From an uncultured cyanobacterium (GTDB taxonomy: Bacteria > Cyanobacteriota > Cyanobacteriia > Cyanobacteriales > Cyanobacteriaceae): 64,000 nucleotides of DNA. Shown here piece after piece: positions 1 through 64,000 of the stretch. The DNA is taken from contig CAVQBA010000004.1 of the NCBI GenBank assembly GCA_963710605.1, positions 1,358,035-1,422,034 of the forward strand. Reading direction: 5' to 3'. Numbering within the stretch: position 1 is the first letter of the stretch; every line of letters starts with the position of its first letter. Both the position numbers and the translations under genes were made by a program. The notes under the pieces are model-generated. The model did no database searches, was not told the DNA's origin, and was given only the letters and a program-made list of their open reading frames with translations.

Positions 1-131
1 AACCCATCATCACACAAAGTGCAGAGGCAAACTCTAAAATTATTTGTAAAAATACAACTATATTACTTAATAAATGTTCTAAACTTTCGATCAATTCCAT
101 AATGCGTGTTATCTTACACAATAGATAATTT

Positions 132-1221
132 TTGATCACATATATGATCACTATGACTACTTTAAAACAATTACAACAACAATCCGAAGCAGTTTTTTTA
201 GCTGAAGAAAATACACCCCTTACTTTTAATCAAGATGCTGATATCATCGACTATGATGGTGAAAAGCTAGTTTTGTGCGATCGTAGTAACTGGGGCATAC
301 TTAGCCTCACAAAAGAAGATAGAGCGAGATTTTTACATAACCAAAGCACTAATGATATTGAAGCCTTAAAAACAGGAAATGGATGCGAGACAGTATTTGT
401 TAATTCTACAGGTAGAAATATAGATTTAGCCACAGCTTACATTCAAGATACACAAATATTGTTAATGGTATCTCCTGAGCAAAATAAACATTTGTTTGAT
501 TGGATGGATAGATATATTTTTCCTTTTGATAAAGTTGCACTACAAGATTTAACAAGTGAATATGCGATTTTTACCCTTATTGGCGATCGAAGTAAAGAAA
601 GTTTGTCACAATGGTTGGATGAAGATTGGCTTAACAACGCACCTGAATATAATCATCAGATAATTAAAATTGAAGATATTGAAGTTATCGTTACCGTTGG
701 TTGTGGTTTGAAATTGACAGGTTATAACTTAATTATTCCTCAAGCCCAAGCAGATATTATCTGGCAAAAATTAGTCGAAAAAAACCCAATTTTAATAGGT
801 AGTCAAGGATATGAATATTTAAGAATACAGCAAGGAAGACCAAAACCAGAAGCGGAATTAACCCAAGATTATAATCCTTTAGAAAGCGGTTTATGGGATG
901 CTATTTCTTTCGAGAAAGGTTGTTATATTGGGCAAGAAACGATCGCTCGTTTGAATACTTATAAAGGCGTAAAACAAAGATTGTGGGGAATTAAATTAGC
1001 TCAGAGCGATCGATTTAGAAACCGATAACATAATTACTCTTGATGGTGAAAAAGTCGGTAAAATAACCAGTTATTACCAAACAGATAACAATCAAAATTT
1101 AGCTTTAGGTTATATTCGTACCAAAGCAGGTGGAGAAGGTTTAACTGTAAAGGTAGGTAATACTGAAGCTGAGGTTGTTTCTCTTCCTTTTATTACTCAT
1201 GAATATTATGGTGGTGAATAG
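132..1221 (+). CDS. ygfZ: YgfZ/GcvT-like folate-binding protein, split by one frameshift near 1003-1010
   Basis: KGCYIGQETIAR signature. A second frame continues (DNIITLDGEKVGKITSY...ALGYIRTKAGG) to TAG at 1219-1221. Confidence 0.85.
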
Positions 1222-1235
1222 TAGTAAAATTAATG

Positions 1236-1255
1236 ATATAGTAAATTTACTATAT
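1236..1255. promoter_or_regulatory. Perfect 20-bp palindrome, likely antitoxin operator
   Basis: ATATAGTAAA|TTTACTATAT immediately upstream of the toxin gene. Confidence 0.65.
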
Positions 1256-1261
1256 TTTTAG

Positions 1262-1642
1262 TTGAGAGTCTTAAAATTGAATGAGTTAGACTTACCTGTT
1301 ATTCGTCCTCTAATTTGGTTAGGAAATAGTAAAAAGAATGTGATTGTTTTTCCTGATGAGGTGAAAAAATTGCTCGGCGATGAATTACAATTAATTCAAT
1401 TTGGAGGTATGCCTAAAGATGCAAAACCATTTAAAGGAATTGGTAGTGGAGTTGTTGAGATTGCCATTAAATATGATAAAGAAGCTTATCGTTGCATACA
1501 GGCATTACAATTAGGGAAAAAAATATATATTCTTCACGCTTTTCATAAAAAATCAAAACAAGGTATAAAAACTTCAAAACAAGACATAGATTTAATTAAA
1601 AAACGCTATCAAGAAGCATTGGAGTTAGCTAAAAATGATTAA
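1262..1642 (+). CDS. Type II TA toxin, RelE/HigB-like (Gp49/DUF891 type)
   Basis: KPFKGIGSGVVEI...AYR...IYILHAFHKKS motifs; overlaps the downstream HTH gene. Confidence 0.85.
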   Translation: MRVLKLNELDLPVIRPLIWLGNSKKNVIVFPDEVKKLLGDELQLIQFGGMPKDAKPFKGIGSGVVEIAIKYDKEAYRCIQALQLGKKIYILHAFHKKSKQGIKTSKQDIDLIKKRYQEALELAKND

Positions 1643-1967
1643 TCATCAAGAAATAGAATTTGAACAAGGAAGCACTAACGTTTTTGCTGACTTAGGTTTG
1701 CACGAAGCAGAAGAACTTTATACTAGATCTCAAATTGGCTTTCATATTTATCAAGTATTAAAAAAGAAACAATTAAAACAAAAAGAAATCGCATCTTTGT
1801 TAGGTATTTCTCAACCAGATGTTTCTCATTTAATGAACGGACATTTTAGTCGTTTTACAACTGATAAATTACTAGATTTTTTGAAACGTCTTAATCTGAA
1901 AGTGACGATCGAAATTAGTCCTCATCAAAATGGTGAAGCTTATCAACAAATTGCTTTTGTTAGTTAA
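1635..1967 (+). CDS. XRE/HigA-like HTH antitoxin
   Basis: GSTNVFADLG...KQKEIASLLGISQPDVSHLMNG...F motif; toxin-first gene order. Confidence 0.85.
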   Translation: MINHQEIEFEQGSTNVFADLGLHEAEELYTRSQIGFHIYQVLKKKQLKQKEIASLLGISQPDVSHLMNGHFSRFTTDKLLDFLKRLNLKVTIEISPHQNGEAYQQIAFVS

Positions 1968-2016
1968 ACTTTTAATCACTTTAACTGTCAATTATAGATT
2001 GTCCATTAGATTTGTG

Positions 2017-2943
2017 TTATTCAAAATTTCTGAGTTGCTTTGTCGTGAGGGTTGAAACCCTCATTTTAGCGTTTATATTCTCAGATAACTGTTGAATAAA
2101 CTCCTTTGTTTTTCTTGGTAGATAAGAGTGAGCAACATAAACAGCATGGACAGGATAACTTTTCAAAGCATAATTTGGCAAAATTTTACTCACTTCTCCT
2201 TTTTCTAGGGCTTCTTGAAAAAGCCACATCGGTCCTAAATGAATACCCAAACCGTTTTTGACTAACGCTAAAATTGCATTCACGCTATTGACGGTAATAT
2301 TACTTTGCATCTTCAAATATGAAAATTTACTTCCATCAGCAAATTCGAGATCGCTTTTAGCCTGAGTAGGTGAATAGAAAATAAAGTTATAATTTACTAA
2401 ATCCTCTGGCGTTTTAGGTGTACCAAAGTTTTTTAAATAAGTATTACTAGCTACAAGCACTCTGGGTACGTTACCAACTTTTTGAGCAATTAGATTAGAT
2501 TTTGATAGTTTACCAATCCTAACTGCAACATCTATATTTTTCTCAACTAAGTTCATGAAACTACTTCCTAATAATAACTCAGCCGAAAGTTCAGGAGAAT
2601 TGTTAAGCATTTCTTGTACTACAGGAACTACAAATTTAGCACCAAAATCAACAGGTGCACTTATTCTAAGTTTTCCTCGTAGTGTGGTAACTCCACTGGT
2701 TATTTCTTCTTCTAAAGCTATTTCTTCATCAAGTAATCTGCGTAAGCCTTGATAGTATTTTTTACCAAGCTCTGTCGGATGGGTTTGGCGTGTCGATTGA
2801 TGAAGTAATTTTACATTAAGACGTTTTTCTAATGTGGCTATCTTACGGCTAACAGATGAAGGCTCAACGTGCATTTGTTCTGCCGCTTTTTTAAAACTCC
2901 CTGCTTCAACTACTTGAATAAATAATTTTTGAAGACTATACAT
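2017..2943 (-). CDS. LysR-family transcriptional regulator
   Basis: N-terminal GSFKKAAEQM...SSVSRKIATLEKRLNVKL HTH; substrate-binding domain with DVAVRIG. Confidence 0.95.
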   Translation of the reverse strand: MYSLQKLFIQVVEAGSFKKAAEQMHVEPSSVSRKIATLEKRLNVKLLHQSTRQTHPTELGKKYYQGLRRLLDEEIALEEEITSGVTTLRGKLRISAPVDFGAKFVVPVVQEMLNNSPELSAELLLGSSFMNLVEKNIDVAVRIGKLSKSNLIAQKVGNVPRVLVASNTYLKNFGTPKTPEDLVNYNFIFYSPTQAKSDLEFADGSKFSYLKMQSNITVNSVNAILALVKNGLGIHLGPMWLFQEALEKGEVSKILPNYALKSYPVHAVYVAHSYLPRKTKEFIQQLSENINAKMRVSTLTTKQLRNFE

Positions 2944-2951
2944 ATCTATTT

Positions 2952-2968
2952 ATTGCTGATAACGCAAT
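2952..2968. promoter_or_regulatory. Putative LysR recognition site in the divergent promoter
   Basis: ATTGC-N7-GCAAT dyad containing T-N11-A, between lysR and the SDR gene. Confidence 0.55.
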
Positions 2969-3061
2969 TTATAATTGCATTTTATCCTACTACCCTTATT
3001 TTTATCAATTAGTTAAAATATTTGAGCAGGTGGAATTACGGACTGAAAAACAGGCTAGTCA

Positions 3062-3847
3062 TTGCATGAAAATTTTAATCCTCAAAAAACTATGTCCAAA
3101 AATGATTTAACCGATAAGATTGTTCTTGTTACAGGTGGTGCGAAAAATCTAGGAGGACTTATTAGTCTAGAGTTTGCTAGTAAAGGAGCAAAGATAGTTG
3201 TTCATTACCATAGTAAGACCACACAAAAGGATGCAGAAGCTACAGTAAAAGCTATTCAACAATTAGGTAATAAAGCTTTTGCTATCCAAAGTGATTTAAC
3301 CAAAATAGATAATATTACTGCTTTATTTGAGCAAACTAAAGAACGATTTGGTGGAATAGATATTTTAGTTAATACGGTAGGCAAAGTATTACGTAAACCG
3401 ATCGTTGATACTACCGAAGCTGAATTTGATTTTATGTTCGATGTTAATGCTAAAACTGCTTATTTTTTGATCAAAGAAGCAGGGAAACATCTTAATGATA
3501 ATGGCAAGATAATTACGATCGTCACATCTTTATTAGCGGCATTTACAGATGGTTACTCAACTTATGCGGGTGCAAAAGCTCCAGTAGAAGACTTCACCCG
3601 TGCGGCGGCAAAAGAGCTTGCCAATAGAGGGATTTCGGTTACTGCGATCGCTCCAGGACCAATGGATACACCTTTTTTCTATGGAGAAGAAACACCAGAG
3701 AGGGTCGAATTTCATAAATCACAAGCAATGGGTAATCAATTGACTCAAATTGAAGATATAGTTCCGATTGTCAGATTTTTAGCCACAGAAGGTTGGTGGA
3801 TAACTGGTCAAACAATCTTCGCTAATGGGGGTTATACCACAAGATAA
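3062..3847 (+). CDS. Short-chain dehydrogenase/reductase (true start possibly ATG 3092)
   Basis: TGGAKNLG Rossmann motif, YAGAK catalytic YxxxK, APGPMDT, ITGQTIFANGG. Confidence 0.95.
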   Translation: MHENFNPQKTMSKNDLTDKIVLVTGGAKNLGGLISLEFASKGAKIVVHYHSKTTQKDAEATVKAIQQLGNKAFAIQSDLTKIDNITALFEQTKERFGGIDILVNTVGKVLRKPIVDTTEAEFDFMFDVNAKTAYFLIKEAGKHLNDNGKIITIVTSLLAAFTDGYSTYAGAKAPVEDFTRAAAKELANRGISVTAIAPGPMDTPFFYGEETPERVEFHKSQAMGNQLTQIEDIVPIVRFLATEGWWITGQTIFANGGYTTR

Positions 3848-4074
3848 ATCAATAATTAATAATTAATAATTACCTCTGGCATGAAAAGAAGAGGATTGAC
3901 TAATTATGTACATTTTTATTTTTTATCCTCAACCAAGGGCAAGTTTTGAACCACAATTTTTCGGTAATAAAAAATAATATCAAGGTAATTAAATTTTTAG
4001 ACAAAAGCAAATTTTTGTATCTTGATTAGGTCTGATCAAAATTTCAATACTAATATTATAGGAGTAGTTAATTA

Positions 4075-4479
4075 ATGAACTTTATTCAAATGAAAACATT
4101 TAATTCAATTATGTTTTTTAGTTTGCTTTGGAGTGGAATAGGGTTTGCCCCTTTCGTCGCAAATGCTAGTTCACGGATAGAATCAAATAATCTTTTGAGT
4201 CGGCATCAAAGAGTGGACAAAACTTTTGAATGTGGTGGCAAATTTACAGTCTCGATCGAGGAAAATGCTTCTGGCTATTCTTACACAGCCGTTAACGTTC
4301 GTGGTGATGATCTTGTTATCGATGGTGGAACATCTCACACAGGTCGTAATTACGCAATCATCTATGTATTTTCTTACGAAGGTACAGAGTACATATTAGA
4401 AGATTACGGAACTAAAAAAGCCGATTTGAGCATAGCAACTTATCCTCAAAAGCCAGTAACCTACCGTTGCGTCGAATAA
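4075..4479 (+). CDS. Hypothetical secreted protein
   Basis: GGAG RBS, signal-peptide-like N-terminus, two Cys. Confidence 0.6.
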   Translation: MNFIQMKTFNSIMFFSLLWSGIGFAPFVANASSRIESNNLLSRHQRVDKTFECGGKFTVSIEENASGYSYTAVNVRGDDLVIDGGTSHTGRNYAIIYVFSYEGTEYILEDYGTKKADLSIATYPQKPVTYRCVE

Positions 4480-4641
4480 AATACTTGTAGTTGGTTAGGT
4501 TACAAAAAATGAAGACTAAAAACACCTAATCTGATAACTCAATCAATCGGGCGATCGACTATATTAACGTTGTCTTAGTGTAACAGTAACTAACAAAGCC
4601 AATTATACCAAAATAGATCGAGATAAGTAATTCATTGACGA

Positions 4642-6414
4642 TTGTTAGTTTTTTTAAGGAGGTTAGTGATGAAAATAAGTAGTAATTTAAAGTTGAGATT
4701 AAGATGTCGTTCTCAATGGTTGAGCTTAGTGATGACATTTTTCTTTGCTCTAGTCATCAGCTTGATTATTGGTCAACCTAGTTGGGCTGTGTTTCCACTC
4801 CCCCAAGGTTTGGGTACAGACAATACTGTCACTTTACCGAATGGAGTAACTCGCTACGGCAATATTGAAGCGACGACCGTCGAATCTCCTTTAAGCAATA
4901 AAACCTTATTTACGATCGCTTCGGCGACGGTTAAAGATCGTACCTCCCCTGGCGATCGAATAGCTGTAGAGCTTAGAGCCGCCGCAATACGGGATAAACT
5001 TTTGCTTCTCATTGGTCGTCCGATGGACCCTCAAACCTTAGTTTTTGAAGTATCTACTTTACGCAATTCTCCAGTTATCGACGTTCGAGATGCCAAATTT
5101 CCTCAACCTTTAATTATCGCAACTATCACCGAATACGATTCTACCTACACTGGTTTACCAGTAGATGAACTAGCAACACAATGGCGTGATACTCTAGAAA
5201 ATGATCTTCGTAGCGGTTTGGTAGATCTGCCACTGAGTGCACAGCGAATAAGTACGATCGTTACAGGTTTAATAATTTTATCGGCGATCGCACTCATCCT
5301 CAAGTTTGTGATTTCTCGCCGTCAAAAACAGCTTTTAAGCAAAAAAGAAGCAATTACTGCTCAAGTAGAGAGTTCGATCGCTACTAAAGAATTTTCAACC
5401 GAGGATAGTCCAGAAGTTATCCATCAACAGGTTGAGCAAAAACAAGCTAAACTCTTACAAGAAAGAGAGAAAACCTCGACTCTAGATCGTCAGCTTTCAG
5501 CCCTTAGCTTCATCCAATGGCTATTGTTTTGGCTTGTCATTCTAGCCTGGTATAGTGGAGTTGCTTGGGTGGGTTGGGTATCTCCTTACATACTGCTCAA
5601 TTCTCCTATCGGTGAACCCCTCAGAGTTGTTGTTGACTTATTATCAGTCTGGTTTTTAGTTAGTCTTGCGATTCAAATTAGCCGTCGTTTTATTGACTAC
5701 TTGGCTACTGAGCGAGAAGGGCTAGATTTAGGAGATTTGATTGCCTTAGGAGGAGATCATGAGCGTCGTCATCTGCGTGCTACAACTATTGCTGGGGCTT
5801 TAAAAGGTTTAATTACTATTGTGTTAGTTATAATTGGTATCTTATTAGCACTGCGTTCTCTAGAAATCTCTACTGCGTCATTGGTTGCTATCACCAGTGT
5901 TGCAGGTCTGGCAATTACGTTTGGCTCACAAAACTTAGTTAAAGACTTAGTCAATGGCTTTTTTATCTTAGCTGAAGATCAATATGCAGTTGGCGATGTA
6001 ATTAATGTGGGTAATTCCGCAGGTTTGGTCGAAAACCTTAATCTACGGGTTACTCAGCTACGTAGTGATAATGGTGAGTTGGTTACAATTCCTAACAGCA
6101 GTATTACCCAAGTTAAAAATTTAACCCGTAACTGGTCGAGGGTATCATTCAACATTAACATAGCTTACGAAACTGACCCCGATACAGCGATCGAAGTACT
6201 TAAAAAAGTAGCTCAAACTTTTTATCACGACCCCCAATGGCACAGTGCAATGTTATCTGAACCGAAAGTACTAGGTCTCGATAGTGTTTCTAAAAGTGGT
6301 ATATCGATCACTATCTTGATTCAAACCGAACCAGCACAACAATGGGCAGTGGGGCGTGAATTACGTCTGCGTGTTCGTCGTATTTTGGCAGAACATGAAA
6401 TAGATATTGCCTAA
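4642..6414 (+). CDS. MscS-family mechanosensitive channel with large N-terminal periplasmic region
   Basis: GSQNLVKDLVNGFFILAEDQYAVGD...G.VE..NLRVTQLR...IPNS. Confidence 0.92.
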   Translation: MLVFLRRLVMKISSNLKLRLRCRSQWLSLVMTFFFALVISLIIGQPSWAVFPLPQGLGTDNTVTLPNGVTRYGNIEATTVESPLSNKTLFTIASATVKDRTSPGDRIAVELRAAAIRDKLLLLIGRPMDPQTLVFEVSTLRNSPVIDVRDAKFPQPLIIATITEYDSTYTGLPVDELATQWRDTLENDLRSGLVDLPLSAQRISTIVTGLIILSAIALILKFVISRRQKQLLSKKEAITAQVESSIATKEFSTEDSPEVIHQQVEQKQAKLLQEREKTSTLDRQLSALSFIQWLLFWLVILAWYSGVAWVGWVSPYILLNSPIGEPLRVVVDLLSVWFLVSLAIQISRRFIDYLATEREGLDLGDLIALGGDHERRHLRATTIAGALKGLITIVLVIIGILLALRSLEISTASLVAITSVAGLAITFGSQNLVKDLVNGFFILAEDQYAVGDVINVGNSAGLVENLNLRVTQLRSDNGELVTIPNSSITQVKNLTRNWSRVSFNINIAYETDPDTAIEVLKKVAQTFYHDPQWHSAMLSEPKVLGLDSVSKSGISITILIQTEPAQQWAVGRELRLRVRRILAEHEIDIA

Positions 6415-6519
6415 GCTTTTGTAGCAAAAAAGGGCAAAGGAATGATTGCCCAGATGTAAACATTTTAGGAATACTTAATATCTTAACTAACTCATTCTCT
6501 GCTATGTCAAGTTGATCTG

Positions 6520-6557
6520 ACCTCACCCCCAACCCCTCTCCTACTAAGAGAGGGGAG
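6520..6557. repeat. Cyanobacterial short dispersed hairpin repeat; possible terminator between convergent genes
   Basis: ACCTCACCCCCAACCCCTCTCCTACTAAGAGAGGGGAG, with a CCCCTCTC/GAGAGGGG stem. Confidence 0.6.
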
Positions 6558-6680
6558 TTATAATCAGAAAACTTATAGTGATCACTTCTGGTATTTTTAT
6601 GATTTAGCAATCACCTAAGTCATATTTTTATCACTATTTAATTAAAATTGCTAGAATTCTTAATTCTCCATTCTCCATTC

Positions 6681-8012
6681 TCAATTCTCAATTATTCTTA
6701 TGCCCATCAAGGTTTTAATTGCCTCTACATTTTCTTTAATTTTGGGATGCTCTAGAATTTGATTGACATAATCTTGAGTGGCTAAAATGGCTAAATAACG
6801 AGCAGGTGGGTAGTTAACTTTTTGGTCGCCATCTTTGGCGATACCTTCCTCACAATCAAAAAAATCTATTCCATGTCTAATTTTACGATAAGGTACAGTA
6901 CAAGAGCTAATTGTACCTACTCCCATGAAATATCCTGAAGTCAAAAGATTTTTGTCTTTACTACCAATAAATTTGGGTAATAATTGTCCTGCTTTGTCTG
7001 ATTTGGCGGCTGCTATTTTATAGGCTAGTTGACGAAATTCACTATTGTTTTCATATTCTTGTTGATAATTAAGTGATTTTTTATCTTTATATCGATCGAT
7101 TTTGACAGGAAAACTATCATCGGATTGAAATTGAATATACAAATCTAAAATTTCGGCATCAGTTATTTCTGGTGAAATATACATATCCGCAGGAGGATTG
7201 GAAATTATTTGTCTTCCTAAACGAGTATCTATTTCTTCGGTGAAACCTAATTCCACCCAATTAGTGTGAGCATAAAAATCTTGTAAGGTATGTAAAGCCG
7301 CTCCTAAAAAATAACGAGCTTCTTGCCCATTTGGCTTATCGTTACTTAGAATATCAACTATACGCTTTTTAAGATCGATTAAACGAATCGAGCCGTCATG
7401 AAATTGCTCGTTACTAAAATGAATACAAGATACAGTAAATTCAGCACTGAGTAAAAAAGATTCACCCATATCCATGTGTTTATTACTATCACCTATTTCA
7501 ATAATTGCTTTTTGAGTAAATTGTAATTGATTAGTTTCGTTTTCTAATTCTTTTTTTTCTTCAATAACGATCGCTTCTAAGGCTTCTGTTGTCATACTTA
7601 AATGACCTTCATAATTAGGATAAAAAGCAATCAAATCAGGTGTTTTTTGAAGTTCTCCTAAGTTTTTTTTAAGAATATTTTTTTTGATAATTTTGTTATA
7701 TTTTATTTCTTTTTTAGTAGCTATTTTTTCTTTATTTGAATTTTTTTCTTTTGAATAATAATCTACTAACCAGCTATATCGATAACAATAACGATCGTCA
7801 TATTTAGACAAATATTCCTTTGATAAATTAATTTTAGGTGATGATTGCTTGGTAGAATCATTAAGTTGTTCTGTATTTTGAGCATTAACTAAAGGAGAAA
7901 ATAAATTAGAATAATGACGATCGGTAATTGTATTCTGTGCTGATAAATTTAAAGTTAATATTGGTATTAGTATTAAACTGATAACTAAAATGGAAATATA
8001 CTTAAACAACAT
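6681..8012 (-). CDS. Secreted protein with a VWA7-N/HET-C-like (zinc PLC/P1-nuclease fold) domain
   Basis: Signal peptide; H..MT..AL, HFSNE, GAALHTLQDFYAHTNWVELG, GIAKD motifs. Confidence 0.7.
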   Translation of the reverse strand: MLFKYISILVISLILIPILTLNLSAQNTITDRHYSNLFSPLVNAQNTEQLNDSTKQSSPKINLSKEYLSKYDDRYCYRYSWLVDYYSKEKNSNKEKIATKKEIKYNKIIKKNILKKNLGELQKTPDLIAFYPNYEGHLSMTTEALEAIVIEEKKELENETNQLQFTQKAIIEIGDSNKHMDMGESFLLSAEFTVSCIHFSNEQFHDGSIRLIDLKKRIVDILSNDKPNGQEARYFLGAALHTLQDFYAHTNWVELGFTEEIDTRLGRQIISNPPADMYISPEITDAEILDLYIQFQSDDSFPVKIDRYKDKKSLNYQQEYENNSEFRQLAYKIAAAKSDKAGQLLPKFIGSKDKNLLTSGYFMGVGTISSCTVPYRKIRHGIDFFDCEEGIAKDGDQKVNYPPARYLAILATQDYVNQILEHPKIKENVEAIKTLMGIRIIEN

Positions 8013-8241
8013 TGAAAATAAATAATAATGATTACTAATTTATTTATACCCACCCTTAAAAAATTTTTTTAGTGAATATAATTTTAGTTTTAATAAAGTT
8101 AATTAATAGTAAATATAATTAATAATTTGAAAATATATAAAAATATCAGTTATCAAATTCTATCAGTAAATTAGCTAGATTGATAATTTTAATTCTTGTT
8201 ATTCAGAAATAGTTATGAACGATCGACTATTGACAATCTAA

Positions 8242-9123
8242 TTATTTGGATTCATTGGTTGGAGAATCATCACTAAACTTTTCTTGATCATAATAGTAAA
8301 GGGTACGAATAGGATAAGGAATCGTAATTGAGGCTTGATCAAAAGCATCTTTTATATCTAAAATTGCTTCAGTTTGAATGTTTCTAACTATTTTTTGCTG
8401 GGGGGAAGTCCAATAACGCACCACAAAATCGATCGAACTATCACCAAAATTAACTAAATCTATTTCAGGTTGAGGATGAGACAAAACACCATCAAGATTA
8501 CTAACTACTTTAGCCAATAACGATCGAGCTTCTCTTAAAGGAGTATTATAATCGACACCCACCGCTAAATCTGTTCGTCTGCGAGTAAAACCTGTTCTTA
8601 CTTGTACCGAATTAGTAAAAAGATTAGAATTAGGAATTAGGATTTTTTCACCTTGATAAGTACGTATAGTAGTTGTTCTCACATCAATTTGTTCGACAAA
8701 CCCTTCATTACCATCAATAACTATTTCATCATCAATACTAAAAGGTTCTTGTAATAAAATTAAAATACCAGCCAGAAAATTTTTAAATATATCTTGAAAT
8801 GCAAAACCGATCGCTACAGTACTTAATCCTAAAGCACCGACAACATTACCTAAACTTAAACCAGGGAAAGCCAAAACACAAGCGATAAAAAAACCTATCA
8901 CCCACGTAGTAACATAAGCACCTTTAGCAAACAGAATTTGTAAAGATTTGCTTTTAACAGTTCGACGAGCTACTTTTTCAGCAATTTGTTGACTTTTGTT
9001 AGCTACTGAGCGGGTAATTAAAATCGCCACAAACCCCGCAAAAAAACCGGGTATTACTTTAATAAAGTCAGTAATTAGTTCTCGAATACTACTTATAATT
9101 GCTTCAATAAATTGTTTGAACAT
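8242..9123 (-). CDS. MscS-family mechanosensitive channel
   Basis: AIGFAFQDIFKNFLAGILILLQEPFSIDD...IPNS. Confidence 0.95.
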   Translation of the reverse strand: MFKQFIEAIISSIRELITDFIKVIPGFFAGFVAILITRSVANKSQQIAEKVARRTVKSKSLQILFAKGAYVTTWVIGFFIACVLAFPGLSLGNVVGALGLSTVAIGFAFQDIFKNFLAGILILLQEPFSIDDEIVIDGNEGFVEQIDVRTTTIRTYQGEKILIPNSNLFTNSVQVRTGFTRRRTDLAVGVDYNTPLREARSLLAKVVSNLDGVLSHPQPEIDLVNFGDSSIDFVVRYWTSPQQKIVRNIQTEAILDIKDAFDQASITIPYPIRTLYYYDQEKFSDDSPTNESK

Positions 9124-9187
9124 TATTATTTATTAATCCTAATTTAATCAACATAGAAAAAATTTATTCTTATTCATCAATAATCAA

Positions 9188-11470
9188 TTATTGAACAAGC
9201 ATTTTTAAAACAGGGCAAGGTTTTTTATCATCTCTGAGTAAAGATTCATTTTTATAATCAGCGAAGAAACTCCATCGCCAAGGAGCTTTTTTTGCCGCTG
9301 ACATCCATAATAACTTTTTCGCTCTAGTCATAGCTACATATAATAGTCGATATTCTTCCGCTTGTTTATTTTCACTCGCTATCAAAGATGCTGAGGTGAC
9401 GCTGAGTAATTCAAATTGATCATTGTTTTGCTCGTACTGTTGATGAAGAGCATTTCTAATTTGAGTCCGAATTATATCGGCAAAATTATTTTCACCTAAA
9501 AACTTACGGCTTTGAGGCACATATGGTGTACTGTCCCCGGGTAAAACATCTTCATGCAAAAATGGTAAAAAAACATAATCCCACTCTAAACCCTTAGCTT
9601 TGTGCATTGTCATGATTGTTACTTGCCCTGACAATGTATAAGCGTCTTCATTTTCAGTTTCAACTCCTGTAAATTTTTCTTCAGTGATAATTTGTTGTAA
9701 GGTACTGATAATATTTACGATCGAATATTGACCATTAATCTGTTTTTGAATCCTTTCACTAAGTTTTTGAGCCGTGGCTAATTCTGATTCTTGATATTTT
9801 AAAACTTGAGCAAAAAAAGTAATTAGATGATAAGCAGGTAATTCAAAACGAGCGTTGATTAGCTGTAAACAATATTCTTGTGCTTGTTTAACATAGTCTG
9901 GTTGCTCTGATTCTAAAACGCTGGGGTAGAGAAATTTTTCAGGGTAAATACTTAAGGCGTTGACATCTTGAGCTGTAATTAATTCTTTAGCTTGTAAAGT
10001 TTGTAAAGCATTTTTCAGATATTGAGGTGAGTGTGGTTGATAGATAAATTGCAACAAAGACAATATCTGTTGGGGTAAATGACGATGATTATGAGATTCG
10101 TTGACTAATTTGAGGTTAATACCATACTCTAGCTTTAAATGCTCTAAATATTGATAAACAAATGTTCCTTGTTTATTTTCTCTGACTAAAATCGCAAAAT
10201 TAGCTTGAGGGTTAGTTAAATGCAAATCAAGAATTCTATTACTAATAAGGGTGGTAGTTTGATAAATATCGGAGGGAAAATAAATTTCGACTCCTTCACC
10301 TTCAGGTTGTGGATTCACCTCAACTTCATTATCAATGGGGCTAATTGGTTCAATAAATTGTGTTGTAAAAGGAGGATTAATCGATAAATGAGGGGCTATT
10401 TGTTGATTAACCCAAAGGAGAGTTTGATTTGCTGTGGTGATGATATTAGGAGTGCTTCTCCTTGCCTGAGTCATGGTTTGATATTGTTTATTTTTAGCAC
10501 AAAGTTGAGTAAATTGCTGAAAATAAAGGGGATCTGAAGCGGTAAAAGTTGAATTAATTGCTTGGTTGGGATCGCCTACCCTAACTAGGTTTGGCTCTGG
10601 TTGCCCCGATTTAGTGGCGAGTATTTCTAATAATTTTCCTTGTAATAAAGAAGAGTCTTGTGCTTCGTCTTCAAAAACAGCAAAGGTTTCTGATTGCCAT
10701 AACAGACGAACTTCTTCATTTTCTAGCACTTTTAAGCCGCCTAAAATTAAATCGTCATAATCAATTAAGTTACGAGTTTTCATTAGTTTTTGGTATTCTT
10801 GATACAACCCAGCGGCAATTTGTAGTAAGGGATAATCTGCTTGTGGCGATCGTTTTGCTAGATTTTCAATCTCATTGACACTCAGACAAGAACTTTTAGC
10901 TACACTAATAACTTGATAGGCAAGATTTGGTAAAACTTCTGTGGTTAGAGCTAATTGACGGCGTAAAACTTCGCTTTGTTCGTTATCAAATTTTTGTTTA
11001 CCTTGAATTAATAAGTCAAAATAATCGGGTTGTGATTCTACCCAAAGTGCGATCGTTTCTTTAATTAAATTACTGTTAGTGTTAAGTTCGACTAAAGTAC
11101 TAGTTTCTAAATTCAACCCCGAAAATTGCGGATGACGATTGGCAATATTTAAAGCTAATCCATGAATTGTTTGCACAGTAAAACCAATAGGTGGTAAAGA
11201 TAGTTGTTTTAACCTTTGTTGAATTTTCTGTTTGATACTCGCAGTTGCTGAGCGGGTATAAGTGACAACTACTAATTGCTTTTGTGGGTGTAATTTTTCA
11301 CGGGCAATTGTGATGGCACTAGCGATCGCTAAACTATGAGATTTTCCTGCCCCCGGTACTGCTGAAATCGCCATCCGACCACTTTTCCATTGGGCTAATT
11401 CTTTTTGCCCTGGGAGTAATTGACTAATCAAATCAGTAATTTGTTGGTTGAGACAATCAGCATCATTCAT
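9188..11470 (-). CDS. UvrD/REP-family ATP-dependent helicase
   Basis: AVPGAGKS, DEAQD, VGDPNQAI, TMHKAKGLEWD, RLLYVAMTRAK. Confidence 0.95.
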   Translation of the reverse strand: MNDADCLNQQITDLISQLLPGQKELAQWKSGRMAISAVPGAGKSHSLAIASAITIAREKLHPQKQLVVVTYTRSATASIKQKIQQRLKQLSLPPIGFTVQTIHGLALNIANRHPQFSGLNLETSTLVELNTNSNLIKETIALWVESQPDYFDLLIQGKQKFDNEQSEVLRRQLALTTEVLPNLAYQVISVAKSSCLSVNEIENLAKRSPQADYPLLQIAAGLYQEYQKLMKTRNLIDYDDLILGGLKVLENEEVRLLWQSETFAVFEDEAQDSSLLQGKLLEILATKSGQPEPNLVRVGDPNQAINSTFTASDPLYFQQFTQLCAKNKQYQTMTQARRSTPNIITTANQTLLWVNQQIAPHLSINPPFTTQFIEPISPIDNEVEVNPQPEGEGVEIYFPSDIYQTTTLISNRILDLHLTNPQANFAILVRENKQGTFVYQYLEHLKLEYGINLKLVNESHNHRHLPQQILSLLQFIYQPHSPQYLKNALQTLQAKELITAQDVNALSIYPEKFLYPSVLESEQPDYVKQAQEYCLQLINARFELPAYHLITFFAQVLKYQESELATAQKLSERIQKQINGQYSIVNIISTLQQIITEEKFTGVETENEDAYTLSGQVTIMTMHKAKGLEWDYVFLPFLHEDVLPGDSTPYVPQSRKFLGENNFADIIRTQIRNALHQQYEQNNDQFELLSVTSASLIASENKQAEEYRLLYVAMTRAKKLLWMSAAKKAPWRWSFFADYKNESLLRDDKKPCPVLKMLVQ

Positions 11471-11471
11471 G

Positions 11472-11661
11472 AATTGATAATTGATAATTGATAATTAATA
11501 ATTAAATATAGTTATTGATAGTTGGCTTTTAGGTTTTAGGTTTTAAGTTATTCCTTGAATAGAGAATGCTTGAGTGAGAGAATGGAAAATGTAGGAGTAA
11601 CATAATAGAGAATAGCTAACAGCTAAAAATAACAACTTTTAACTTTTAACTTTTAACTTTT
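11472..11661. repeat. Heptameric tandem repeats (STRR-like)
   Basis: (AATTGAT)3 plus variants at 11472-11505; (AACTTTT)4 at 11634-11661. Confidence 0.8.
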
Positions 11662-11684
11662 AACTGCTAAGGCTTTTAACTAAT

Positions 11685-12152
11685 TTAATTCCACAATACT
11701 CGAACTAAACGTACAGCTAACCAAACTAATAAAGCATAAACACCAATAGCAACAATAGTCGTAATTTCAAAAACGGCAGTTTCATTAATTTGAGGATTAT
11801 TAAACAAATCAGTAAAAGGATTAACAAAAACAGCAGATAGGTCTAAAATGAAACTGGCAACAATATTATCAGGATTGGCTCCTAAGATACGTAAAAGAAA
11901 GCGTAATGATAACAAAATCATTAATGCTCCACCTAGATAATAAATTGTCTGTATCACACGAGAAATTTTTTCTTGATGCTGAGCTTTAGCTAATCTTTTT
12001 TCTTCTTGCTCTAAACGTAACAATTCGTTTTGTTCATTTTTTCTTTGTTTCTGTAATCTTTGTTGCTCTATATCTTCACGTGTTTGATCAGAATTACTGC
12101 GATATTCACGATCGAGATTATCTTTATCATTCGGATTATAAGGATTTGTCAT
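11685..12152 (-). CDS. YggT-family membrane protein with N-terminal coiled coil
   Basis: LRFLLRILGANP.N...FI..LS..FV.PF..LF pattern. Confidence 0.75.
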   Translation of the reverse strand: MTNPYNPNDKDNLDREYRSNSDQTREDIEQQRLQKQRKNEQNELLRLEQEEKRLAKAQHQEKISRVIQTIYYLGGALMILLSLRFLLRILGANPDNIVASFILDLSAVFVNPFTDLFNNPQINETAVFEITTIVAIGVYALLVWLAVRLVRVLWN

Positions 12153-12272
12153 CGGTTTTAATTGACTTTATTTCAAGTTTAAAATTAATCTATAGTTTAT
12201 ATCCTAATTTATTATTCATTCTCAATTATTAACTTTTTACTCGTATATTTGTACTAATTATATCGTAAAATT

Positions 12273-12587
12273 ATGGAATCGATCGTTGACTTAATTATGA
12301 CGAAAGAGAATTTGTTTGCTATTTCTCTTTTTCCCTATCTGGGATTTTTATGGTTTTTAACCAATTCTAAAAAAGCACCAAAATTAGCTGTAATTGGCTT
12401 TTACGTTTTACTCTTATTTGTCGGTATCACTATCCCCGCAGGGCTTTACGCTGAAAAACATTATGGTACAAGTTTAGCTAATGTAGATTGGTTACACGGA
12501 GGGGCAGAATTTTTCCTCACTTTATCAAATATCTTAGTTGTCTTAGGATTTCGTCAGGTAGTTATGGCTAAAGAAAAAGGCGAGTAG
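12273..12587 (+). CDS. DUF3593-family membrane protein
   Basis: LFAISLFPYLGFLWFL...LANVDWLHGGAEFFLTLSN. Confidence 0.8.
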   Translation: MESIVDLIMTKENLFAISLFPYLGFLWFLTNSKKAPKLAVIGFYVLLLFVGITIPAGLYAEKHYGTSLANVDWLHGGAEFFLTLSNILVVLGFRQVVMAKEKGE

Positions 12588-12773
12588 TAAAGCAGATACA
12601 GCGAACAATGATTAATTATCAACTATTTAAATTCGTAATTGATTATTACTTAATTTTTAATTGTTAATCATTAAGTAGTACTATATAATACTTAGGAATT
12701 TAGTTTTGCTGATGTAAATAAACTAAAATAAGATCATAACTGTGGACTAATTCTTTATCTCAAAGACTAATTT

Positions 12774-13334
12774 ATGAATATAGAAAAAATTGTTGATCAG
12801 GCATTACATGCTGGTTATTTAACCCCGTCAATGGAAGCAGAAGTAGCTAGATTATGTGAAGCAACGAGCGAACTTTCACCAGAAGAATATAAAGCCTTAG
12901 ATAAATTAATGGGTGCTTTATTAACAGGGGAAATAGTTGCCACACCTAAAAAACAATTTATTAATGTGATGGAAGAATTAGTTCTCGCTGAAGTGATTTC
13001 TCGTGTTGCTGAAATCGAAACAAGCAGTTATTCTTTACTAGATGTAGGAGATATCGCTGCCTACGCACTCAATCGCTTACCTCCTTTATATGCTACAACC
13101 GAAGAAGGAGCTAATTTTCAGAAACAAAAGGCAAAAGAAGAATTACAAAGTCTAATTAATAAACAAGTAAATTCAGCAGTATCTTTGTATCTCGATCGAC
13201 CTGATTTTTATCCTGAAAGACAAGCAATTAGCAAATCTGATGTTAATCATAATGTTTTTGAGCAAGTAAACAGACTCTTGCAATCTCAAGCAACTCTTTT
13301 TGAAGGCGAAAACGAATCAATATCAAACGACTAA
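12774..13334 (+). CDS. cdgR: ComFB-domain protein, CdgR-like cyclic dinucleotide receptor
   Basis: GYLTPSMEAEV N-domain plus ComFB motif INVMEELV...DIAAYALNRLPPLYAT; orthology recalled, not searched. Confidence 0.75.
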   Translation: MNIEKIVDQALHAGYLTPSMEAEVARLCEATSELSPEEYKALDKLMGALLTGEIVATPKKQFINVMEELVLAEVISRVAEIETSSYSLLDVGDIAAYALNRLPPLYATTEEGANFQKQKAKEELQSLINKQVNSAVSLYLDRPDFYPERQAISKSDVNHNVFEQVNRLLQSQATLFEGENESISND

Positions 13335-13427
13335 TAGTTAATTAGGAAATTAAGAAGGATAAATAACAATTAACTTTTAACTTTTATTTAATTCTTAACT
13401 TATATCTGTATTTAGGTGTGCCGAAGT

Positions 13428-13462
13428 ATTCTCAATTCTCAATTCTCAATTCTCAATTCTCA
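13428..13462. repeat. STRR-like heptamer array (ATTCTCA)5
   Basis: Five direct copies just upstream of the ATPase start codon. Confidence 0.85.
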
Positions 13463-13473
13463 ATTATTTACCT

Positions 13474-15828
13474 ATGGCTTTATTAAGTGCAAAAAAAAAG
13501 ACTACTAATAGTAAAGCAGAAGTAGTCGATTCCATTATTCTTGATATCGAAGGGATGAAATGTGCCGCCTGTGTTAATGCGGTTGAAAAACAGATTAAAA
13601 AACAAAATGGTGTAGTTACCGCTAATGTCAATCTGATTACGTGTATCGCATCAGTAGAATATCAAGCTGATTTAATTAATCCTCAAGTTTTAGCTGATAA
13701 ATTAACGACAGTTGGTTTTGACACCCAAGTTAGAAAAACTGAACAAACTTATCAACAGCAACAGCTTAAAATTCAAGCAAAAAGAATAGAGCAAGAAAAA
13801 AAACAACAATATGAATTAATCACCGCAGGTGTTTTATTATTATTTTCTAGTATCGGACATCTTCATCATTTAGGTTTTCATTATCATAATTTTTTAACTA
13901 ACATTTGGTTTCATTGGACGTTAGCCACTTTAGCCTTAATTATTCCGGGTAGAGAAATTATCCTTAATGGTTGGCAAGGTTTATGGCATCGAAAACCGAA
14001 TATGAATAGTTTAGTCGGTTTAGGAACAGTTGCCGCTTATTTGACTAGTTGTTTGGCTTTAATTAATCCTCAATTAGGTTGGGAATGCTTTTTTGATGAG
14101 CCGGTGATGTTACTCGGTTTTATTTTTTTAGGTAGAGTATTAGAAGCTAAAGCTAAAAACAAAGCAATCAATTCTTTAGAAACATTATTAAAATTACGTC
14201 CTCAATTTGCTCGTTTAGTAGGTAAAAAAAACACCTCAGAAGATGAAGGAATAAAAATTCCCGCCCTTCAAGTCAAACCAAATGAGTGGATTAGAGTTTT
14301 AGCAGGAGAGCAATTTCCTGTTGATGGTCAAATTGTGGCAGGAGAAACCACAGTTGATGAGTCTTTCTTGACAGGAGAATCTATCCCCATAATTAAAAAA
14401 ACAGAAGATAAAGTTTGTGCTGGTACAATTAATCAAGAACAAATGGTAATTGTCGAAACCACAAATTCAGGTAGCAAAACAAGATTAGGACAAATCATTG
14501 CTACAGTTGAATCAGCTCAAACTGCTCAAGCACCTGTACAAAAATTAGCTGATCTAGTTTCGGGTTACTTTGCCTATATTATTATCTCGATTTCTTTATT
14601 AACTTTGTGTTTTTGGTATTTTATCGGTACACAAATTTGGTTAGATATTATACCTACTTTAGGTACTAGTAAAATTATTCTGAGTATCAAGTTAGCGATC
14701 GATGTTTTGGTAATAGCCTGCCCTTGTGCTTTAGGTTTAGCCACACCTACTGCTATTCTTGTCGGGACTAGTTTAGGTGCAGAAAATGGTTTACTAATTA
14801 AAGGAGGAGATGTACTCGAGCAGGCGAAAAATTTAAAGACAATTGTTTTTGATAAAACAGGCACTCTTACTCAAGGTTATCCTCAAATTACGCAAATAAT
14901 TAGTTGTCAACCTCAAGTTTATTCTCCACAACAACTATTAACCATTGCCGCTAGTTTAGAAATTGTGGCACTTCATCCTCTAGCTGAAGCTATCCTCACC
15001 GAAGCTAAAAAACAAAATTTAACTCTTTATGGTACTGATAAACTTACTAATCATACAGCTCGAGGTGTTAAAGGGATTATTCCTCCTGAGAATCAATTTT
15101 TATATTTAGGTAATCAATCATGGTTAGCTGAAAATGGGATTACGATCGATTCATCAATACAAGAAAAAATAGAGGATTATACTCAGCAAGGTCAAACCGT
15201 TGTCTATCTAGCTAAAAACGATCGTCTAATCGGTTATTTTCTTTTAAACGATACCCTCCGAGAAGCGGCACTAAGTACTGTAACTGAGCTTAAAAATAGA
15301 GGTTTGAAAGTGATTATGATGAGTGGAGATAAAACTAATGTAGCAAAATATATTGCTCAAAAATTAGGTATTACTGATTATTATGGTGAAGTTAGCCCTC
15401 AAGAAAAATCAGATTTGATCAAACAAATTCAACAACAATACCCTCAGCAAATTGTCGCCATGGTTGGTGATGGAATTAATGACGCACCTGCTATGACTAC
15501 CGCAGGATTTGCTATTGCCATGCCTCAATCAGCTCAAATTGCAATTCAATCAGCCGATATTGTTCTCACACGAGGCAATCTTCAAGATTTAATCACCGCT
15601 ATTGATTTAAGTGCTGACACTTTAACTAAAATCAAACAAAATTTGTTTTGGGCATTAAGTTACAATCTAATCGCTATACCTGTAGCGGCGGGAATTTTAT
15701 TACCTAGCTTTGGTTTACTTCTTAGCCCTGCTGTTTCTGGGGCTTTTATGGCTTGTAGTTCTATTTTCGTCATTACTAATTCTTTATTCTTAAAAAGAAA
15801 AAAATATCAATCGATAATTGACAATTGA
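13474..15828 (+). CDS. ctaA: Copper-translocating P1B-type ATPase (CtaA-like)
   Basis: GMKCAAC metal-binding domain, TGES, CPC, DKTGT, GDGINDAP, YN and MxxSS motifs. Confidence 0.85.
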   Translation: MALLSAKKKTTNSKAEVVDSIILDIEGMKCAACVNAVEKQIKKQNGVVTANVNLITCIASVEYQADLINPQVLADKLTTVGFDTQVRKTEQTYQQQQLKIQAKRIEQEKKQQYELITAGVLLLFSSIGHLHHLGFHYHNFLTNIWFHWTLATLALIIPGREIILNGWQGLWHRKPNMNSLVGLGTVAAYLTSCLALINPQLGWECFFDEPVMLLGFIFLGRVLEAKAKNKAINSLETLLKLRPQFARLVGKKNTSEDEGIKIPALQVKPNEWIRVLAGEQFPVDGQIVAGETTVDESFLTGESIPIIKKTEDKVCAGTINQEQMVIVETTNSGSKTRLGQIIATVESAQTAQAPVQKLADLVSGYFAYIIISISLLTLCFWYFIGTQIWLDIIPTLGTSKIILSIKLAIDVLVIACPCALGLATPTAILVGTSLGAENGLLIKGGDVLEQAKNLKTIVFDKTGTLTQGYPQITQIISCQPQVYSPQQLLTIAASLEIVALHPLAEAILTEAKKQNLTLYGTDKLTNHTARGVKGIIPPENQFLYLGNQSWLAENGITIDSSIQEKIEDYTQQGQTVVYLAKNDRLIGYFLLNDTLREAALSTVTELKNRGLKVIMMSGDKTNVAKYIAQKLGITDYYGEVSPQEKSDLIKQIQQQYPQQIVAMVGDGINDAPAMTTAGFAIAMPQSAQIAIQSADIVLTRGNLQDLITAIDLSADTLTKIKQNLFWALSYNLIAIPVAAGILLPSFGLLLSPAVSGAFMACSSIFVITNSLFLKRKKYQSIIDN

Positions 15829-15906
15829 TAATTGACAATTGACAATTAAGAATTTAACTCTTGCCTCTTGCCTCTTTTTACTCATTACTCATTACTTATT
15901 ACTCAT
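15816..15906. repeat. Mixed heptamer repeats, overlapping the ATPase stop codon
   Basis: (AATTGAC/T)4, (CTCTTGC)2+, (TACTCAT)~4. Confidence 0.75.
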
Positions 15907-16049
15907 ACGTACGTACTTTATCAAAACAAAATAAAAATTGTATAATAACTAATGTATCTTGTAATAAAAATAACAAATACTTAGAAGATAATAATTCCAA
16001 TTAATTGATCAACAATTAATCAAACTAAAATTCTTAGTGAAACAGACTC

Positions 16050-16505
16050 ATGACTACACTTCTAACAATGAAAAAAAATCTTGTCCAACCCCATAAAGCC
16101 CACATTATAATCGTGGAAGATGATAAAGGTAAAAGAGAGATTTTATTGCGTAAAAGTGTTTATACGATCGGTCGTTCACAACAATGTAATATTAAGATTA
16201 ATTCAGCGTTCGTCTCCCGTTATCACGCAACTATCTTAAGAGAATTTGATTCTCAAGGCTATGTTAATTACAAAATTGTCGATGGAGATGGGCAAGCAAA
16301 GTTTAGTGTTAATGGGATTTTAGTTAATGGTAAAAAAGTAGCTAATCAGCTTTTAAAACACGGAGATAAAGTTGTTTTTGGACCACAAGTATCGATCGTT
16401 TATCAGCATTGTCAAAGAGATATATTCCCTTCTTTACCGCCAGATGATCCTTTTGATATTACTTTGATTGATCCTGCTATGATGATTGGGGAATTAGATG
16501 ATTAA
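16050..16505 (+). CDS. Stand-alone FHA-domain protein
   Basis: IGRS...VSRYHA...SVNG...LKHGD FHA signature. Confidence 0.9.
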   Translation: MTTLLTMKKNLVQPHKAHIIIVEDDKGKREILLRKSVYTIGRSQQCNIKINSAFVSRYHATILREFDSQGYVNYKIVDGDGQAKFSVNGILVNGKKVANQLLKHGDKVVFGPQVSIVYQHCQRDIFPSLPPDDPFDITLIDPAMMIGELDD

Positions 16506-16649
16506 AAAAATACGTAGCATTCTATTTGTCAACTGGGGATAAAGTTTTTACTAAACTTAGATAAAATACCCGAAAATAATTATGTTACGATGTAAGCGAT
16601 TAGTTATAATTCCAAAAAGCTAGAACAAATTATCTTTAGATTAATCTCT

Positions 16650-17829
16650 ATGATCGCATCGTCAGACATTATTGCAAGTATTGCCGATGATTTAAATCGT
16701 TTACAAGAAAAAAAAAGAGCCAAAAAATTAGTTTTTTATATTAGTCAGAGATACTGGGAGTCTGATTACTCTTTTGTTGAGAGTCATTCGTTTGAATCAT
16801 TACTTAATAACATACATCAAACCAATCCGACTTTAGAAGATTTAAAAGCACTACTTTATCAAGCAGTTAATACTCTCAACAACAAAACTGTTTATACTAA
16901 AATTGCTCAATATATTTTCAAGCGGATGTCACCGTTGTATGTAGAAGTGGCTGAAGATAATCAAGGTCAAGGTAATGAATTAGAAACACAAATAATCGAT
17001 CGTATTAGTGAAAATATACAATACCACGAAGAAGCATCGAGAATTAAAAAACTAATTTTTGCCGCTTGCAAACAATATTGGGAAAATGACAGTGATGTTA
17101 TTGAAATGTATGATTTTAAGGAATTACTTTTAGAATTGTATGAGCTATATCCTAATCAGAAAAGATTGAAAAAAGCCTTATACAAAATAGTTGCAAGTAT
17201 CAATCGTCAAAATTTTTATTCTTTTATCGCCGATGCAATTATTAATGAGTTAACTTATCTTTATAATCATGAAGTTAGAGAAATTCGAGCAGAAGAAGAT
17301 AGCACTGCATTGATTAGAGCGAAAAGAAGAAAAAGCCCGATTTTAGATACAGATGAATCTACCTCAATTAGAATTAATACCCAAAACCAGCAGGTTGATT
17401 TAGACGAAGATGATACACAAATTAGTATTAGCGAAGCAGGAGAAGAAAGTTTATCGATCAAGTTAGGTACAGATGTTATGCCTAGTACTGTACCTGAAGG
17501 ACAAGTTATACCTTGGTTAAAAGTTGATAGTTTGTTTGACTTAAAGCAAGAGATAATGCAATATACTAATCCTTTAAAAGCTAAAATTATCTTGTTTTAT
17601 ACTGTTTATCAAATTGATCCTTATGAACAACATTGGGCTGTAGTTAGAACTTGTAGTTTAGATGATCTACTAATTAAACTTTTTCAACAATATGGCAAAA
17701 ATATAGAAACGATTCGAAACTGAGCTATCTAAAATAGCTAATTATCAAATAGAAACTTTAGAAATAGAAGAAAACGCTCAAGTTGTTAGTGCTTTAACTG
17801 AGAGTATTAAACGTTTTTACAAAAAATAA
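16650..17829 (+). CDS. Hypothetical protein with repeated helical domain and acidic linker, frameshifted near 17713
   Basis: Repeats RAKKLVFYISQRYWESD and RIKKLIFAACKQYWEND; another frame continues ETELSKIANY...KRFYKK to TAA at 17829. Confidence 0.7.
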
Positions 17830-17845
17830 ATCAATCTTTAAATAT

Positions 17846-18854
17846 TTGGCTCAAGATAAAATGGAAATTAATCAATTTATAGAAGAGTTTAATTCTGGGA
17901 AAGTTGATTTTACCCGAATAATGTTACCCGGAATCGATTTGACAGGAACTGATTTAATTGGTGTTATATTTAGTGAAGCTAATTTACAAAAAGCTAACTT
18001 AACTTTTTGTTATTTAAATCGTGCCAAATTCGATCGAGCTAATCTAGTCGAAACAGATTTTAGTGGTACAAATCTTAACCAAGCTAGTTTTTGTAATGCC
18101 AACTTACATCGTTGTGACTTTCATGGTGCAATGTTACAAAGAAGTGATTTAAGAGGTGTTGATTTGACTTTAGCAAATTTATTAGATGCTAATTTGATCG
18201 AAGTTGATTTGCGTTATGCTGATTCTTAGTAATGCTAATTTGAAAGGCTCTTGTTTAAGAGGTGCAAATATGCGTCGTGAAAAACGTTCTAAACCAACTA
18301 GCCTAAAAGGTACTAATTTAGACAAAGCAGATTTAAGAAATGCCGATCTTCAAGGTGCTGATTTAAGAGGGGCTAGTTTAGTCGGTGCTAATTTAGTTGA
18401 AGCAAATTTGCGTGGTGCTGATTTGACGGGTTCGGATTTGACTCAAGCCAATCTTAAAAATTCTTTTCTCACTGAAGTTCAATGTCAAGGTGCTAAATTT
18501 ATTGGTGCTAATTTAGCAAATGCTAGGCTAGAAAGAACTATATTAACTGATGCTGATTTGACTCAAGCAAATTTAGAAAGTGCGACAATGCCTGATGCTA
18601 ATTTAATTAGGGCTAATTTAATTCAAGCCAATCTTTCTTTTGCTCGTCTTAATCGTGCGGATTTAACCCGTGCTAATCTTTACGGAGCAATTATGCGTAA
18701 TACTTCTTTGTTAGAGGTATTTTTTGCTCGGACTAATTTAACTTCGGCTGATTTAACTAATGCTAATTTAATTGGTGCTGACTTAACTAGTGCTAATCTG
18801 AGTAATGTTAATTTTGAAGGGGCGATTATGCCTGATGGGCAAGTTTATCACTAA
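17846..18854 (+). CDS. Pentapeptide-repeat protein, split by one frameshift near 18223
   Basis: Continuous A(D/N)Lxx repeats across both ORFs; ends GAIMPDG. Confidence 0.9.
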
Positions 18855-18916
18855 ATTCATCTGAGGATTAAATAGAGATTATCAAAGATAAAAGATGAAG
18901 GAGTAACTATTAACTA

Positions 18917-21085
18917 TCAAATATCGATCGTGTTTCGTTTACTGATAAAAGCTAATAATTCTTTTTCTGTTAATGATTTACTGATTAACCAGCCTTGAAT
19001 AATATCACATTCTAAATATTCGAGCATTTGTCTTTGATTTTCAGTTTCTACTCCTTCAGCAACTACAAGCATATTATAACTTTGAGCGATCGTAATAATG
19101 GCACTAACCAAAGCTTTGTCTTGAACATTAAAAGCTAAATCATCAACAAAAGATTTATCAATTTTGATATATTTAAAAGGAAATTTTTTGAGATAACTAA
19201 ACGAAGAATAACCTGTACCAAAATCATCAATTGAAAAACGAACTCCGATCAAAGATAATTCACTGATTATTGATTCGGCAAGCTCAGAATTTTCGATTAA
19301 AAGACTTTCAGTTATCTCTAACTCTAAATATTGAGGTGGAAATTGAGTTTTATGCAAAATATCTTTGACAAGATCAACAAATTCACGAGTTTGAAATTGT
19401 TTCATCGAGACATTTACTGCCAAATTTAAAGCTGGATAACCTGAATCGAGCCATTTTTTGGCTTGAAAACAAGCTTTCTCTAATACCCAAGTACCGATAG
19501 GAATAATCAAACCAGTTTCTTCAGCGATCGGGATAAACTTATTTGGCGAAATAAAACCCATACCTGAACGATTCCACCTTAGTAAAACTTCAACTCCCAT
19601 AATCTGATTTGTCTTCAGATTTAATTTAGGTTGAAAATTCAGCAATAATTCTTGATTATCAAGAGCAGAATAAAGACTATGTTCTAATTCAAATAATAAT
19701 GCTTGTTCTGGATTAAGTTGAGTTACATAAAACTGATAATTATTTTTCCCCATTTGCTTAATTTTGGATAAAGCAATATCAGCAAATTTAACCAATTGTT
19801 TTTCTTCTAAACTATTATCAGGATAAATAGAGATACCGATACTACAACTAATATGAATTGTATGTTGAGCAATTAAGAATGGTTTTTTCAGACTATTTAA
19901 GATTCGATTAGCGATCGTTGCCGCCATTTTTGAACTATCATTTAATTTCAATAGATGCTCATCATTATTATCAAGTAAATCTAATTCTAAAGGTGCAATT
20001 AAGACAAATTCATCTCCTCCCCAACGAGCAAGAAATGATTGTTTTGGAAGTACTGAAATTAGTCGATAGGCAAAACATTCTAATAATTTATCTCCGAATG
20101 TATGACTTAAAGTATCATTAATATTTTTAAATCGATCGATATCAATAAACAAAACAGCTAAAGTTTTCTCAGCTTTTTTTCTTTCTTGTAAAGATTTTTG
20201 TAATTGATCGTAAAAGTAATTACGATTAGGAATACCAGTTAAAGAATCATGAAATGCTTGATATTGTAACTTTGCTTCTGTTTTTTTTCTCAGGGTAATA
20301 TCAAAAATATAACTTCTAATTACTTTTTGTTTGGATAAATAATGAATATATTGCTCATAAAACTTATCTTGATAATGAATCTCTCTAATTAGTAATTCAC
20401 CGTTTGATTTACCACAATTAGCCGTCAAAGAAGATAGTAAACAATTGTCTTTTGATAAAGGTTGCGTTAATAATTGAGAAAAACATAATTTTGCCGAAGG
20501 ATTAGAGTACGTAATATTGCCATTGAAATCAAACTCAATAATTGGATTAGGTGATAATTCAGGAAAAGAAGCTAAATGTTCTACATCTTGCGTTTTCAGT
20601 TTTTCAACTAGGTTTTCTTCCGAGATTATTAAAGTGTCTTGTATTCTTTCAGTTGTTTTGTTACTATTTTGAGACGAATTAAGAGTAACTTTTGAGGATA
20701 AAACTGAATTTGATTTTAATGAATTAAGAGCATTTTTTTTGTATTTATAAATAGCTTGATTTTCTTGATCACCAAAATAGACTACATCTCCGTCTTCTAA
20801 TTGATGGCTACTAATTTTTTGACCGTTGACTATTGTTCCATTTTGACTTGCTTGTTTTTCTAAATTACCATCAATTAAAACATAAAAAGAATCTCCTGTG
20901 GGTAATACTTTTTTAATTAAAGTAGCATGATGTCTAGAAACAGCACTAGAACGTAATTTTATTTCACAATCAACACTACGCCCGATCGTGTACATATGTT
21001 GCGTTAAAGTAATGGTTAGCTGTAATTGTGAATCATTTAGAAATAAAATTAATAAGTGATTGTTCTGATTAATTAGCGAATTCAT
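18917..21085 (-). CDS. FHA-PAS-GGDEF-EAL protein; both catalytic motif sets intact
   Basis: FHA (GR, SRHH, SQNG); LASFPELSPNPIIE PAS; ARWGGDEF; EVL, DDFGTGYSS, AEGVE. Confidence 0.92.
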   Translation of the reverse strand: MNSLINQNNHLLILFLNDSQLQLTITLTQHMYTIGRSVDCEIKLRSSAVSRHHATLIKKVLPTGDSFYVLIDGNLEKQASQNGTIVNGQKISSHQLEDGDVVYFGDQENQAIYKYKKNALNSLKSNSVLSSKVTLNSSQNSNKTTERIQDTLIISEENLVEKLKTQDVEHLASFPELSPNPIIEFDFNGNITYSNPSAKLCFSQLLTQPLSKDNCLLSSLTANCGKSNGELLIREIHYQDKFYEQYIHYLSKQKVIRSYIFDITLRKKTEAKLQYQAFHDSLTGIPNRNYFYDQLQKSLQERKKAEKTLAVLFIDIDRFKNINDTLSHTFGDKLLECFAYRLISVLPKQSFLARWGGDEFVLIAPLELDLLDNNDEHLLKLNDSSKMAATIANRILNSLKKPFLIAQHTIHISCSIGISIYPDNSLEEKQLVKFADIALSKIKQMGKNNYQFYVTQLNPEQALLFELEHSLYSALDNQELLLNFQPKLNLKTNQIMGVEVLLRWNRSGMGFISPNKFIPIAEETGLIIPIGTWVLEKACFQAKKWLDSGYPALNLAVNVSMKQFQTREFVDLVKDILHKTQFPPQYLELEITESLLIENSELAESIISELSLIGVRFSIDDFGTGYSSFSYLKKFPFKYIKIDKSFVDDLAFNVQDKALVSAIITIAQSYNMLVVAEGVETENQRQMLEYLECDIIQGWLISKSLTEKELLAFISKRNTIDI

Positions 21086-21256
21086 TTGATCAATTGGTTG
21101 GCTAATGTCTGCTAAATAGAATCTAATTATTTTTGTTTTTTTAAAATTGTAGTATTGATAGTAGTTTAAATCATAGAAGTTTTCTAATCAAAACTAAATA
21201 ACATAATTAAATTAGATCTAAAAATAAAAAATAAATTACTTTTATCTATTTTAATT

Positions 21257-23833
21257 TTAAAGACTATAATCAGAATTAACCACAAAATTAATAATTTCAT
21301 TTTCTGGTAAAGGAGTTGTCAACCAATTACCTTGTATTTGTGGGCATCCTAATTCTAAAAGTTCATCTACCTCAATTTGTTTTTCTACCCCTTCAGCGAT
21401 GACTCTTAATTGAAAACTTTGAGCAATACTGACAATGGCATTAACTAAAGCTTTATCTTGTGAGTTTGAACTAATCTCATTAATAACTGGACGATCGATT
21501 TTCACAGTCGAAAATTGGAATTGTTTTAAATAACCAAATGATGACACACCTGTACCAAAATCATCTAAAGCAATTCTGACACCTAAATTTTGAATCAGCT
21601 TTAAATTTTTTTGACTAAAAGGTAAATCTAAAGCAATCGTTTTTTCAGTTATTTCTAATTCTAATAAATGCGGATTGAGTTGTGTGTTTGTTAAAATATT
21701 TTGGAGCATATTAACAAAGTTAGGTTGTCGAAACTGAACCGCAGAGATGTTAATACAAATTGGTTGATCGGTTAAATTGTTATTTTGCCATAATTTTCTT
21801 TTTTCACAAGCATTTTGAATTACCCACTCACCAATAGAGACAATCAAACCTGTTTCCTCAGCAAGAGGAATAAATTGCTCAGGGCTGATAATCCCTAACT
21901 CAGGATGTTGCCAACGAATAAGTGCCTCAATTCCTGTAATTTTATTTTCTTGAACTGCAACTTGTGGTTGATAAAATAAAGAAAACTCTTTTCTTTCTAA
22001 AGCATGAGCCAGAAGTTTTTCCATTCTCAACAAACGAGTTGTTTGCTCTTGTAATTTAGCTGAAGCAAACCGATAGTTGTTACTTCCTGCTTTTTGACTT
22101 TGAATTAGGGCATTTTGAGCTTCTTTAACCAAAATATCAATTGTTGTTTCTTGTTTATTTTGTAAAGCAATACCGATACTAACTTTAGTCTGTACTTTTA
22201 TGTTATCAAGAAAAAAGGGTTGTTTAAGAGATTCAAGCATTCTGTCACAAACTCGTCCGACATCCTTACTATGTTTAATTTGAGGTAAAAGACAACTAAA
22301 TTGAGATAATTCCCAATGACAAATAGTATCTCCTAAACGTAAACAAGCTCTTAAGCGTTTAGCGAAACCTGCTAAAATTTTGGATTGAGCTATATAGTCT
22401 AAAACACCATCTTCTTGTTCTAAAACTTGTATTTCTAGAAATAATAAACAAAGAAACTCTTGATTACGAAAACTATTAGCGATCGCTAATTTTAGTTGTT
22501 CAATTAATAATTGACGATTAGGTAATCCTGTTTGTAAATCATAAAATCCTTCTTCTTGGATATAAGTTTCTTGGTAATTGTCTTTTTGTCGAGGACGAAC
22601 AATAATTGAAAGCAAACTTTGATTACCCGAATTAATATAACCAATACTCGATTCAAGTTCCAGAATTAATTTATTTTGACATTGATAGCCAAATTGTTTT
22701 AAAACATAACTATTACGTGCAGAAGCTGATTCCACGATCGAATTTATTTCTTGATCTAATCTTTCAGGTGTTAGATTAATTAAATCATAGAACTTAAGCG
22801 ATCGTATTTGCTTAACCGTATAACCTAATAAATTACTCAACGCTAAATTAGTTTGTGTAATAGTTTTAGTTTTAGTATCGACAACTAAAATAGCCTCTTG
22901 AGTTTGATTAAGTAAATAATCATATTTACTATCACTTTGATCTAAAATATTGTGATTAGAAGGTTGAGTTTGATTTTTCGCTTGTTCAAAAACATAACTT
23001 CTAATTAATTTTTGTTCCGATAAATAATAAATATATTGTTCAAAAACCGTATTTTTAAACTTAACTTCTCTAAAAAACAATTTGCGAGAACGACCATTAG
23101 TCTTAGTGTTTTTGACTAAACTAAATAACAAAGGATGATTTAGTGAAGTATTACTTTTTTGTAACTCAGGAAAAAATTTGATCGCACTAGGATTAAGATA
23201 AGTTATTTTACCTTGCCATTCTAATTCAATAATCGGGTTTGGAGCTTGTTCAGGAAAAGACGCTAGTTTTTCTAAAGATGAATTACCACTACTAAATTCA
23301 CTAGAAGATGATAATTCCCAATTTGGTTCAGAAACAACGATCGAATCTGTTGAATTGTAAACAGTCTTTTTCGCCGTATTTTTAGGTTTAATCGTATCTT
23401 CTTCCGAATCAGGTGTTTTTTGAAAATCTCCTGATTGTAACAAAGCAATATCTTCAACTTTGTCTAAAATATAATAACTAGCTTGTATCTCAAATCCAAA
23501 ACGGATTATATCTTCGTGTTTTAATTCCTGAACTAAACACCTTTTATCGTTAATATAAATACCATTAGTACTACGATTACCTTGCAAATCACCATCTAGT
23601 AACCAATAAGAATAAGAACGATTTTGAGTGTCAGTACGACGTAATAAAGTACCATGAAAGCGAGATACTTTCTTCGATTCTAAAATAATTTTGTTACGAC
23701 GGTCTCTACCAAGAGAATAATTGGCTTCTTCTAAAACAATTGTTTTACGAGAATTTTCGTCTTCGATTATCAAAACATGATTAAGCGAATTATAGTTTCC
23801 GTATAAAGTTGATTTGAAATAGTCGCTGTCCAT
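21257..23833 (-). CDS. FHA-PAS-PAS-degenerate GGDEF-EAL; probable c-di-GMP phosphodiesterase
   Basis: GGDEF replaced by ELSQF with RLGD just upstream; EAL, DDFGTG, AEGVE intact. Confidence 0.9.
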   Translation of the reverse strand: MDSDYFKSTLYGNYNSLNHVLIIEDENSRKTIVLEEANYSLGRDRRNKIILESKKVSRFHGTLLRRTDTQNRSYSYWLLDGDLQGNRSTNGIYINDKRCLVQELKHEDIIRFGFEIQASYYILDKVEDIALLQSGDFQKTPDSEEDTIKPKNTAKKTVYNSTDSIVVSEPNWELSSSSEFSSGNSSLEKLASFPEQAPNPIIELEWQGKITYLNPSAIKFFPELQKSNTSLNHPLLFSLVKNTKTNGRSRKLFFREVKFKNTVFEQYIYYLSEQKLIRSYVFEQAKNQTQPSNHNILDQSDSKYDYLLNQTQEAILVVDTKTKTITQTNLALSNLLGYTVKQIRSLKFYDLINLTPERLDQEINSIVESASARNSYVLKQFGYQCQNKLILELESSIGYINSGNQSLLSIIVRPRQKDNYQETYIQEEGFYDLQTGLPNRQLLIEQLKLAIANSFRNQEFLCLLFLEIQVLEQEDGVLDYIAQSKILAGFAKRLRACLRLGDTICHWELSQFSCLLPQIKHSKDVGRVCDRMLESLKQPFFLDNIKVQTKVSIGIALQNKQETTIDILVKEAQNALIQSQKAGSNNYRFASAKLQEQTTRLLRMEKLLAHALERKEFSLFYQPQVAVQENKITGIEALIRWQHPELGIISPEQFIPLAEETGLIVSIGEWVIQNACEKRKLWQNNNLTDQPICINISAVQFRQPNFVNMLQNILTNTQLNPHLLELEITEKTIALDLPFSQKNLKLIQNLGVRIALDDFGTGVSSFGYLKQFQFSTVKIDRPVINEISSNSQDKALVNAIVSIAQSFQLRVIAEGVEKQIEVDELLELGCPQIQGNWLTTPLPENEIINFVVNSDYSL

Positions 23834-24081
23834 AAAACTTCAAAAATAAAATAACCTTACTTATTATCTTGTGCGGGTCAAAAAAAACTGTTTATATCAC
23901 AATGGTAAAACACCATTATCACCAATAAGCCAAATTAGTTATATTTTTTGGTAAATTAGTTAATAATACTTGATTAATTTAACTTTAAACAAAACTAATC
24001 TTGTTTTATCAATAACTAAGTTAAATATTTTGAATAATAATTGACCAAAATAAAAATGATTTGATTATATACAGGAAATAA

Positions 24082-26562
24082 TTAATCAAAAGTCTGATTA
24101 TTTGATTTTTGTAAAAAAATACTCATTTCTTTACTAGCTAATGGACGACTAAATAAATTACCTTGTATTTGCGTACATCCTAACCGTCTTAAAATATCCA
24201 TCTGTTCTACTTTCTCAACTCCGACAGCAATCAAACGAATATTGTATCCTTCACATAAAGTAGCAATACTACTGACTAAAGTTTGAATTTTAGGATCTAT
24301 ATCAACTTTTCCTGTTATATTCGGACTAATTTTAACTGTATCAAAAGCAACTTTTTGTAAATGAGTTAAAGCACAGTTACCTGAACCAAAACTATCTAGA
24401 CATAGTTTAACTTTTAATGCCGATAACTGTTCTAAAGTTTTGTATGCCATATCGGTATTTTTAGCAAAACAAGTTTCCGTAAATTCTAATTCTAATAGCT
24501 CTGGGGGTAAACCTGTTTGTTCTAGTATTTTGTTAACTGAAGCCACAAAATTTGGTTGAGAAAACTGTCTAGTAGAAATATTAATCCCGATCGGAAAGTA
24601 GTTATTTTGGTCTTGAAACCATTTCTGCATTTGTAATGTTGCTGTTTGTAAAATCCAAATACCTAAAGGAAGCATAAAATCAGATTCTTCAGTTAAACGC
24701 AAAAAATGTTTGGGTGTCACTTTACCTAATTCTGGATGATTCCATCGTAATAAAGCTTCTAAGCCAGTAAAACCACGGGTACTACTATCTATTTGTGGCT
24801 GATAGCAAAGAAAAAATTGTTGTTCTCTAAAAGCGTTACTAATTAAAGTTTCTAGTTTTAATAAACTGGCAGTTTTGGGCGTAAGACTAAATCCTGTTAC
24901 ACCATACTTATGATGGTTATTACCTGCTTTACTTTGCTCTAAAGAATATAAACTACTTTTAATGAGTAATGAGCTATTTTCTGCATCAATAGGATAAATA
25001 AATACAGCCATATGAGTTTTTAACTCAACTTGACTTTGTTTAGATTGTCTTTCTAAATATGGAGTTAGGGTAGCAAATATTTTTTTAGCAACTTTAGCTG
25101 TATCTTTTGGCCCAGTTATACGAGTGAACAAAATCATAAATTGATTATTTGTCCATCGAGCTAACAAATTTTCTTTTTGCAGACAAGATTGAATTATTTG
25201 TTTGATGTTTTGAATCAATTCTTGATTATTTTTTAATTCTTCACTCTGGTTAAAATGTTGTAAATTGTCTATTTCGATCGCAATCAAACCCATGAGATAA
25301 TGAAAATTTTGAGCTTTAGCTATGGCTATTTCTAACTGCTCTTGAAATAATTTTTGGTTAGGTAGATTAGTTTCTTGATCATGATACATCAAATAATCTT
25401 TAAAATCTTGTTGTTCATAAATCTGAACATTACGAACTACAAAACAGAAAATATCTTTATTTTGATAACTCGTCAAACTTATGCTTGTTTCTAGGTTAAT
25501 CAAAGAAGCATCCGAACAACGAAATAAATATTTACCTACATAATCTTCTTTAGTTTCTAATACCCGATTTAAATCATGATTAATACTAGTCAAATCGCTA
25601 GCTAAAACATTATAGACACTCAAACTAGTAACTTGTGATTGAGAATATCCCAAAATTTCAAGTAAAGTTTCATTCGCTTCAATTATTCTTCTATTACTAG
25701 CATAAGCTAAAAAAATACCTTCAGATGTCTGTCTAATAATTGCTTGATAACGAGCTTGTGCTTCTCTTAATTGAGCCTCTACTTGTTTTCTTTTCGTAAA
25801 ATCAAAAATGTAGCTTCTAATGACTTTTCTTTCTGAAAGATAATGAACATATTGCTCAAAAATTTCTGTACCTATTTTGATTTCTCTTAAAAAGAGATTA
25901 CCTTGTCTATTACTATCTTCTGATAACAACCCGATTAATATAGGATGTTTTAATTTATCTTCATAAATAGTATCAAACTTTAAACTAGCCGCCGGATTAA
26001 CATAAGTTAGATTACCATCCCAATCTAACTCAATAATCGGATTAGGACTTAATTCGGGAAATGAGGCTAAACGGATTAATTCTTGTTGTTCTTCAGTATT
26101 TTTGTCTTCATCTGCTTTAGTAATAAGTGTATCAGTAGATTGACTATTTAAAGTTACACGAGAAGCCGAAATTTTTTCTAATCCTTCAGGATTAAATAAA
26201 TCAATTCCTGAATCTGTACTAATTATGTAATAACTTGCTTTAGCTTCATTCGCAAATAAAATTGTGTCGCCGTGTTTTAAATCATGAGTTGAGTATGATT
26301 TGCCATTAATTGACAATCCATTAGTACTTCTGTTTCCTTTTAAATCACCATCAATAATCTGATATGAAAATTCCCCTTGTGTTTCTTCTTCTGTTTGACG
26401 AATCAAACTAGCGTGAGTGCGAGAAACTTGATAGTCATAAATCACAATAGGATTGTTAGAGTCTCGTCCAATTGTATAATTACTTTCTTCTAAAGAAATT
26501 ATTCTTCTTCCTTTTCGATCTTCTATAACGAATATATGACGAAATTCTTGCACTTGATTCAT
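24082..26562 (-). CDS. FHA-PAS-PAS-degenerate GGDEF-degenerate EAL protein
   Basis: GGDEF replaced by TNNQF; EAL kept, but DSFGSG replaces DDFGTG and AVGVE replaces AEGVE. Confidence 0.88.
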   Translation of the reverse strand: MNQVQEFRHIFVIEDRKGRRIISLEESNYTIGRDSNNPIVIYDYQVSRTHASLIRQTEEETQGEFSYQIIDGDLKGNRSTNGLSINGKSYSTHDLKHGDTILFANEAKASYYIISTDSGIDLFNPEGLEKISASRVTLNSQSTDTLITKADEDKNTEEQQELIRLASFPELSPNPIIELDWDGNLTYVNPAASLKFDTIYEDKLKHPILIGLLSEDSNRQGNLFLREIKIGTEIFEQYVHYLSERKVIRSYIFDFTKRKQVEAQLREAQARYQAIIRQTSEGIFLAYASNRRIIEANETLLEILGYSQSQVTSLSVYNVLASDLTSINHDLNRVLETKEDYVGKYLFRCSDASLINLETSISLTSYQNKDIFCFVVRNVQIYEQQDFKDYLMYHDQETNLPNQKLFQEQLEIAIAKAQNFHYLMGLIAIEIDNLQHFNQSEELKNNQELIQNIKQIIQSCLQKENLLARWTNNQFMILFTRITGPKDTAKVAKKIFATLTPYLERQSKQSQVELKTHMAVFIYPIDAENSSLLIKSSLYSLEQSKAGNNHHKYGVTGFSLTPKTASLLKLETLISNAFREQQFFLCYQPQIDSSTRGFTGLEALLRWNHPELGKVTPKHFLRLTEESDFMLPLGIWILQTATLQMQKWFQDQNNYFPIGINISTRQFSQPNFVASVNKILEQTGLPPELLELEFTETCFAKNTDMAYKTLEQLSALKVKLCLDSFGSGNCALTHLQKVAFDTVKISPNITGKVDIDPKIQTLVSSIATLCEGYNIRLIAVGVEKVEQMDILRRLGCTQIQGNLFSRPLASKEMSIFLQKSNNQTFD

Positions 26563-26718
26563 CTATATAACACCCAAAGTAATTCATTCAAAGTAAGAAA
26601 TTCTAATATCCAAACTGATATTAATAATTAATATTCATTATAATACTTGGTCAGAACAAACTTTGATACTTAATTTGAGTATAATAAAGCAGAAAAATGA
26701 AAAAGATTAGGGTCAAGA

Positions 26719-28257
26719 ATGACTGGTTTAGCTTTATTAAGTGTTTCTGATAAAACTGGTATTGTCGAGTTAGCTAAGGTACTAGTAACAGAATTTAATT
26801 TTCAGATTGTGAGTAGTGGCGGTACGGCAAAAACGTTACAAAATGCGGGTATTCCTGTCATGAAAGTAGGTGAGTACACAGGTTCTCCAGAGATTTTAGA
26901 CGGCAGAGTAAAAACGCTACACCCTCGTATCCATGGAGGTATATTGGCTCGATTAGAATTAGATTCTCATCAACAAGATTTGAGTGATAATGATATTACT
27001 CCTTTTGATTTAGTGGTGGTAAATCTTTATCCTTTTGAGAAAACAGTCGCCAATCCTGATTGTACTTTAGAAGAAGCGATCGAGAAAATTGATATCGGTG
27101 GTCCAACGATGGTACGTGCGAGTGCAAAAAATTACGCTCATGTTACTATATTAACAAACCCTAACAATTACTCAGACTATTTAACTCAGTTACGAAATAA
27201 TGAGGGTAAAACCTCGATCGAGTTTCGTCAAAAAATGTCAGCACAAGCATTTGCGATGACGGCAATTTATGATCAAGCCATTTGTCGTTATTTTGCCCAG
27301 ACAAACCCTGATACATCCGATTATTATGGTATCGGAGGGAAAAAGATTGCGACTTTACGTTATGGCGAAAACCCTCATCAACAAGCAAGTTGGTATCAAA
27401 ATGGTAACATAGCCACAGGTTGGACTTCGGCTGAGCAGTTACAAGGAAAAGAACTTAGTTATAATAATTTAGTTGATTTAGAAGCGGCTAGAAGAATCGT
27501 TTGTGAATTTCCCGCAGACGAACCAGCGGCGGTGGTAATTAAACATACTAACCCTTGTGGTATCGCTGTGGGTAAAACGTTGATTGAAGCCTATACAAAG
27601 GCTTATGAAGCAGATTCGATGTCGGCATTCGGTGGTATTGTTGCTTTAAATCGATCGATCGATGTACCGACAGCAGAGGCGATGAGTAAAATCTTTTTAG
27701 AATGTATTATTGCTCCTGATTGCAGTGAGGAAGCTAAGGCTGTATTGGCGAAAAAATCGAAGTTACGGGTATTGATTTTGCCTGATTTACATTCTGCTAC
27801 TCAAGATAACATTAAAGCGATCGCTGGTGGCTTTTTAGTCCAAGGAAATGATACTCAAATAGAGTTACCTGAAAGTTGGGATATTGTGACTGAGAAAAAA
27901 CCGACAGACACTGAATTAGCTGAGTTGTTATTTGCCTGGAAAACCGTTAAACACGTTAAATCAAATGCGATCGCTATTACTAAAAATCGGACGACTTTAG
28001 GTATTGGTGCAGGACAAATGAATCGTGTCGGGGCGGTAAAAATTGCTCTAGCACAAGCAGGAGAGAAAGCTACGGGTGCATTTTTAGCTAGTGATGCGTT
28101 TTTTCCTTTTGATGATTCTGTACGTACTGCAGCCGTTGCTGGTATTACTGCTATCATTCAACCAGGTGGTTCGATTAGGGATAAAGATTCGATTAAAGCG
28201 GCTAATGAATTAGGTTTAGTGATGGTATTTACCAAAGTGCGTCACTTTTTACACTAA
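26719..28257 (+). CDS. purH: Bifunctional AICAR transformylase/IMP cyclohydrolase
   Basis: ALLSVSDKTG, GRVKTLHP, IDIGGP, LRYGENPHQ, ASDAFFPF, QPGGS, RHFLH. Confidence 0.98.
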   Translation: MTGLALLSVSDKTGIVELAKVLVTEFNFQIVSSGGTAKTLQNAGIPVMKVGEYTGSPEILDGRVKTLHPRIHGGILARLELDSHQQDLSDNDITPFDLVVVNLYPFEKTVANPDCTLEEAIEKIDIGGPTMVRASAKNYAHVTILTNPNNYSDYLTQLRNNEGKTSIEFRQKMSAQAFAMTAIYDQAICRYFAQTNPDTSDYYGIGGKKIATLRYGENPHQQASWYQNGNIATGWTSAEQLQGKELSYNNLVDLEAARRIVCEFPADEPAAVVIKHTNPCGIAVGKTLIEAYTKAYEADSMSAFGGIVALNRSIDVPTAEAMSKIFLECIIAPDCSEEAKAVLAKKSKLRVLILPDLHSATQDNIKAIAGGFLVQGNDTQIELPESWDIVTEKKPTDTELAELLFAWKTVKHVKSNAIAITKNRTTLGIGAGQMNRVGAVKIALAQAGEKATGAFLASDAFFPFDDSVRTAAVAGITAIIQPGGSIRDKDSIKAANELGLVMVFTKVRHFLH

Positions 28258-28279
28258 GACGTTATATAGTCTTCAAATT

Positions 28280-28309
28280 GTAGGTTGGGTTAAGGCAACT
28301 AAACCCAAC
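28280..28309. repeat. REP-like cyanobacterial palindrome downstream of purH
   Basis: GTAG-GTTGGGTT...AACCCAAC stem, followed by AGGAT-containing repeats at 28321-28355. Confidence 0.6.
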
Positions 28310-28414
28310 AAAGCATCGATCAGGATTTGAAGGATTTAAGGATGGACAGGATTTCGTGGATAATTAGGGTTTGTTGTGAAAAAAAAGCGAGATCGTATAA
28401 TTTAGATAATAAAG

Positions 28415-28687
28415 ATGAAAAAAAATTTTTATTTTGAGTTTATTGATGAATCTTCTCAAAACGCAATTTCATTTGAGTATGATAATGATATAGATGAAGA
28501 AATGGAAGTGATAATAGAAAACCGAACACCTATTTTATACGCTAATCGCCAAGGATTATTAGCTTTAGCTAAAATTTTAATTAAAATAGCAATTTGTAAT
28601 TATAAAGATGGATTTCATCTTCATTTAAGGAAAGATTTTGATGCAGATAAACCAGAGACAATGCTTTGTATATTGAAAGATAAGTAA
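28415..28687 (+). CDS. Small acidic protein resembling Imm32-family immunity proteins
   Basis: LYANRQGLLALAKILIKIA...GFHLHL pattern. Confidence 0.55.
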   Translation: MKKNFYFEFIDESSQNAISFEYDNDIDEEMEVIIENRTPILYANRQGLLALAKILIKIAICNYKDGFHLHLRKDFDADKPETMLCILKDK

Positions 28688-29153
28688 ATAAATAAATAAG
28701 CTAAAAATAATTTTAACGTTATAATAATTAGGAAAAGATAATTGATCAATTTTTACAATTAATATAAGATTATAACGATCGTTTTAAAGTATATTTTTAG
28801 TAATAGTATTTGGTATTACAATTATTCTTAAATCAATAGACTATAGTTGATTACAATCCACCTTAAATTTGATCATTTAAGGCTGACAAAACACGTTCAA
28901 TGAATTGAACTAAAACAATAACTAATAAGTATAATAGACAAAACAACACTATTATAATATCAGTAAAAATATTGATGTAGAAAAACCCGATACAATAGGT
29001 TATATAATCGTTTCGGATAATAAAATAATCAGATAATAAGCTATATTTTGATTTAAGTTTAATTTATTAAACGGATTCTATTAGCCTTGCAATGATAGTT
29101 CAAGGCGGGCAATAAGTAAATCGATATTTTTTTGATTAGTTATTAGTTATCTT

Positions 29154-30521
29154 TTAATAGCTTTGAGTGAAATATAAATCAAGAGATAAATCAAATTCTT
29201 TAGTAGCAATTGACGAATTATTAATATTAATCGATCGGACAAATTCTCGTAAATAAAACCGTTTTTCTTGCTCGGATAAATCGTACCAAAATTGTTCTAA
29301 AGATAAAGTTTTAGCGATCGTTTCTAAATTGTTTGGAGGTAACCCGACTAACTTTGTTTTCAACTGCGATACTTGTGTTTGTAACTGATAATTTCTTAAT
29401 TGTGCTGTTTGCTCATCTAATATTTGTGTTTTCACTAAATTATTCAAACTATCAATAATATCTATTTTTTGCTTGATTTGCTGTTGAATACCTTGCTTTA
29501 TTAATTCAATATCAGGAATTTGATTATTAGTTTCAATTAGTTTAAATTGCTGACAAATACTAGTTATAACAGCGTTAAGCACTTGCTCATAGTCGATCGA
29601 TTTACAACTTTTTTCTTGCTGACAATTAGTCGAAGTTAAGTATAAATATTTTTGCTTTTTATATTTTTGTGTTACCGAAGTAATTTTAAAATTAGACTGG
29701 CATTTACTACATTTAACCAAACCAGCTAAACAATAATTAGCTGAAGCACTACGAGGTTTAACTCGGCTATGACTTTTTAAAATTCGTTTAATTTGAGCCG
29801 CTTCTTCCCGACTAATAATCGGGGTATGAGTATCACAAATAATTTGCTGATTTTTGTAACGTAAATCTCCTTGATAAACAGGATTAGTTAACCAATAATT
29901 AGCAGTAGAAACCACAATTTTTTTTTTATATTTAGTTGCCAAAAAACGGACACAATCTCTTACTGAAGCATATAACAAAAAACGCTCAAAAAAAGCACGT
30001 GCGATCGGTGCAGTTGCTTTATCAATTAGATAAGATTCTTTTCCCCTAACATAACCATAAGGTGCTTTACCCGGTGGTGGTAAAACTTTAAGACGATTTT
30101 GAGCATGAGATATTTTGAGCTTTCTTCGCTGATAAATTTGCTCAATATCTAACCATAATTGATTGTATTCTGCTTTGGTTTGCTCATCAGTAATTGCCTT
30201 AAATTTACTAGTGCTATAGTCTTGATTAAGAGCAATTATTTCAACGTTTAACTGCTCAATAATTTTAATATTTTCAATGACTTGTGCTAACTTATTTCCT
30301 AACTCAAATAAATTGAAGATTAATAAATAATCTATCGGTTGTGTTTGAATATCATTAATTAATTGATGTAGCTGTTGCCTATCACCAATATCTTGATATA
30401 TCTTATCTATTTCCCAACCCCAAATAGAAGCATCTAACACTTTATCTAAAATAGGCTCGACATAAGTATAAGCAACGATAGAGAATTGAGAATTGAGAGT
30501 TGAGAATTGAGAATTATTCAC
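29154..30521 (-). CDS. Large serine-recombinase-family protein, catalytic motif apparently degenerate
   Basis: PPPGKAPYGY, NPVYQG...H.PIIS, LAGLVKCSKC zinc ribbon; N-terminus reads AYTYVEP instead of Y.RVS. Confidence 0.8.
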   Translation of the reverse strand: MNNSQFSTLNSQFSIVAYTYVEPILDKVLDASIWGWEIDKIYQDIGDRQQLHQLINDIQTQPIDYLLIFNLFELGNKLAQVIENIKIIEQLNVEIIALNQDYSTSKFKAITDEQTKAEYNQLWLDIEQIYQRRKLKISHAQNRLKVLPPPGKAPYGYVRGKESYLIDKATAPIARAFFERFLLYASVRDCVRFLATKYKKKIVVSTANYWLTNPVYQGDLRYKNQQIICDTHTPIISREEAAQIKRILKSHSRVKPRSASANYCLAGLVKCSKCQSNFKITSVTQKYKKQKYLYLTSTNCQQEKSCKSIDYEQVLNAVITSICQQFKLIETNNQIPDIELIKQGIQQQIKQKIDIIDSLNNLVKTQILDEQTAQLRNYQLQTQVSQLKTKLVGLPPNNLETIAKTLSLEQFWYDLSEQEKRFYLREFVRSININNSSIATKEFDLSLDLYFTQSY

Positions 30522-30686
30522 ACCTGATACTGCTAATGCCCGATAGTCTTAATTTGTTTCTATTATCTAGATTCGATCGTAGTTATACCACTATAAAGGT
30601 TCGGTTATCTTGCTTCAAACTGTACTATTTTAGTCGATTAATTAAGTTATGATGTACTTAGTTGTTTAGCCGAGCTAATTAAATAC

Positions 30687-31001
30687 ATGAAATTTAGTCT
30701 TCAATCATTATACGGTTGGTATCGTGAGCAGATTCGTAATCCTAAATATCGTCCTTGGATGATTCTGGGTACTATCGCTTATATTGTTAGTCCTATTGAT
30801 ATATCTCCCGATTTTATTCCTTTTATCGGTCAAGTTGATGATTTCTTATTATTATCTATTTTACTCACCGAAGTATCTCAGATGGTATTAACAGGCTACA
30901 AAGACAAAAAAGGACAATCTTCAGAAGGTGTATCACAAGCACCAGAAACATCTAAAGTTACCACTGACACGATCGAAGTTGATGCAGTTTCAGTCGAATA
31001 A
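30687..31001 (+). CDS. YkvA/DUF1232-family protein
   Basis: YIVSPIDISPDFIPFIGQVDD. Confidence 0.9.
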   Translation: MKFSLQSLYGWYREQIRNPKYRPWMILGTIAYIVSPIDISPDFIPFIGQVDDFLLLSILLTEVSQMVLTGYKDKKGQSSEGVSQAPETSKVTTDTIEVDAVSVE

Positions 31002-31060
31002 ATACTGTTTTAATTTCTCTGCATACAGTTTGGCTAATCGACAACTAAACGATTCATCAG

Positions 31061-31798
31061 CTATGAATCAAGTTCTAATTTAACTTGTGTTTCGGTTTGT
31101 TCATTTAGCCATTTACTGAATAATTCATCTAATAATCTTCTTCTGAGATTTTCATCCAAGGGTGCAGTAATATATTTTTCTAAACGTAAAATTACCACCC
31201 ATTCTCCTATTCTCATTGGAGGTAAAACTTGTCTTGGTGGAGAAGTTTTTAGTTTTTCGGCAATTAGAGGGTGAGGTACATTTAACTCTACAGGACCTAT
31301 TAATCCGCCCGTTTCGGCTTCTGAGCCTAATGAGTATTGCCGTGCTAATTGATCAAAATCTGCTTCCCCTTCACTAATACGAAAATAAAACTCTTGAGCT
31401 TGTCCGGGGCTTTTAGTTCTAATTAAAGAGTAAACTATTTTGTCTAATTGTTCTTTTCTACTTAGATAATAAGTTTCTATTTGTTTTCCCCATATTTCCT
31501 CTTTATATTTCTCTAATTTGACACTTCTTAAAATTCTTTGTAGTAATTGCGTTTCGGTTAAATAGTTTTTAGCTAACCATGCTTGTAATTGTTCAGGTTG
31601 CTGAGGGTTTAGTTGCATCTGCCAGAAAAATTGTTGTTGAGCTTGTGCTGTTTCTTCTGGTGTACATTCAATGTGAGCGATCGCTTTTTCGATAATAATA
31701 TCTTTGGCTAAAGACAAAATCATTTGCTTTTGAGCTAAAAGCGGAAAAATATTCTCTGGTGTAACAGTAAAATCAGCAATTTGTAAACGAGGACTCAT
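31061..31798 (-). CDS. PpiC/parvulin-type peptidyl-prolyl isomerase
   Basis: YSLIR...A.E.YFRI.EGE..F..LA.QYS.G.E..TGG..GP. Confidence 0.88.
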   Translation of the reverse strand: MSPRLQIADFTVTPENIFPLLAQKQMILSLAKDIIIEKAIAHIECTPEETAQAQQQFFWQMQLNPQQPEQLQAWLAKNYLTETQLLQRILRSVKLEKYKEEIWGKQIETYYLSRKEQLDKIVYSLIRTKSPGQAQEFYFRISEGEADFDQLARQYSLGSEAETGGLIGPVELNVPHPLIAEKLKTSPPRQVLPPMRIGEWVVILRLEKYITAPLDENLRRRLLDELFSKWLNEQTETQVKLELDS

Positions 31799-31881
31799 AT
31801 AACAAAAAATTAATTAGTAAAAAAACAACCTAGTAAAAATACTATAACAAGCAAGGCAAATTATACACCCATAAGATTCAG

Positions 31882-31913
31882 AATTGACAATTGACAATTG
31901 ACAATTGACAATT
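31882..31913. repeat. STRR-like array (AATTGAC)4
   Basis: Direct repeats; a reverse-complement array lies at 32495-32528. Confidence 0.85.
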
Positions 31914-32030
31914 AAAAAAAAGTAAAAAGCACCTAATACACTCGTGTAACAAAAGCTAATCGCTAATCTTTAATCGCTAAAAGTTTGAATACTTCCCTAT
32001 AAACGATGAACTATATCTAATTTTTGCACC

Positions 32031-32067
32031 AAAAAAACCCGCCGTGGAAATTTAGGCGAGCTTTTTT
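32031..32067 (-). terminator. Rho-independent terminator
   Basis: Minus strand CTCGCC-loop-GGCGGG followed by T7. Confidence 0.75.
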
Positions 32068-32437
32068 GATTTTAATAGTGAATTTAAGTTGAAAATTGAT
32101 TAAAAATTAATTCTTACTAATTGTGGACAATTCTTAACTCATCTATCCCTTTTTAATATCTCAACTTTTACAGTTATAGATTAGATTACCGTGAAAATAT
32201 TAATTACAATTAGAAAACGTCGAACAAAACAAAATCTAAAAAATATTGAGAAACTCGATCGTACTTTCACACAAATCAATTCAGGTTTAGACTAATAAGA
32301 TTTTAAACAGTGACCAGAGACGAAGGTATAAACTCTAATCCTTTTTTCAATGCAAAGATTTTTAACTCTTTGTTTTATACCCTATAGCAAATCAGTTTAA
32401 TTGGTCTTTTTTATTTTGTCTAGAATTATGTTCCCAT
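32031..32437 (-). ncRNA. Putative sRNA, possibly PmgR1/Ncr0700-like
   Basis: No long ORF; candidate -10 TAAAGT at 32443-32448; terminator at 32031-32067; motif CAGTGACCAGAGACGAAG (32308-32325) recalled from cyanobacterial intergenic RNAs. The name is unverified. Confidence 0.4.
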
Positions 32438-32494
32438 ATGTAACTTTAATTAAGATTTCTTTATGTTTGTTTACGAAGCATTTAATTAATTTAA

Positions 32495-32528
32495 AATTGT
32501 CAATTGTCAATTGTCAATTATCAATTGT
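32495..32528. repeat. STRR-like array (AATTGTC)3 plus variants
   Basis: Direct repeats upstream of ffh. Confidence 0.8.
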
Positions 32529-32597
32529 TGAGTTGTATTCATAGATAAGGAGTGTCAAAATAGAGATATATTTATTTGCAATATTTAAAAATTAATT

Positions 32598-34061
32598 ATG
32601 TTTGATGCTCTATCAGAACGTTTAGAAGATACATGGAAAAAGCTACGTGGTCAAGGTAAAATTTCGGATTCTAATGTCAAAGAAGCAGTAAAAGAAGTAA
32701 GAAAAGCACTTTTAGAAGCAGACGTTAACTTTGATGTAGTCAAAAGTTTTGTTGCTGAAATCGAAAAAAAAGCTCTCGGTGCGCAAGTTATTTCAGGAGT
32801 TAATCCTCAACAACAATTTATCAAAATAGTTAGTGATGAATTAATTAACGTGATGGGAGAGAGTAATGTACCTCTTGCTAACGCTGACAAACCACCGACA
32901 GTAGTTTTAATGGCTGGTTTGCAAGGTGCGGGTAAAACAACCGCTACTGCTAAACTCGCTCTTTATCTACGTAAACAAAATCGTAGCTGTTTGATGGTGG
33001 CAACCGACGTATATCGTCCTGCGGCGATCGATCAATTGAAGACTCTAGGGGAGCAAATATCCATCCCTGTGTTTGAATTAGGTACAGATGCTAACCCAGT
33101 TGAAATTGCTCGTCAAGGTTTAGAAAAAGCGAAAACAGACAACATCGATACCGTCATTATTGATACCGCAGGTCGGTTACAAATAGATGACAACATGATG
33201 GATGAGTTAGCCCAGATTAAAAAATCAGTAAAACCTGATGATACTCTTTTAGTCGTTGACTCAATGATTGGGCAAGAAGCCGCTAATTTAACCCGTAGTT
33301 TCCATGAGAAAATAGGAATTACAGGAGCGATTTTAACCAAAATGGATGGTGATAGTCGTGGTGGTGCGGCGTTATCGATTCGGACGATTTCGGGGCAACC
33401 GATTAAGTTTGTCGGGGTAGGTGAAAAAGTAGAAGCACTTGAGCCTTTTTATCCTGAAAGAATGGCATCTCGTATTTTAAATATGGGTGATATTGTCACA
33501 TTAGTAGAAAAAGCTCAAGAAGAGTTAGATATTGCTGATGTTGAGAAGATGCAAAACAAAATAATGGAGGCTCAATTTGACTTTAATGATTTTATCAAAC
33601 AAATGCGTCTATTAAAAAATATGGGTTCATTTGCTGGGGTGATGAAGTTAATTCCAGGGATGAATAAAATGGGTGCAGGGCAATTAGAGCAAGGAGAAGC
33701 TCAATTAAAACGAACTGAATCAATGATTGGTTCGATGACTAAAGAAGAAAAAAGTGATCCTCAATTACTCGCTCAATCTCCTAGTCGTCGTCGTCGGGTA
33801 GCAAAAGGCTCTGGTTATCAAGAAAAAGATATTTCTCGTTTAGTTAGTGATTTTACCAGAATGCGATCGATGATGCAACAGATGAGTATGGGCGGTGGTA
33901 TGCCCGGTATGCCCGGTATGGGTGGCATGGGTGGTATGCCCGATATGAGTAGCTTAGGCGGTATGTTTGGTGGTGGCAATCGCCCCGGCTTCCGTAATCA
34001 ACCAGGTAAAAAGAAAAAAGCGAAAAAAGCTAAGAAGAAAAGAGGTTTTGCTGATTTATAA
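32598..34061 (+). CDS. ffh: Signal recognition particle protein
   Basis: GLQGAGKTT, DTAGR, TKMDGD, Met-rich M domain. Confidence 0.98.
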   Translation: MFDALSERLEDTWKKLRGQGKISDSNVKEAVKEVRKALLEADVNFDVVKSFVAEIEKKALGAQVISGVNPQQQFIKIVSDELINVMGESNVPLANADKPPTVVLMAGLQGAGKTTATAKLALYLRKQNRSCLMVATDVYRPAAIDQLKTLGEQISIPVFELGTDANPVEIARQGLEKAKTDNIDTVIIDTAGRLQIDDNMMDELAQIKKSVKPDDTLLVVDSMIGQEAANLTRSFHEKIGITGAILTKMDGDSRGGAALSIRTISGQPIKFVGVGEKVEALEPFYPERMASRILNMGDIVTLVEKAQEELDIADVEKMQNKIMEAQFDFNDFIKQMRLLKNMGSFAGVMKLIPGMNKMGAGQLEQGEAQLKRTESMIGSMTKEEKSDPQLLAQSPSRRRRVAKGSGYQEKDISRLVSDFTRMRSMMQQMSMGGGMPGMPGMGGMGGMPDMSSLGGMFGGGNRPGFRNQPGKKKKAKKAKKKRGFADL

Positions 34062-34216
34062 ATTCATTTAGTTTTCATGATTTGCACGATTATAATTATT
34101 TGATAATTTGATGGTGACAAATTTATGAGCGATTAGAGGGTGTAAACTTTACACCCCTAAATTAAATCGTGGGATGGGTATTGTTTACCGCAATTATCAA
34201 CTTTTAACTTTTAACT

Positions 34217-34636
34217 ATGACGACTAATTTATCCCATAAAAAAATCGGCGTTGCTGTCATTGTCAATCACCGAGAAGAAATTTTAATTGACAAAAGATTA
34301 CCTACAGGAGTAATGGCAAATTTATGGGAGTTTCCCGGTGGCAAGATAGAAGCGAATGAAAGTGTAACTGATTGTGTTAGAAGAGAAATTTTAGAGGAGT
34401 TGGGTGTAACAGTAAAAATCGATCGACATTTGATTGATATTACTCATAACTATCCTCAATTTCAAGTTACTTTATACGTTTATCTATGCCATATAATCGA
34501 AGGAAAACCTCAACCAATAGAGTGTGCCGAGATTAAATGGGTGAAGGTATCGCAATTAAACACCTTTACTTTTCCTGAGGCGAATCAAGCGATTATTACG
34601 GCTTTGGAAAAAACAGACTTAAAAATTACTTTTTAA
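34217..34636 (+). CDS. mutT: 8-oxo-dGTP diphosphatase (Nudix)
   Basis: WEFPGGKIEANES...REILEELG Nudix box; FPEAN. Confidence 0.9.
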   Translation: MTTNLSHKKIGVAVIVNHREEILIDKRLPTGVMANLWEFPGGKIEANESVTDCVRREILEELGVTVKIDRHLIDITHNYPQFQVTLYVYLCHIIEGKPQPIECAEIKWVKVSQLNTFTFPEANQAIITALEKTDLKITF

Positions 34637-34799
34637 AAATTAGCTTCATCTCAATTGTAGAGACAACATAAATGTCTTTGATTTACATCTAATTGCTTAA
34701 AATTAACCAAAAAAAAGCAGAGAATAAATCTCTGATAAAAAAACAAACAATTATCGACAAATTCTTTATTGACCTTATTGAAATAGTTTCAATAAAACG

Positions 34800-34952
34800 T
34801 TATTTAAGGTAGTAATTTTTTTCAGCTTCTAACTGAGCAACTAAAGCATTTTGACCTTTTGCTCTAGCTACTTGTAAACGATGTTCTAAGGTTTTTAAAA
34901 CATTTTGATTATGAACAGTTTGAGCTTTTTTATTCGATTGTAATTTAATCAT
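34800..34952 (-). CDS. pirA: PirA (PII-interacting regulator of arginine synthesis, Ssr0692 family), 50 aa; absent from the ORF track
   Basis: Hand translation MIKLQSNKKAQTVHNQNVLKTLEHRLQVARAKGQNALVAQLEAEKNYYLK fits the PirA pattern H..N....LE.RL.VARAKG...L...LEAE; AAGGA RBS. Confidence 0.85.
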   Translation of the reverse strand: MIKLQSNKKAQTVHNQNVLKTLEHRLQVARAKGQNALVAQLEAEKNYYLK

Positions 34953-35071
34953 TTTTTTCCTTGTAATTATAAAATAACTAGATATTTATTGGTTATATTA
35001 AATAACGTTAATTTTTCGATAACTGCTTGACAGCTCAAATTATTTAGTTATTATTTTCAACCATTATTTTT

Positions 35072-35176
35072 TTAACTAATAGATGAATGGTGACGATTAC
35101 TAATCATTAATAAACGCCCTTTTCTATCAGTAAAAACATAGTTACTAATTAGTTTGGGGAAGTTTTGATTGTTCAT
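35072..35176 (-). CDS. 34-aa small ORF directly downstream of the glutamine riboswitch
   Basis: MNNQNFPKLISNYVFTDRKGRLLMISNRHHSSIS; AGAGG RBS 7 nt upstream of the ATG. Confidence 0.55.
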   Translation of the reverse strand: MNNQNFPKLISNYVFTDRKGRLLMISNRHHSSIS

Positions 35177-35217
35177 AATGTCGCCTCTTCTAATTCTTGA
35201 TGATTTTAGATACGAGA

Positions 35218-35278
35218 CGCGTTCCTTCAGAAGATTTAATTACTTCTTACTTCCGTCTGTTTAAAACAGATGAACGTT
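35218..35278 (-). ncRNA. Glutamine riboswitch class I (glnA RNA motif)
   Basis: Minus strand AACGTTCA-TCTGT-TTTAA-ACAGA-CGGAAGTA-AGAAG-TAATTAAAT-CTTCT-GAAGGAACGCG. P1 is CGTTC/GAACG, with a P2 stem, the conserved CGGAAGUA junction and an E-loop P3. Confidence 0.9.
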
Positions 35279-35293
35279 TTAAGATACAAATCT

Positions 35294-35323
35294 AGTATAT
35301 CTTGAAAGTATCTTATTTGACAA
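35294..35323 (-). promoter_or_regulatory. Sigma70-type promoter with NtcA-like box overlapping -35
   Basis: -35 TTGTCA (35318-35323), 18-nt spacer, -10 TATACT (35294-35299); GTA-N8-GAC at 35308-35321 is one mismatch from GTA-N8-TAC. Confidence 0.65.
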
Positions 35324-35542
35324 CTAAAAATAATTTTTTCTAAACTTTGAGATAATTAATTCAAATCAATTTTCAAAAATAATCCACAGTTAAAAACGAA
35401 TGATTAATGATGAGAAATAAGTGATTGATAGAGTTTGAGACAGATTTATCTATTTGGTAAATGTTAGTTGAGATATTACGTAACTATCTAGTTTTCACTT
35501 CATGAAACTTAATAGTTGATGTTAAAGATAAAGCTTTTGGTT

Positions 35543-36335
35543 TTATTCGTAAAAAGCTATTTTAGACCATCGATCGATTATTTGAATTAATTTATTTTCA
35601 GTAATTAATCTTATCTTTTTTTTACCTTGAGTAACTTTACTTCTTTCCATTATCTCAACTAAAGACAGCAAATGGCTTTTTCTTCCTTTCTTCACGAATA
35701 AATTTAACGACTTTATCTAATTCTTTATTAGTAATTCCTGCTATTTGTAAAGGCGAAACAAGTTTTTCTATTTCTAAAGTATTAAATGCTGTTAATAAAT
35801 CTAATTTTGTAGGTAACTGCTCATTTAATGATTGCTTATTATCTACAGCTAATTGTTTATTAATTTGTTCAATTTGAGCTTTTAATTGTTTAATTTTATT
35901 CTCGAAATCTTGCTGATAATTTTCGATATACTGATTAAATCTATTTTCTAGGTTATCTATTCTACTATCTTTATCCTTATTAGTTTCTACAGCTTCTTTT
36001 GGGGCGACGGTAGTAACAGTTTTTGTCTCATTATCATGCAATAAATTTAGTTGCTGACTAATCAAATCATTTTCTTTTTTATTAACAATAAAAGCCCTAA
36101 TCGTTTCAAATTCATCATCAAATTCCCATGCTTTTAAAGCCCCATAAAATTGAAAACTACCTTCAACCAATTCGTATCTTTCCAAACTGGTTTCTTCAAC
36201 AACAAGAGGTTGCACAATACCATCTAACTGTAAAATTAATTGAGCTAACTTTTCTAAATCTTCCTCGGCAAAATTCGATCGAGGTATTTTAGATGTTATT
36301 TTATCAATGTCAACTAAAGATGTTTTAAAACTCAT
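35543..36335 (-). CDS. ParB/Srx-like N-terminal domain protein with coiled coil, frameshifted near 35668
   Basis: LEKLAQLILQLDGIVQPLVVEE...YELVEG; another frame continues SLVEIMERSK...IIDRWSKIAFYE to a stop at 35543. Confidence 0.7.
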
Positions 36336-36406
36336 AACTAATCTCTATTTTATCTATTATGTGATAGCCAAATTTAAAATCTAGGAAAACCAAAAATAAT
36401 AATTGA

Positions 36407-37802
36407 TTATTCGCCTATTTTCTCTTTTAATTCTAAAGATAAAGCCTCAAACTCAGCGGCTGCCATTGAGTCTGGTTTAAATTCAAAAATTGACTTTGGC
36501 TCAGGAATTTCTAAATTATCAATTAAAATAAAGTTATCTAAAGCTTTAGCTAAATCATCTCTTTCATAAATGCTAGTTTCAAATAACGGCAAATTATATC
36601 TTTGGGTGATGACTTTTCTTCTTTTAGGTAAAGTATATTGACAAAATTTAGCATTACTGGAAATTTTACTGGGCAATACACCTAAGACTTTGATAGGGGC
36701 AAAACCAAAGGCATCTTTATCATCGTTGACTTCCTCAATAAAACTTTTGACATTTTTTAATCCTTCATTAGCAAATGGCTTCAAGTCAGAAGGAATAATT
36801 AAATAATCAGCACTAATCATTGCTATTTTGGCGTATAAGTTTAAAGAAGGAGGAGTGTCGATGAAGACATAATCATAATCATTTTCTACCTCTGCCAATT
36901 TATATTTTAATCTAGTTCTAGATGCGGCAATATCAACTAAATTTCTTTCTTCGTACATTATAGTTAATATGGGCAGGAATTGCATCAATATTATCTTGAC
37001 TGTAACTGGTTTTACGAGCAACTTCTTTGATTGAATATTTTTTACTTGATTTAATCAAATGAAAGACATTAGAGTCTTTTAAATCATCATCAATTTCGTC
37101 GGTAAATTTGGCTAAACCAACGGCAAATGTAGTATTAGCTTGACTATCTAAGTCAACAATTAAAATTTTAGCACCTTGATGGGCTAAGGCGGCGGCTAAG
37201 TTAATAACCGTGGTAGTTTTACCTACGCCTCCTTTGTTATGATATACCGCAATTACTTTCATTTTTTTGGCTTTATTTAATGATTGAGAAGAAATTTGTG
37301 CTGAAGTAGATTTTTCCATTTCTGGAGATTTTTCTAGTAGTTTATCATTATTAGCGATCGATTTAATTTGTGTTATTAACGTTTCTTTACCAACAATTTT
37401 TTGTAGTTTAGGTAAGTATTGATTAATATTTTTACTGTCGTCTTCTAATAGAAGATAGATATTTTCTTTTTGTAATTTATAAAGTCTAATTTCTTTACCA
37501 TTAGTGATTAATCCATATTTGACTTTAAGTGTTTTTAAGTATCTTCTAAATTTAGGAATATGTACATCTAAATTTTCACGAGGATGTTTAGCTTCGATAA
37601 TAACATAGGCATTTCTTCTTATTTTCAATGGTATTTTATCTAACCCTAAAGGGATTAAAAGAAAATCTAGACGAATATTTTTATATCTTACTTCTTGATA
37701 CCAATCGGCGTAATTATATCCTAATAAAGGTAATAAAAAACGAACGATAAATTTGCTTTCTACTTCTTTTTCGTTACGACACCAATGAGGGGAAAATTTC
37801 AC
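36407..37802 (-). CDS. ParA-family ATPase fused to an N-terminal HsdR_N-like PD-(D/E)xK domain, frameshifted near 36960
   Basis: NEKEVESKFI..LGY..QEV..RLDF..IEAK..TNGKE; then HNKGGVGKTT, DLDSQAN, and YDYVFIDTPPS in the second ORF. Confidence 0.82.
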
Positions 37803-37928
37803 AATAATTTGATTCTCCTTTTTTTGATTAGCTATCCATAATTAATCATAAATTTATTTCTTCAACAAATTAAAATATAACCCCAACAGCCAACAACTAA
37901 TACCTATTTAGAAGTTTATGATAGCTAA

Positions 37929-38477
37929 TTATCGATCGATGGTAATTTTTTGCGGAGAGATAACTATATAAACAGGGTGATTTTGTATTTGTATAACTTT
38001 ATTACTAATTAAAGAAATATTACCAATTTTAGCTAATTGGGTAGGTAATTTTTTAAATTCGGATTTAGTGGCTTTTAATATTTTTGGTGGAGAATCTAAA
38101 GGTAAACCCAAAATATCTGGCTGTGTCTCATTTGTGAATAAAAGCAAATGCTGAGCGGTTAAATCGGTATTTATTTCGCTGTTTGAATTATCTGTGATAT
38201 ATTTATTAAAATTAATTTCACTAAGATTTGGCTTAGACTGATTATAAATAGATCGATCGATATCAACTACTACTATTGTTTTTTCTTTATATTTTGTAGT
38301 TATTAGCTGTGGTTGAGTTGGCTCAATGATATGTTGCTGATTATCGGTAATAATAATTTTAATCGTCTCTTGTAACGGCCAAGCAAACCACATTTGTTGA
38401 AGTTGAAAAGTAATAACTTTATAAGTTTTTGGAGCTTGTAATTGTTGCTTTCTACGAGTTCTAAAAGATGTTTTCAT
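37929..38477 (-). CDS. Divergent CheW-like protein
   Basis: KVITFQLQQMWFAWPL...I.VVD...LGLP.D..P pattern; 32 bp downstream of cheA. Confidence 0.7.
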   Translation of the reverse strand: MKTSFRTRRKQQLQAPKTYKVITFQLQQMWFAWPLQETIKIIITDNQQHIIEPTQPQLITTKYKEKTIVVVDIDRSIYNQSKPNLSEINFNKYITDNSNSEINTDLTAQHLLLFTNETQPDILGLPLDSPPKILKATKSEFKKLPTQLAKIGNISLISNKVIQIQNHPVYIVISPQKITIDR

Positions 38478-38509
38478 TTTGAATAAAGATATATTATAAT
38501 CAAAGAAAG

Positions 38510-41485
38510 TTAATTACTAATATATTGACTAAATGACTGTTTAATGCTATCACCATTGGGCAACTTAATCATTGAAGCGATCGTTTGTAGTAATTCTTGT
38601 TCTTGAAAAGGTTTAGAAAAATAAGCCTCAGCACCTAAGTTAGCCGCCATTTTACGATGTTTTTCTCCACTTCTTGAAGTTAACATCATCACTGGTATTG
38701 TGGCTAAAAGAGGATGGTTTTTCACATTAGCTAAAAATCCAAATCCATCCAAACGAGGCATTTCTACATCACAAATAACCGCTTGGATATTGATACCTGA
38801 TTGTAGTTTTTCTAAAGCTTCTTGTCCATCTTTTGCTTCTTCGACTAAATAGTTATGTCTTTCTAAGGTTAAAGCTAAAAATCTTCTGACATTAATCGAA
38901 TCATCAACAATCATAATTGTCTGTTGACGATAATCAGAGAAAATAAAATCTAATTTATTTTTTTCAACACTATTATCCTTAATTAAAGTATTAGAAGTAC
39001 TTTGGTGTGTCTCGATAGCATTAATTAATTGTAAGGTATCAATTAAAGGTACAATTCGACCATCACCTAAAATTGTACATCCAGATAAACCTTTTGGTAG
39101 AGGAAGATAATTTGCCACTTGTCTAATCGTAACCTCTTGCTCGCTCCAATATCGATCGACTTTTAAGGCAATTAAATCATCACCTTTTTCAATCATTAAC
39201 ATTGTTGGTTGATTAATTAAAGCAACCGCATCAGTTTCTAACCGAGGTGTAAGATAATTAAATTGAAAATATTGCTCTAACTTTAGTAATCTAATCTGCT
39301 CATTTTCCCAATCAATAAAATCTTTTCCATCTTGAGTAATAATCGATTCTGTTTCTAGCAATTCAACCTCAGAAACTAAACTACTAGGCACAGCCAATAA
39401 CATTTGATTCACTTCAACTAATAAAACTTTAATTATCGATAAAGTAGATGGTACAGTGAGGGTAAAAGTTGTACCTATACCTAATTTTGTTTCTACTTTT
39501 ACTTGACCATCCAATTCTTCTACGTTTGTTTTAACCACATCCATACCCACTCCTCTACCAGATAAATCAGTAACTTGATTAGAAGTACTAAATCCCGGTT
39601 CAAAAATTAAATCTAGTAATTCTTTTTCGGTAAAGTGTTCTAAATCATTATCATCTAATCCCATGTTTTTAACTTTATTAATTATCTTATTTAAATCTAT
39701 TCCTTTACCATCATCTGTTATCGTAATTACTGTCTGATTACCGAGATAATTTGCTCCTATTTCAATCGTGCCTTCAATCGGTTTACCTTGCATTTTTCTG
39801 ACCGTTGGTATCTCTATTCCGTGGTCAAATGCGTTTCTAAATAGATGTAATAAAGGATCATTTAATTGATCAATTACTTTTTTTTCGACTAAAATATTAC
39901 CACCTTTAATCTTAAAATTTATTTTTTTACCATATTCTATTTCCATCTGTCTTAATGCACGGGGAAATTTTTGTAATAAGTCAGAAAAGGGACGCATAGT
40001 AACTTCAGTTATACTTTTGTACATCTTTGTACTTGTCCGTTTTAAGTTTCTTTGGATTTTTTCAGTATCAGTTAAATAGATATTCAAATCATTTTTTAAT
40101 TCCTGAATTTGGACAATATTTTCCATCATTTCACCTGCGAAAATATGGAGGTTATTGTATTTATCCATTTCTAAGGAATCAAAAGAAGAGTCATCTACCG
40201 ATAAGTTATTAGTTAGATATTTATTAGAGCTAATATTATTAGTTGAGTATTGTAAAGATGGTCGAGAAACTTGATCGTAAAGTGTTCTTAATTGAAAGTT
40301 ATTTTTCTCAAGACTATTTAATTTATCACTTAAAATTATCATTGAGTTTCTCATGTTTTTAAGTTGTAAATCTAAGCCATTTTTTTCGATATTTAATTCA
40401 CTAAATAATACTTCTAACTCTTCGATATTTTTTGCTGATACACGTATTTTTCGCTCTTGATTGACTACTTTTATTGGTTGTTGACTAGTTACAACTTCAG
40501 TTTCATTATCAAAAATTTGATCAGTTTCTAGTAATGGTGTTGTCTCATCAATTATTTGTTGATTTAAATTAGTAAAATCATCTATCTCCGTTGTGATGGT
40601 AGATAATTCAACCTCTGGAGACATCGATATAGAGATATCGGGAATATCAATCGATTCTTCGCTTAATAATGAATCGAAAGTAGGTACAGCTATATTTGAT
40701 TTAGTTGATGGAGTCAGGATTAATTTTGTGGGTAATAGTTGTGTTTGTTTTGATAAGACTAATGCTTGCGATCGTCTTAATTGTTTTAAGGCAGATTGAA
40801 TGATAAGCTCAGATGAATCGGGTTGTTGTTGTAGAGTTGATTCGATCGAATCACAAAGTTGAGCTACCGCCGACAAATCAATCATTTGTGCTAAACCCGA
40901 CAAATCAACTAAAAAATCACTCAATTGCTCACTTAAACTAGAATCTTTTTGCTCAGATAAATTTTCTAAGCGATTTAAATTTTCTTCAACTTCAGTCTCA
41001 AATAAAAATAAACTCATATCGGTTTCATCCATCTGAGTATTTTGAGCTAAAAGAGTCTCTTCGTCTTCAGGGTTAAAATCACCTAAATTTTGATGCAGAT
41101 GTGATAAAATAGGCTCTATTCTAGCTTCAACTTTCGTTAAATCAACTGCTTGTTTTGGTTTTTGACTATAATCATTAACTAACTGATTCAAACAATCAAC
41201 ACTACCTAAAAATAGACTTTCTGCTTGATCATTAACAGAAACTTTACCAATTTTGAGAATTTTAAAAAAGTCTTCTAATCGATGGGCATAGTGACTCAAT
41301 TTTTGATATTCCATTAATGCCGCACCACCTTTAAGTGAATGTGCTGCCCTTAATATATTATCGATATTTTTTGGTTGTAATGAGTCATGAGCAATACCCA
41401 ATAATCCTGACTCCATAACTTCTAGGTAGCCTTGGGCTTCTTCTAAAAATTGCATCTGGATTGCTTGTTTTTTTGGGTCATTCAT
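38510..41485 (-). CDS. cheA: Hybrid CheA-like kinase (Hpt-HATPase-CheW-REC)
   Basis: RAAHSLKGGA, HLFRNAFDHGIE, DDGKG, SGRGVGMDVV, receiver domain VDDS...CDVEMPRLDG. Confidence 0.93.
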   Translation of the reverse strand: MNDPKKQAIQMQFLEEAQGYLEVMESGLLGIAHDSLQPKNIDNILRAAHSLKGGAALMEYQKLSHYAHRLEDFFKILKIGKVSVNDQAESLFLGSVDCLNQLVNDYSQKPKQAVDLTKVEARIEPILSHLHQNLGDFNPEDEETLLAQNTQMDETDMSLFLFETEVEENLNRLENLSEQKDSSLSEQLSDFLVDLSGLAQMIDLSAVAQLCDSIESTLQQQPDSSELIIQSALKQLRRSQALVLSKQTQLLPTKLILTPSTKSNIAVPTFDSLLSEESIDIPDISISMSPEVELSTITTEIDDFTNLNQQIIDETTPLLETDQIFDNETEVVTSQQPIKVVNQERKIRVSAKNIEELEVLFSELNIEKNGLDLQLKNMRNSMIILSDKLNSLEKNNFQLRTLYDQVSRPSLQYSTNNISSNKYLTNNLSVDDSSFDSLEMDKYNNLHIFAGEMMENIVQIQELKNDLNIYLTDTEKIQRNLKRTSTKMYKSITEVTMRPFSDLLQKFPRALRQMEIEYGKKINFKIKGGNILVEKKVIDQLNDPLLHLFRNAFDHGIEIPTVRKMQGKPIEGTIEIGANYLGNQTVITITDDGKGIDLNKIINKVKNMGLDDNDLEHFTEKELLDLIFEPGFSTSNQVTDLSGRGVGMDVVKTNVEELDGQVKVETKLGIGTTFTLTVPSTLSIIKVLLVEVNQMLLAVPSSLVSEVELLETESIITQDGKDFIDWENEQIRLLKLEQYFQFNYLTPRLETDAVALINQPTMLMIEKGDDLIALKVDRYWSEQEVTIRQVANYLPLPKGLSGCTILGDGRIVPLIDTLQLINAIETHQSTSNTLIKDNSVEKNKLDFIFSDYRQQTIMIVDDSINVRRFLALTLERHNYLVEEAKDGQEALEKLQSGINIQAVICDVEMPRLDGFGFLANVKNHPLLATIPVMMLTSRSGEKHRKMAANLGAEAYFSKPFQEQELLQTIASMIKLPNGDSIKQSFSQYISN

Positions 41486-41619
41486 GACTATTTTTTGCTC
41501 CTTAATAAATTTTAAGATATTATTTCATATTATGTCATGGTTTATTTCAAGTTATATATAACTCGATCGTCGATGACAATAATTAATTATCAATTTTCAA
41601 CTGAAACAATTAAATCTTA

Positions 41620-42846
41620 ATGCTCAAAAGTGATTTATTAATTTATCGTTATAGTGGTAATACGATCGTCCCTAAAAAGTTACCGTTATTAGCTATCAAT
41701 ATCGATTTAGCGATCGAAATAATTAATTGTTTTCATCAGCATATTGGTAAAACCCAAGCCCAATTAGATACAGCATTACAAGAAATAGAAGGGGATAGAC
41801 CAGATTATAGACTACAAAGGGGACTTGTACACATATTAAGAAATAGTTTTTGCACTTTTGAGATTGTTAGCCCGATTTCTCCTTCATTATTAAGAGAAAA
41901 AGTTTTTGCCAGTGCGGCATCGATACCTAATGTACCTGAAAACAGAAATAAGACAATAGAAACGATCGCTTTTGATTTAAGTAAGGAATTAGAAAAGGAC
42001 GTTTTACCTCATCATATCTTACAAGGATTATACGCAGATTTACAAGAGAATAGAATTTTAACCGAATTTGATGAGCCTACACCAGAAACATTGATTCATC
42101 GTTACAATCTATCTCAAGTGCAAGGATTATTTTATCGTGCTAGTCATCTTATCATCCATGCTCATCGTAATGACCCAGGAGAATATAAATTATTATTTCG
42201 TTATTTAAAATTATTTCAACTCATATCTTATATTGAAGGAGATGCTGATACTGGTTTTACGATTACAATCGATGGTCCTACTAGTTTATTTAAAGCTAGT
42301 ACTCGTTATGGTTTAGCATTAGCCAAGATGATTCCTGCATTGTTACACGTCAACAAATGGAAACTAGAAGCTCAACTTAAACTAAAAGATGCTTATAGTA
42401 AAAAAGAAAAATTGCTCTCATATCACCTTGATGATGGTTGTGGTTTAGTTAGTCATTATCAAAACGATGCTACTTATGATAGTATGCTCGAACGATCGTT
42501 TGCTACCCGTTGGGAGAAACTAAAAACCGAATGGAAACTAGAAAGAGAAGTTGATTTAATTCCTTTACCTGGTAGCGTTATGATTCCCGATTTTCGGTTA
42601 GTGCATCCAGATGGGCGTAGTTTTTTACTGGAAATAATTGGCTTTTGGCATCCTCAATATCTACAGAAAAAATTTTATCAGGTAAGCAAATCTGAAAATA
42701 CTGATTTGATTTTAGCCGTGTCAGAAAGATTGAATTTAGAAAAAGCAGGGGTTAATTTTAACCAATTACCGAATCATCTAATTTGGTTTAAAAACAAACT
42801 GTCTCCTAATGATGTGTTGAAAATTTTAGATAGTACAAATAATTAA
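41620..42846 (+). CDS. DUF790 (Bax1-like) predicted endonuclease
   Basis: RYNLSQVQGL, IDGP.SLF...RYG, YDSMLE, MIPDF...LEIIGFW. Confidence 0.85.
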   Translation: MLKSDLLIYRYSGNTIVPKKLPLLAINIDLAIEIINCFHQHIGKTQAQLDTALQEIEGDRPDYRLQRGLVHILRNSFCTFEIVSPISPSLLREKVFASAASIPNVPENRNKTIETIAFDLSKELEKDVLPHHILQGLYADLQENRILTEFDEPTPETLIHRYNLSQVQGLFYRASHLIIHAHRNDPGEYKLLFRYLKLFQLISYIEGDADTGFTITIDGPTSLFKASTRYGLALAKMIPALLHVNKWKLEAQLKLKDAYSKKEKLLSYHLDDGCGLVSHYQNDATYDSMLERSFATRWEKLKTEWKLEREVDLIPLPGSVMIPDFRLVHPDGRSFLLEIIGFWHPQYLQKKFYQVSKSENTDLILAVSERLNLEKAGVNFNQLPNHLIWFKNKLSPNDVLKILDSTNN

Positions 42847-42862
42847 TCGCTTTAGGCATCAA

Positions 42863-42978
42863 ATAGCAATTATTATTATTGTGATGTATAAACTAATTCT
42901 TATAAATCCCCCTAAATCCCCCTTTGAAAGGGGGACTTACAAATTGTAAATGTAACTCATAATGATGGTAAATGCTAT
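42863..42978. mobile_element. Putative ~116-bp MITE-like element with internal hairpin repeat
   Basis: Imperfect 28-bp terminal inverted repeats (ATAGCA...TGCTAT) enclosing TCCCCCTAAATCCCCCTTTGAAAGGGGGA. Confidence 0.5.
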
Positions 42979-43083
42979 ATATCTATCTAAATACTTTTAA
43001 GACGAAAACGATCGCTTTCTAATTTACTCTAGAATGTAAATGAACACAAAAGAACAAAATATATTTTCTTAAAAGTACAAAAA

Positions 43084-43326
43084 ATGTCTAAGACTGTAAC
43101 TATTCGTTTAGACGAAGATAAATACGAACTATTTAAAAAATTTGCTCAGATGGATAACAGAGCAATTTCTAATTTTATTGAAACAGCTACTTCTAGATAC
43201 ATTGAACAAATAGGCTATGTCGATGAATTTGAGATGGAGGAAATCAATGATAATCAAGAATTACAAGAATCATTAAAAAAAGGAAGTGAAGATGTAAAAA
43301 ATAATAGGAGACGTTTGGTTGACTAA
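43084..43326 (+). CDS. CopG/RHH antitoxin
   Basis: MSKTVTIRLDE...R.ISNFI ribbon-helix-helix, acidic tail, overlaps the toxin. Confidence 0.8.
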   Translation: MSKTVTIRLDEDKYELFKKFAQMDNRAISNFIETATSRYIEQIGYVDEFEMEEINDNQELQESLKKGSEDVKNNRRRLVD

Positions 43327-43597
43327 TTATCAGGTTTTTATTACTGAAGAATACGATAAGCAATTTAGTAAAATCAATAAAAACGATCGAATTTTAATTG
43401 AAAAGAAAATGACAGAATCTGTAATTGTGCAATTAAAATCTGAGCCATTTTTTGGAACTCAAATTAAAAAATTGAAAAATTACCAGCCTCCTACTTGGCG
43501 TTATCGTATTGATAAATACAGAGTTTTTTATACGATCGATAATGAAGCCAAAGAAGTTAATATCCTGACTATTTCTCATCGAAAAGATGCTTATTAA
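43319..43597 (+). CDS. RelE/ParE-family toxin
   Basis: IKKLK...WRYRIDKYRVFYTID...ILTISHRKDAY. Confidence 0.9.
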   Translation: MTNYQVFITEEYDKQFSKINKNDRILIEKKMTESVIVQLKSEPFFGTQIKKLKNYQPPTWRYRIDKYRVFYTIDNEAKEVNILTISHRKDAY

Positions 43598-43795
43598 ATT
43601 AGTAGAATACTATTCTTGATATTTAAGTTTTACTGTGCATAAACTTTATGATTAGTTTGATTAACCACTCTGGGTATAAATTGACAAGACTCATAGGTAT
43701 TGTTCGTATTTTTTCAACTAAAATCAAATAGTTTTTATGTATTATAATACGATCGAGAATAATTACATACTGATTCAAGTAAAAAGAAAATCTCA

Positions 43796-44629
43796 ATGAA
43801 TCAACCACAAGATAAGCAACAAGAGTTAAAATTACAAGCTATTCTCAACGAAGCAAGTAACGCTGAGACATCACCAGAGCGTTTAATTGAAATTTATAAT
43901 GATAATTCGCCATGTTATTACGAAAATCGAATAAAGTATTATGATAGTCGTAATGAAGCAATCGATATTAGAGAAGCATTAACCCTCAATCCAAATACTC
44001 CATTAGAAATATTAAAAATATTGGGAAGAGAATTTCCCAATAAGTTACTTAATAATCCTGTTTTAGATTTATATTTTGTTAGTAATCCCGAACTTTTACC
44101 TGAGATATTACCTTATATTTTAGAATTGCCTCAATGTCTAAAAAAATATGTTTTTTATGCTTTAAATAATTTGTTATATCGGCTAAAAGTAATTTGTCAT
44201 CATCCCCAATTATGGAATCAATGGAGAGAAAAAAATCTTGAGCAAGAAATTGTGCTGAGTAGTCTTCCAAGATATTATCAAGATTGGGATGAGCCTTTAT
44301 ATTTACAAAACTATGATTTGACAGATATTAATCTTCAAGGTGTTTGCTTAACGTATGGTCATTTAAGAAACATTAATTTGAAAGGTGCGAATTTGACAGG
44401 AGCAAATCTTGAAGGAACAAAATTAGAAAATGTCAATTTAGAAGATGCTAACTTAACTGACACGAATTTAAGATATGTAGTATTCTTAAAAGTGACATTA
44501 AATGATAATACTTTAATAGCGGACAAATGGCGATTAGTTTCAGAAATACAAAATAATTCTCAGACACAAAAAGATTTAAGATGTATAGATTTAAGTGAAG
44601 CTAATTTATCAAAAGTTGATTTAAATGGG
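43796..44629 (+). CDS. Pentapeptide-repeat protein with LRV/HEAT-like N-terminus, truncated at the junction
   Basis: LNPNTPLEIL...LLNNPVL followed by pentapeptide repeats; the ORF tail PRLDGPPSPP is read-through into foreign DNA. Confidence 0.8.
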
Positions 44630-44726
44630 CCTCGCCTAGATGGCCCTCCATCTCCGCCTCGAGCGCTTTTTCGATGACGTTCTTCAACATAGGGGCGAAC
44701 GCGCCGCCCTTGCCGAAAAGGTTCTT
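44630..44726 (-). pseudogene. IS256-family transposase fragment (near N-terminus, Bacteroidota type)
   Basis: Minus-strand translation KNLFGKGGAFAPMLKNVIEKALEAEMEGHLGE. Confidence 0.75.
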
Positions 44727-44763
44727 TGGACTTACAACAAAAAAGTGGACCAATAGTTAAAGG

Positions 44764-45594
44764 TCACGCGGCTATTTTTTGATTAGACATTTCATTTTTA
44801 AATTCCTCTATTGTTTTATACCCCAAAGTAGAGTGTATTCTCCTTCTATTATACCATGTCTCTATCCATTGGAATATTGACAGTTCGGCCTGAGATCGAT
44901 GGTCATAATCATGTTTATAGGTCCATTCTACCTTTAAGCTTTTGAAAAAAGATTCGGCCATGGCGTTGTCCCAGCAGTTTCCCTTCCGGCTCATACTTTG
45001 TTTGACCGCCCCGTGTTGTTCCAGGATGGCGGTGAACCGGTTGCCGGCATACTGGGACCCCCTGTCCGAATGGAATATAAGTTCTTCGGTAACGGTATTC
45101 GACATTATCGCCATTCTCCAAGCAGGTATAATGGTGTCCTCGCTGCTTAAGGTCTCGCCCATCGACCAACCTATTACCTTTCTGTTGAACAGGTCGATGA
45201 TCACCGTCAAATACATCCAACCTTCCTTTGTCCGTATATAGGTGATATCCGATACCCGTACACGGTTCTCGCTTGAGACCGTAAAATTACGTTCCAGTAT
45301 ATTGGGCGCGACGGGGTACTTATGATTACTATCGGTGGTGCTTATAAACCTGCGCTTTCTTCGGGCGAACAGGTTATCGGCGGCCATCAATCTGGCAACC
45401 CTGGGTCTTGACACTTCATATCCCCTTTTCAGCAGCTCGGCCCTTAGCCTTGGCGCCCCGTAGCTTTCGAAGCTTTCCCTGAATACTTCACGGATCTCGC
45501 GCGTGATCGCCTCGTTGGCCAACGACCTGCTTGACGGTCTTGCGGCCAGCCAATCATAGTATCCGCTTCTGCTTACCTTGAACATTTTGCACAT
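44764..45594 (-). CDS. IS3 transposase OrfB (DDE)
   Basis: SDITYI, FHSDRGSQY, GNCWDNAMAESFF..LK.E. Confidence 0.95.
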   Translation of the reverse strand: MCKMFKVSRSGYYDWLAARPSSRSLANEAITREIREVFRESFESYGAPRLRAELLKRGYEVSRPRVARLMAADNLFARRKRRFISTTDSNHKYPVAPNILERNFTVSSENRVRVSDITYIRTKEGWMYLTVIIDLFNRKVIGWSMGETLSSEDTIIPAWRMAIMSNTVTEELIFHSDRGSQYAGNRFTAILEQHGAVKQSMSRKGNCWDNAMAESFFKSLKVEWTYKHDYDHRSQAELSIFQWIETWYNRRRIHSTLGYKTIEEFKNEMSNQKIAA

Positions 45595-45653
45595 CTTCCA
45601 GATAGGAAATCTAAATTTATGGTGCTTTATAAACCTATATTTTTCCCGTCTCT

Positions 45654-45941
45654 CTAGGAGAAGATGGCTATTGCCTTTTTTAAAATATCCCTTTCCAGTT
45701 CTGCGACCCGAAGCTTTTTCCTTAGCTCTACGATTTCCCTCTGACTATCGGTCAACTTAGGGATTCCCTTCCCGGGAAAGCCGTTTTCGCCGTATTCCTT
45801 GGATTCCTTGCGCCAACGACCAAGTACCGAACGCGATATGTCCAGCTCTTGGCATACATCAACGATACTACCACGGGCATAGGTCAGTTCCACGGCCTTT
45901 TGCTTGAATTCGACGGAATAACTTCTTAATTCTCTTTTCAT
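45654..45941 (-). CDS. IS3 transposase OrfA (HTH)
   Basis: YSVEFKQKAV...LGRWRK...ELERDILKKA. Confidence 0.93.
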   Translation of the reverse strand: MKRELRSYSVEFKQKAVELTYARGSIVDVCQELDISRSVLGRWRKESKEYGENGFPGKGIPKLTDSQREIVELRKKLRVAELERDILKKAIAIFS

Positions 45942-46008
45942 TTTACAAAATTAGTTCAAACAACCTAATGACTCTTAACTTAGTGTCCGCTCAAATGTAG
46001 TAACTCCA

Positions 46009-46127
46009 GTCGGGGTCCGGGAATTTTTCAGTAAAGTCGAATAGGGACATGCTCATGAATCTTTGCTCCATGTTCTTGATGTTTGTTTCTGCGAATTAAC
46101 TACTTTTATTGATATTGGTTAACTGCC
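46009..46127 (-). pseudogene. IS1595-family left end with the first 21 transposase codons
   Basis: ATG at 46071 gives MEQRFMSMSLFDFTEKFPDPD, cut by the IS3 end; candidate terminus GGCAGTTAAC at 46127. Confidence 0.6.
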
Positions 46128-46159
46128 TTAGTCAATTATAAGATTAATCTTTATTTGAC

Positions 46160-47074
46160 ATGATAACACATTTAAAACTTACTATCCGAATAGTTTTATT
46201 CGGTCTGTTCCTCGGAAATGCCATGGTGGCTCAAGCCCAGGTCGAACTAGCACTTTGGCCTGATGGCATCCCCAATAATCCTGTTAAATATAAAGAAGAG
46301 AAAATTCGCACCGAAGCCGTATTAAGTAGTTCCCTATCCGGAAAGAGCAATATTTTACGTCAAGTCTCTGAACCAACATATACCCTTTATAGACCTGAAA
46401 AGGGCACCGCAAACGGAGTCGCCATTGTCGTTTGCCCTGGTGGTGGTTTTGAAGAATTATGGATTGATCGAGAGGGAACGGACTTCGCGATGTGGTTGAC
46501 AACAAAAGGTTTCACAGCAATGGTATTAAAGTATAGAACCTACAATAGCAATGCCGAAGGATTTTCACTTGAAAGGGACGTGTTCAATGGAGAAGTGTAT
46601 GCCGATGCAAAACAGGCAATCAATATTTTAAGAATTAGGGCAGATGAATTGGGGATAGATAAAAACAAAGTGGGAATCAGCGGTTTCTCCTCTGGCGGTG
46701 CTTTATCGCTTTTTGCCGCTTTGGAGGCTTTTGAGGATAATCTTCCATCGTATGCCAAATATCAGGAAAGTACGTTGCCAGATTTTGCCTGCTTCATCTA
46801 TGGCTCCGTATGGGATGTATTTTTTGAAAAGATAGCATCCAACAAAGAAATCCCTCCAATGTTTTTGGTGAATGGGGGTGAAGATACCGGGACAACTCCT
46901 GATAGGTGTATCAAATTGTATAGTGCGTTGTTGGCGAAGAAAGTGCCAACTGAACTGCACATCTACGCCACGGGGGAACACGGATTTGATTCGGGAATAG
47001 AAAGAGGAATCAGCGTTGCGACTTGGCGCGACAGTTTTGTGAATTGGTTAAAGGATATGAAAATATTGGAGTAA
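46160..47074 (+). CDS. Secreted alpha/beta hydrolase (carbohydrate acetyl-esterase-like)
   Basis: CPGGG, GFSSGG nucleophile elbow, GEHGF; signal peptide. Confidence 0.88.
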   Translation: MITHLKLTIRIVLFGLFLGNAMVAQAQVELALWPDGIPNNPVKYKEEKIRTEAVLSSSLSGKSNILRQVSEPTYTLYRPEKGTANGVAIVVCPGGGFEELWIDREGTDFAMWLTTKGFTAMVLKYRTYNSNAEGFSLERDVFNGEVYADAKQAINILRIRADELGIDKNKVGISGFSSGGALSLFAALEAFEDNLPSYAKYQESTLPDFACFIYGSVWDVFFEKIASNKEIPPMFLVNGGEDTGTTPDRCIKLYSALLAKKVPTELHIYATGEHGFDSGIERGISVATWRDSFVNWLKDMKILE

Positions 47075-47184
47075 AAGACGTTCTCTGCCTTGACATTTGC
47101 CTGCTCCCATGCCAATGGTCAACGCTGAAAGTTTTTAAAACCTTAGGATCTGTCCTGAAATAAGGTGCCTGTTTATACTGGTCC

Positions 47185-48024
47185 TTATTCAAATACCGAA
47201 TCTGAATCTTTTGTAGGGCCTTCAAATTTTCTTAAATAAACGAACATACCCTTGGATGCTTTTTCTTTTGCAAACGCTTCCCTAGTCATTTCTGGATTTA
47301 TTTGGCTATAATGACATTTGATTGAACTAAAGGCCTTGTCTAGGTCTTGTTCGGTATAGGAAACTTTGGTTCTTAAATAGGTGCTAGCTTGCCCCCTGAG
47401 TATCTTGCTTTCAGCCTTGTCAATGTTTTCGGTAGGCGTACCGTAAAAAAATAGGGACATTTGCTTCTCCCAGTCTTTGCTTAAAAAAACCTGCGTAATG
47501 GATGCACCTACTAGCCTATGGTCCATGTGCGTAGAACCACCATCCGGACCCCATGTGATTAGAACGTCCGGCTGTACTTTTGTAACAATGTCATAAAGTT
47601 CTTTTATCATAGCCTGGGCGTGTGGCACATGCCCGTCATAGCCTTCACCTGATTTTAATTGGTCATGATAGTTTAAGTGGGTCAGTTCTGCCCCCAATTT
47701 TTCTGCGGCGCATTTCATCTCTTCTTTCCTTGTGGCTACAAGGGTTTCCCCGGCTTCGTGATCATGATAATCGTTCGTGCCCAACCTTCCATCGGTAACG
47801 ATTACCAAATGTACTTTGGCACCTTCCCGAATATACTTGGCCAATATCGGAGACACCGTACTTTCATCGTCTGGATGCGCAAATACACCTAAAATGACCT
47901 TACCTTCATAAGGTTTCTGACTGCGTACTTCGTTGGTTTGCAAAAGGATGATGACCGATAGGCTATATAGAATCATCGAGCCGATATCCTTTATAAAAGA
48001 ACAGTTAAAAATTTTCATAGTCAT
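47185..48024 (-). CDS. PIG-L family deacetylase
   Basis: FAHPDDE, T.G..G, R..E, HMDH, C.H.SQ. Confidence 0.92.
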   Translation of the reverse strand: MTMKIFNCSFIKDIGSMILYSLSVIILLQTNEVRSQKPYEGKVILGVFAHPDDESTVSPILAKYIREGAKVHLVIVTDGRLGTNDYHDHEAGETLVATRKEEMKCAAEKLGAELTHLNYHDQLKSGEGYDGHVPHAQAMIKELYDIVTKVQPDVLITWGPDGGSTHMDHRLVGASITQVFLSKDWEKQMSLFFYGTPTENIDKAESKILRGQASTYLRTKVSYTEQDLDKAFSSIKCHYSQINPEMTREAFAKEKASKGMFVYLRKFEGPTKDSDSVFE

Positions 48025-48244
48025 TTGCGTTAAATTTGAAAAAGCTTTGATATAGAAATGAATGCATTATGGTTTTCATCTAAAGATAGCAAATGACACT
48101 TCATTTCGATCAATAATTCACTGTAAACCTTTACAATGAGATTTTCTCATTTTATGGGCTAAACGACATATGAACTCATGTAGTTTTCAATTTATCAGGT
48201 AGTCTTTGACTTGGTTCACAAATCGTATCATGCTCTTGATAGGT

Positions 48245-49383
48245 TCACAGTTTTATATAGATACGGTTTTTATCCATCCACCAACCGAGGCACCAGCACA
48301 GGAGCATAAAGACGATGCCTGTTATAAAGGCCCCGAAACTACCCGGGAATATATTTTGAAAAATAACTTCACTGGCCCATTCGAAGGCGTCCTTGCCATT
48401 GCCGACGGGAATGGTGCGCAGGGAGATGTAAAACAGTTCGGAGAATAGATAGATAACCAGCGGATTTTTTCCGAAGATATCGAAGAAACGCACCCCGAAA
48501 CGCTGCTTCTTAATTTCTATGAAATAGATAAGAACGCCCATCACCAAGAGGTCTATTCCGATGGTGTAGAGAGAAAAGGACTCGTCCATAATTTCTTTCC
48601 GATAGGAAAGATCAAATCCCACCCTAAGGCCAAGACGGTCAAAAGCCCCCCGGCAATCATCAATTTGGCAATGCCTTCAAAAGATTTTCCCTTTCGCTGT
48701 ATAAAGGTACCCGCCATATAGCCCCCTACGACGTTCACTACGGCAGGTAAGGTGCTTAATATACCCTCTGGGTCAAAGGGTATGACATCGCCTTTATAAA
48801 TATGGCCGTCCCCCAGTATATATAGATCGAGTATGGTGCCGGTATTGGTTGCCATGGCCAGTTCTTCCCCCGGTACACCGAACAAATAGAGTAGGGCCCA
48901 ATATCCCAATAAAATCAGGGCAGATAGGATCAGCACCTTCTTTTCCGAGAGGTAGAAGAGAAGTACGGCGGCGATAAAATAGCAAAGGGCAATGCGTTGC
49001 AGAACGCCCATTATACGGGTTTCTGAAAAGGGTTTTGGCGCCCATCCGTCCGTCGTTTGCTCGAAAAAAGGAAACCAATACATCAAGTACCCGCATAAAA
49101 ATATCAAGGCGGTTCGTTTGAGCACTTTTTTCCAAAATATAGTAGTTTCTGCCCCCCGTAATTTGCCCATCGAAAAGCTCATGGCGTTGCCCATGGCAAA
49201 AAGAAAGGAAGGGAACACCAGGTCGGCCAAGGTAAAACCGAACCATTGGGCATGTACCAAATATGGGTACATTTCGGCTCCCGTACCGGGGGAGTTCACG
49301 AAAATCATGAGACAAATGGTCATGCCCCGGAAAACATCCAGAGATAAGAATCGGTTTTGTTTTCGGATTTTACTATCCTTCAT
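48245..49383 (-). CDS. HGSNAT/DUF5009 (NagX-like) membrane acyltransferase, frameshifted near 48570
   Basis: SLDVFRG, TLADLVFPSFLFAMG, GVLQRI, DPEGILSTL, KKLWTS; second ORF carries GKNPL..Y. Confidence 0.85.
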
Positions 49384-49699
49384 TTTCTCAGTATTGGGGC
49401 TTGAGAGGAACCGAGCGGTTTAAAAATCGATTATTTAAACTATCCCTCAAATATATGATAATAATAAGCTAAGAAATCCACTTAGTTTGCGAAAATCCTG
49501 GCCTTGGGCTTTGTGGAAGCCGTTTGGTAACTGCAAATGAGCCTACCAATTCAGAAATAACACAATAGTGCTCAAAACACTTTTGCTGGTATGTAGGACA
49601 TGAAAATTATAGAAGACTGTAAATCACTTATGCCGAAAACTTTATTTGTTCTTCGGAAGGGCACGAAAAAGGTTTTTTTTTACCATAATTCGTGAGACT

Positions 49700-49727
49700 A
49701 AAAAAGCCCTGACTTTAGCATCAGGGC
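49700..49727 (-). terminator. Rho-independent terminator
   Basis: GCCCTGA/TCAGGGC stem followed by T6 on the minus strand. Confidence 0.75.
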
Positions 49728-49757
49728 ATTTTCATAGGCATTATTTTCCCAACCTCC

Positions 49758-51908
49758 TCAATTGGGTGCGATGTTTCCGTCTGCATTGTTGACGAAGGTA
49801 TTGTTGGTATCCGTCAAGCTATTTCCGCCCTGTACAAAATCAATTCCCCAGGAGCCGCTGTCTTTAATAGTACTATTCTCTAGGTTCAACGCCCCTTGGC
49901 AATGGATGACGATATTGCCCTGTCCCCCTGCATTGTACATCTGGCTGGCACCCCCTCCCGGATATTTCACAATATTTCAAAAGATTGGTCGCTGCGCTGG
50001 AATTGATGCCGATACCACGCCATGTGCCTTGGCCGTCGGTAACGCCTTTAAAAATAATAGGTTCCTCAGCTGAACCTTCGGCATTCAGAGATCCCGTTAG
50101 CGGAGTACAATCGAAACTGGGGTTACCCAGTATAATTCCAGCCGCGGTTTCAAATTCCATGATAACCCCGGGGAGAATGGTCAATGCCCTTTCTACATAG
50201 GTAACCCGGCCATCTTCATCCTGTGCGATACGATAGGGAACTTCCAATTTGGCCAAGGTAAGGTCGGCATCTTTGACTGCTCGACCGAATACCTGTATAT
50301 AGGCCCGGCCATTTCCTTCCGCATATGAAGATGCGGTATCCAACTGGTCAACTTGTGGCAAATGAAGTAGAATAGGTGCCAATTCGTTGTTTATCAAAGC
50401 GTTTTCTTCAAAATCCTCCAATTTAGCATCGGGATCATCCATGTAGATGCCAAATGCCCCACTATCGGTTATTGAGGTCTGCTGTATACTTACGCGGCTT
50501 TCACATTGCAAGGCAATGTTGGCCGAAAACTGCGAACCGTTGTAGATTTTATCGCTGCCTCCGCCTGAAATGTCACAATAGATCAGCTTATTGTTCGGAC
50601 TCGAAGAATTAAAGCCAAGCCCGAGCCATGTGCCTTTGCCTTCGACGATTCCTTTGAAGATGATATGGTCTTGTGCAGTACCCGTGGCATTCAATGAACC
50701 GGTGGTGGTGATACAATCGGCTGCCTGTTCCTCAATCTAAACCCCGAGCCGTTGGTAAACTCAAGAACGCTGCCGGGACTGATGGTCAACGCCCTGTTGA
50801 CGTTATACTTTTTACTTTCTACAAAGCGGTAAGGGACATTCAACATCGCCATGGCAACATCCTCATCCTCAATGTCATTTTGGCGGATTTCAACATAATC
50901 CTTCCCGTTGCCCCGATAGTCTGAATCCCCATCCAAGATGCCGAGCTGATTAAAATATAGGCCAATCGGGGAGCCTTCATTGTCGGTGATGGTGTTGCCC
51001 GAAAAATCATCCAAATCGGCTTCATCGGTGACGTAAATCCCGAATCCATCATTATCGGTGATGCTACAATTGACAATAGCGGCACCGGATTCGTCACCAC
51101 GGGTGAGCTGCACGGCGCCTTTTTCGCCCGATTGTCCGGAAGCAGTGCGACCGGCATGGCGTATGCTTACGTTTTCCAACCGGTTCTCGGGATGGTTCGA
51201 GGCAAAGTATATCCCCTTCCAAACGCCCTTGTTCTCGCTGGTGCCCTGTAATTTTATCGGATCTGCTTCTGTTCCAATGGCCTTTATCCCCCCACCTTCG
51301 GTCGCAAAAATGCCGCTTTCCGCACCCTCAAAGGCAATGATTACGCCGGGTCGAATAGTCAACAAAGCATTCCCCTTGACCGAAATGGCACACTGCACCA
51401 CGTAATCTACCGCGTCGCCTGCTTCAACATCTTCCCATATGGTATCCTCGATAATTTCTATCTGATTACATAGGGATGCATCCCCGGTAAGTATCGTGAA
51501 CGTAGGTCCGTTGACCGATTTGCCCTTGATCGTTACCGCTACCGGACCTGTGGTCGTACCTTCTCGCACCTTGGCGTTCAGTTGAGTTGACGAGGCCGAT
51601 GTTGCAGCACTTGCAGTACCGTTAAACGTGATGGCGTTTTCTCCTGCCGTACTGCTAAAGTTAGTTCCCGTAATCGTAACTTCCGTTCCTACCGCACCGC
51701 TGGTAGGCGCGATAGCAGTAATCGTATGAACTACTGGATTAGGGTCTGGTTCAGGATTGGGGTCGGGATCGGAATCACTTTTACTACAGCTTACTACCGC
51801 TGTTATGCAAAGCATGATTGTTAGATTTTTTTTTATGGTTTTGAGAACTATACCCTTAATGTGGTCCTGTTCGGCCTCGAAGAGCTTAAGCTGTTTTTTT
51901 GTTTTCAT
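49758..51908 (-). CDS. Lipoprotein with IPT/TIG domain and three beta-helix-like repeats; two frameshifts
   Basis: VVSC lipobox, DP/NP linker, ITAIAPTSGAVGTEVTITGTNF; recurring A.GT...PI.F.G......G.W.GI motif across three ORFs. Confidence 0.75.
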
Positions 51909-52011
51909 GACTTTAAAATTTACATTGTTATTTCTTTTTTGGCGAACTTTTGAATGAAATCATCCACTTAGCTATTGAAAGTACACCAGCAGCTGTACCA
52001 TTTCTTCGGCA

Positions 52012-52251
52012 TCAGGTTGGTGGCCCACCCCCGAACGTCTTTCCGTTAAGATGATAAAGAACAGGGACGACAAGGGCTACCTCTTCGGTGAGGATACAAG
52101 TCGAATGTTCAAGTGTTTGGTTAATTTCACCATTGGCATCGGCAATCACTGCGTTACCAGATCCGTCCGACGACCCAATGGGAGGGTTCGTCTGGTTTAC
52201 AAAGTCGTTTGCAAAATCGATACTTTGGCCTACAGATACTTTCCGCTTCAT
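52012..52251 (-). pseudogene. Possible gene remnant of unknown function
   Basis: 79-aa protein-like ORF whose start context is unclear. Confidence 0.25.
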
Positions 52252-52339
52252 GTACGCGCAATTAAAGGACCCCTTTGTGCCCTCTGAAATAGGATGCTCT
52301 TTGTTTATATGCTTTACGTCTTGGATCGCTACAGCAATT

Positions 52340-54221
52340 TTACCGACTCATTGTTTTAGTTTTAATCTTGGTTCGTGGGTTTTTGCGGATTTTTATCGAA
52401 GAAACTTTAACAAAGGCATCTTCATAAGCCTGGATTAAAATACTTTTAGCCTTAATATCCCCATTGATTACCATCATCGCACAGACTCCTGTATCTGAAT
52501 GCACAACGGAACTATTTAGTTCGGCACCCTTATTCATGGAAGCCGGAAAATATCCGCCTTTGCCGTAAAGAGTGCTCTTATCGGCCGCTTTTGTATAATT
52601 TGCAAAACCTAAGGACCTAGATTTCATAATCTCGAGTGTGGCTGGGTCGATCAATATTCCTTGAAAAATAGCGGAACAAAACTTGGCCAATTCGTGAACG
52701 GATACATGTGATCCCGCACTTCCAGGTTTTAATGTCCAATTCCCATAGGAAGTTCCTTTGGCATTCCCATACGGATATTTATAGAATAATGTGGGTGCCG
52801 AACCGGTAGCTTTATATTTTACATCATAGATTCCCAAGGGATTAAAAATGTGTGTGTTGACATAGTTGATAAAATGGGTTGCAGTTCCAAGACCGGGATT
52901 GGTTGTCCAGTTACTATACCCATCCAAACTTGCGACGAGAATGCGCAGTAGTGCGTAATTAGTATTGTCATAATGGTCATTTTTATTTTCCATTTTAATA
53001 CCATTTTCAACCAGTTCTTTCATTCCGTCATAGGTATATTGCTGACCTTCCATTTTTCGTAAACCACTGGAATGATTCATTAATTCAGCAAACGTTATCG
53101 TCTTTACCGTGCTAGGTATATTCCAATTATTAGGCAAATACGTATGTATTTTAGTATCGACCGATAAATTATTCTTCGCCAATAACTGAAGCGTTGACAC
53201 TGAAGTTGGTGTTTTGGCAACACTTGCAGGATTAAACCTTTCGAAGACCGTAAAATCTTTATTTGGAGGATCGGCTTTTGTTCTTGCGGGACCCTCAGCT
53301 ACTTGTATCACTTTTAACCCATGCCTCAGTTCAAAACCATACTTTACATATTCTTTGCCTTGCATGGCTTTCTTTATATTATCTGAAAATTTAATCAGAC
53401 TGAAGGTGTACCCTCCCTTGGAATATTTTCCGTTGGGAACGTCCTTTGGAGCTTCCCAGATAGCGGCATAACGGGCGGATTTTCCGATGGAATAACCGTC
53501 GACAAGTTGAAGTCGGTATCCAAGTAGGTGCTTCTCCATAAATTGCGCCTGATACTGCTTACTGTCCATACCATGATGGGCTACCCACGGGCCGCTTGGT
53601 TTTTTCTCCCAAATTGCAGCATAATAATCTTTACCGCCCACCTGATACCCACTTACATGTGCAAGGATATAACCGTTCTTCGTATGGATATTGAACTCCG
53701 ACTGATATTTAGCGGAATTCATCCCATGTCGTGCAACCCAAGAACTACCTGATTTCTTTTCCCAGATGGCGGCATATCGCGCACTTCTTCCCACACCATA
53801 CCCTTCCACTTGGGTAAGCGCGTACCCTTGGGAGACATAGGCACTGAATTTTTTCTGGTAATCGGCCGAGGTCATACCGTGATGTGCTACCCATTGTCCA
53901 CCAGATTTTTTCTCCCAGATGGCAGTGTAGTATACGGTTGCACCTATTTTATAGCCTTGGACCCTGGGTAAGGCGATAGCCTTGGTTCACATAGGTGTTG
54001 AACTTATTTTGATAACTGGCCGAGGTCATATTGTGATGACTTACATAGGCCGGCCCCGACATTTTTACCCAGATTGCCGCAAAAGTGGCCTTGCCATTTA
54101 CATTGTACCCGCTTACCCTGTAAAGTCGGTACCCTGATGAGGTATATTTGTTAAACTCCGTTTGGTACTTTGATGCAGACATCCCATGCCTAGCAACATA
54201 TGGATTTGATAAATTTGACAT
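52340..54221 (-). CDS. Serine hydrolase (beta-lactamase fold) with five N-terminal ~50-aa tandem repeats; frameshifted near 53950-53965
   Basis: Five W/YVA.HGM....YQ..F..Y...GY.L..V.GY......YAAIWEK repeats; ASVAK (SxxK), LMNHSSGL, YDN (YxN). Confidence 0.85.
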
Positions 54222-54859
54222 AATACTATTTTTAGATGTTTATAGATTCTCTACGGTATAGGAGTATATTTCTATCGTAAATACGTCAACTGCCTGCTGG
54301 CTCCTATTACCGAATTATTCAACAGTTTGTATTTGCGAATGCGTATGCTTTTCATGGTAACTTTAACAGAACATCCCAGGTTTGAAAATAATCTTCGTCG
54401 GTGTCGCCACGCTGGCCACTTACAATTTGACCTCTTTTTTGCAGTTCCGATAATTCTTTGTCAGTCCATTGGACTTCGGTTTTTTGTTAATCCAAAACTT
54501 TGTGAGTTTCCTGATTTCTTTTCCCCATATTTTCTAATTTTAAAGTTTCCGAAAATTGATGATTCGGCCCGTCGCCAATCAACAATACAAAACTAGAATA
54601 GCAATATCCCAATCGCTAATATCTGGGTTCCAGATGATAACAGTATAGTTCCAGTATAAAAAAGAGGATTGGATTATAAATTGTTGCAAACTGATGCTAG
54701 ATGGTAAGGATTGAATTATAGGTCGTAGAAAATGACTATATCTGTAGTTTACCGGTTCTGAATTTTTATACGGTCAATCTCTAAAGGGGGAACTTTTCAA
54801 ATTATAAATTGAAACAGACTACATCAGCACCGTACTCCATACCAGACCTTTAATTCACG

Positions 54860-56054
54860 GAAGATCCTTTTAAGGAATTTGAATCCTATCGTGGCAAAAG
54901 GCTTTTATTTTACGAAGACAATTACTTTTGGTTTGCAAACACGGAAAATCCCAAGGAAATTATATATACCAATTTAAAGTCAGATAGCCTGATCATCAAT
55001 TATCCTCAGCTGCAGGAACGTTTCGTACCCGAGGCACAAAAAATAATTAAAAAGAACGATTCTATTTTCATGATTACCCTATCAGATGGATATGCGGAAA
55101 TAAACTTGACCAAATTAAAAAAACAATTAATCAATTTTAAAGTACCAAGCCCAAAACTTGGCACTTTTAAGGATGAGGTCCAATTATATCCTATTGATCA
55201 GAATACCAAGCAAATACCTTATAAGAATTCCCACAATATAACTATCAAAATGGCATCGCCCAAATTGAACCAAGCTCGCTATTTCTATGACCTGCAAGGA
55301 AGATTTAATAAATCTGGCTATTTAGATCAGGGTATATTGAATTTTTCAAAACCTGCCTTATGGAGATTATGAACTGAAGGTATCATCGGTTAGCATTGAT
55401 AATAAGATTTCTGAGCCCAATACAATACTTTTTCAAATAGCTCCGCCGTGGTATTTATCAAGGATTAGTCTTTTGTGCTATTTTTTATCGGTTTTGGGTA
55501 TTATCTATTTGTTCAGAATGTATAACAAGAAAAAATTGAGGCGCAAACAGCTTCAATTACAAAAACAGATGCAACGTGAACAACATGAGCGAATTTTAGA
55601 AATCGAAAAAAGAAAAATTGGCCAAGGAAATTAAATTAAAACAAAACGAATTAACTAGCACAACACTTAATATAGCGAAAAAGAACGAGGTAATTTTGGA
55701 GCTCAAGGAAATGCTTATAGACCATAAGGAGAAGTTTTCCAATTCACAGCGGTATAGGCTTTTTCTTAAAAAACTAGACAAATCTGTTAAAGACTCCGAA
55801 TGACTGGAAAAGGTTTGAATTAAATTTTAAGGAATTGCACGAAGATTTTTTTAAAGATTGCTGGAGCAGTACCCAAAACTAACCCCTAAGGACCTGAGCT
55901 TTCCGCTTATCTAAAAATGAACCTTTCATCCAAGGAAATAGCGCCATTAATGGGTATTACGATAAGAGGTGTAGAGATACACAGATACCGCCTTCGCAAG
56001 AAACTAAAAATAGACACATCGGAAAATCTTTCAAATTTCTTGATTACTTTTTAG
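54860..56054 (+). pseudogene. C-terminal part of a Y_Y_Y/LuxR-HTH PUL regulator, heavily frameshifted
   Basis: IPYKNSHNITI, IAPPWYLS, KQNELTSTTLNIAKKNE, MNLSSKEIAPLMGITIRGVEIHRYRLRKKL read in shifting frames. Confidence 0.75.
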
Positions 56055-56072
56055 TCAAATCTATGTAAAAAC

Positions 56073-56217
56073 GATGTAGTCTGAACGATTACCACTACAA
56101 CAAGACTACATCAAAACGTTAAAATTTACTTTTAAACTACAATGAACACTACGGCAATCACCGCAAAACGTGGGGTCTTCGGCTCAATGGTATATTGATG
56201 TATTTTTTATGTAGTTG
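56073..56217. promoter_or_regulatory. Repeated GATGTAGT/ACTACATC boxes upstream of susC
   Basis: GATGTAGTCT-N20-AGACTACATC inverted repeat (56073-56112); further GATGTA and ATGTAGT copies near 56197-56216. Confidence 0.5.
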
Positions 56218-56282
56218 TTAAATCTTTTAACAGGAGAGCTATTATTAATTTAGTAAAAACATAACTCAATCGTTGAACTATT

Positions 56283-59200
56283 ATGAAAAATAAGCTCTTA
56301 TTTTTATCAACTGTATTTTTGTTGGTAAATTTTACCATTTTGGCGCAAGAAAATATAGCTGTCTCAGGTACGGTGTCCGATGATACCTGGACAACCATTT
56401 CCGGGAGCCTCAGTATTCGTAAAAGGTACTACAGCTGGCACACAAACTGATTTTGACGGAAACTACCTATTGGAAAACGTTCCTACCAATGCAACGTTGA
56501 TTTATAGTTATATTGGTTTTACTCGACAAGAAGTAGAGGTAAATTCCAGAAACACTATTAATATAAGTCTAAAGGAAGATGCTCAAGCATTGGACGAGGT
56601 TGTGGTTGTAGGTTATGGTCAACAGAAGAGATCTGACATAACCGGGGCGGTGGTTTCCATAAAATCAGAGGAGATTACTAAACAACCGGCATTGACCGCG
56701 GCACAAGCAATTCAAGGTAAAGTGGCTGGTGTGAATATTATAGCGAATGATGCCCCAGGTTCAACACCAACGGTAATTGTAAGAGGTTTGGGAACGGCGC
56801 AAGGTGGAAGGGAACCCTTCTATGTAGTGGATGGCCAGCCCTTACAGGATATTAGAAGTATTAATCCTGCCGATATCGAATCCATAGAATTTTTGAAGGG
56901 AGCCTCTTACGCCAATATTTATGGTATAAGGGCTGCAAGTCGGAGTAATATTGATAACCACGAAAAGGGGAAAGGAAGGAAAGGCTACCTTTAATTTTGA
57001 CACCTTTTACGGTATGCGTACGGTTTTAAATCAGGTAGAAGTAGCTAATGCCGATCAGTATATTCAATATTTCAATGAGGAGAGCGCTGCGGATGGGGCT
57101 TTCTTTTGCAACCCAATCAACGTTATGATACGAATTGGTACGATGAACTTTTGCAGACGGGCACAATTACAAGTAATAACTTTTCCGTTTCGGGAGCGAA
57201 TGAAAAAAATATCGATTATTTTTTGAGCTATAATTTTGTTCAGAGGAGGAAGGCGTATTGGCTGACAACAAATATAATAGGGGAAATATACGAAGTAACA
57301 ATACCTTCCACTTGTTCGATGATAAGTTTAGAATCATTCAAAATTTGAATGTTACTTATACCAATGAATCTCCTAAGCCCTTTGGTGCATTTACCACCGC
57401 TTACACACAATCACCTTTAGTACCAGTCTTCTATGATAATGGCAGATTTGGACAAAATTTTGTGAATCAAAATACTGGTATCGTTGGTTTTGAAGCTGCG
57501 GAAGGAGAATCCGTCGGCCGTTTATCTTCAAGGGGAAATCCCGTATCCGATGTTTTCTTTGCCGATCAGCAAATTAACACTACTACCCTACAAGGGCAAA
57601 TTGCTACGGAGACCGATATTACCGACCATCTTACTTTTACGGGAAGGTTTGGGGCTACGAAGTTCTTTTCAAAGAACAATAATTTTAACCCAATTAAAGC
57701 ACGATGGTTGAATGCAGACCCTAGAAGGACCGAAGAACAATTTGAAGATGGCCGATCAGATTTTAGATGGAGATGGTATTATTTCAACGGAATTTGCAAA
57801 CAATTCTTTTAATGTAATAGACGCTGAATTTTTTAGATGGAACCTGGAAGGCTTCCTTACGTATGAAAATTCGTTCGGAAACCACAACCTATCCACAACT
57901 GTTGGGGTAAGCCGTGAAAATTTTGGTGGGGCAGGGGAAGGGGTTGAGGCCCAGGCCTTCGATGTGTTTGAGCAACCAAGACTTAGGAGTATTGGCAGGA
58001 GGACTTCCTCGTTTTTTGATAATACCGTCCATTCAGCGCTTTAACCAGTCTACGAACCTGCAATCCTATTTCGAACTCGACTTAGGATATGATTTTTCCG
58101 AAAAGTATTTCATCAGGGCGGTCATCAGAAGAGACGGCACGAGTAATTTTGTCACCAACGAGAATTTTTTTGATGAATTCCCTGCAGTGAGTGTGGGTTG
58201 GACGATTACAGAGGAGAATTTTTTGAAGGAAAACAGTACTATTAATTTTTTAAAGATTTTTGCCGGTTGGGGACGAGGCTTCGGTAACGCCAATGTACCT
58301 TTTAACGCACAACAGGTAAATACAAATGCCGGACTCTGGAAATCAGAACTATGTTTTGGTCCAAACCAGGATTTAGTTTTTGGGGCTTCTTTTGGGAGTC
58401 CGGTGCTTCCACTGCAATGGGAGGTAACGGAAGAATATGAGGCTGGTATCGATTTTGCGCTTTTCAATAGGAAACTTTGGGTATACGGCTTCGTCACTAT
58501 AACAGGAGAAATACCAATGCTATAATCAACGTGCAAAATATCTTGAACTCATCTGCGGAAGGTAATTTCTTGGCACAAGCGGCTGAAGTGTCGAACACAG
58601 GTTTTGAAGTTTTAGTGAACTGGAGAGATCGCATTGGCGAAGACTTTAGTTATAATTTTGGTTTCAATTTTTCTACCAACGACAACCGGGTAGAAAATGT
58701 AATACCTGGTTTTGACGGTGAGGTCGGAGGCAGTTTTGAACAATGGGCAAATAACCAAAAGGCTGCCAGGAAGGCCAACCCATATTCGCATGGTGGTTGT
58801 TGGAGGCCGATGGCGTATGGCAGACCCAGGATGAAATAGACAACAACCCCTCGGTTGGTAATGCTGCTCCAGGTCATTTGCGCTATGTCTAGATAGAATG
58901 GCGACGGTACTATTGATGACCGGGACAAGAGGTTTTTCGGCAATTATATACCAACCTTTAATTATGGTGTAAATATTGGGGCTACGTATAAAAATCTTGA
59001 TTTTAGTATCGATGGCTTTGGCTTAGGCGGAAACAACATTTACAACGGTTTGGCCAATACTAGATTAGGAGGGGAAAATATTAGGTGGAGACGTTCAATA
59101 ACCGATGGACAGGACCGGGTTCAACCAATAGCGCCCCGGGCGCAGATCGAGACGCTTTGGCATCGTCCTACTATCTGGAAAAAGGTGATTTTTTTAGAAT

Positions 59201-59416
59201 CAACAATATAACATTAGGATACACTATTAATCAAATAGGTTTTTTGAATAGGGCAAGATTATATTTGACCGCCCAAATCCGTTCATGTTCACCAACTACT
59301 CCGGTTTTACTCCAGAAATTAACGGTGACGGAGTTCCGAATCAAAGTACTGGTATAGAACTATCCGCTTACCCAACTACGCGTACCTTTTTATTCGGACT
59401 TAATTTACAGCTATAA
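56283..59416 (+). CDS. susC: SusC/RagA TonB-dependent transporter, many frameshifts
   Basis: PGASVFVKGT..GTQTDFDGNY, LDEVVVVGYG, INPADIESI, ITTKRG, YPTTRTFLFGLNLQL. Confidence 0.9.
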
Positions 59417-59434
59417 TTAATACTCAAAAAAATA

Positions 59435-60877
59435 ATGATTATGAAAACTCAATTCAGATACCTTTTCTACCTAATGGTTCTTATGACCCTTACGTACGGT
59501 TGTGATGATTTTGTAGAAGAAGTTGAGGTCGTAAATCCAACCGCTGAAGAAAGCGGCGAAGACTTTCAACGCGTGCCAATTCGTAACCTGGGAATCTATG
59601 GTAGGCATACTGATTTTGCATATGCTTTTTCCTATCTTGGTATAACGGAAATTATATCGGATAACGCCGATAAGGGCAGTGCCCCTACGGATACGGGTGC
59701 AGATAAAAACCTTCTTGATGGACTTACGCATAATTCGTCTGTAGCGTGCCCTCTATTAGAGCCATGTGGACCCAGTGGTATAAAACCATTGGACGCGCAT
59801 CACAAGCTATTGAATTTACCGAAACTTTTGAGCCAATAAATAATGACTTTAGAACGCGACTTATAGGAGAGTGTAAATTTCGTAAGAGCGCTCAACTATT
59901 TTTGGTTAGTGCGCGCATTCGGACCTATTCCGTTACAGGACGTCAGAATTTAGTAGGGAGAGCGCCGATTGAAGATGTTTATGCTTACATCGAGCAGGAT
60001 TTACAGGAGGCCATCCAAGCCTTACCGTTAAAAAGTGACTATGCAAACCAAGATTTGGGTAGGGCAACAAAAGGTGCGGCAGAGTCACTTTTGGCCAAGG
60101 TCTTCCTATATCAAGAGAAATGGCAAGAGGCGGCAGTATGGCAAATACGGTCATTCAGCTTTTTGGGCAGTACGATTTAGAACCTGATTATGCAACAGTC
60201 TGGAGAGCTTCCACGGAAAACGGTATAGAATCTATATTTGAACTTCAGGGACGTGCGAAATTATTCCACATGGTATACAACAATATCTTCAACGCAAGGC
60301 GCTCGAGGACCAGGAGGGTTTGGATGGGGTTTTAATACTCCTTCGGAAGACTTACTGAATGCTTTTGAGTCTGAAGGTGATGACATTAGAAGGGATGCCA
60401 CTATCATCTTTAGAGGCGAAACCCTTTTTGATGGCAGGGAGATAAGATCCGGGAGTGGAAAACCCCAGATATAACGAGAAGGCTTATTCTAGCGCCAATG
60501 CGGGCGAGGGAGATGGCGACAAAAATATTCGGGTCTTACGTTTTGCGAAGTCTTGCTCATAAGGGCAGAAGCCTTGAACGAACTGGGCCAATCTGGAGAC
60601 GCCTTAGTCCCGTTAAACAGGGTTAGAACAAGGGTGACTTACCCAATGTAACTACTACGGACCAAGCAGCCTTACGACAGGCCATTTGGAACGAACGCAG
60701 ATTGGAATTGGCAATGGAACATGATCGTTGGTTTGACCTTCTACGGCAAGGAAGGGCAGCTGAGGTAATGATAGCCCACGGAAAACCTTTTGAGGTTGGT
60801 AAGCACGAATTATATCCAATTCCAAATGATCAACTGATACAGACGCCAGAAATGGAGCAATAAATCCGGGTTGGTAG
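59435..60877 (+). CDS. susD: SusD/RagB lipoprotein, many frameshifts
   Basis: Lipobox YGC, GRATKGAA..LLAKV.LY, ESIFE.Q, WNERRLELAMEHDRWFDL.R, YPIP..Q. Confidence 0.88.
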
Positions 60878-60891
60878 AGAAAAAATTGGAT

Positions 60892-62260
60892 ATGAAAGTT
60901 GTTGAGTTGAGTTTAGTTTTGTTAGTCGTTATGTCCCTTTCGTGGGGATGTAATGACTTTAATTTAATAAGGGAAAAAGTTCTAACAAAAGTAACGAGGT
61001 ATCATTGTCCTTATCGGAAGATCAGTTATTGGATACGGTGCAAAGGCAAACGTTCAACTATTTTTGGGAAGGTGTCGGTCCACATCCGGTCTGGCAAGGG
61101 AACGTATCCATATGGATAATGTATACCCTTCCAACGACAAGAATGTGATTACCATTGGAGGTTCCGGTTTTGGTTTAATGGCAATTTTAGTCGGAATCAA
61201 TAGGGGATTCATTTCACGGGAAGAAGCTCTTGTTCGTTATGAAAAGGCTATACAGTTTCTTGAGAGAAAAGCCGATCGGTTTCATGGCGCATGGCCCCAC
61301 TGGTTATCGCCCACGGGTAAAACAGTCCCGTTCGGTAAAAAGGATAATGGGGAGATTCAGTGGAAACCGCATTTTTAATTCAAGGGCTTTTAACGGTAAG
61401 GGAATATTTTAAAGATGGTACCGATACAGAGAAAGCATTGTGCGCCAAAATTCAGAAGTTATGGGAAGAGGTCCAGTGGGACTGGTATACCCAAGGAGGT
61501 CAAAACGTATTATATTGGCATTGGTCCCCAAATTATGCCTGGGAAATGGACTTTGATGTTCATGGGTATAATGAAACTTTGATTATGTATATTTTGGCGG
61601 CTTCCTCACCCACACATCCCGTAGAAAAAGAAGTATATCATGAGGGGTGGGCAAGAAACGGGGCAATTACCAAAGATACTGTTGTATTTGGTCTTGAAAC
61701 GAATTAGACGTTATCCAGGAGGAGACTCTCCTGTTGGACCATTATTTTGGGCCCACTATTACGCACACCGGCCTTAACCCTAGAGGCCTGAGCGATTCCT
61801 ATGGGGATTACTGGAAATTGAACCAAAACCATGCCCTCATCCACTACCGGCATAGCGTGAAAATCCAAATAGTTTTAAGGGTTACGGAGAAAAATGCTGG
61901 GGACTTACCTCAAGTTACTCCATTAATGGATATACGGCACACAGACCAGATAATGACCTAAGTGTCATTTCGCCTACTGCGGCACTATCTTCCATGCCCT
62001 ATACTCCAAAAGAGAGCATACGGTTCTTGAGGTTTTTGTATGAGGAGCAAGATTCCCTTATCGGAAAATATGGTCCTTACGACGCATTCAACTTGGAGAA
62101 AAATTGGTATTTACCCAGATATCTTGCGATTGATCAAGGTCCTATTCCGGTCATGATCGAGAATTATAGGAGTGGTCTTTTGTGGAACTATTTTATGAAG
62201 AACGAGGAAGTTCAAAAAGGACTGAGAAAACTAGATTTCAAGATAGCGGAAGGTAATTGA
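60892..62260 (+). CDS. GH144-like (DUF3131 glucoamylase-like) glycosidase, frameshifted
   Basis: SGLARER, GGSGFG, ADRFHGAWPHW, ETAFL.QGL, LYWHWSP, GYNE, YLAIDQGPI..MIENYRSGLLW. Confidence 0.82.
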
Positions 62261-62305
62261 TTCAGCATAGCGGGGACCAAAATTTGAGTAGACAAACAAA
62301 ACAAT

Positions 62306-63705
62306 ATGATCAGAAAGTTATTTTATTTGGTTTTAGTGGTTCTAGTCTCTTGTTCCGATGACGGGCAACCACCAGTTGATTCGAAGTCGTTCAGCCAGCA
62401 GTGGAAACGCCAGATCCTCCACAGGAGGTAGAAGAGCTATCCAACGAAGAGTTGATGGATGTCGACTCTGCAAAGGGAAACCTTTGAATATTTCTGGGAT
62501 TTTGCAGAAATCTTGCCGGATTCGGGTGCTGCCAGAGAGCGTTACCACCCTACTGAACCAGGTTTGGGAGAAGGCACTGTTGCAATTGGGGGTACGGGTT
62601 TTGGCTTAATGGCGATTCTCGTAGGTATAGAAAGAAATTTTATCACTAGGGCAGAGGGGTTGGAACGACTAGAGAAAATCGTTGATTTTTTGGAGACTGC
62701 CGATAGGTTCCACGGCGCATGGCCACATTGGCTCAATGGAGCTACAGGTGAAGTTATTCCTTTTAGTGCGCTTGATGACGGAGGGGATTCAGTGGAAACT
62801 TCTTTTTTAGCACAAGGGCTCATTTGTATCAAAGAATATTTTAAGGACGGGAATACTGAAGAATTACTGTTGGCCGAAAAAGCGGATGTCGCTTTGGAAA
62901 GGTGGAGTGGGATTGGTATACGCAAGGCGAAGAAGTGCTTATACTGGCATTGGATGTCCTTTGAACGAATTTGTCGATTAACTTACCAATTAAAAAGCAG
63001 ACAATGAGACTTTGATTACATATGTGATGGCGGCGGCTGTTCCTGAAAATTTTATTACTAAAGAAGTATATGAAAATGGTTGGGCTTCCAATGGCTCTAT
63101 TGTCTCTTCCAACATGCCTTATACTATCCCTATATTGGTAGATCATTCTGGTTCACCGGAATTTGGCGGTCCAGCTTCTCTGGGCACATTATTCTTTCCT
63201 GGGAATGAACCCCAATGGACTTTCAGATAGCTACGTTGATTACGGAGCAGTCGCCGTAAACCACACAAGAATAAATTACAATTATGCTATTGAAAATCCT
63301 TTGGGATATAGGGATTATGGTCCGGATGCTGGGGACTTACCGCAAGCTATACCCGAAATGATGACGGGAGTATTGGCTACAGCGCTCACAGTCCGGCGAA
63401 TGGTTCTTGGTGTAATTTCGCCCACGGCAGCCATAGGTTCCATACCGTATACGCCTGAGGTATCGTTAAGGGCAATGCAGACTTTCTATAGGTTAAAGGA
63501 TAGGCTATTGGGTCCCGCAGGATTTTATGATGCTTACAGCCCACAAGAAAATTATTGGGTCGCCGAGGCTTAATTGGCCATTGACCAAGGACCACAAATT
63601 ATCATGATAGAAAACTACCGCAGCGGGTTATTATGGGAGTTATTCATGCAAAATGAAGATGTACAAAATGGACTCGACAAATTAGGATTTTCGTTTACGC
63701 CATAG
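62306..63705 (+). CDS. Second GH144-like glycosidase (lipoprotein), frameshifted
   Basis: QRETFEYFWD, SGAARER, GGTGFG, ADRFHGAWPHW, WAHYS, AIDQGPQIIMIENYRSGLLW. Confidence 0.82.
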
Positions 63706-63745
63706 AACAACCTTTAAATCATTCTAAAAAGAAGGGACAATAAAA

Positions 63746-64000
63746 ATGAGATATAAGTACAGACTTTTTACAAAGCGATTTTAATTTGTTTGATTATTCC
63801 TTTATCACTGCCGGACGAGTAAACAGTGAAATTCCAGAAGTACAATCACTTTTGGATAAAATGACGTTACAGGAAAAAATAGGCCAGTTGAATTTATTGA
63901 CTCCGGGTGGTGGAGTGGCTACCGGATCGGTGGTAAGTAAGGATGTAGAAGCCAAAATTAAAGCCGGACAAGTTGGTGGGCTATTTGGTGTAGCCGGTCC
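63746..64000 (+). CDS. bglX: GH3 beta-glucosidase (BglX-like), 5' part; runs off the window
   Basis: LLDKMTLQEKIGQLNLL...TGSVVS...IKAGQVGG.F. Confidence 0.75.

What the first reader, a model, noticed from the sequence alone, without database searches (positions are those of the whole stretch)
34800..35323. Unannotated nitrogen-control locus: NtcA-like promoter, glutamine riboswitch, 34-aa ORF, pirA
Seen: in a 1-kb gap with no ORF-track calls, the minus strand carries a promoter with an NtcA-like box over -35, a canonical class I glutamine aptamer, a 34-codon ORF and a 50-aa PirA. Known: in Synechocystis this riboswitch controls gifB (GS inactivating factor IF17), while pirA is NtcA-repressed and promotes arginine synthesis by binding PII. 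Inference: here glutamine may directly gate a transcript containing pirA, linking glutamine sensing to PII/NAGK control. I do not know this wiring as characterised.
Basis: partly seen in the sequence, partly recalled or inferred. Interest (0 to 1): 0.8.

Follow-up and report, generated by a model that had tools for sequence, protein, structure and literature searches.

The report
Orphan glutamine riboswitch before pirA
A glutamine-sensing RNA switch that in related cyanobacteria controls a small inhibitor of glutamine synthetase sits here before a decayed copy of that inhibitor and an intact gene for the PII-binding regulator PirA, which hints that glutamine sensing also feeds into PII signalling.

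Summary
They are a sigma-70 promoter with an NtcA-like box over its -35 hexamer, a type-1 glutamine riboswitch (RF01739, 57.7 bits, cut-off 35), a 34-codon ORF, and a 50-aa PirA (NF050139, 66.3 bits, cut-off 50).

The layout is conserved. In 18 of 19 same-family genomes the riboswitch precedes a 44-54 aa "mini-IF7" (a short gif, glutamine synthetase inactivating factor) and then a second pirA copy.

In this window the 34-codon ORF is a decayed mini-gif: a CAA-to-TAA nonsense change is followed by further stops. This fits the genus, because both of its assemblies lack a detectable GS type I, IF7 and NAGK.

The aptamer (0 of 30 family-invariant columns changed) and pirA (0 of 42) are still conserved, while the gif region is not (13 of 38 changed).

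The expression platform hides the ribosome-binding site of the first ORF. It is therefore a translational switch, and any effect on pirA would be indirect.

pirA has no NtcA box or good promoter of its own, so it is probably co-transcribed with the riboswitch leader.

In a sample of 53 cyanobacterial loci matching a riboswitch sequence pattern, 15 carry a PirA domain downstream. In 11 of these it is fused to DUF4278 directly behind the aptamer.

Verdict: a new variant of a known system.

The parts
35318..35323 (-). -35 hexamer TTGTCA of the leader promoter
   Evidence: TTGTCA-18-TATACT, 10 of 12 matches. The same position is conserved in relatives.
35308..35321 (-). NtcA-like box GTCAAATAAGATAC overlapping the -35 hexamer, a position expected for a repressor
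   Evidence: Sequence. A GT-N10-AC box sits at the same offset in 15 of 20 leaders. Binding was not tested.
35294..35299 (-). -10 hexamer TATACT; the predicted transcription start is near 35287
   Evidence: A -10-like hexamer sits 21-25 nt before the aptamer in 20 of 20 leaders. The start site is inferred, not mapped.
35216..35278 (-). Type-1 glutamine riboswitch aptamer (glnA RNA motif, RF01739)
   Evidence: 57.7 bits, gathering score 35. None of 30 family-invariant columns is changed. The two internal stems show compensatory changes across relatives.
35182..35219 (-). Expression platform: the anti-SD CGUCUC (35219..35214) pairs with the SD GAGGCG (35187..35182). The 5' strand of P1, GUUCAU, can also pair with AUGAAC at the start codon.
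   Evidence: All 6 pairs of the anti-SD/SD helix are kept in 20 of 20 leaders (3 leaders have U-G at one pair). Of the 6 P1-to-start-codon pairs, 5 hold in all 20 leaders and one is broken in one relative. There is no T run, so this is not a terminator.
35072..35176 (-). 34-codon ORF, the truncated and diverged remnant of a mini-IF7 (short gif) gene
   Evidence: It aligns colinearly with the relatives' gif. The TAA stop lies at the Gln codon of the conserved NRQ motif. It gives no NCBIfam or Pfam hit.
35027..35071 (-). Decayed 3' part of the former gif reading frame, with further stops and a 2-nt indel
   Evidence: DNA alignment with 12 relatives. After the stop, 6 of 14 family-invariant columns are changed.
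34800..34952 (-). pirA2: a 50-aa PirA paralogue with its own SD (AAGGA)
   Evidence: 66.3 bits, cut-off 50. None of 42 family-invariant columns is changed. A second, stand-alone pirA lies at G000:C4:847652.
34708..34734 (-). Intrinsic terminator-like hairpin and T run that would end the unit
   Evidence: It is the only terminator-like site in 34500..35700; shuffles gave 0.2 +/- 0.4.

Best explanation
This is a nitrogen-excess module shared by the organism's family. A promoter with an NtcA-like box over its -35 hexamer should be repressed under nitrogen limitation. It drives a leader that carries a type-1 glutamine riboswitch. Two cistrons and a terminator follow.

In relatives the first cistron is a 44-54 aa mini-IF7, the N-terminal half of the glutamine synthetase inactivating factor. 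The second cistron is an extra PirA copy.

The riboswitch is a translational ON switch for the first cistron. Without glutamine the SD is paired to the six bases directly 3' of P1, and the 5' strand of P1 can pair with the start codon. Binding of glutamine is expected to fix P1 and free both. That step is inferred from the gifB model of Klahn et al. 2018.

In this genome the first cistron is a pseudogene, with a nonsense codon followed by further decay. The likely reason is that the genus has lost the target of gif, GS type I, together with its IF7 genes.

The aptamer, the platform and pirA2 have stayed conserved. The switch therefore probably still does something. The most likely role is tuning the level of the two-cistron mRNA, and hence PirA2, through translation of the leader ORF and/or RNase E access.

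Shown: the identity and anatomy of the parts, the conservation of the layout, the decay of gif, and the differential conservation. Inferred: NtcA repression, co-transcription, glutamine response, and any effect on PirA2.
For: Identity of the parts.

Conserved layout: the riboswitch is found in 18 of 19 same-family genomes. In each of those 18, and in one locus of another family (L007), it is followed by a short gif and then pirA.

Naming of gif: 5 of 5 relatives' short ORFs tested match positions 2-35 of 66 of NCBIfam NF052599 (IF7A) at 25-37 bits. That is below the cut-off of 70 because the C-terminal half is missing.

Decay: colinear DNA alignment with a stop at the NRQ glutamine codon.

Loss of the system in the genus:
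- Canonical GlnA is over the cut-off in 22 of 25 genomes. The three exceptions are G000, G001 and one genome with a truncated contig-end copy.
- tblastn with a relative's GlnA finds only a 31%-identical hit, which is a GlnT-like enzyme.
- IF7 is found in 19 of 21 genomes; the two without it are G000 and G001.

Differential conservation at columns invariant in 18 relatives: aptamer 0 of 30 changed, platform 1 of 19, gif region 13 of 38, pirA 0 of 42. Fisher's test for aptamer plus platform against gif gives p = 5e-5.

Platform.

No NtcA box of its own: a perfect GTA-N8-TAC lies upstream of 17 of 17 stand-alone pirA genes. It occurs in only 1 of 20 gif-pirA spacers, and no conserved promoter is seen there.

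Published background: the gifB riboswitch controls translation (PMC6212724, sections read). RNase E cuts inside it, and the authors suggest it "might be dual-acting" (PMC8682795, passages read).
Against: No transcript data exist for this locus, because no RNA run was available.

Several relatives have stable hairpins between gif and pirA, and some are followed by T runs (L012, L016, L020). These could end the transcript before pirA, which would then need a promoter that I cannot see.

In an AT-rich spacer a weak promoter cannot be excluded. My looser scan finds TAACCA-18-TATAAT ending 13 nt before the pirA start codon.

The congener G001 shows no riboswitch and no pirA2, and a different gene lies next to mutT. 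G001 is only 67% complete and the other flank sits at a contig end. If the locus is truly gone there, it is dispensable and may be a relic here too.

The assemblies are 85% and 67% complete, so "not found" for glnA, gifA and argB is not proof of loss.

The anti-SD helix and the start-codon pairing are invariant in sequence and show no covariation, so their structure is not independently supported.
Confidence: 0.6

Rival explanations
1. One reading: the glutamine riboswitch gates expression of pirA itself, so that glutamine feeds into PII/NAGK control of arginine synthesis.
For: Co-location without a terminator. The aptamer is kept while gif decays. PirA is frequent riboswitch cargo elsewhere: 15 of 53 sampled cyanobacterial loci, 11 of them DUF4278-PirA fusions starting 42-88 nt after the aptamer.
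Against: The platform acts on the SD and start codon of the first ORF only. pirA lies 119 nt downstream with its own SD, so the effect could only be indirect. NAGK (argB) was not found in G000 or G001, while 11 of 11 other genomes have it at 289-304 bits. The NAGK branch is therefore unlikely here. PirA lowers arginine synthesis; it does not promote it.
Confidence: 0.3
2. pirA2 is an independent gene with its own unrecognised promoter. The riboswitch and the 34-codon ORF are a dying relic that has simply not yet accumulated mutations.
For: Hairpins, some terminator-like, separate gif and pirA in many relatives. The congener G001 shows neither the riboswitch nor pirA2. A weak -10-like TATAAT lies at 34971..34966.
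Against: None of 30 invariant aptamer columns is changed, against 13 of 38 in the adjacent gif region, p = 3e-4. Both assemblies of the genus lack GS type I and IF7, so the loss probably predates their split, and their shared genes are only 70-75% identical in DNA. No conserved promoter or NtcA box is seen in the 20 spacers, whereas 17 of 17 stand-alone pirA genes have a perfect box.
Confidence: 0.25
3. The 34-aa peptide is functional. It would be a shortened inactivating factor retargeted to the remaining glutamine synthetases (GlnN, or the GlnT-like enzyme) or to another partner, and the riboswitch is kept for it.
For: The start codon, the SD and the RLLM..NR core are retained. The review PMC6316151 describes an unexplained ammonium-dependent inactivation of GS type III in a cyanobacterium that lacks glnA (passages read).
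Against: Inside the retained 34 codons, 7 of 24 invariant DNA columns are changed. The part that aligns to the second half of the IF7 core, including the conserved NRQ and LxR arginines, is lost. The ORF gives no family hit at E up to 1 and scores 9.3 bits genome-wide, E 3.3.
Confidence: 0.1

Closest known systems
gifB (sll1515) leader of Synechocystis sp. PCC 6803: NtcA-repressed promoter plus type-1 glutamine riboswitch controlling IF17 (Klahn et al. 2018, PMC6212724)
   Same: Same aptamer family (RF01739). An NtcA-type box overlaps the -35 hexamer. An anti-SD segment lies next to P1, consistent with the proposed translational ON mechanism. The cargo belongs to the GS inactivating factor lineage.
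   Different: In this family the cargo is a 44-54 aa mini-IF7 without DUF4278, and in this window it is decayed. A second cistron, pirA, follows. The organism has no detectable GS type I for an inactivating factor to act on.
[quoted passage not shown] 2021, PMC8092223)
   Same: Same protein family (NF050139 above the cut-off) and the same size. It is expected to be expressed under nitrogen excess.
   Different: The Synechocystis gene is described with its own transcription start and two NtcA sites of its own. This copy is a second paralogue with no NtcA box in its 119-nt upstream spacer, and it lies behind a riboswitch leader. NAGK, the known downstream target, was not found in this genome.
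DUF4278-PirA proteins of about 130-146 aa. Bolay et al. [quoted passage not shown] Source databases name them 'DUF4278 domain-containing protein' or PirA.
   Same: A PirA domain placed under a glutamine riboswitch. 12 such genes start 42-88 nt behind an RF01739 aptamer.
   Different: There the PirA domain is fused into the first, directly switched ORF. In this window it is a separate second cistron.
lysC lysine riboswitch of E. coli, which acts on both translation and RNase E decay. I know it only as cited in Hoffmann et al. 2021 (PMC8682795); I did not read the original paper.
   Same: It offers a mechanism by which a translational riboswitch can set the level of a whole mRNA, and thus of a downstream cistron.
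   Different: Different ligand, fold and organism. Nothing of the kind has been shown for this locus.

Membership tests
Glutamine riboswitch, type 1 (Rfam RF01739) | Covariance-model score at or above the gathering score, over the full model | tested here: met
   57.7 bits against 35, model positions 1-53 of 53.
Glutamine riboswitch, type 1 (Rfam RF01739) | Three-stem fold with a conserved core, the stems supported by covariation | tested here: met
   The two internal stems show compensatory changes across 20 leaders. None of 30 family-invariant columns is changed in the window.
Glutamine riboswitch, type 1 (Rfam RF01739) | Selective binding of L-glutamine and a ligand-dependent change in expression | not testable with these tools
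   This needs in-line probing and reporter assays.
PirA (NCBIfam NF050139, equivalog) | Profile score above the curated cut-off, in a protein of about 50 aa | tested here: met
   66.3 bits against 50, residues 3-47 of 50.
PirA (NCBIfam NF050139, equivalog) | NtcA binding site in its own promoter, as described for Synechocystis pirA | tested here: not met
   No GT-N10-AC motif in 34953..35071. By contrast, 17 of 17 stand-alone pirA genes in this family, including this genome's other copy, have a perfect GTA-N8-TAC. The only NtcA-like box is at the leader promoter.
PirA (NCBIfam NF050139, equivalog) | ADP-dependent binding to PII in competition with NAGK | not testable with these tools
   PII is present (105.5 bits). 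NAGK was not found.
GS inactivating factor IF7 / GifA (NCBIfam NF052599) | Profile match | tested here: not met
   The 34-aa ORF gives no NCBIfam or Pfam family at E up to 1. The relatives' short ORFs match positions 2-35 of 66 at 20-37 bits, below the cut-off of 70.
GS inactivating factor IF7 / GifA (NCBIfam NF052599) | Three conserved arginines essential for GS binding (stated in review PMC6316151; mapping them to the QQAR, NRQ and LxR motifs is from my recall) | tested here: not met
   Only the first (KGR) is kept. The columns with the NRQ and LxR arginines are lost behind the premature stop.
NtcA-repressed promoter | GTA-N8-TAC-type box overlapping the -35 region or the transcription start | tested here: inconclusive
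   GTCAAATAAGATAC has one mismatch and overlaps the -35 hexamer. It is conserved in 15 of 20 leaders. Neither the start site nor binding has been determined.

The most novel reading that the evidence does not exclude
The regulon of the cyanobacterial glutamine riboswitch may reach beyond glutamine synthetase inactivation into PII signalling.

PirA domains are regular cargo of the switch. They are either fused to DUF4278 as the directly switched ORF or carried as a second cistron behind a mini-IF7.

In this genome GS type I, IF7 and NAGK are not found. The switch would then be kept only for PirA2 and would work through a decayed leader ORF. This would also mean that PirA has a role independent of NAGK.
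Probability: 0.3. Interest if true: 0.75.

Novelty: new variant of a known kind. Interest (0 to 1): 0.6.

Why it matters
The glutamine riboswitch is known as a controller of one output, the GS inactivating factor IF17. PirA is known as an NtcA-repressed, sRNA-tuned brake on PII-activated arginine synthesis. A physical link between the two would mean that glutamine itself, and not only 2-oxoglutarate acting through NtcA, sets how much PII is titrated.

Two links appear here. One is an operon in a whole family. The other is a set of direct fusions in many other lineages.

This genome is a natural experiment. The usual cargo has decayed and its target enzyme is not found, yet the aptamer and pirA are untouched. 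This gives a clear, testable prediction about what the switch is kept for.

The locus also points to a lineage that seems to live without GS type I, IF7 and NAGK while keeping NtcA, PII and two pirA genes.

Tried and rejected
- RNA evidence: no RNA holder was listed for window 34650..35400.
- Homology search with the 34-aa ORF was not possible because the query was below the tool's minimum length. I used HMMs of my own, built from the relatives, instead.
- Solved structures: neither the mini-gif profile nor PirA2 has a relative in the PDB. The best hit was a chance kinesin match at E 0.7.
- A promoter of pirA's own: the tool's scan finds none on the minus strand in 34953..35071. A looser scan of mine gives only weak candidates that are not conserved.
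- Antisense promoter: TTGACA-16-TATTAT on the plus strand at 35027..35054 scores 11 of 12, but a comparable site occurs in only 4 of 20 loci. I treat it as probable chance.
- Exact GTA-N8-TAC motifs in the window: 11 found against 10.7 expected. The motif alone is uninformative.
- G001: I tried to decide whether the locus is deleted there. The mutT flank has a different neighbour, but the parB-like flank ends 134 nt before a contig end. This remains unresolved.
- I considered a frameshift as the cause of the short ORF and rejected it. The alignment is colinear and the stop is a point change.
- Supplements: those of Bolay et al. 2021 held as text contain none of the terms searched, and its Fig. 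S3 (extended PirA forms) could not be seen. Table S1 of Klahn et al. 2018 lists RF01739 hits with no Pfam-recognised downstream protein for two Cyanobacterium strains. That matches the Pfam-less mini-gif layout seen here.

Full report
OBSERVATION.
- Rfam finds one family in the whole window: the type-1 glutamine riboswitch RF01739 at 35278..35216, 57.7 bits against a gathering score of 35, over the full model. It is also the only copy in the 3.93-Mb assembly.
- The 34-codon ORF is 35176..35072.
- The 50-aa ORF at 34952..34800 is PirA: NCBIfam NF050139 at 66.3 bits, cut-off 50.
- A TTGTCA-18-TATACT promoter lies at 35323..35294. One intrinsic terminator-like hairpin lies at 34734..34718, and there is none between the ORF and pirA.
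- The box GTCAAATAAGATAC (35321..35308) overlaps the -35 hexamer.
- The promoter scan alone is not above chance (5 sites against 6.8 +/- 2.6 in shuffles). Its support is comparative (see below).

THE LAYOUT IS CONSERVED. Among 40 relatives, 31 have the riboswitch, including 18 of 19 genomes of the same family. In all 18, and in one locus of another family (L007), the order is as follows:
- a promoter with a -10 element 21-25 nt before the aptamer;
- the aptamer;
- a 41-44 nt platform;
- a 44-54 aa ORF, consensus MNAK..SQQARLLMVDNRQRKQNRQASMLER..VGLQ;
- a spacer of 41-230 nt;
- a 50-51 aa pirA.

The GT-N10-AC box sits at the same offset in 15 of 20 leaders. The five without it are L007, L012, L016, L020 and L029.

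The short ORFs match positions 2-35 of the 66-position NCBIfam model for IF7A (NF052599). All 5 relatives' ORFs tested scored 25-37 bits, which is below the cut-off of 70 because the C-terminal half is missing. I call them mini-IF7, or mini-gif.

The same genomes also carry one or two full-length IF7 genes and a stand-alone pirA. The pirA behind the riboswitch is therefore an extra paralogue, pirA2.

THE 34-CODON ORF IS A DECAYED MINI-GIF.
- A DNA alignment with 12 relatives is colinear. The window reads AAT CGT CAC CAT TCA TCT ATT AGT TAA where relatives read N R Q R K Q N R Q. The stop replaces the glutamine codon of the conserved NRQ motif.
- The former 3' part (35071..35027) is still recognisable but holds more stops and a 2-nt indel.
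- At the protein level only M1, N2 and the R-LLM--NR core remain.
- The ORF gives no family hit at E up to 1.
- My gif HMM gives it 8.6 bits locally and nothing significant anywhere in the genome; the best E-value is 0.9.

WHY IT DECAYED.
- Canonical GS type I (TIGR00653) scores 680-712 bits in 20 relatives, 551 bits in one more (a partial match), and 425 bits in one with a copy cut at a contig end. The window's genome and its congener G001 reach only 289 and 226 bits.
- tblastn with a relative's GlnA finds only a 31%-identical gene. That gene is a GlnT-like enzyme: TIGR03105 at 661 bits. A 726-aa GlnN-type frame is also present.
- IF7 is found in 19 of 21 genomes, and the two without it are again G000 and G001.
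- The target and the inhibitors therefore seem to have been lost together in this genus.
- Cyanobacteria without glnA are known: Pseudanabaena PCC 6903 and Synechococcus RS9917 (review PMC6316151, passages read).
- Caveat: the two assemblies are 85% and 67% complete, so these are "not found" results.
- NtcA (361 bits) and PII (105.5 bits) are present.

THE SWITCH AND pirA2 ARE STILL CONSERVED. I counted changes in the window at columns invariant in the 18 same-family relatives:

| Segment | Invariant columns changed |
|---|---|
| Aptamer | 0 of 30 |
| Platform | 1 of 19 |
| Promoter | 2 of 12 |
| gif region | 13 of 38 |
| pirA2 | 0 of 42 |

Within the gif region, 7 of 24 changes lie inside the 34 codons and 6 of 14 behind the stop. 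Fisher's exact test gives p = 3e-4 for aptamer against gif, and p = 5e-5 for aptamer plus platform against gif.

Both assemblies of the genus lack GS type I and IF7, and their shared flanking genes are only 70-75% identical in DNA. The decay has therefore had time to act, yet the aptamer is untouched. This argues that the switch is kept for something.

HOW THE SWITCH WORKS, AND WHETHER IT REACHES pirA.
- The six bases directly 3' of P1 (CGUCUC, 35219..35214) pair with the SD (GAGGCG, 35187..35182).
- The 5' strand of P1 (GUUCAU) is complementary to AUGAAC at the start codon.
- The SD helix is kept in 20 of 20 leaders. The start-codon pairing is kept in all leaders except for one broken pair in one relative. 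No T run follows.
- Both pairings are invariant in sequence, so covariation neither supports nor contradicts them.
- This fits the model proposed for gifB, in which glutamine binding melts a short helix next to P1 and frees the ribosome-binding site (PMC6212724, passages read).
- It is therefore a translational switch for the first ORF.
- pirA2 starts 119 nt later with its own SD, so direct gating is unlikely.
- An indirect route is plausible. Translation of the leader ORF, or ligand-dependent exposure of RNase E sites, could set the lifetime of the whole mRNA. Hoffmann et al. 2021 mapped a processing site (a monophosphorylated 5' end) inside the Synechocystis gifB riboswitch in their RNase E study, and proposed that the riboswitch "might be dual-acting" (PMC8682795).
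- That cyanobacteria lack Rho, which would rule out Rho-dependent polarity, is from my recall.

IS pirA2 CO-TRANSCRIBED?
- All 17 stand-alone pirA genes examined (15 relatives, G000 and G001) carry a perfect GTA-N8-TAC box, 79-101 nt before the start codon in 15 of them. The other two are measured from an upstream in-frame ATG.
- Only 1 of 20 gif-pirA spacers contains such a box (L006, not shared by its close relatives). No promoter is conserved there.
- The simplest reading is that pirA2 takes its nitrogen control from the leader promoter.
- Against this, most relatives have a stable hairpin in the spacer, and in L012, L016 and L020 a T run follows it. Read-through may therefore be partial.
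- The window itself has no such hairpin.
- No RNA data could be obtained.

A WIDER PATTERN. I scanned species-representative genomes for the aptamer core. By record title, 53 loci are cyanobacterial. Their downstream content, within 900 nt on the same strand, divides as follows:

| Downstream content | Loci |
|---|---|
| DUF4278-PirA fusion starting 42-88 nt after the aptamer | 11 |
| Short ORF followed by a separate pirA (L043, L065, L090; L041 with a tandem PirA) | 4 |
| IF7-type cargo only | 17 |
| DUF4278 alone | 10 |
| Other or hydrophobic peptides | 11 |

- Adding the fusion in G036 gives 12 fusions. Nine of the 12 pass the curated PirA cut-off; L064, L105 and L077 score 38-45 bits.
- The 8 fusions tested all carry DUF4278.
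- All 16 PirA-bearing loci have RF01739 above the gathering score. The other loci were identified by the sequence pattern only.
- Source databases name such proteins "DUF4278 domain-containing protein" or PirA.

WHAT IS IN PRINT.
- Klahn et al. 2018 classed all DUF4278 cargo as IF17 or IF17-like (section 15). Their Table S1 shows no recognised downstream protein for two Cyanobacterium strains.
- Bolay et al. 2021 mention N-terminally extended PirA forms as possibly mis-annotated and of elusive function. The paper does not contain the words "synteny" or "adjacent".
- A search for papers holding both "DUF4278" and "PirA" found 0.
- Of the 12 papers holding "PirA", "glutamine riboswitch" and "cyanobacteria", I read passages of four (PMC8092223, PMC9196836, PMC7760959, PMC13362535). 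None links the two.
- Within these searches I found no description of a riboswitch-PirA link. Subscription-only papers were not searchable.

A COMPLICATION FOR THE NAGK PART.
- argB (TIGR00761) scores 289-304 bits in 11 of 11 other genomes. It is not found in G000 or G001, where the best scores are 35.6 and 30.4 bits in other kinase families.
- tblastn with a relative's NAGK gives no hit at E up to 0.01.
- argJ is present in both genomes of the genus, and argH in G000.
- If the absence is real, PirA in this genus must act through PII on something other than NAGK.

VERDICT.
pirA probably rides on the riboswitch transcript, and PirA is a recurrent riboswitch cargo.
- The switch itself acts on the first ORF, which is a dead gif, and the NAGK output is doubtful here.
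- This is a new variant of a known system.
- My confidence is about 0.9 for the anatomy, 0.8 for the gif pseudogene, 0.6 for co-transcription, and 0.3-0.4 that glutamine affects PirA2 levels.

Noticed in passing
G000 whole genome, and G001: Neither assembly of this genus has a detectable GS type I (glnA), any IF7 gene or NAGK (argB). All other relatives searched have them (one relative's glnA is cut short at a contig end). A GlnT-like 434-aa enzyme (TIGR03105, 661 bits), a GlnN-type 726-aa frame, NtcA, PII, ArgJ and ArgH are present in G000. The assemblies are 85% and 67% complete.
   Followed up: partly
G000:C4:847652-847777 (+), locus L039 738..893: A second, stand-alone pirA of 51 aa with a perfect NtcA box, GTAACAAAAGATAC, 93 nt before its start codon. 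The same box is found upstream of all 17 stand-alone pirA genes examined in the family.
   Followed up: yes
G000:C7:65146-65319 (+), locus L161 1501..1686: A 61-aa protein that is a DUF4278 domain and nothing else (55.8 bits). It has no riboswitch, since the genome's only RF01739 copy is in the window.
   Followed up: partly
window 35027..35054 (+): A strong promoter-like site, TTGACA-16-TATTAT (11 of 12), points antisense into the gif remnant and the riboswitch. Antisense RNAs to gifB and pirA are reported in Synechocystis. A comparable site occurs in only 4 of 20 loci, so this may be chance.
   Followed up: partly
L005, L009, L010, L018 (gif-pirA spacers of one genus): An AT-rich hairpin of the form UUUUUAGUAG...CUACUAGAAA recurs in the spacer, with what look like compensatory changes between species. 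It is not followed by a T run. It could be a processing or stabilising element, or a protein operator.
   Followed up: no
L013, gif-pirA spacer: About five tandem copies of a 25-nt unit (GTCCAGTAACAAAC.CAAGGTTTGC) are inserted between gif and pirA, stretching the spacer to 230 nt.
   Followed up: no
L041 974..1555 (Microcoleus sp. FACHB-1515): The riboswitch is followed by a 62-aa ORF with no Pfam hit and then a 105-aa protein made of two PirA repeats (NF050139, 96.8 bits, two matched stretches).
   Followed up: partly
L046, L088, L094, L100: In four filamentous or spiral cyanobacteria the riboswitch pattern precedes a 69-74 aa hydrophobic, membrane-like peptide with no Pfam family. This is a cargo class unrelated to DUF4278, IF7 and PirA.
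   Followed up: no
window 35655..37021 (-): Upstream on the same strand lie a 226-aa protein with a ParB N-terminal domain (37.2 bits) and a 204-aa ORF that I did not analyse. No terminator-like site was found between the ParB-like gene and the riboswitch promoter.
   Followed up: no
L048, L051, L063, L078, L091 and other loci: 27 of the 80 fetched pattern matches lie in non-cyanobacterial genomes such as SAR86, SAR116, gammaproteobacterial MAGs and some gut Firmicutes. Two loci have tandem copies. I did not check them with the covariance model.
   Followed up: no
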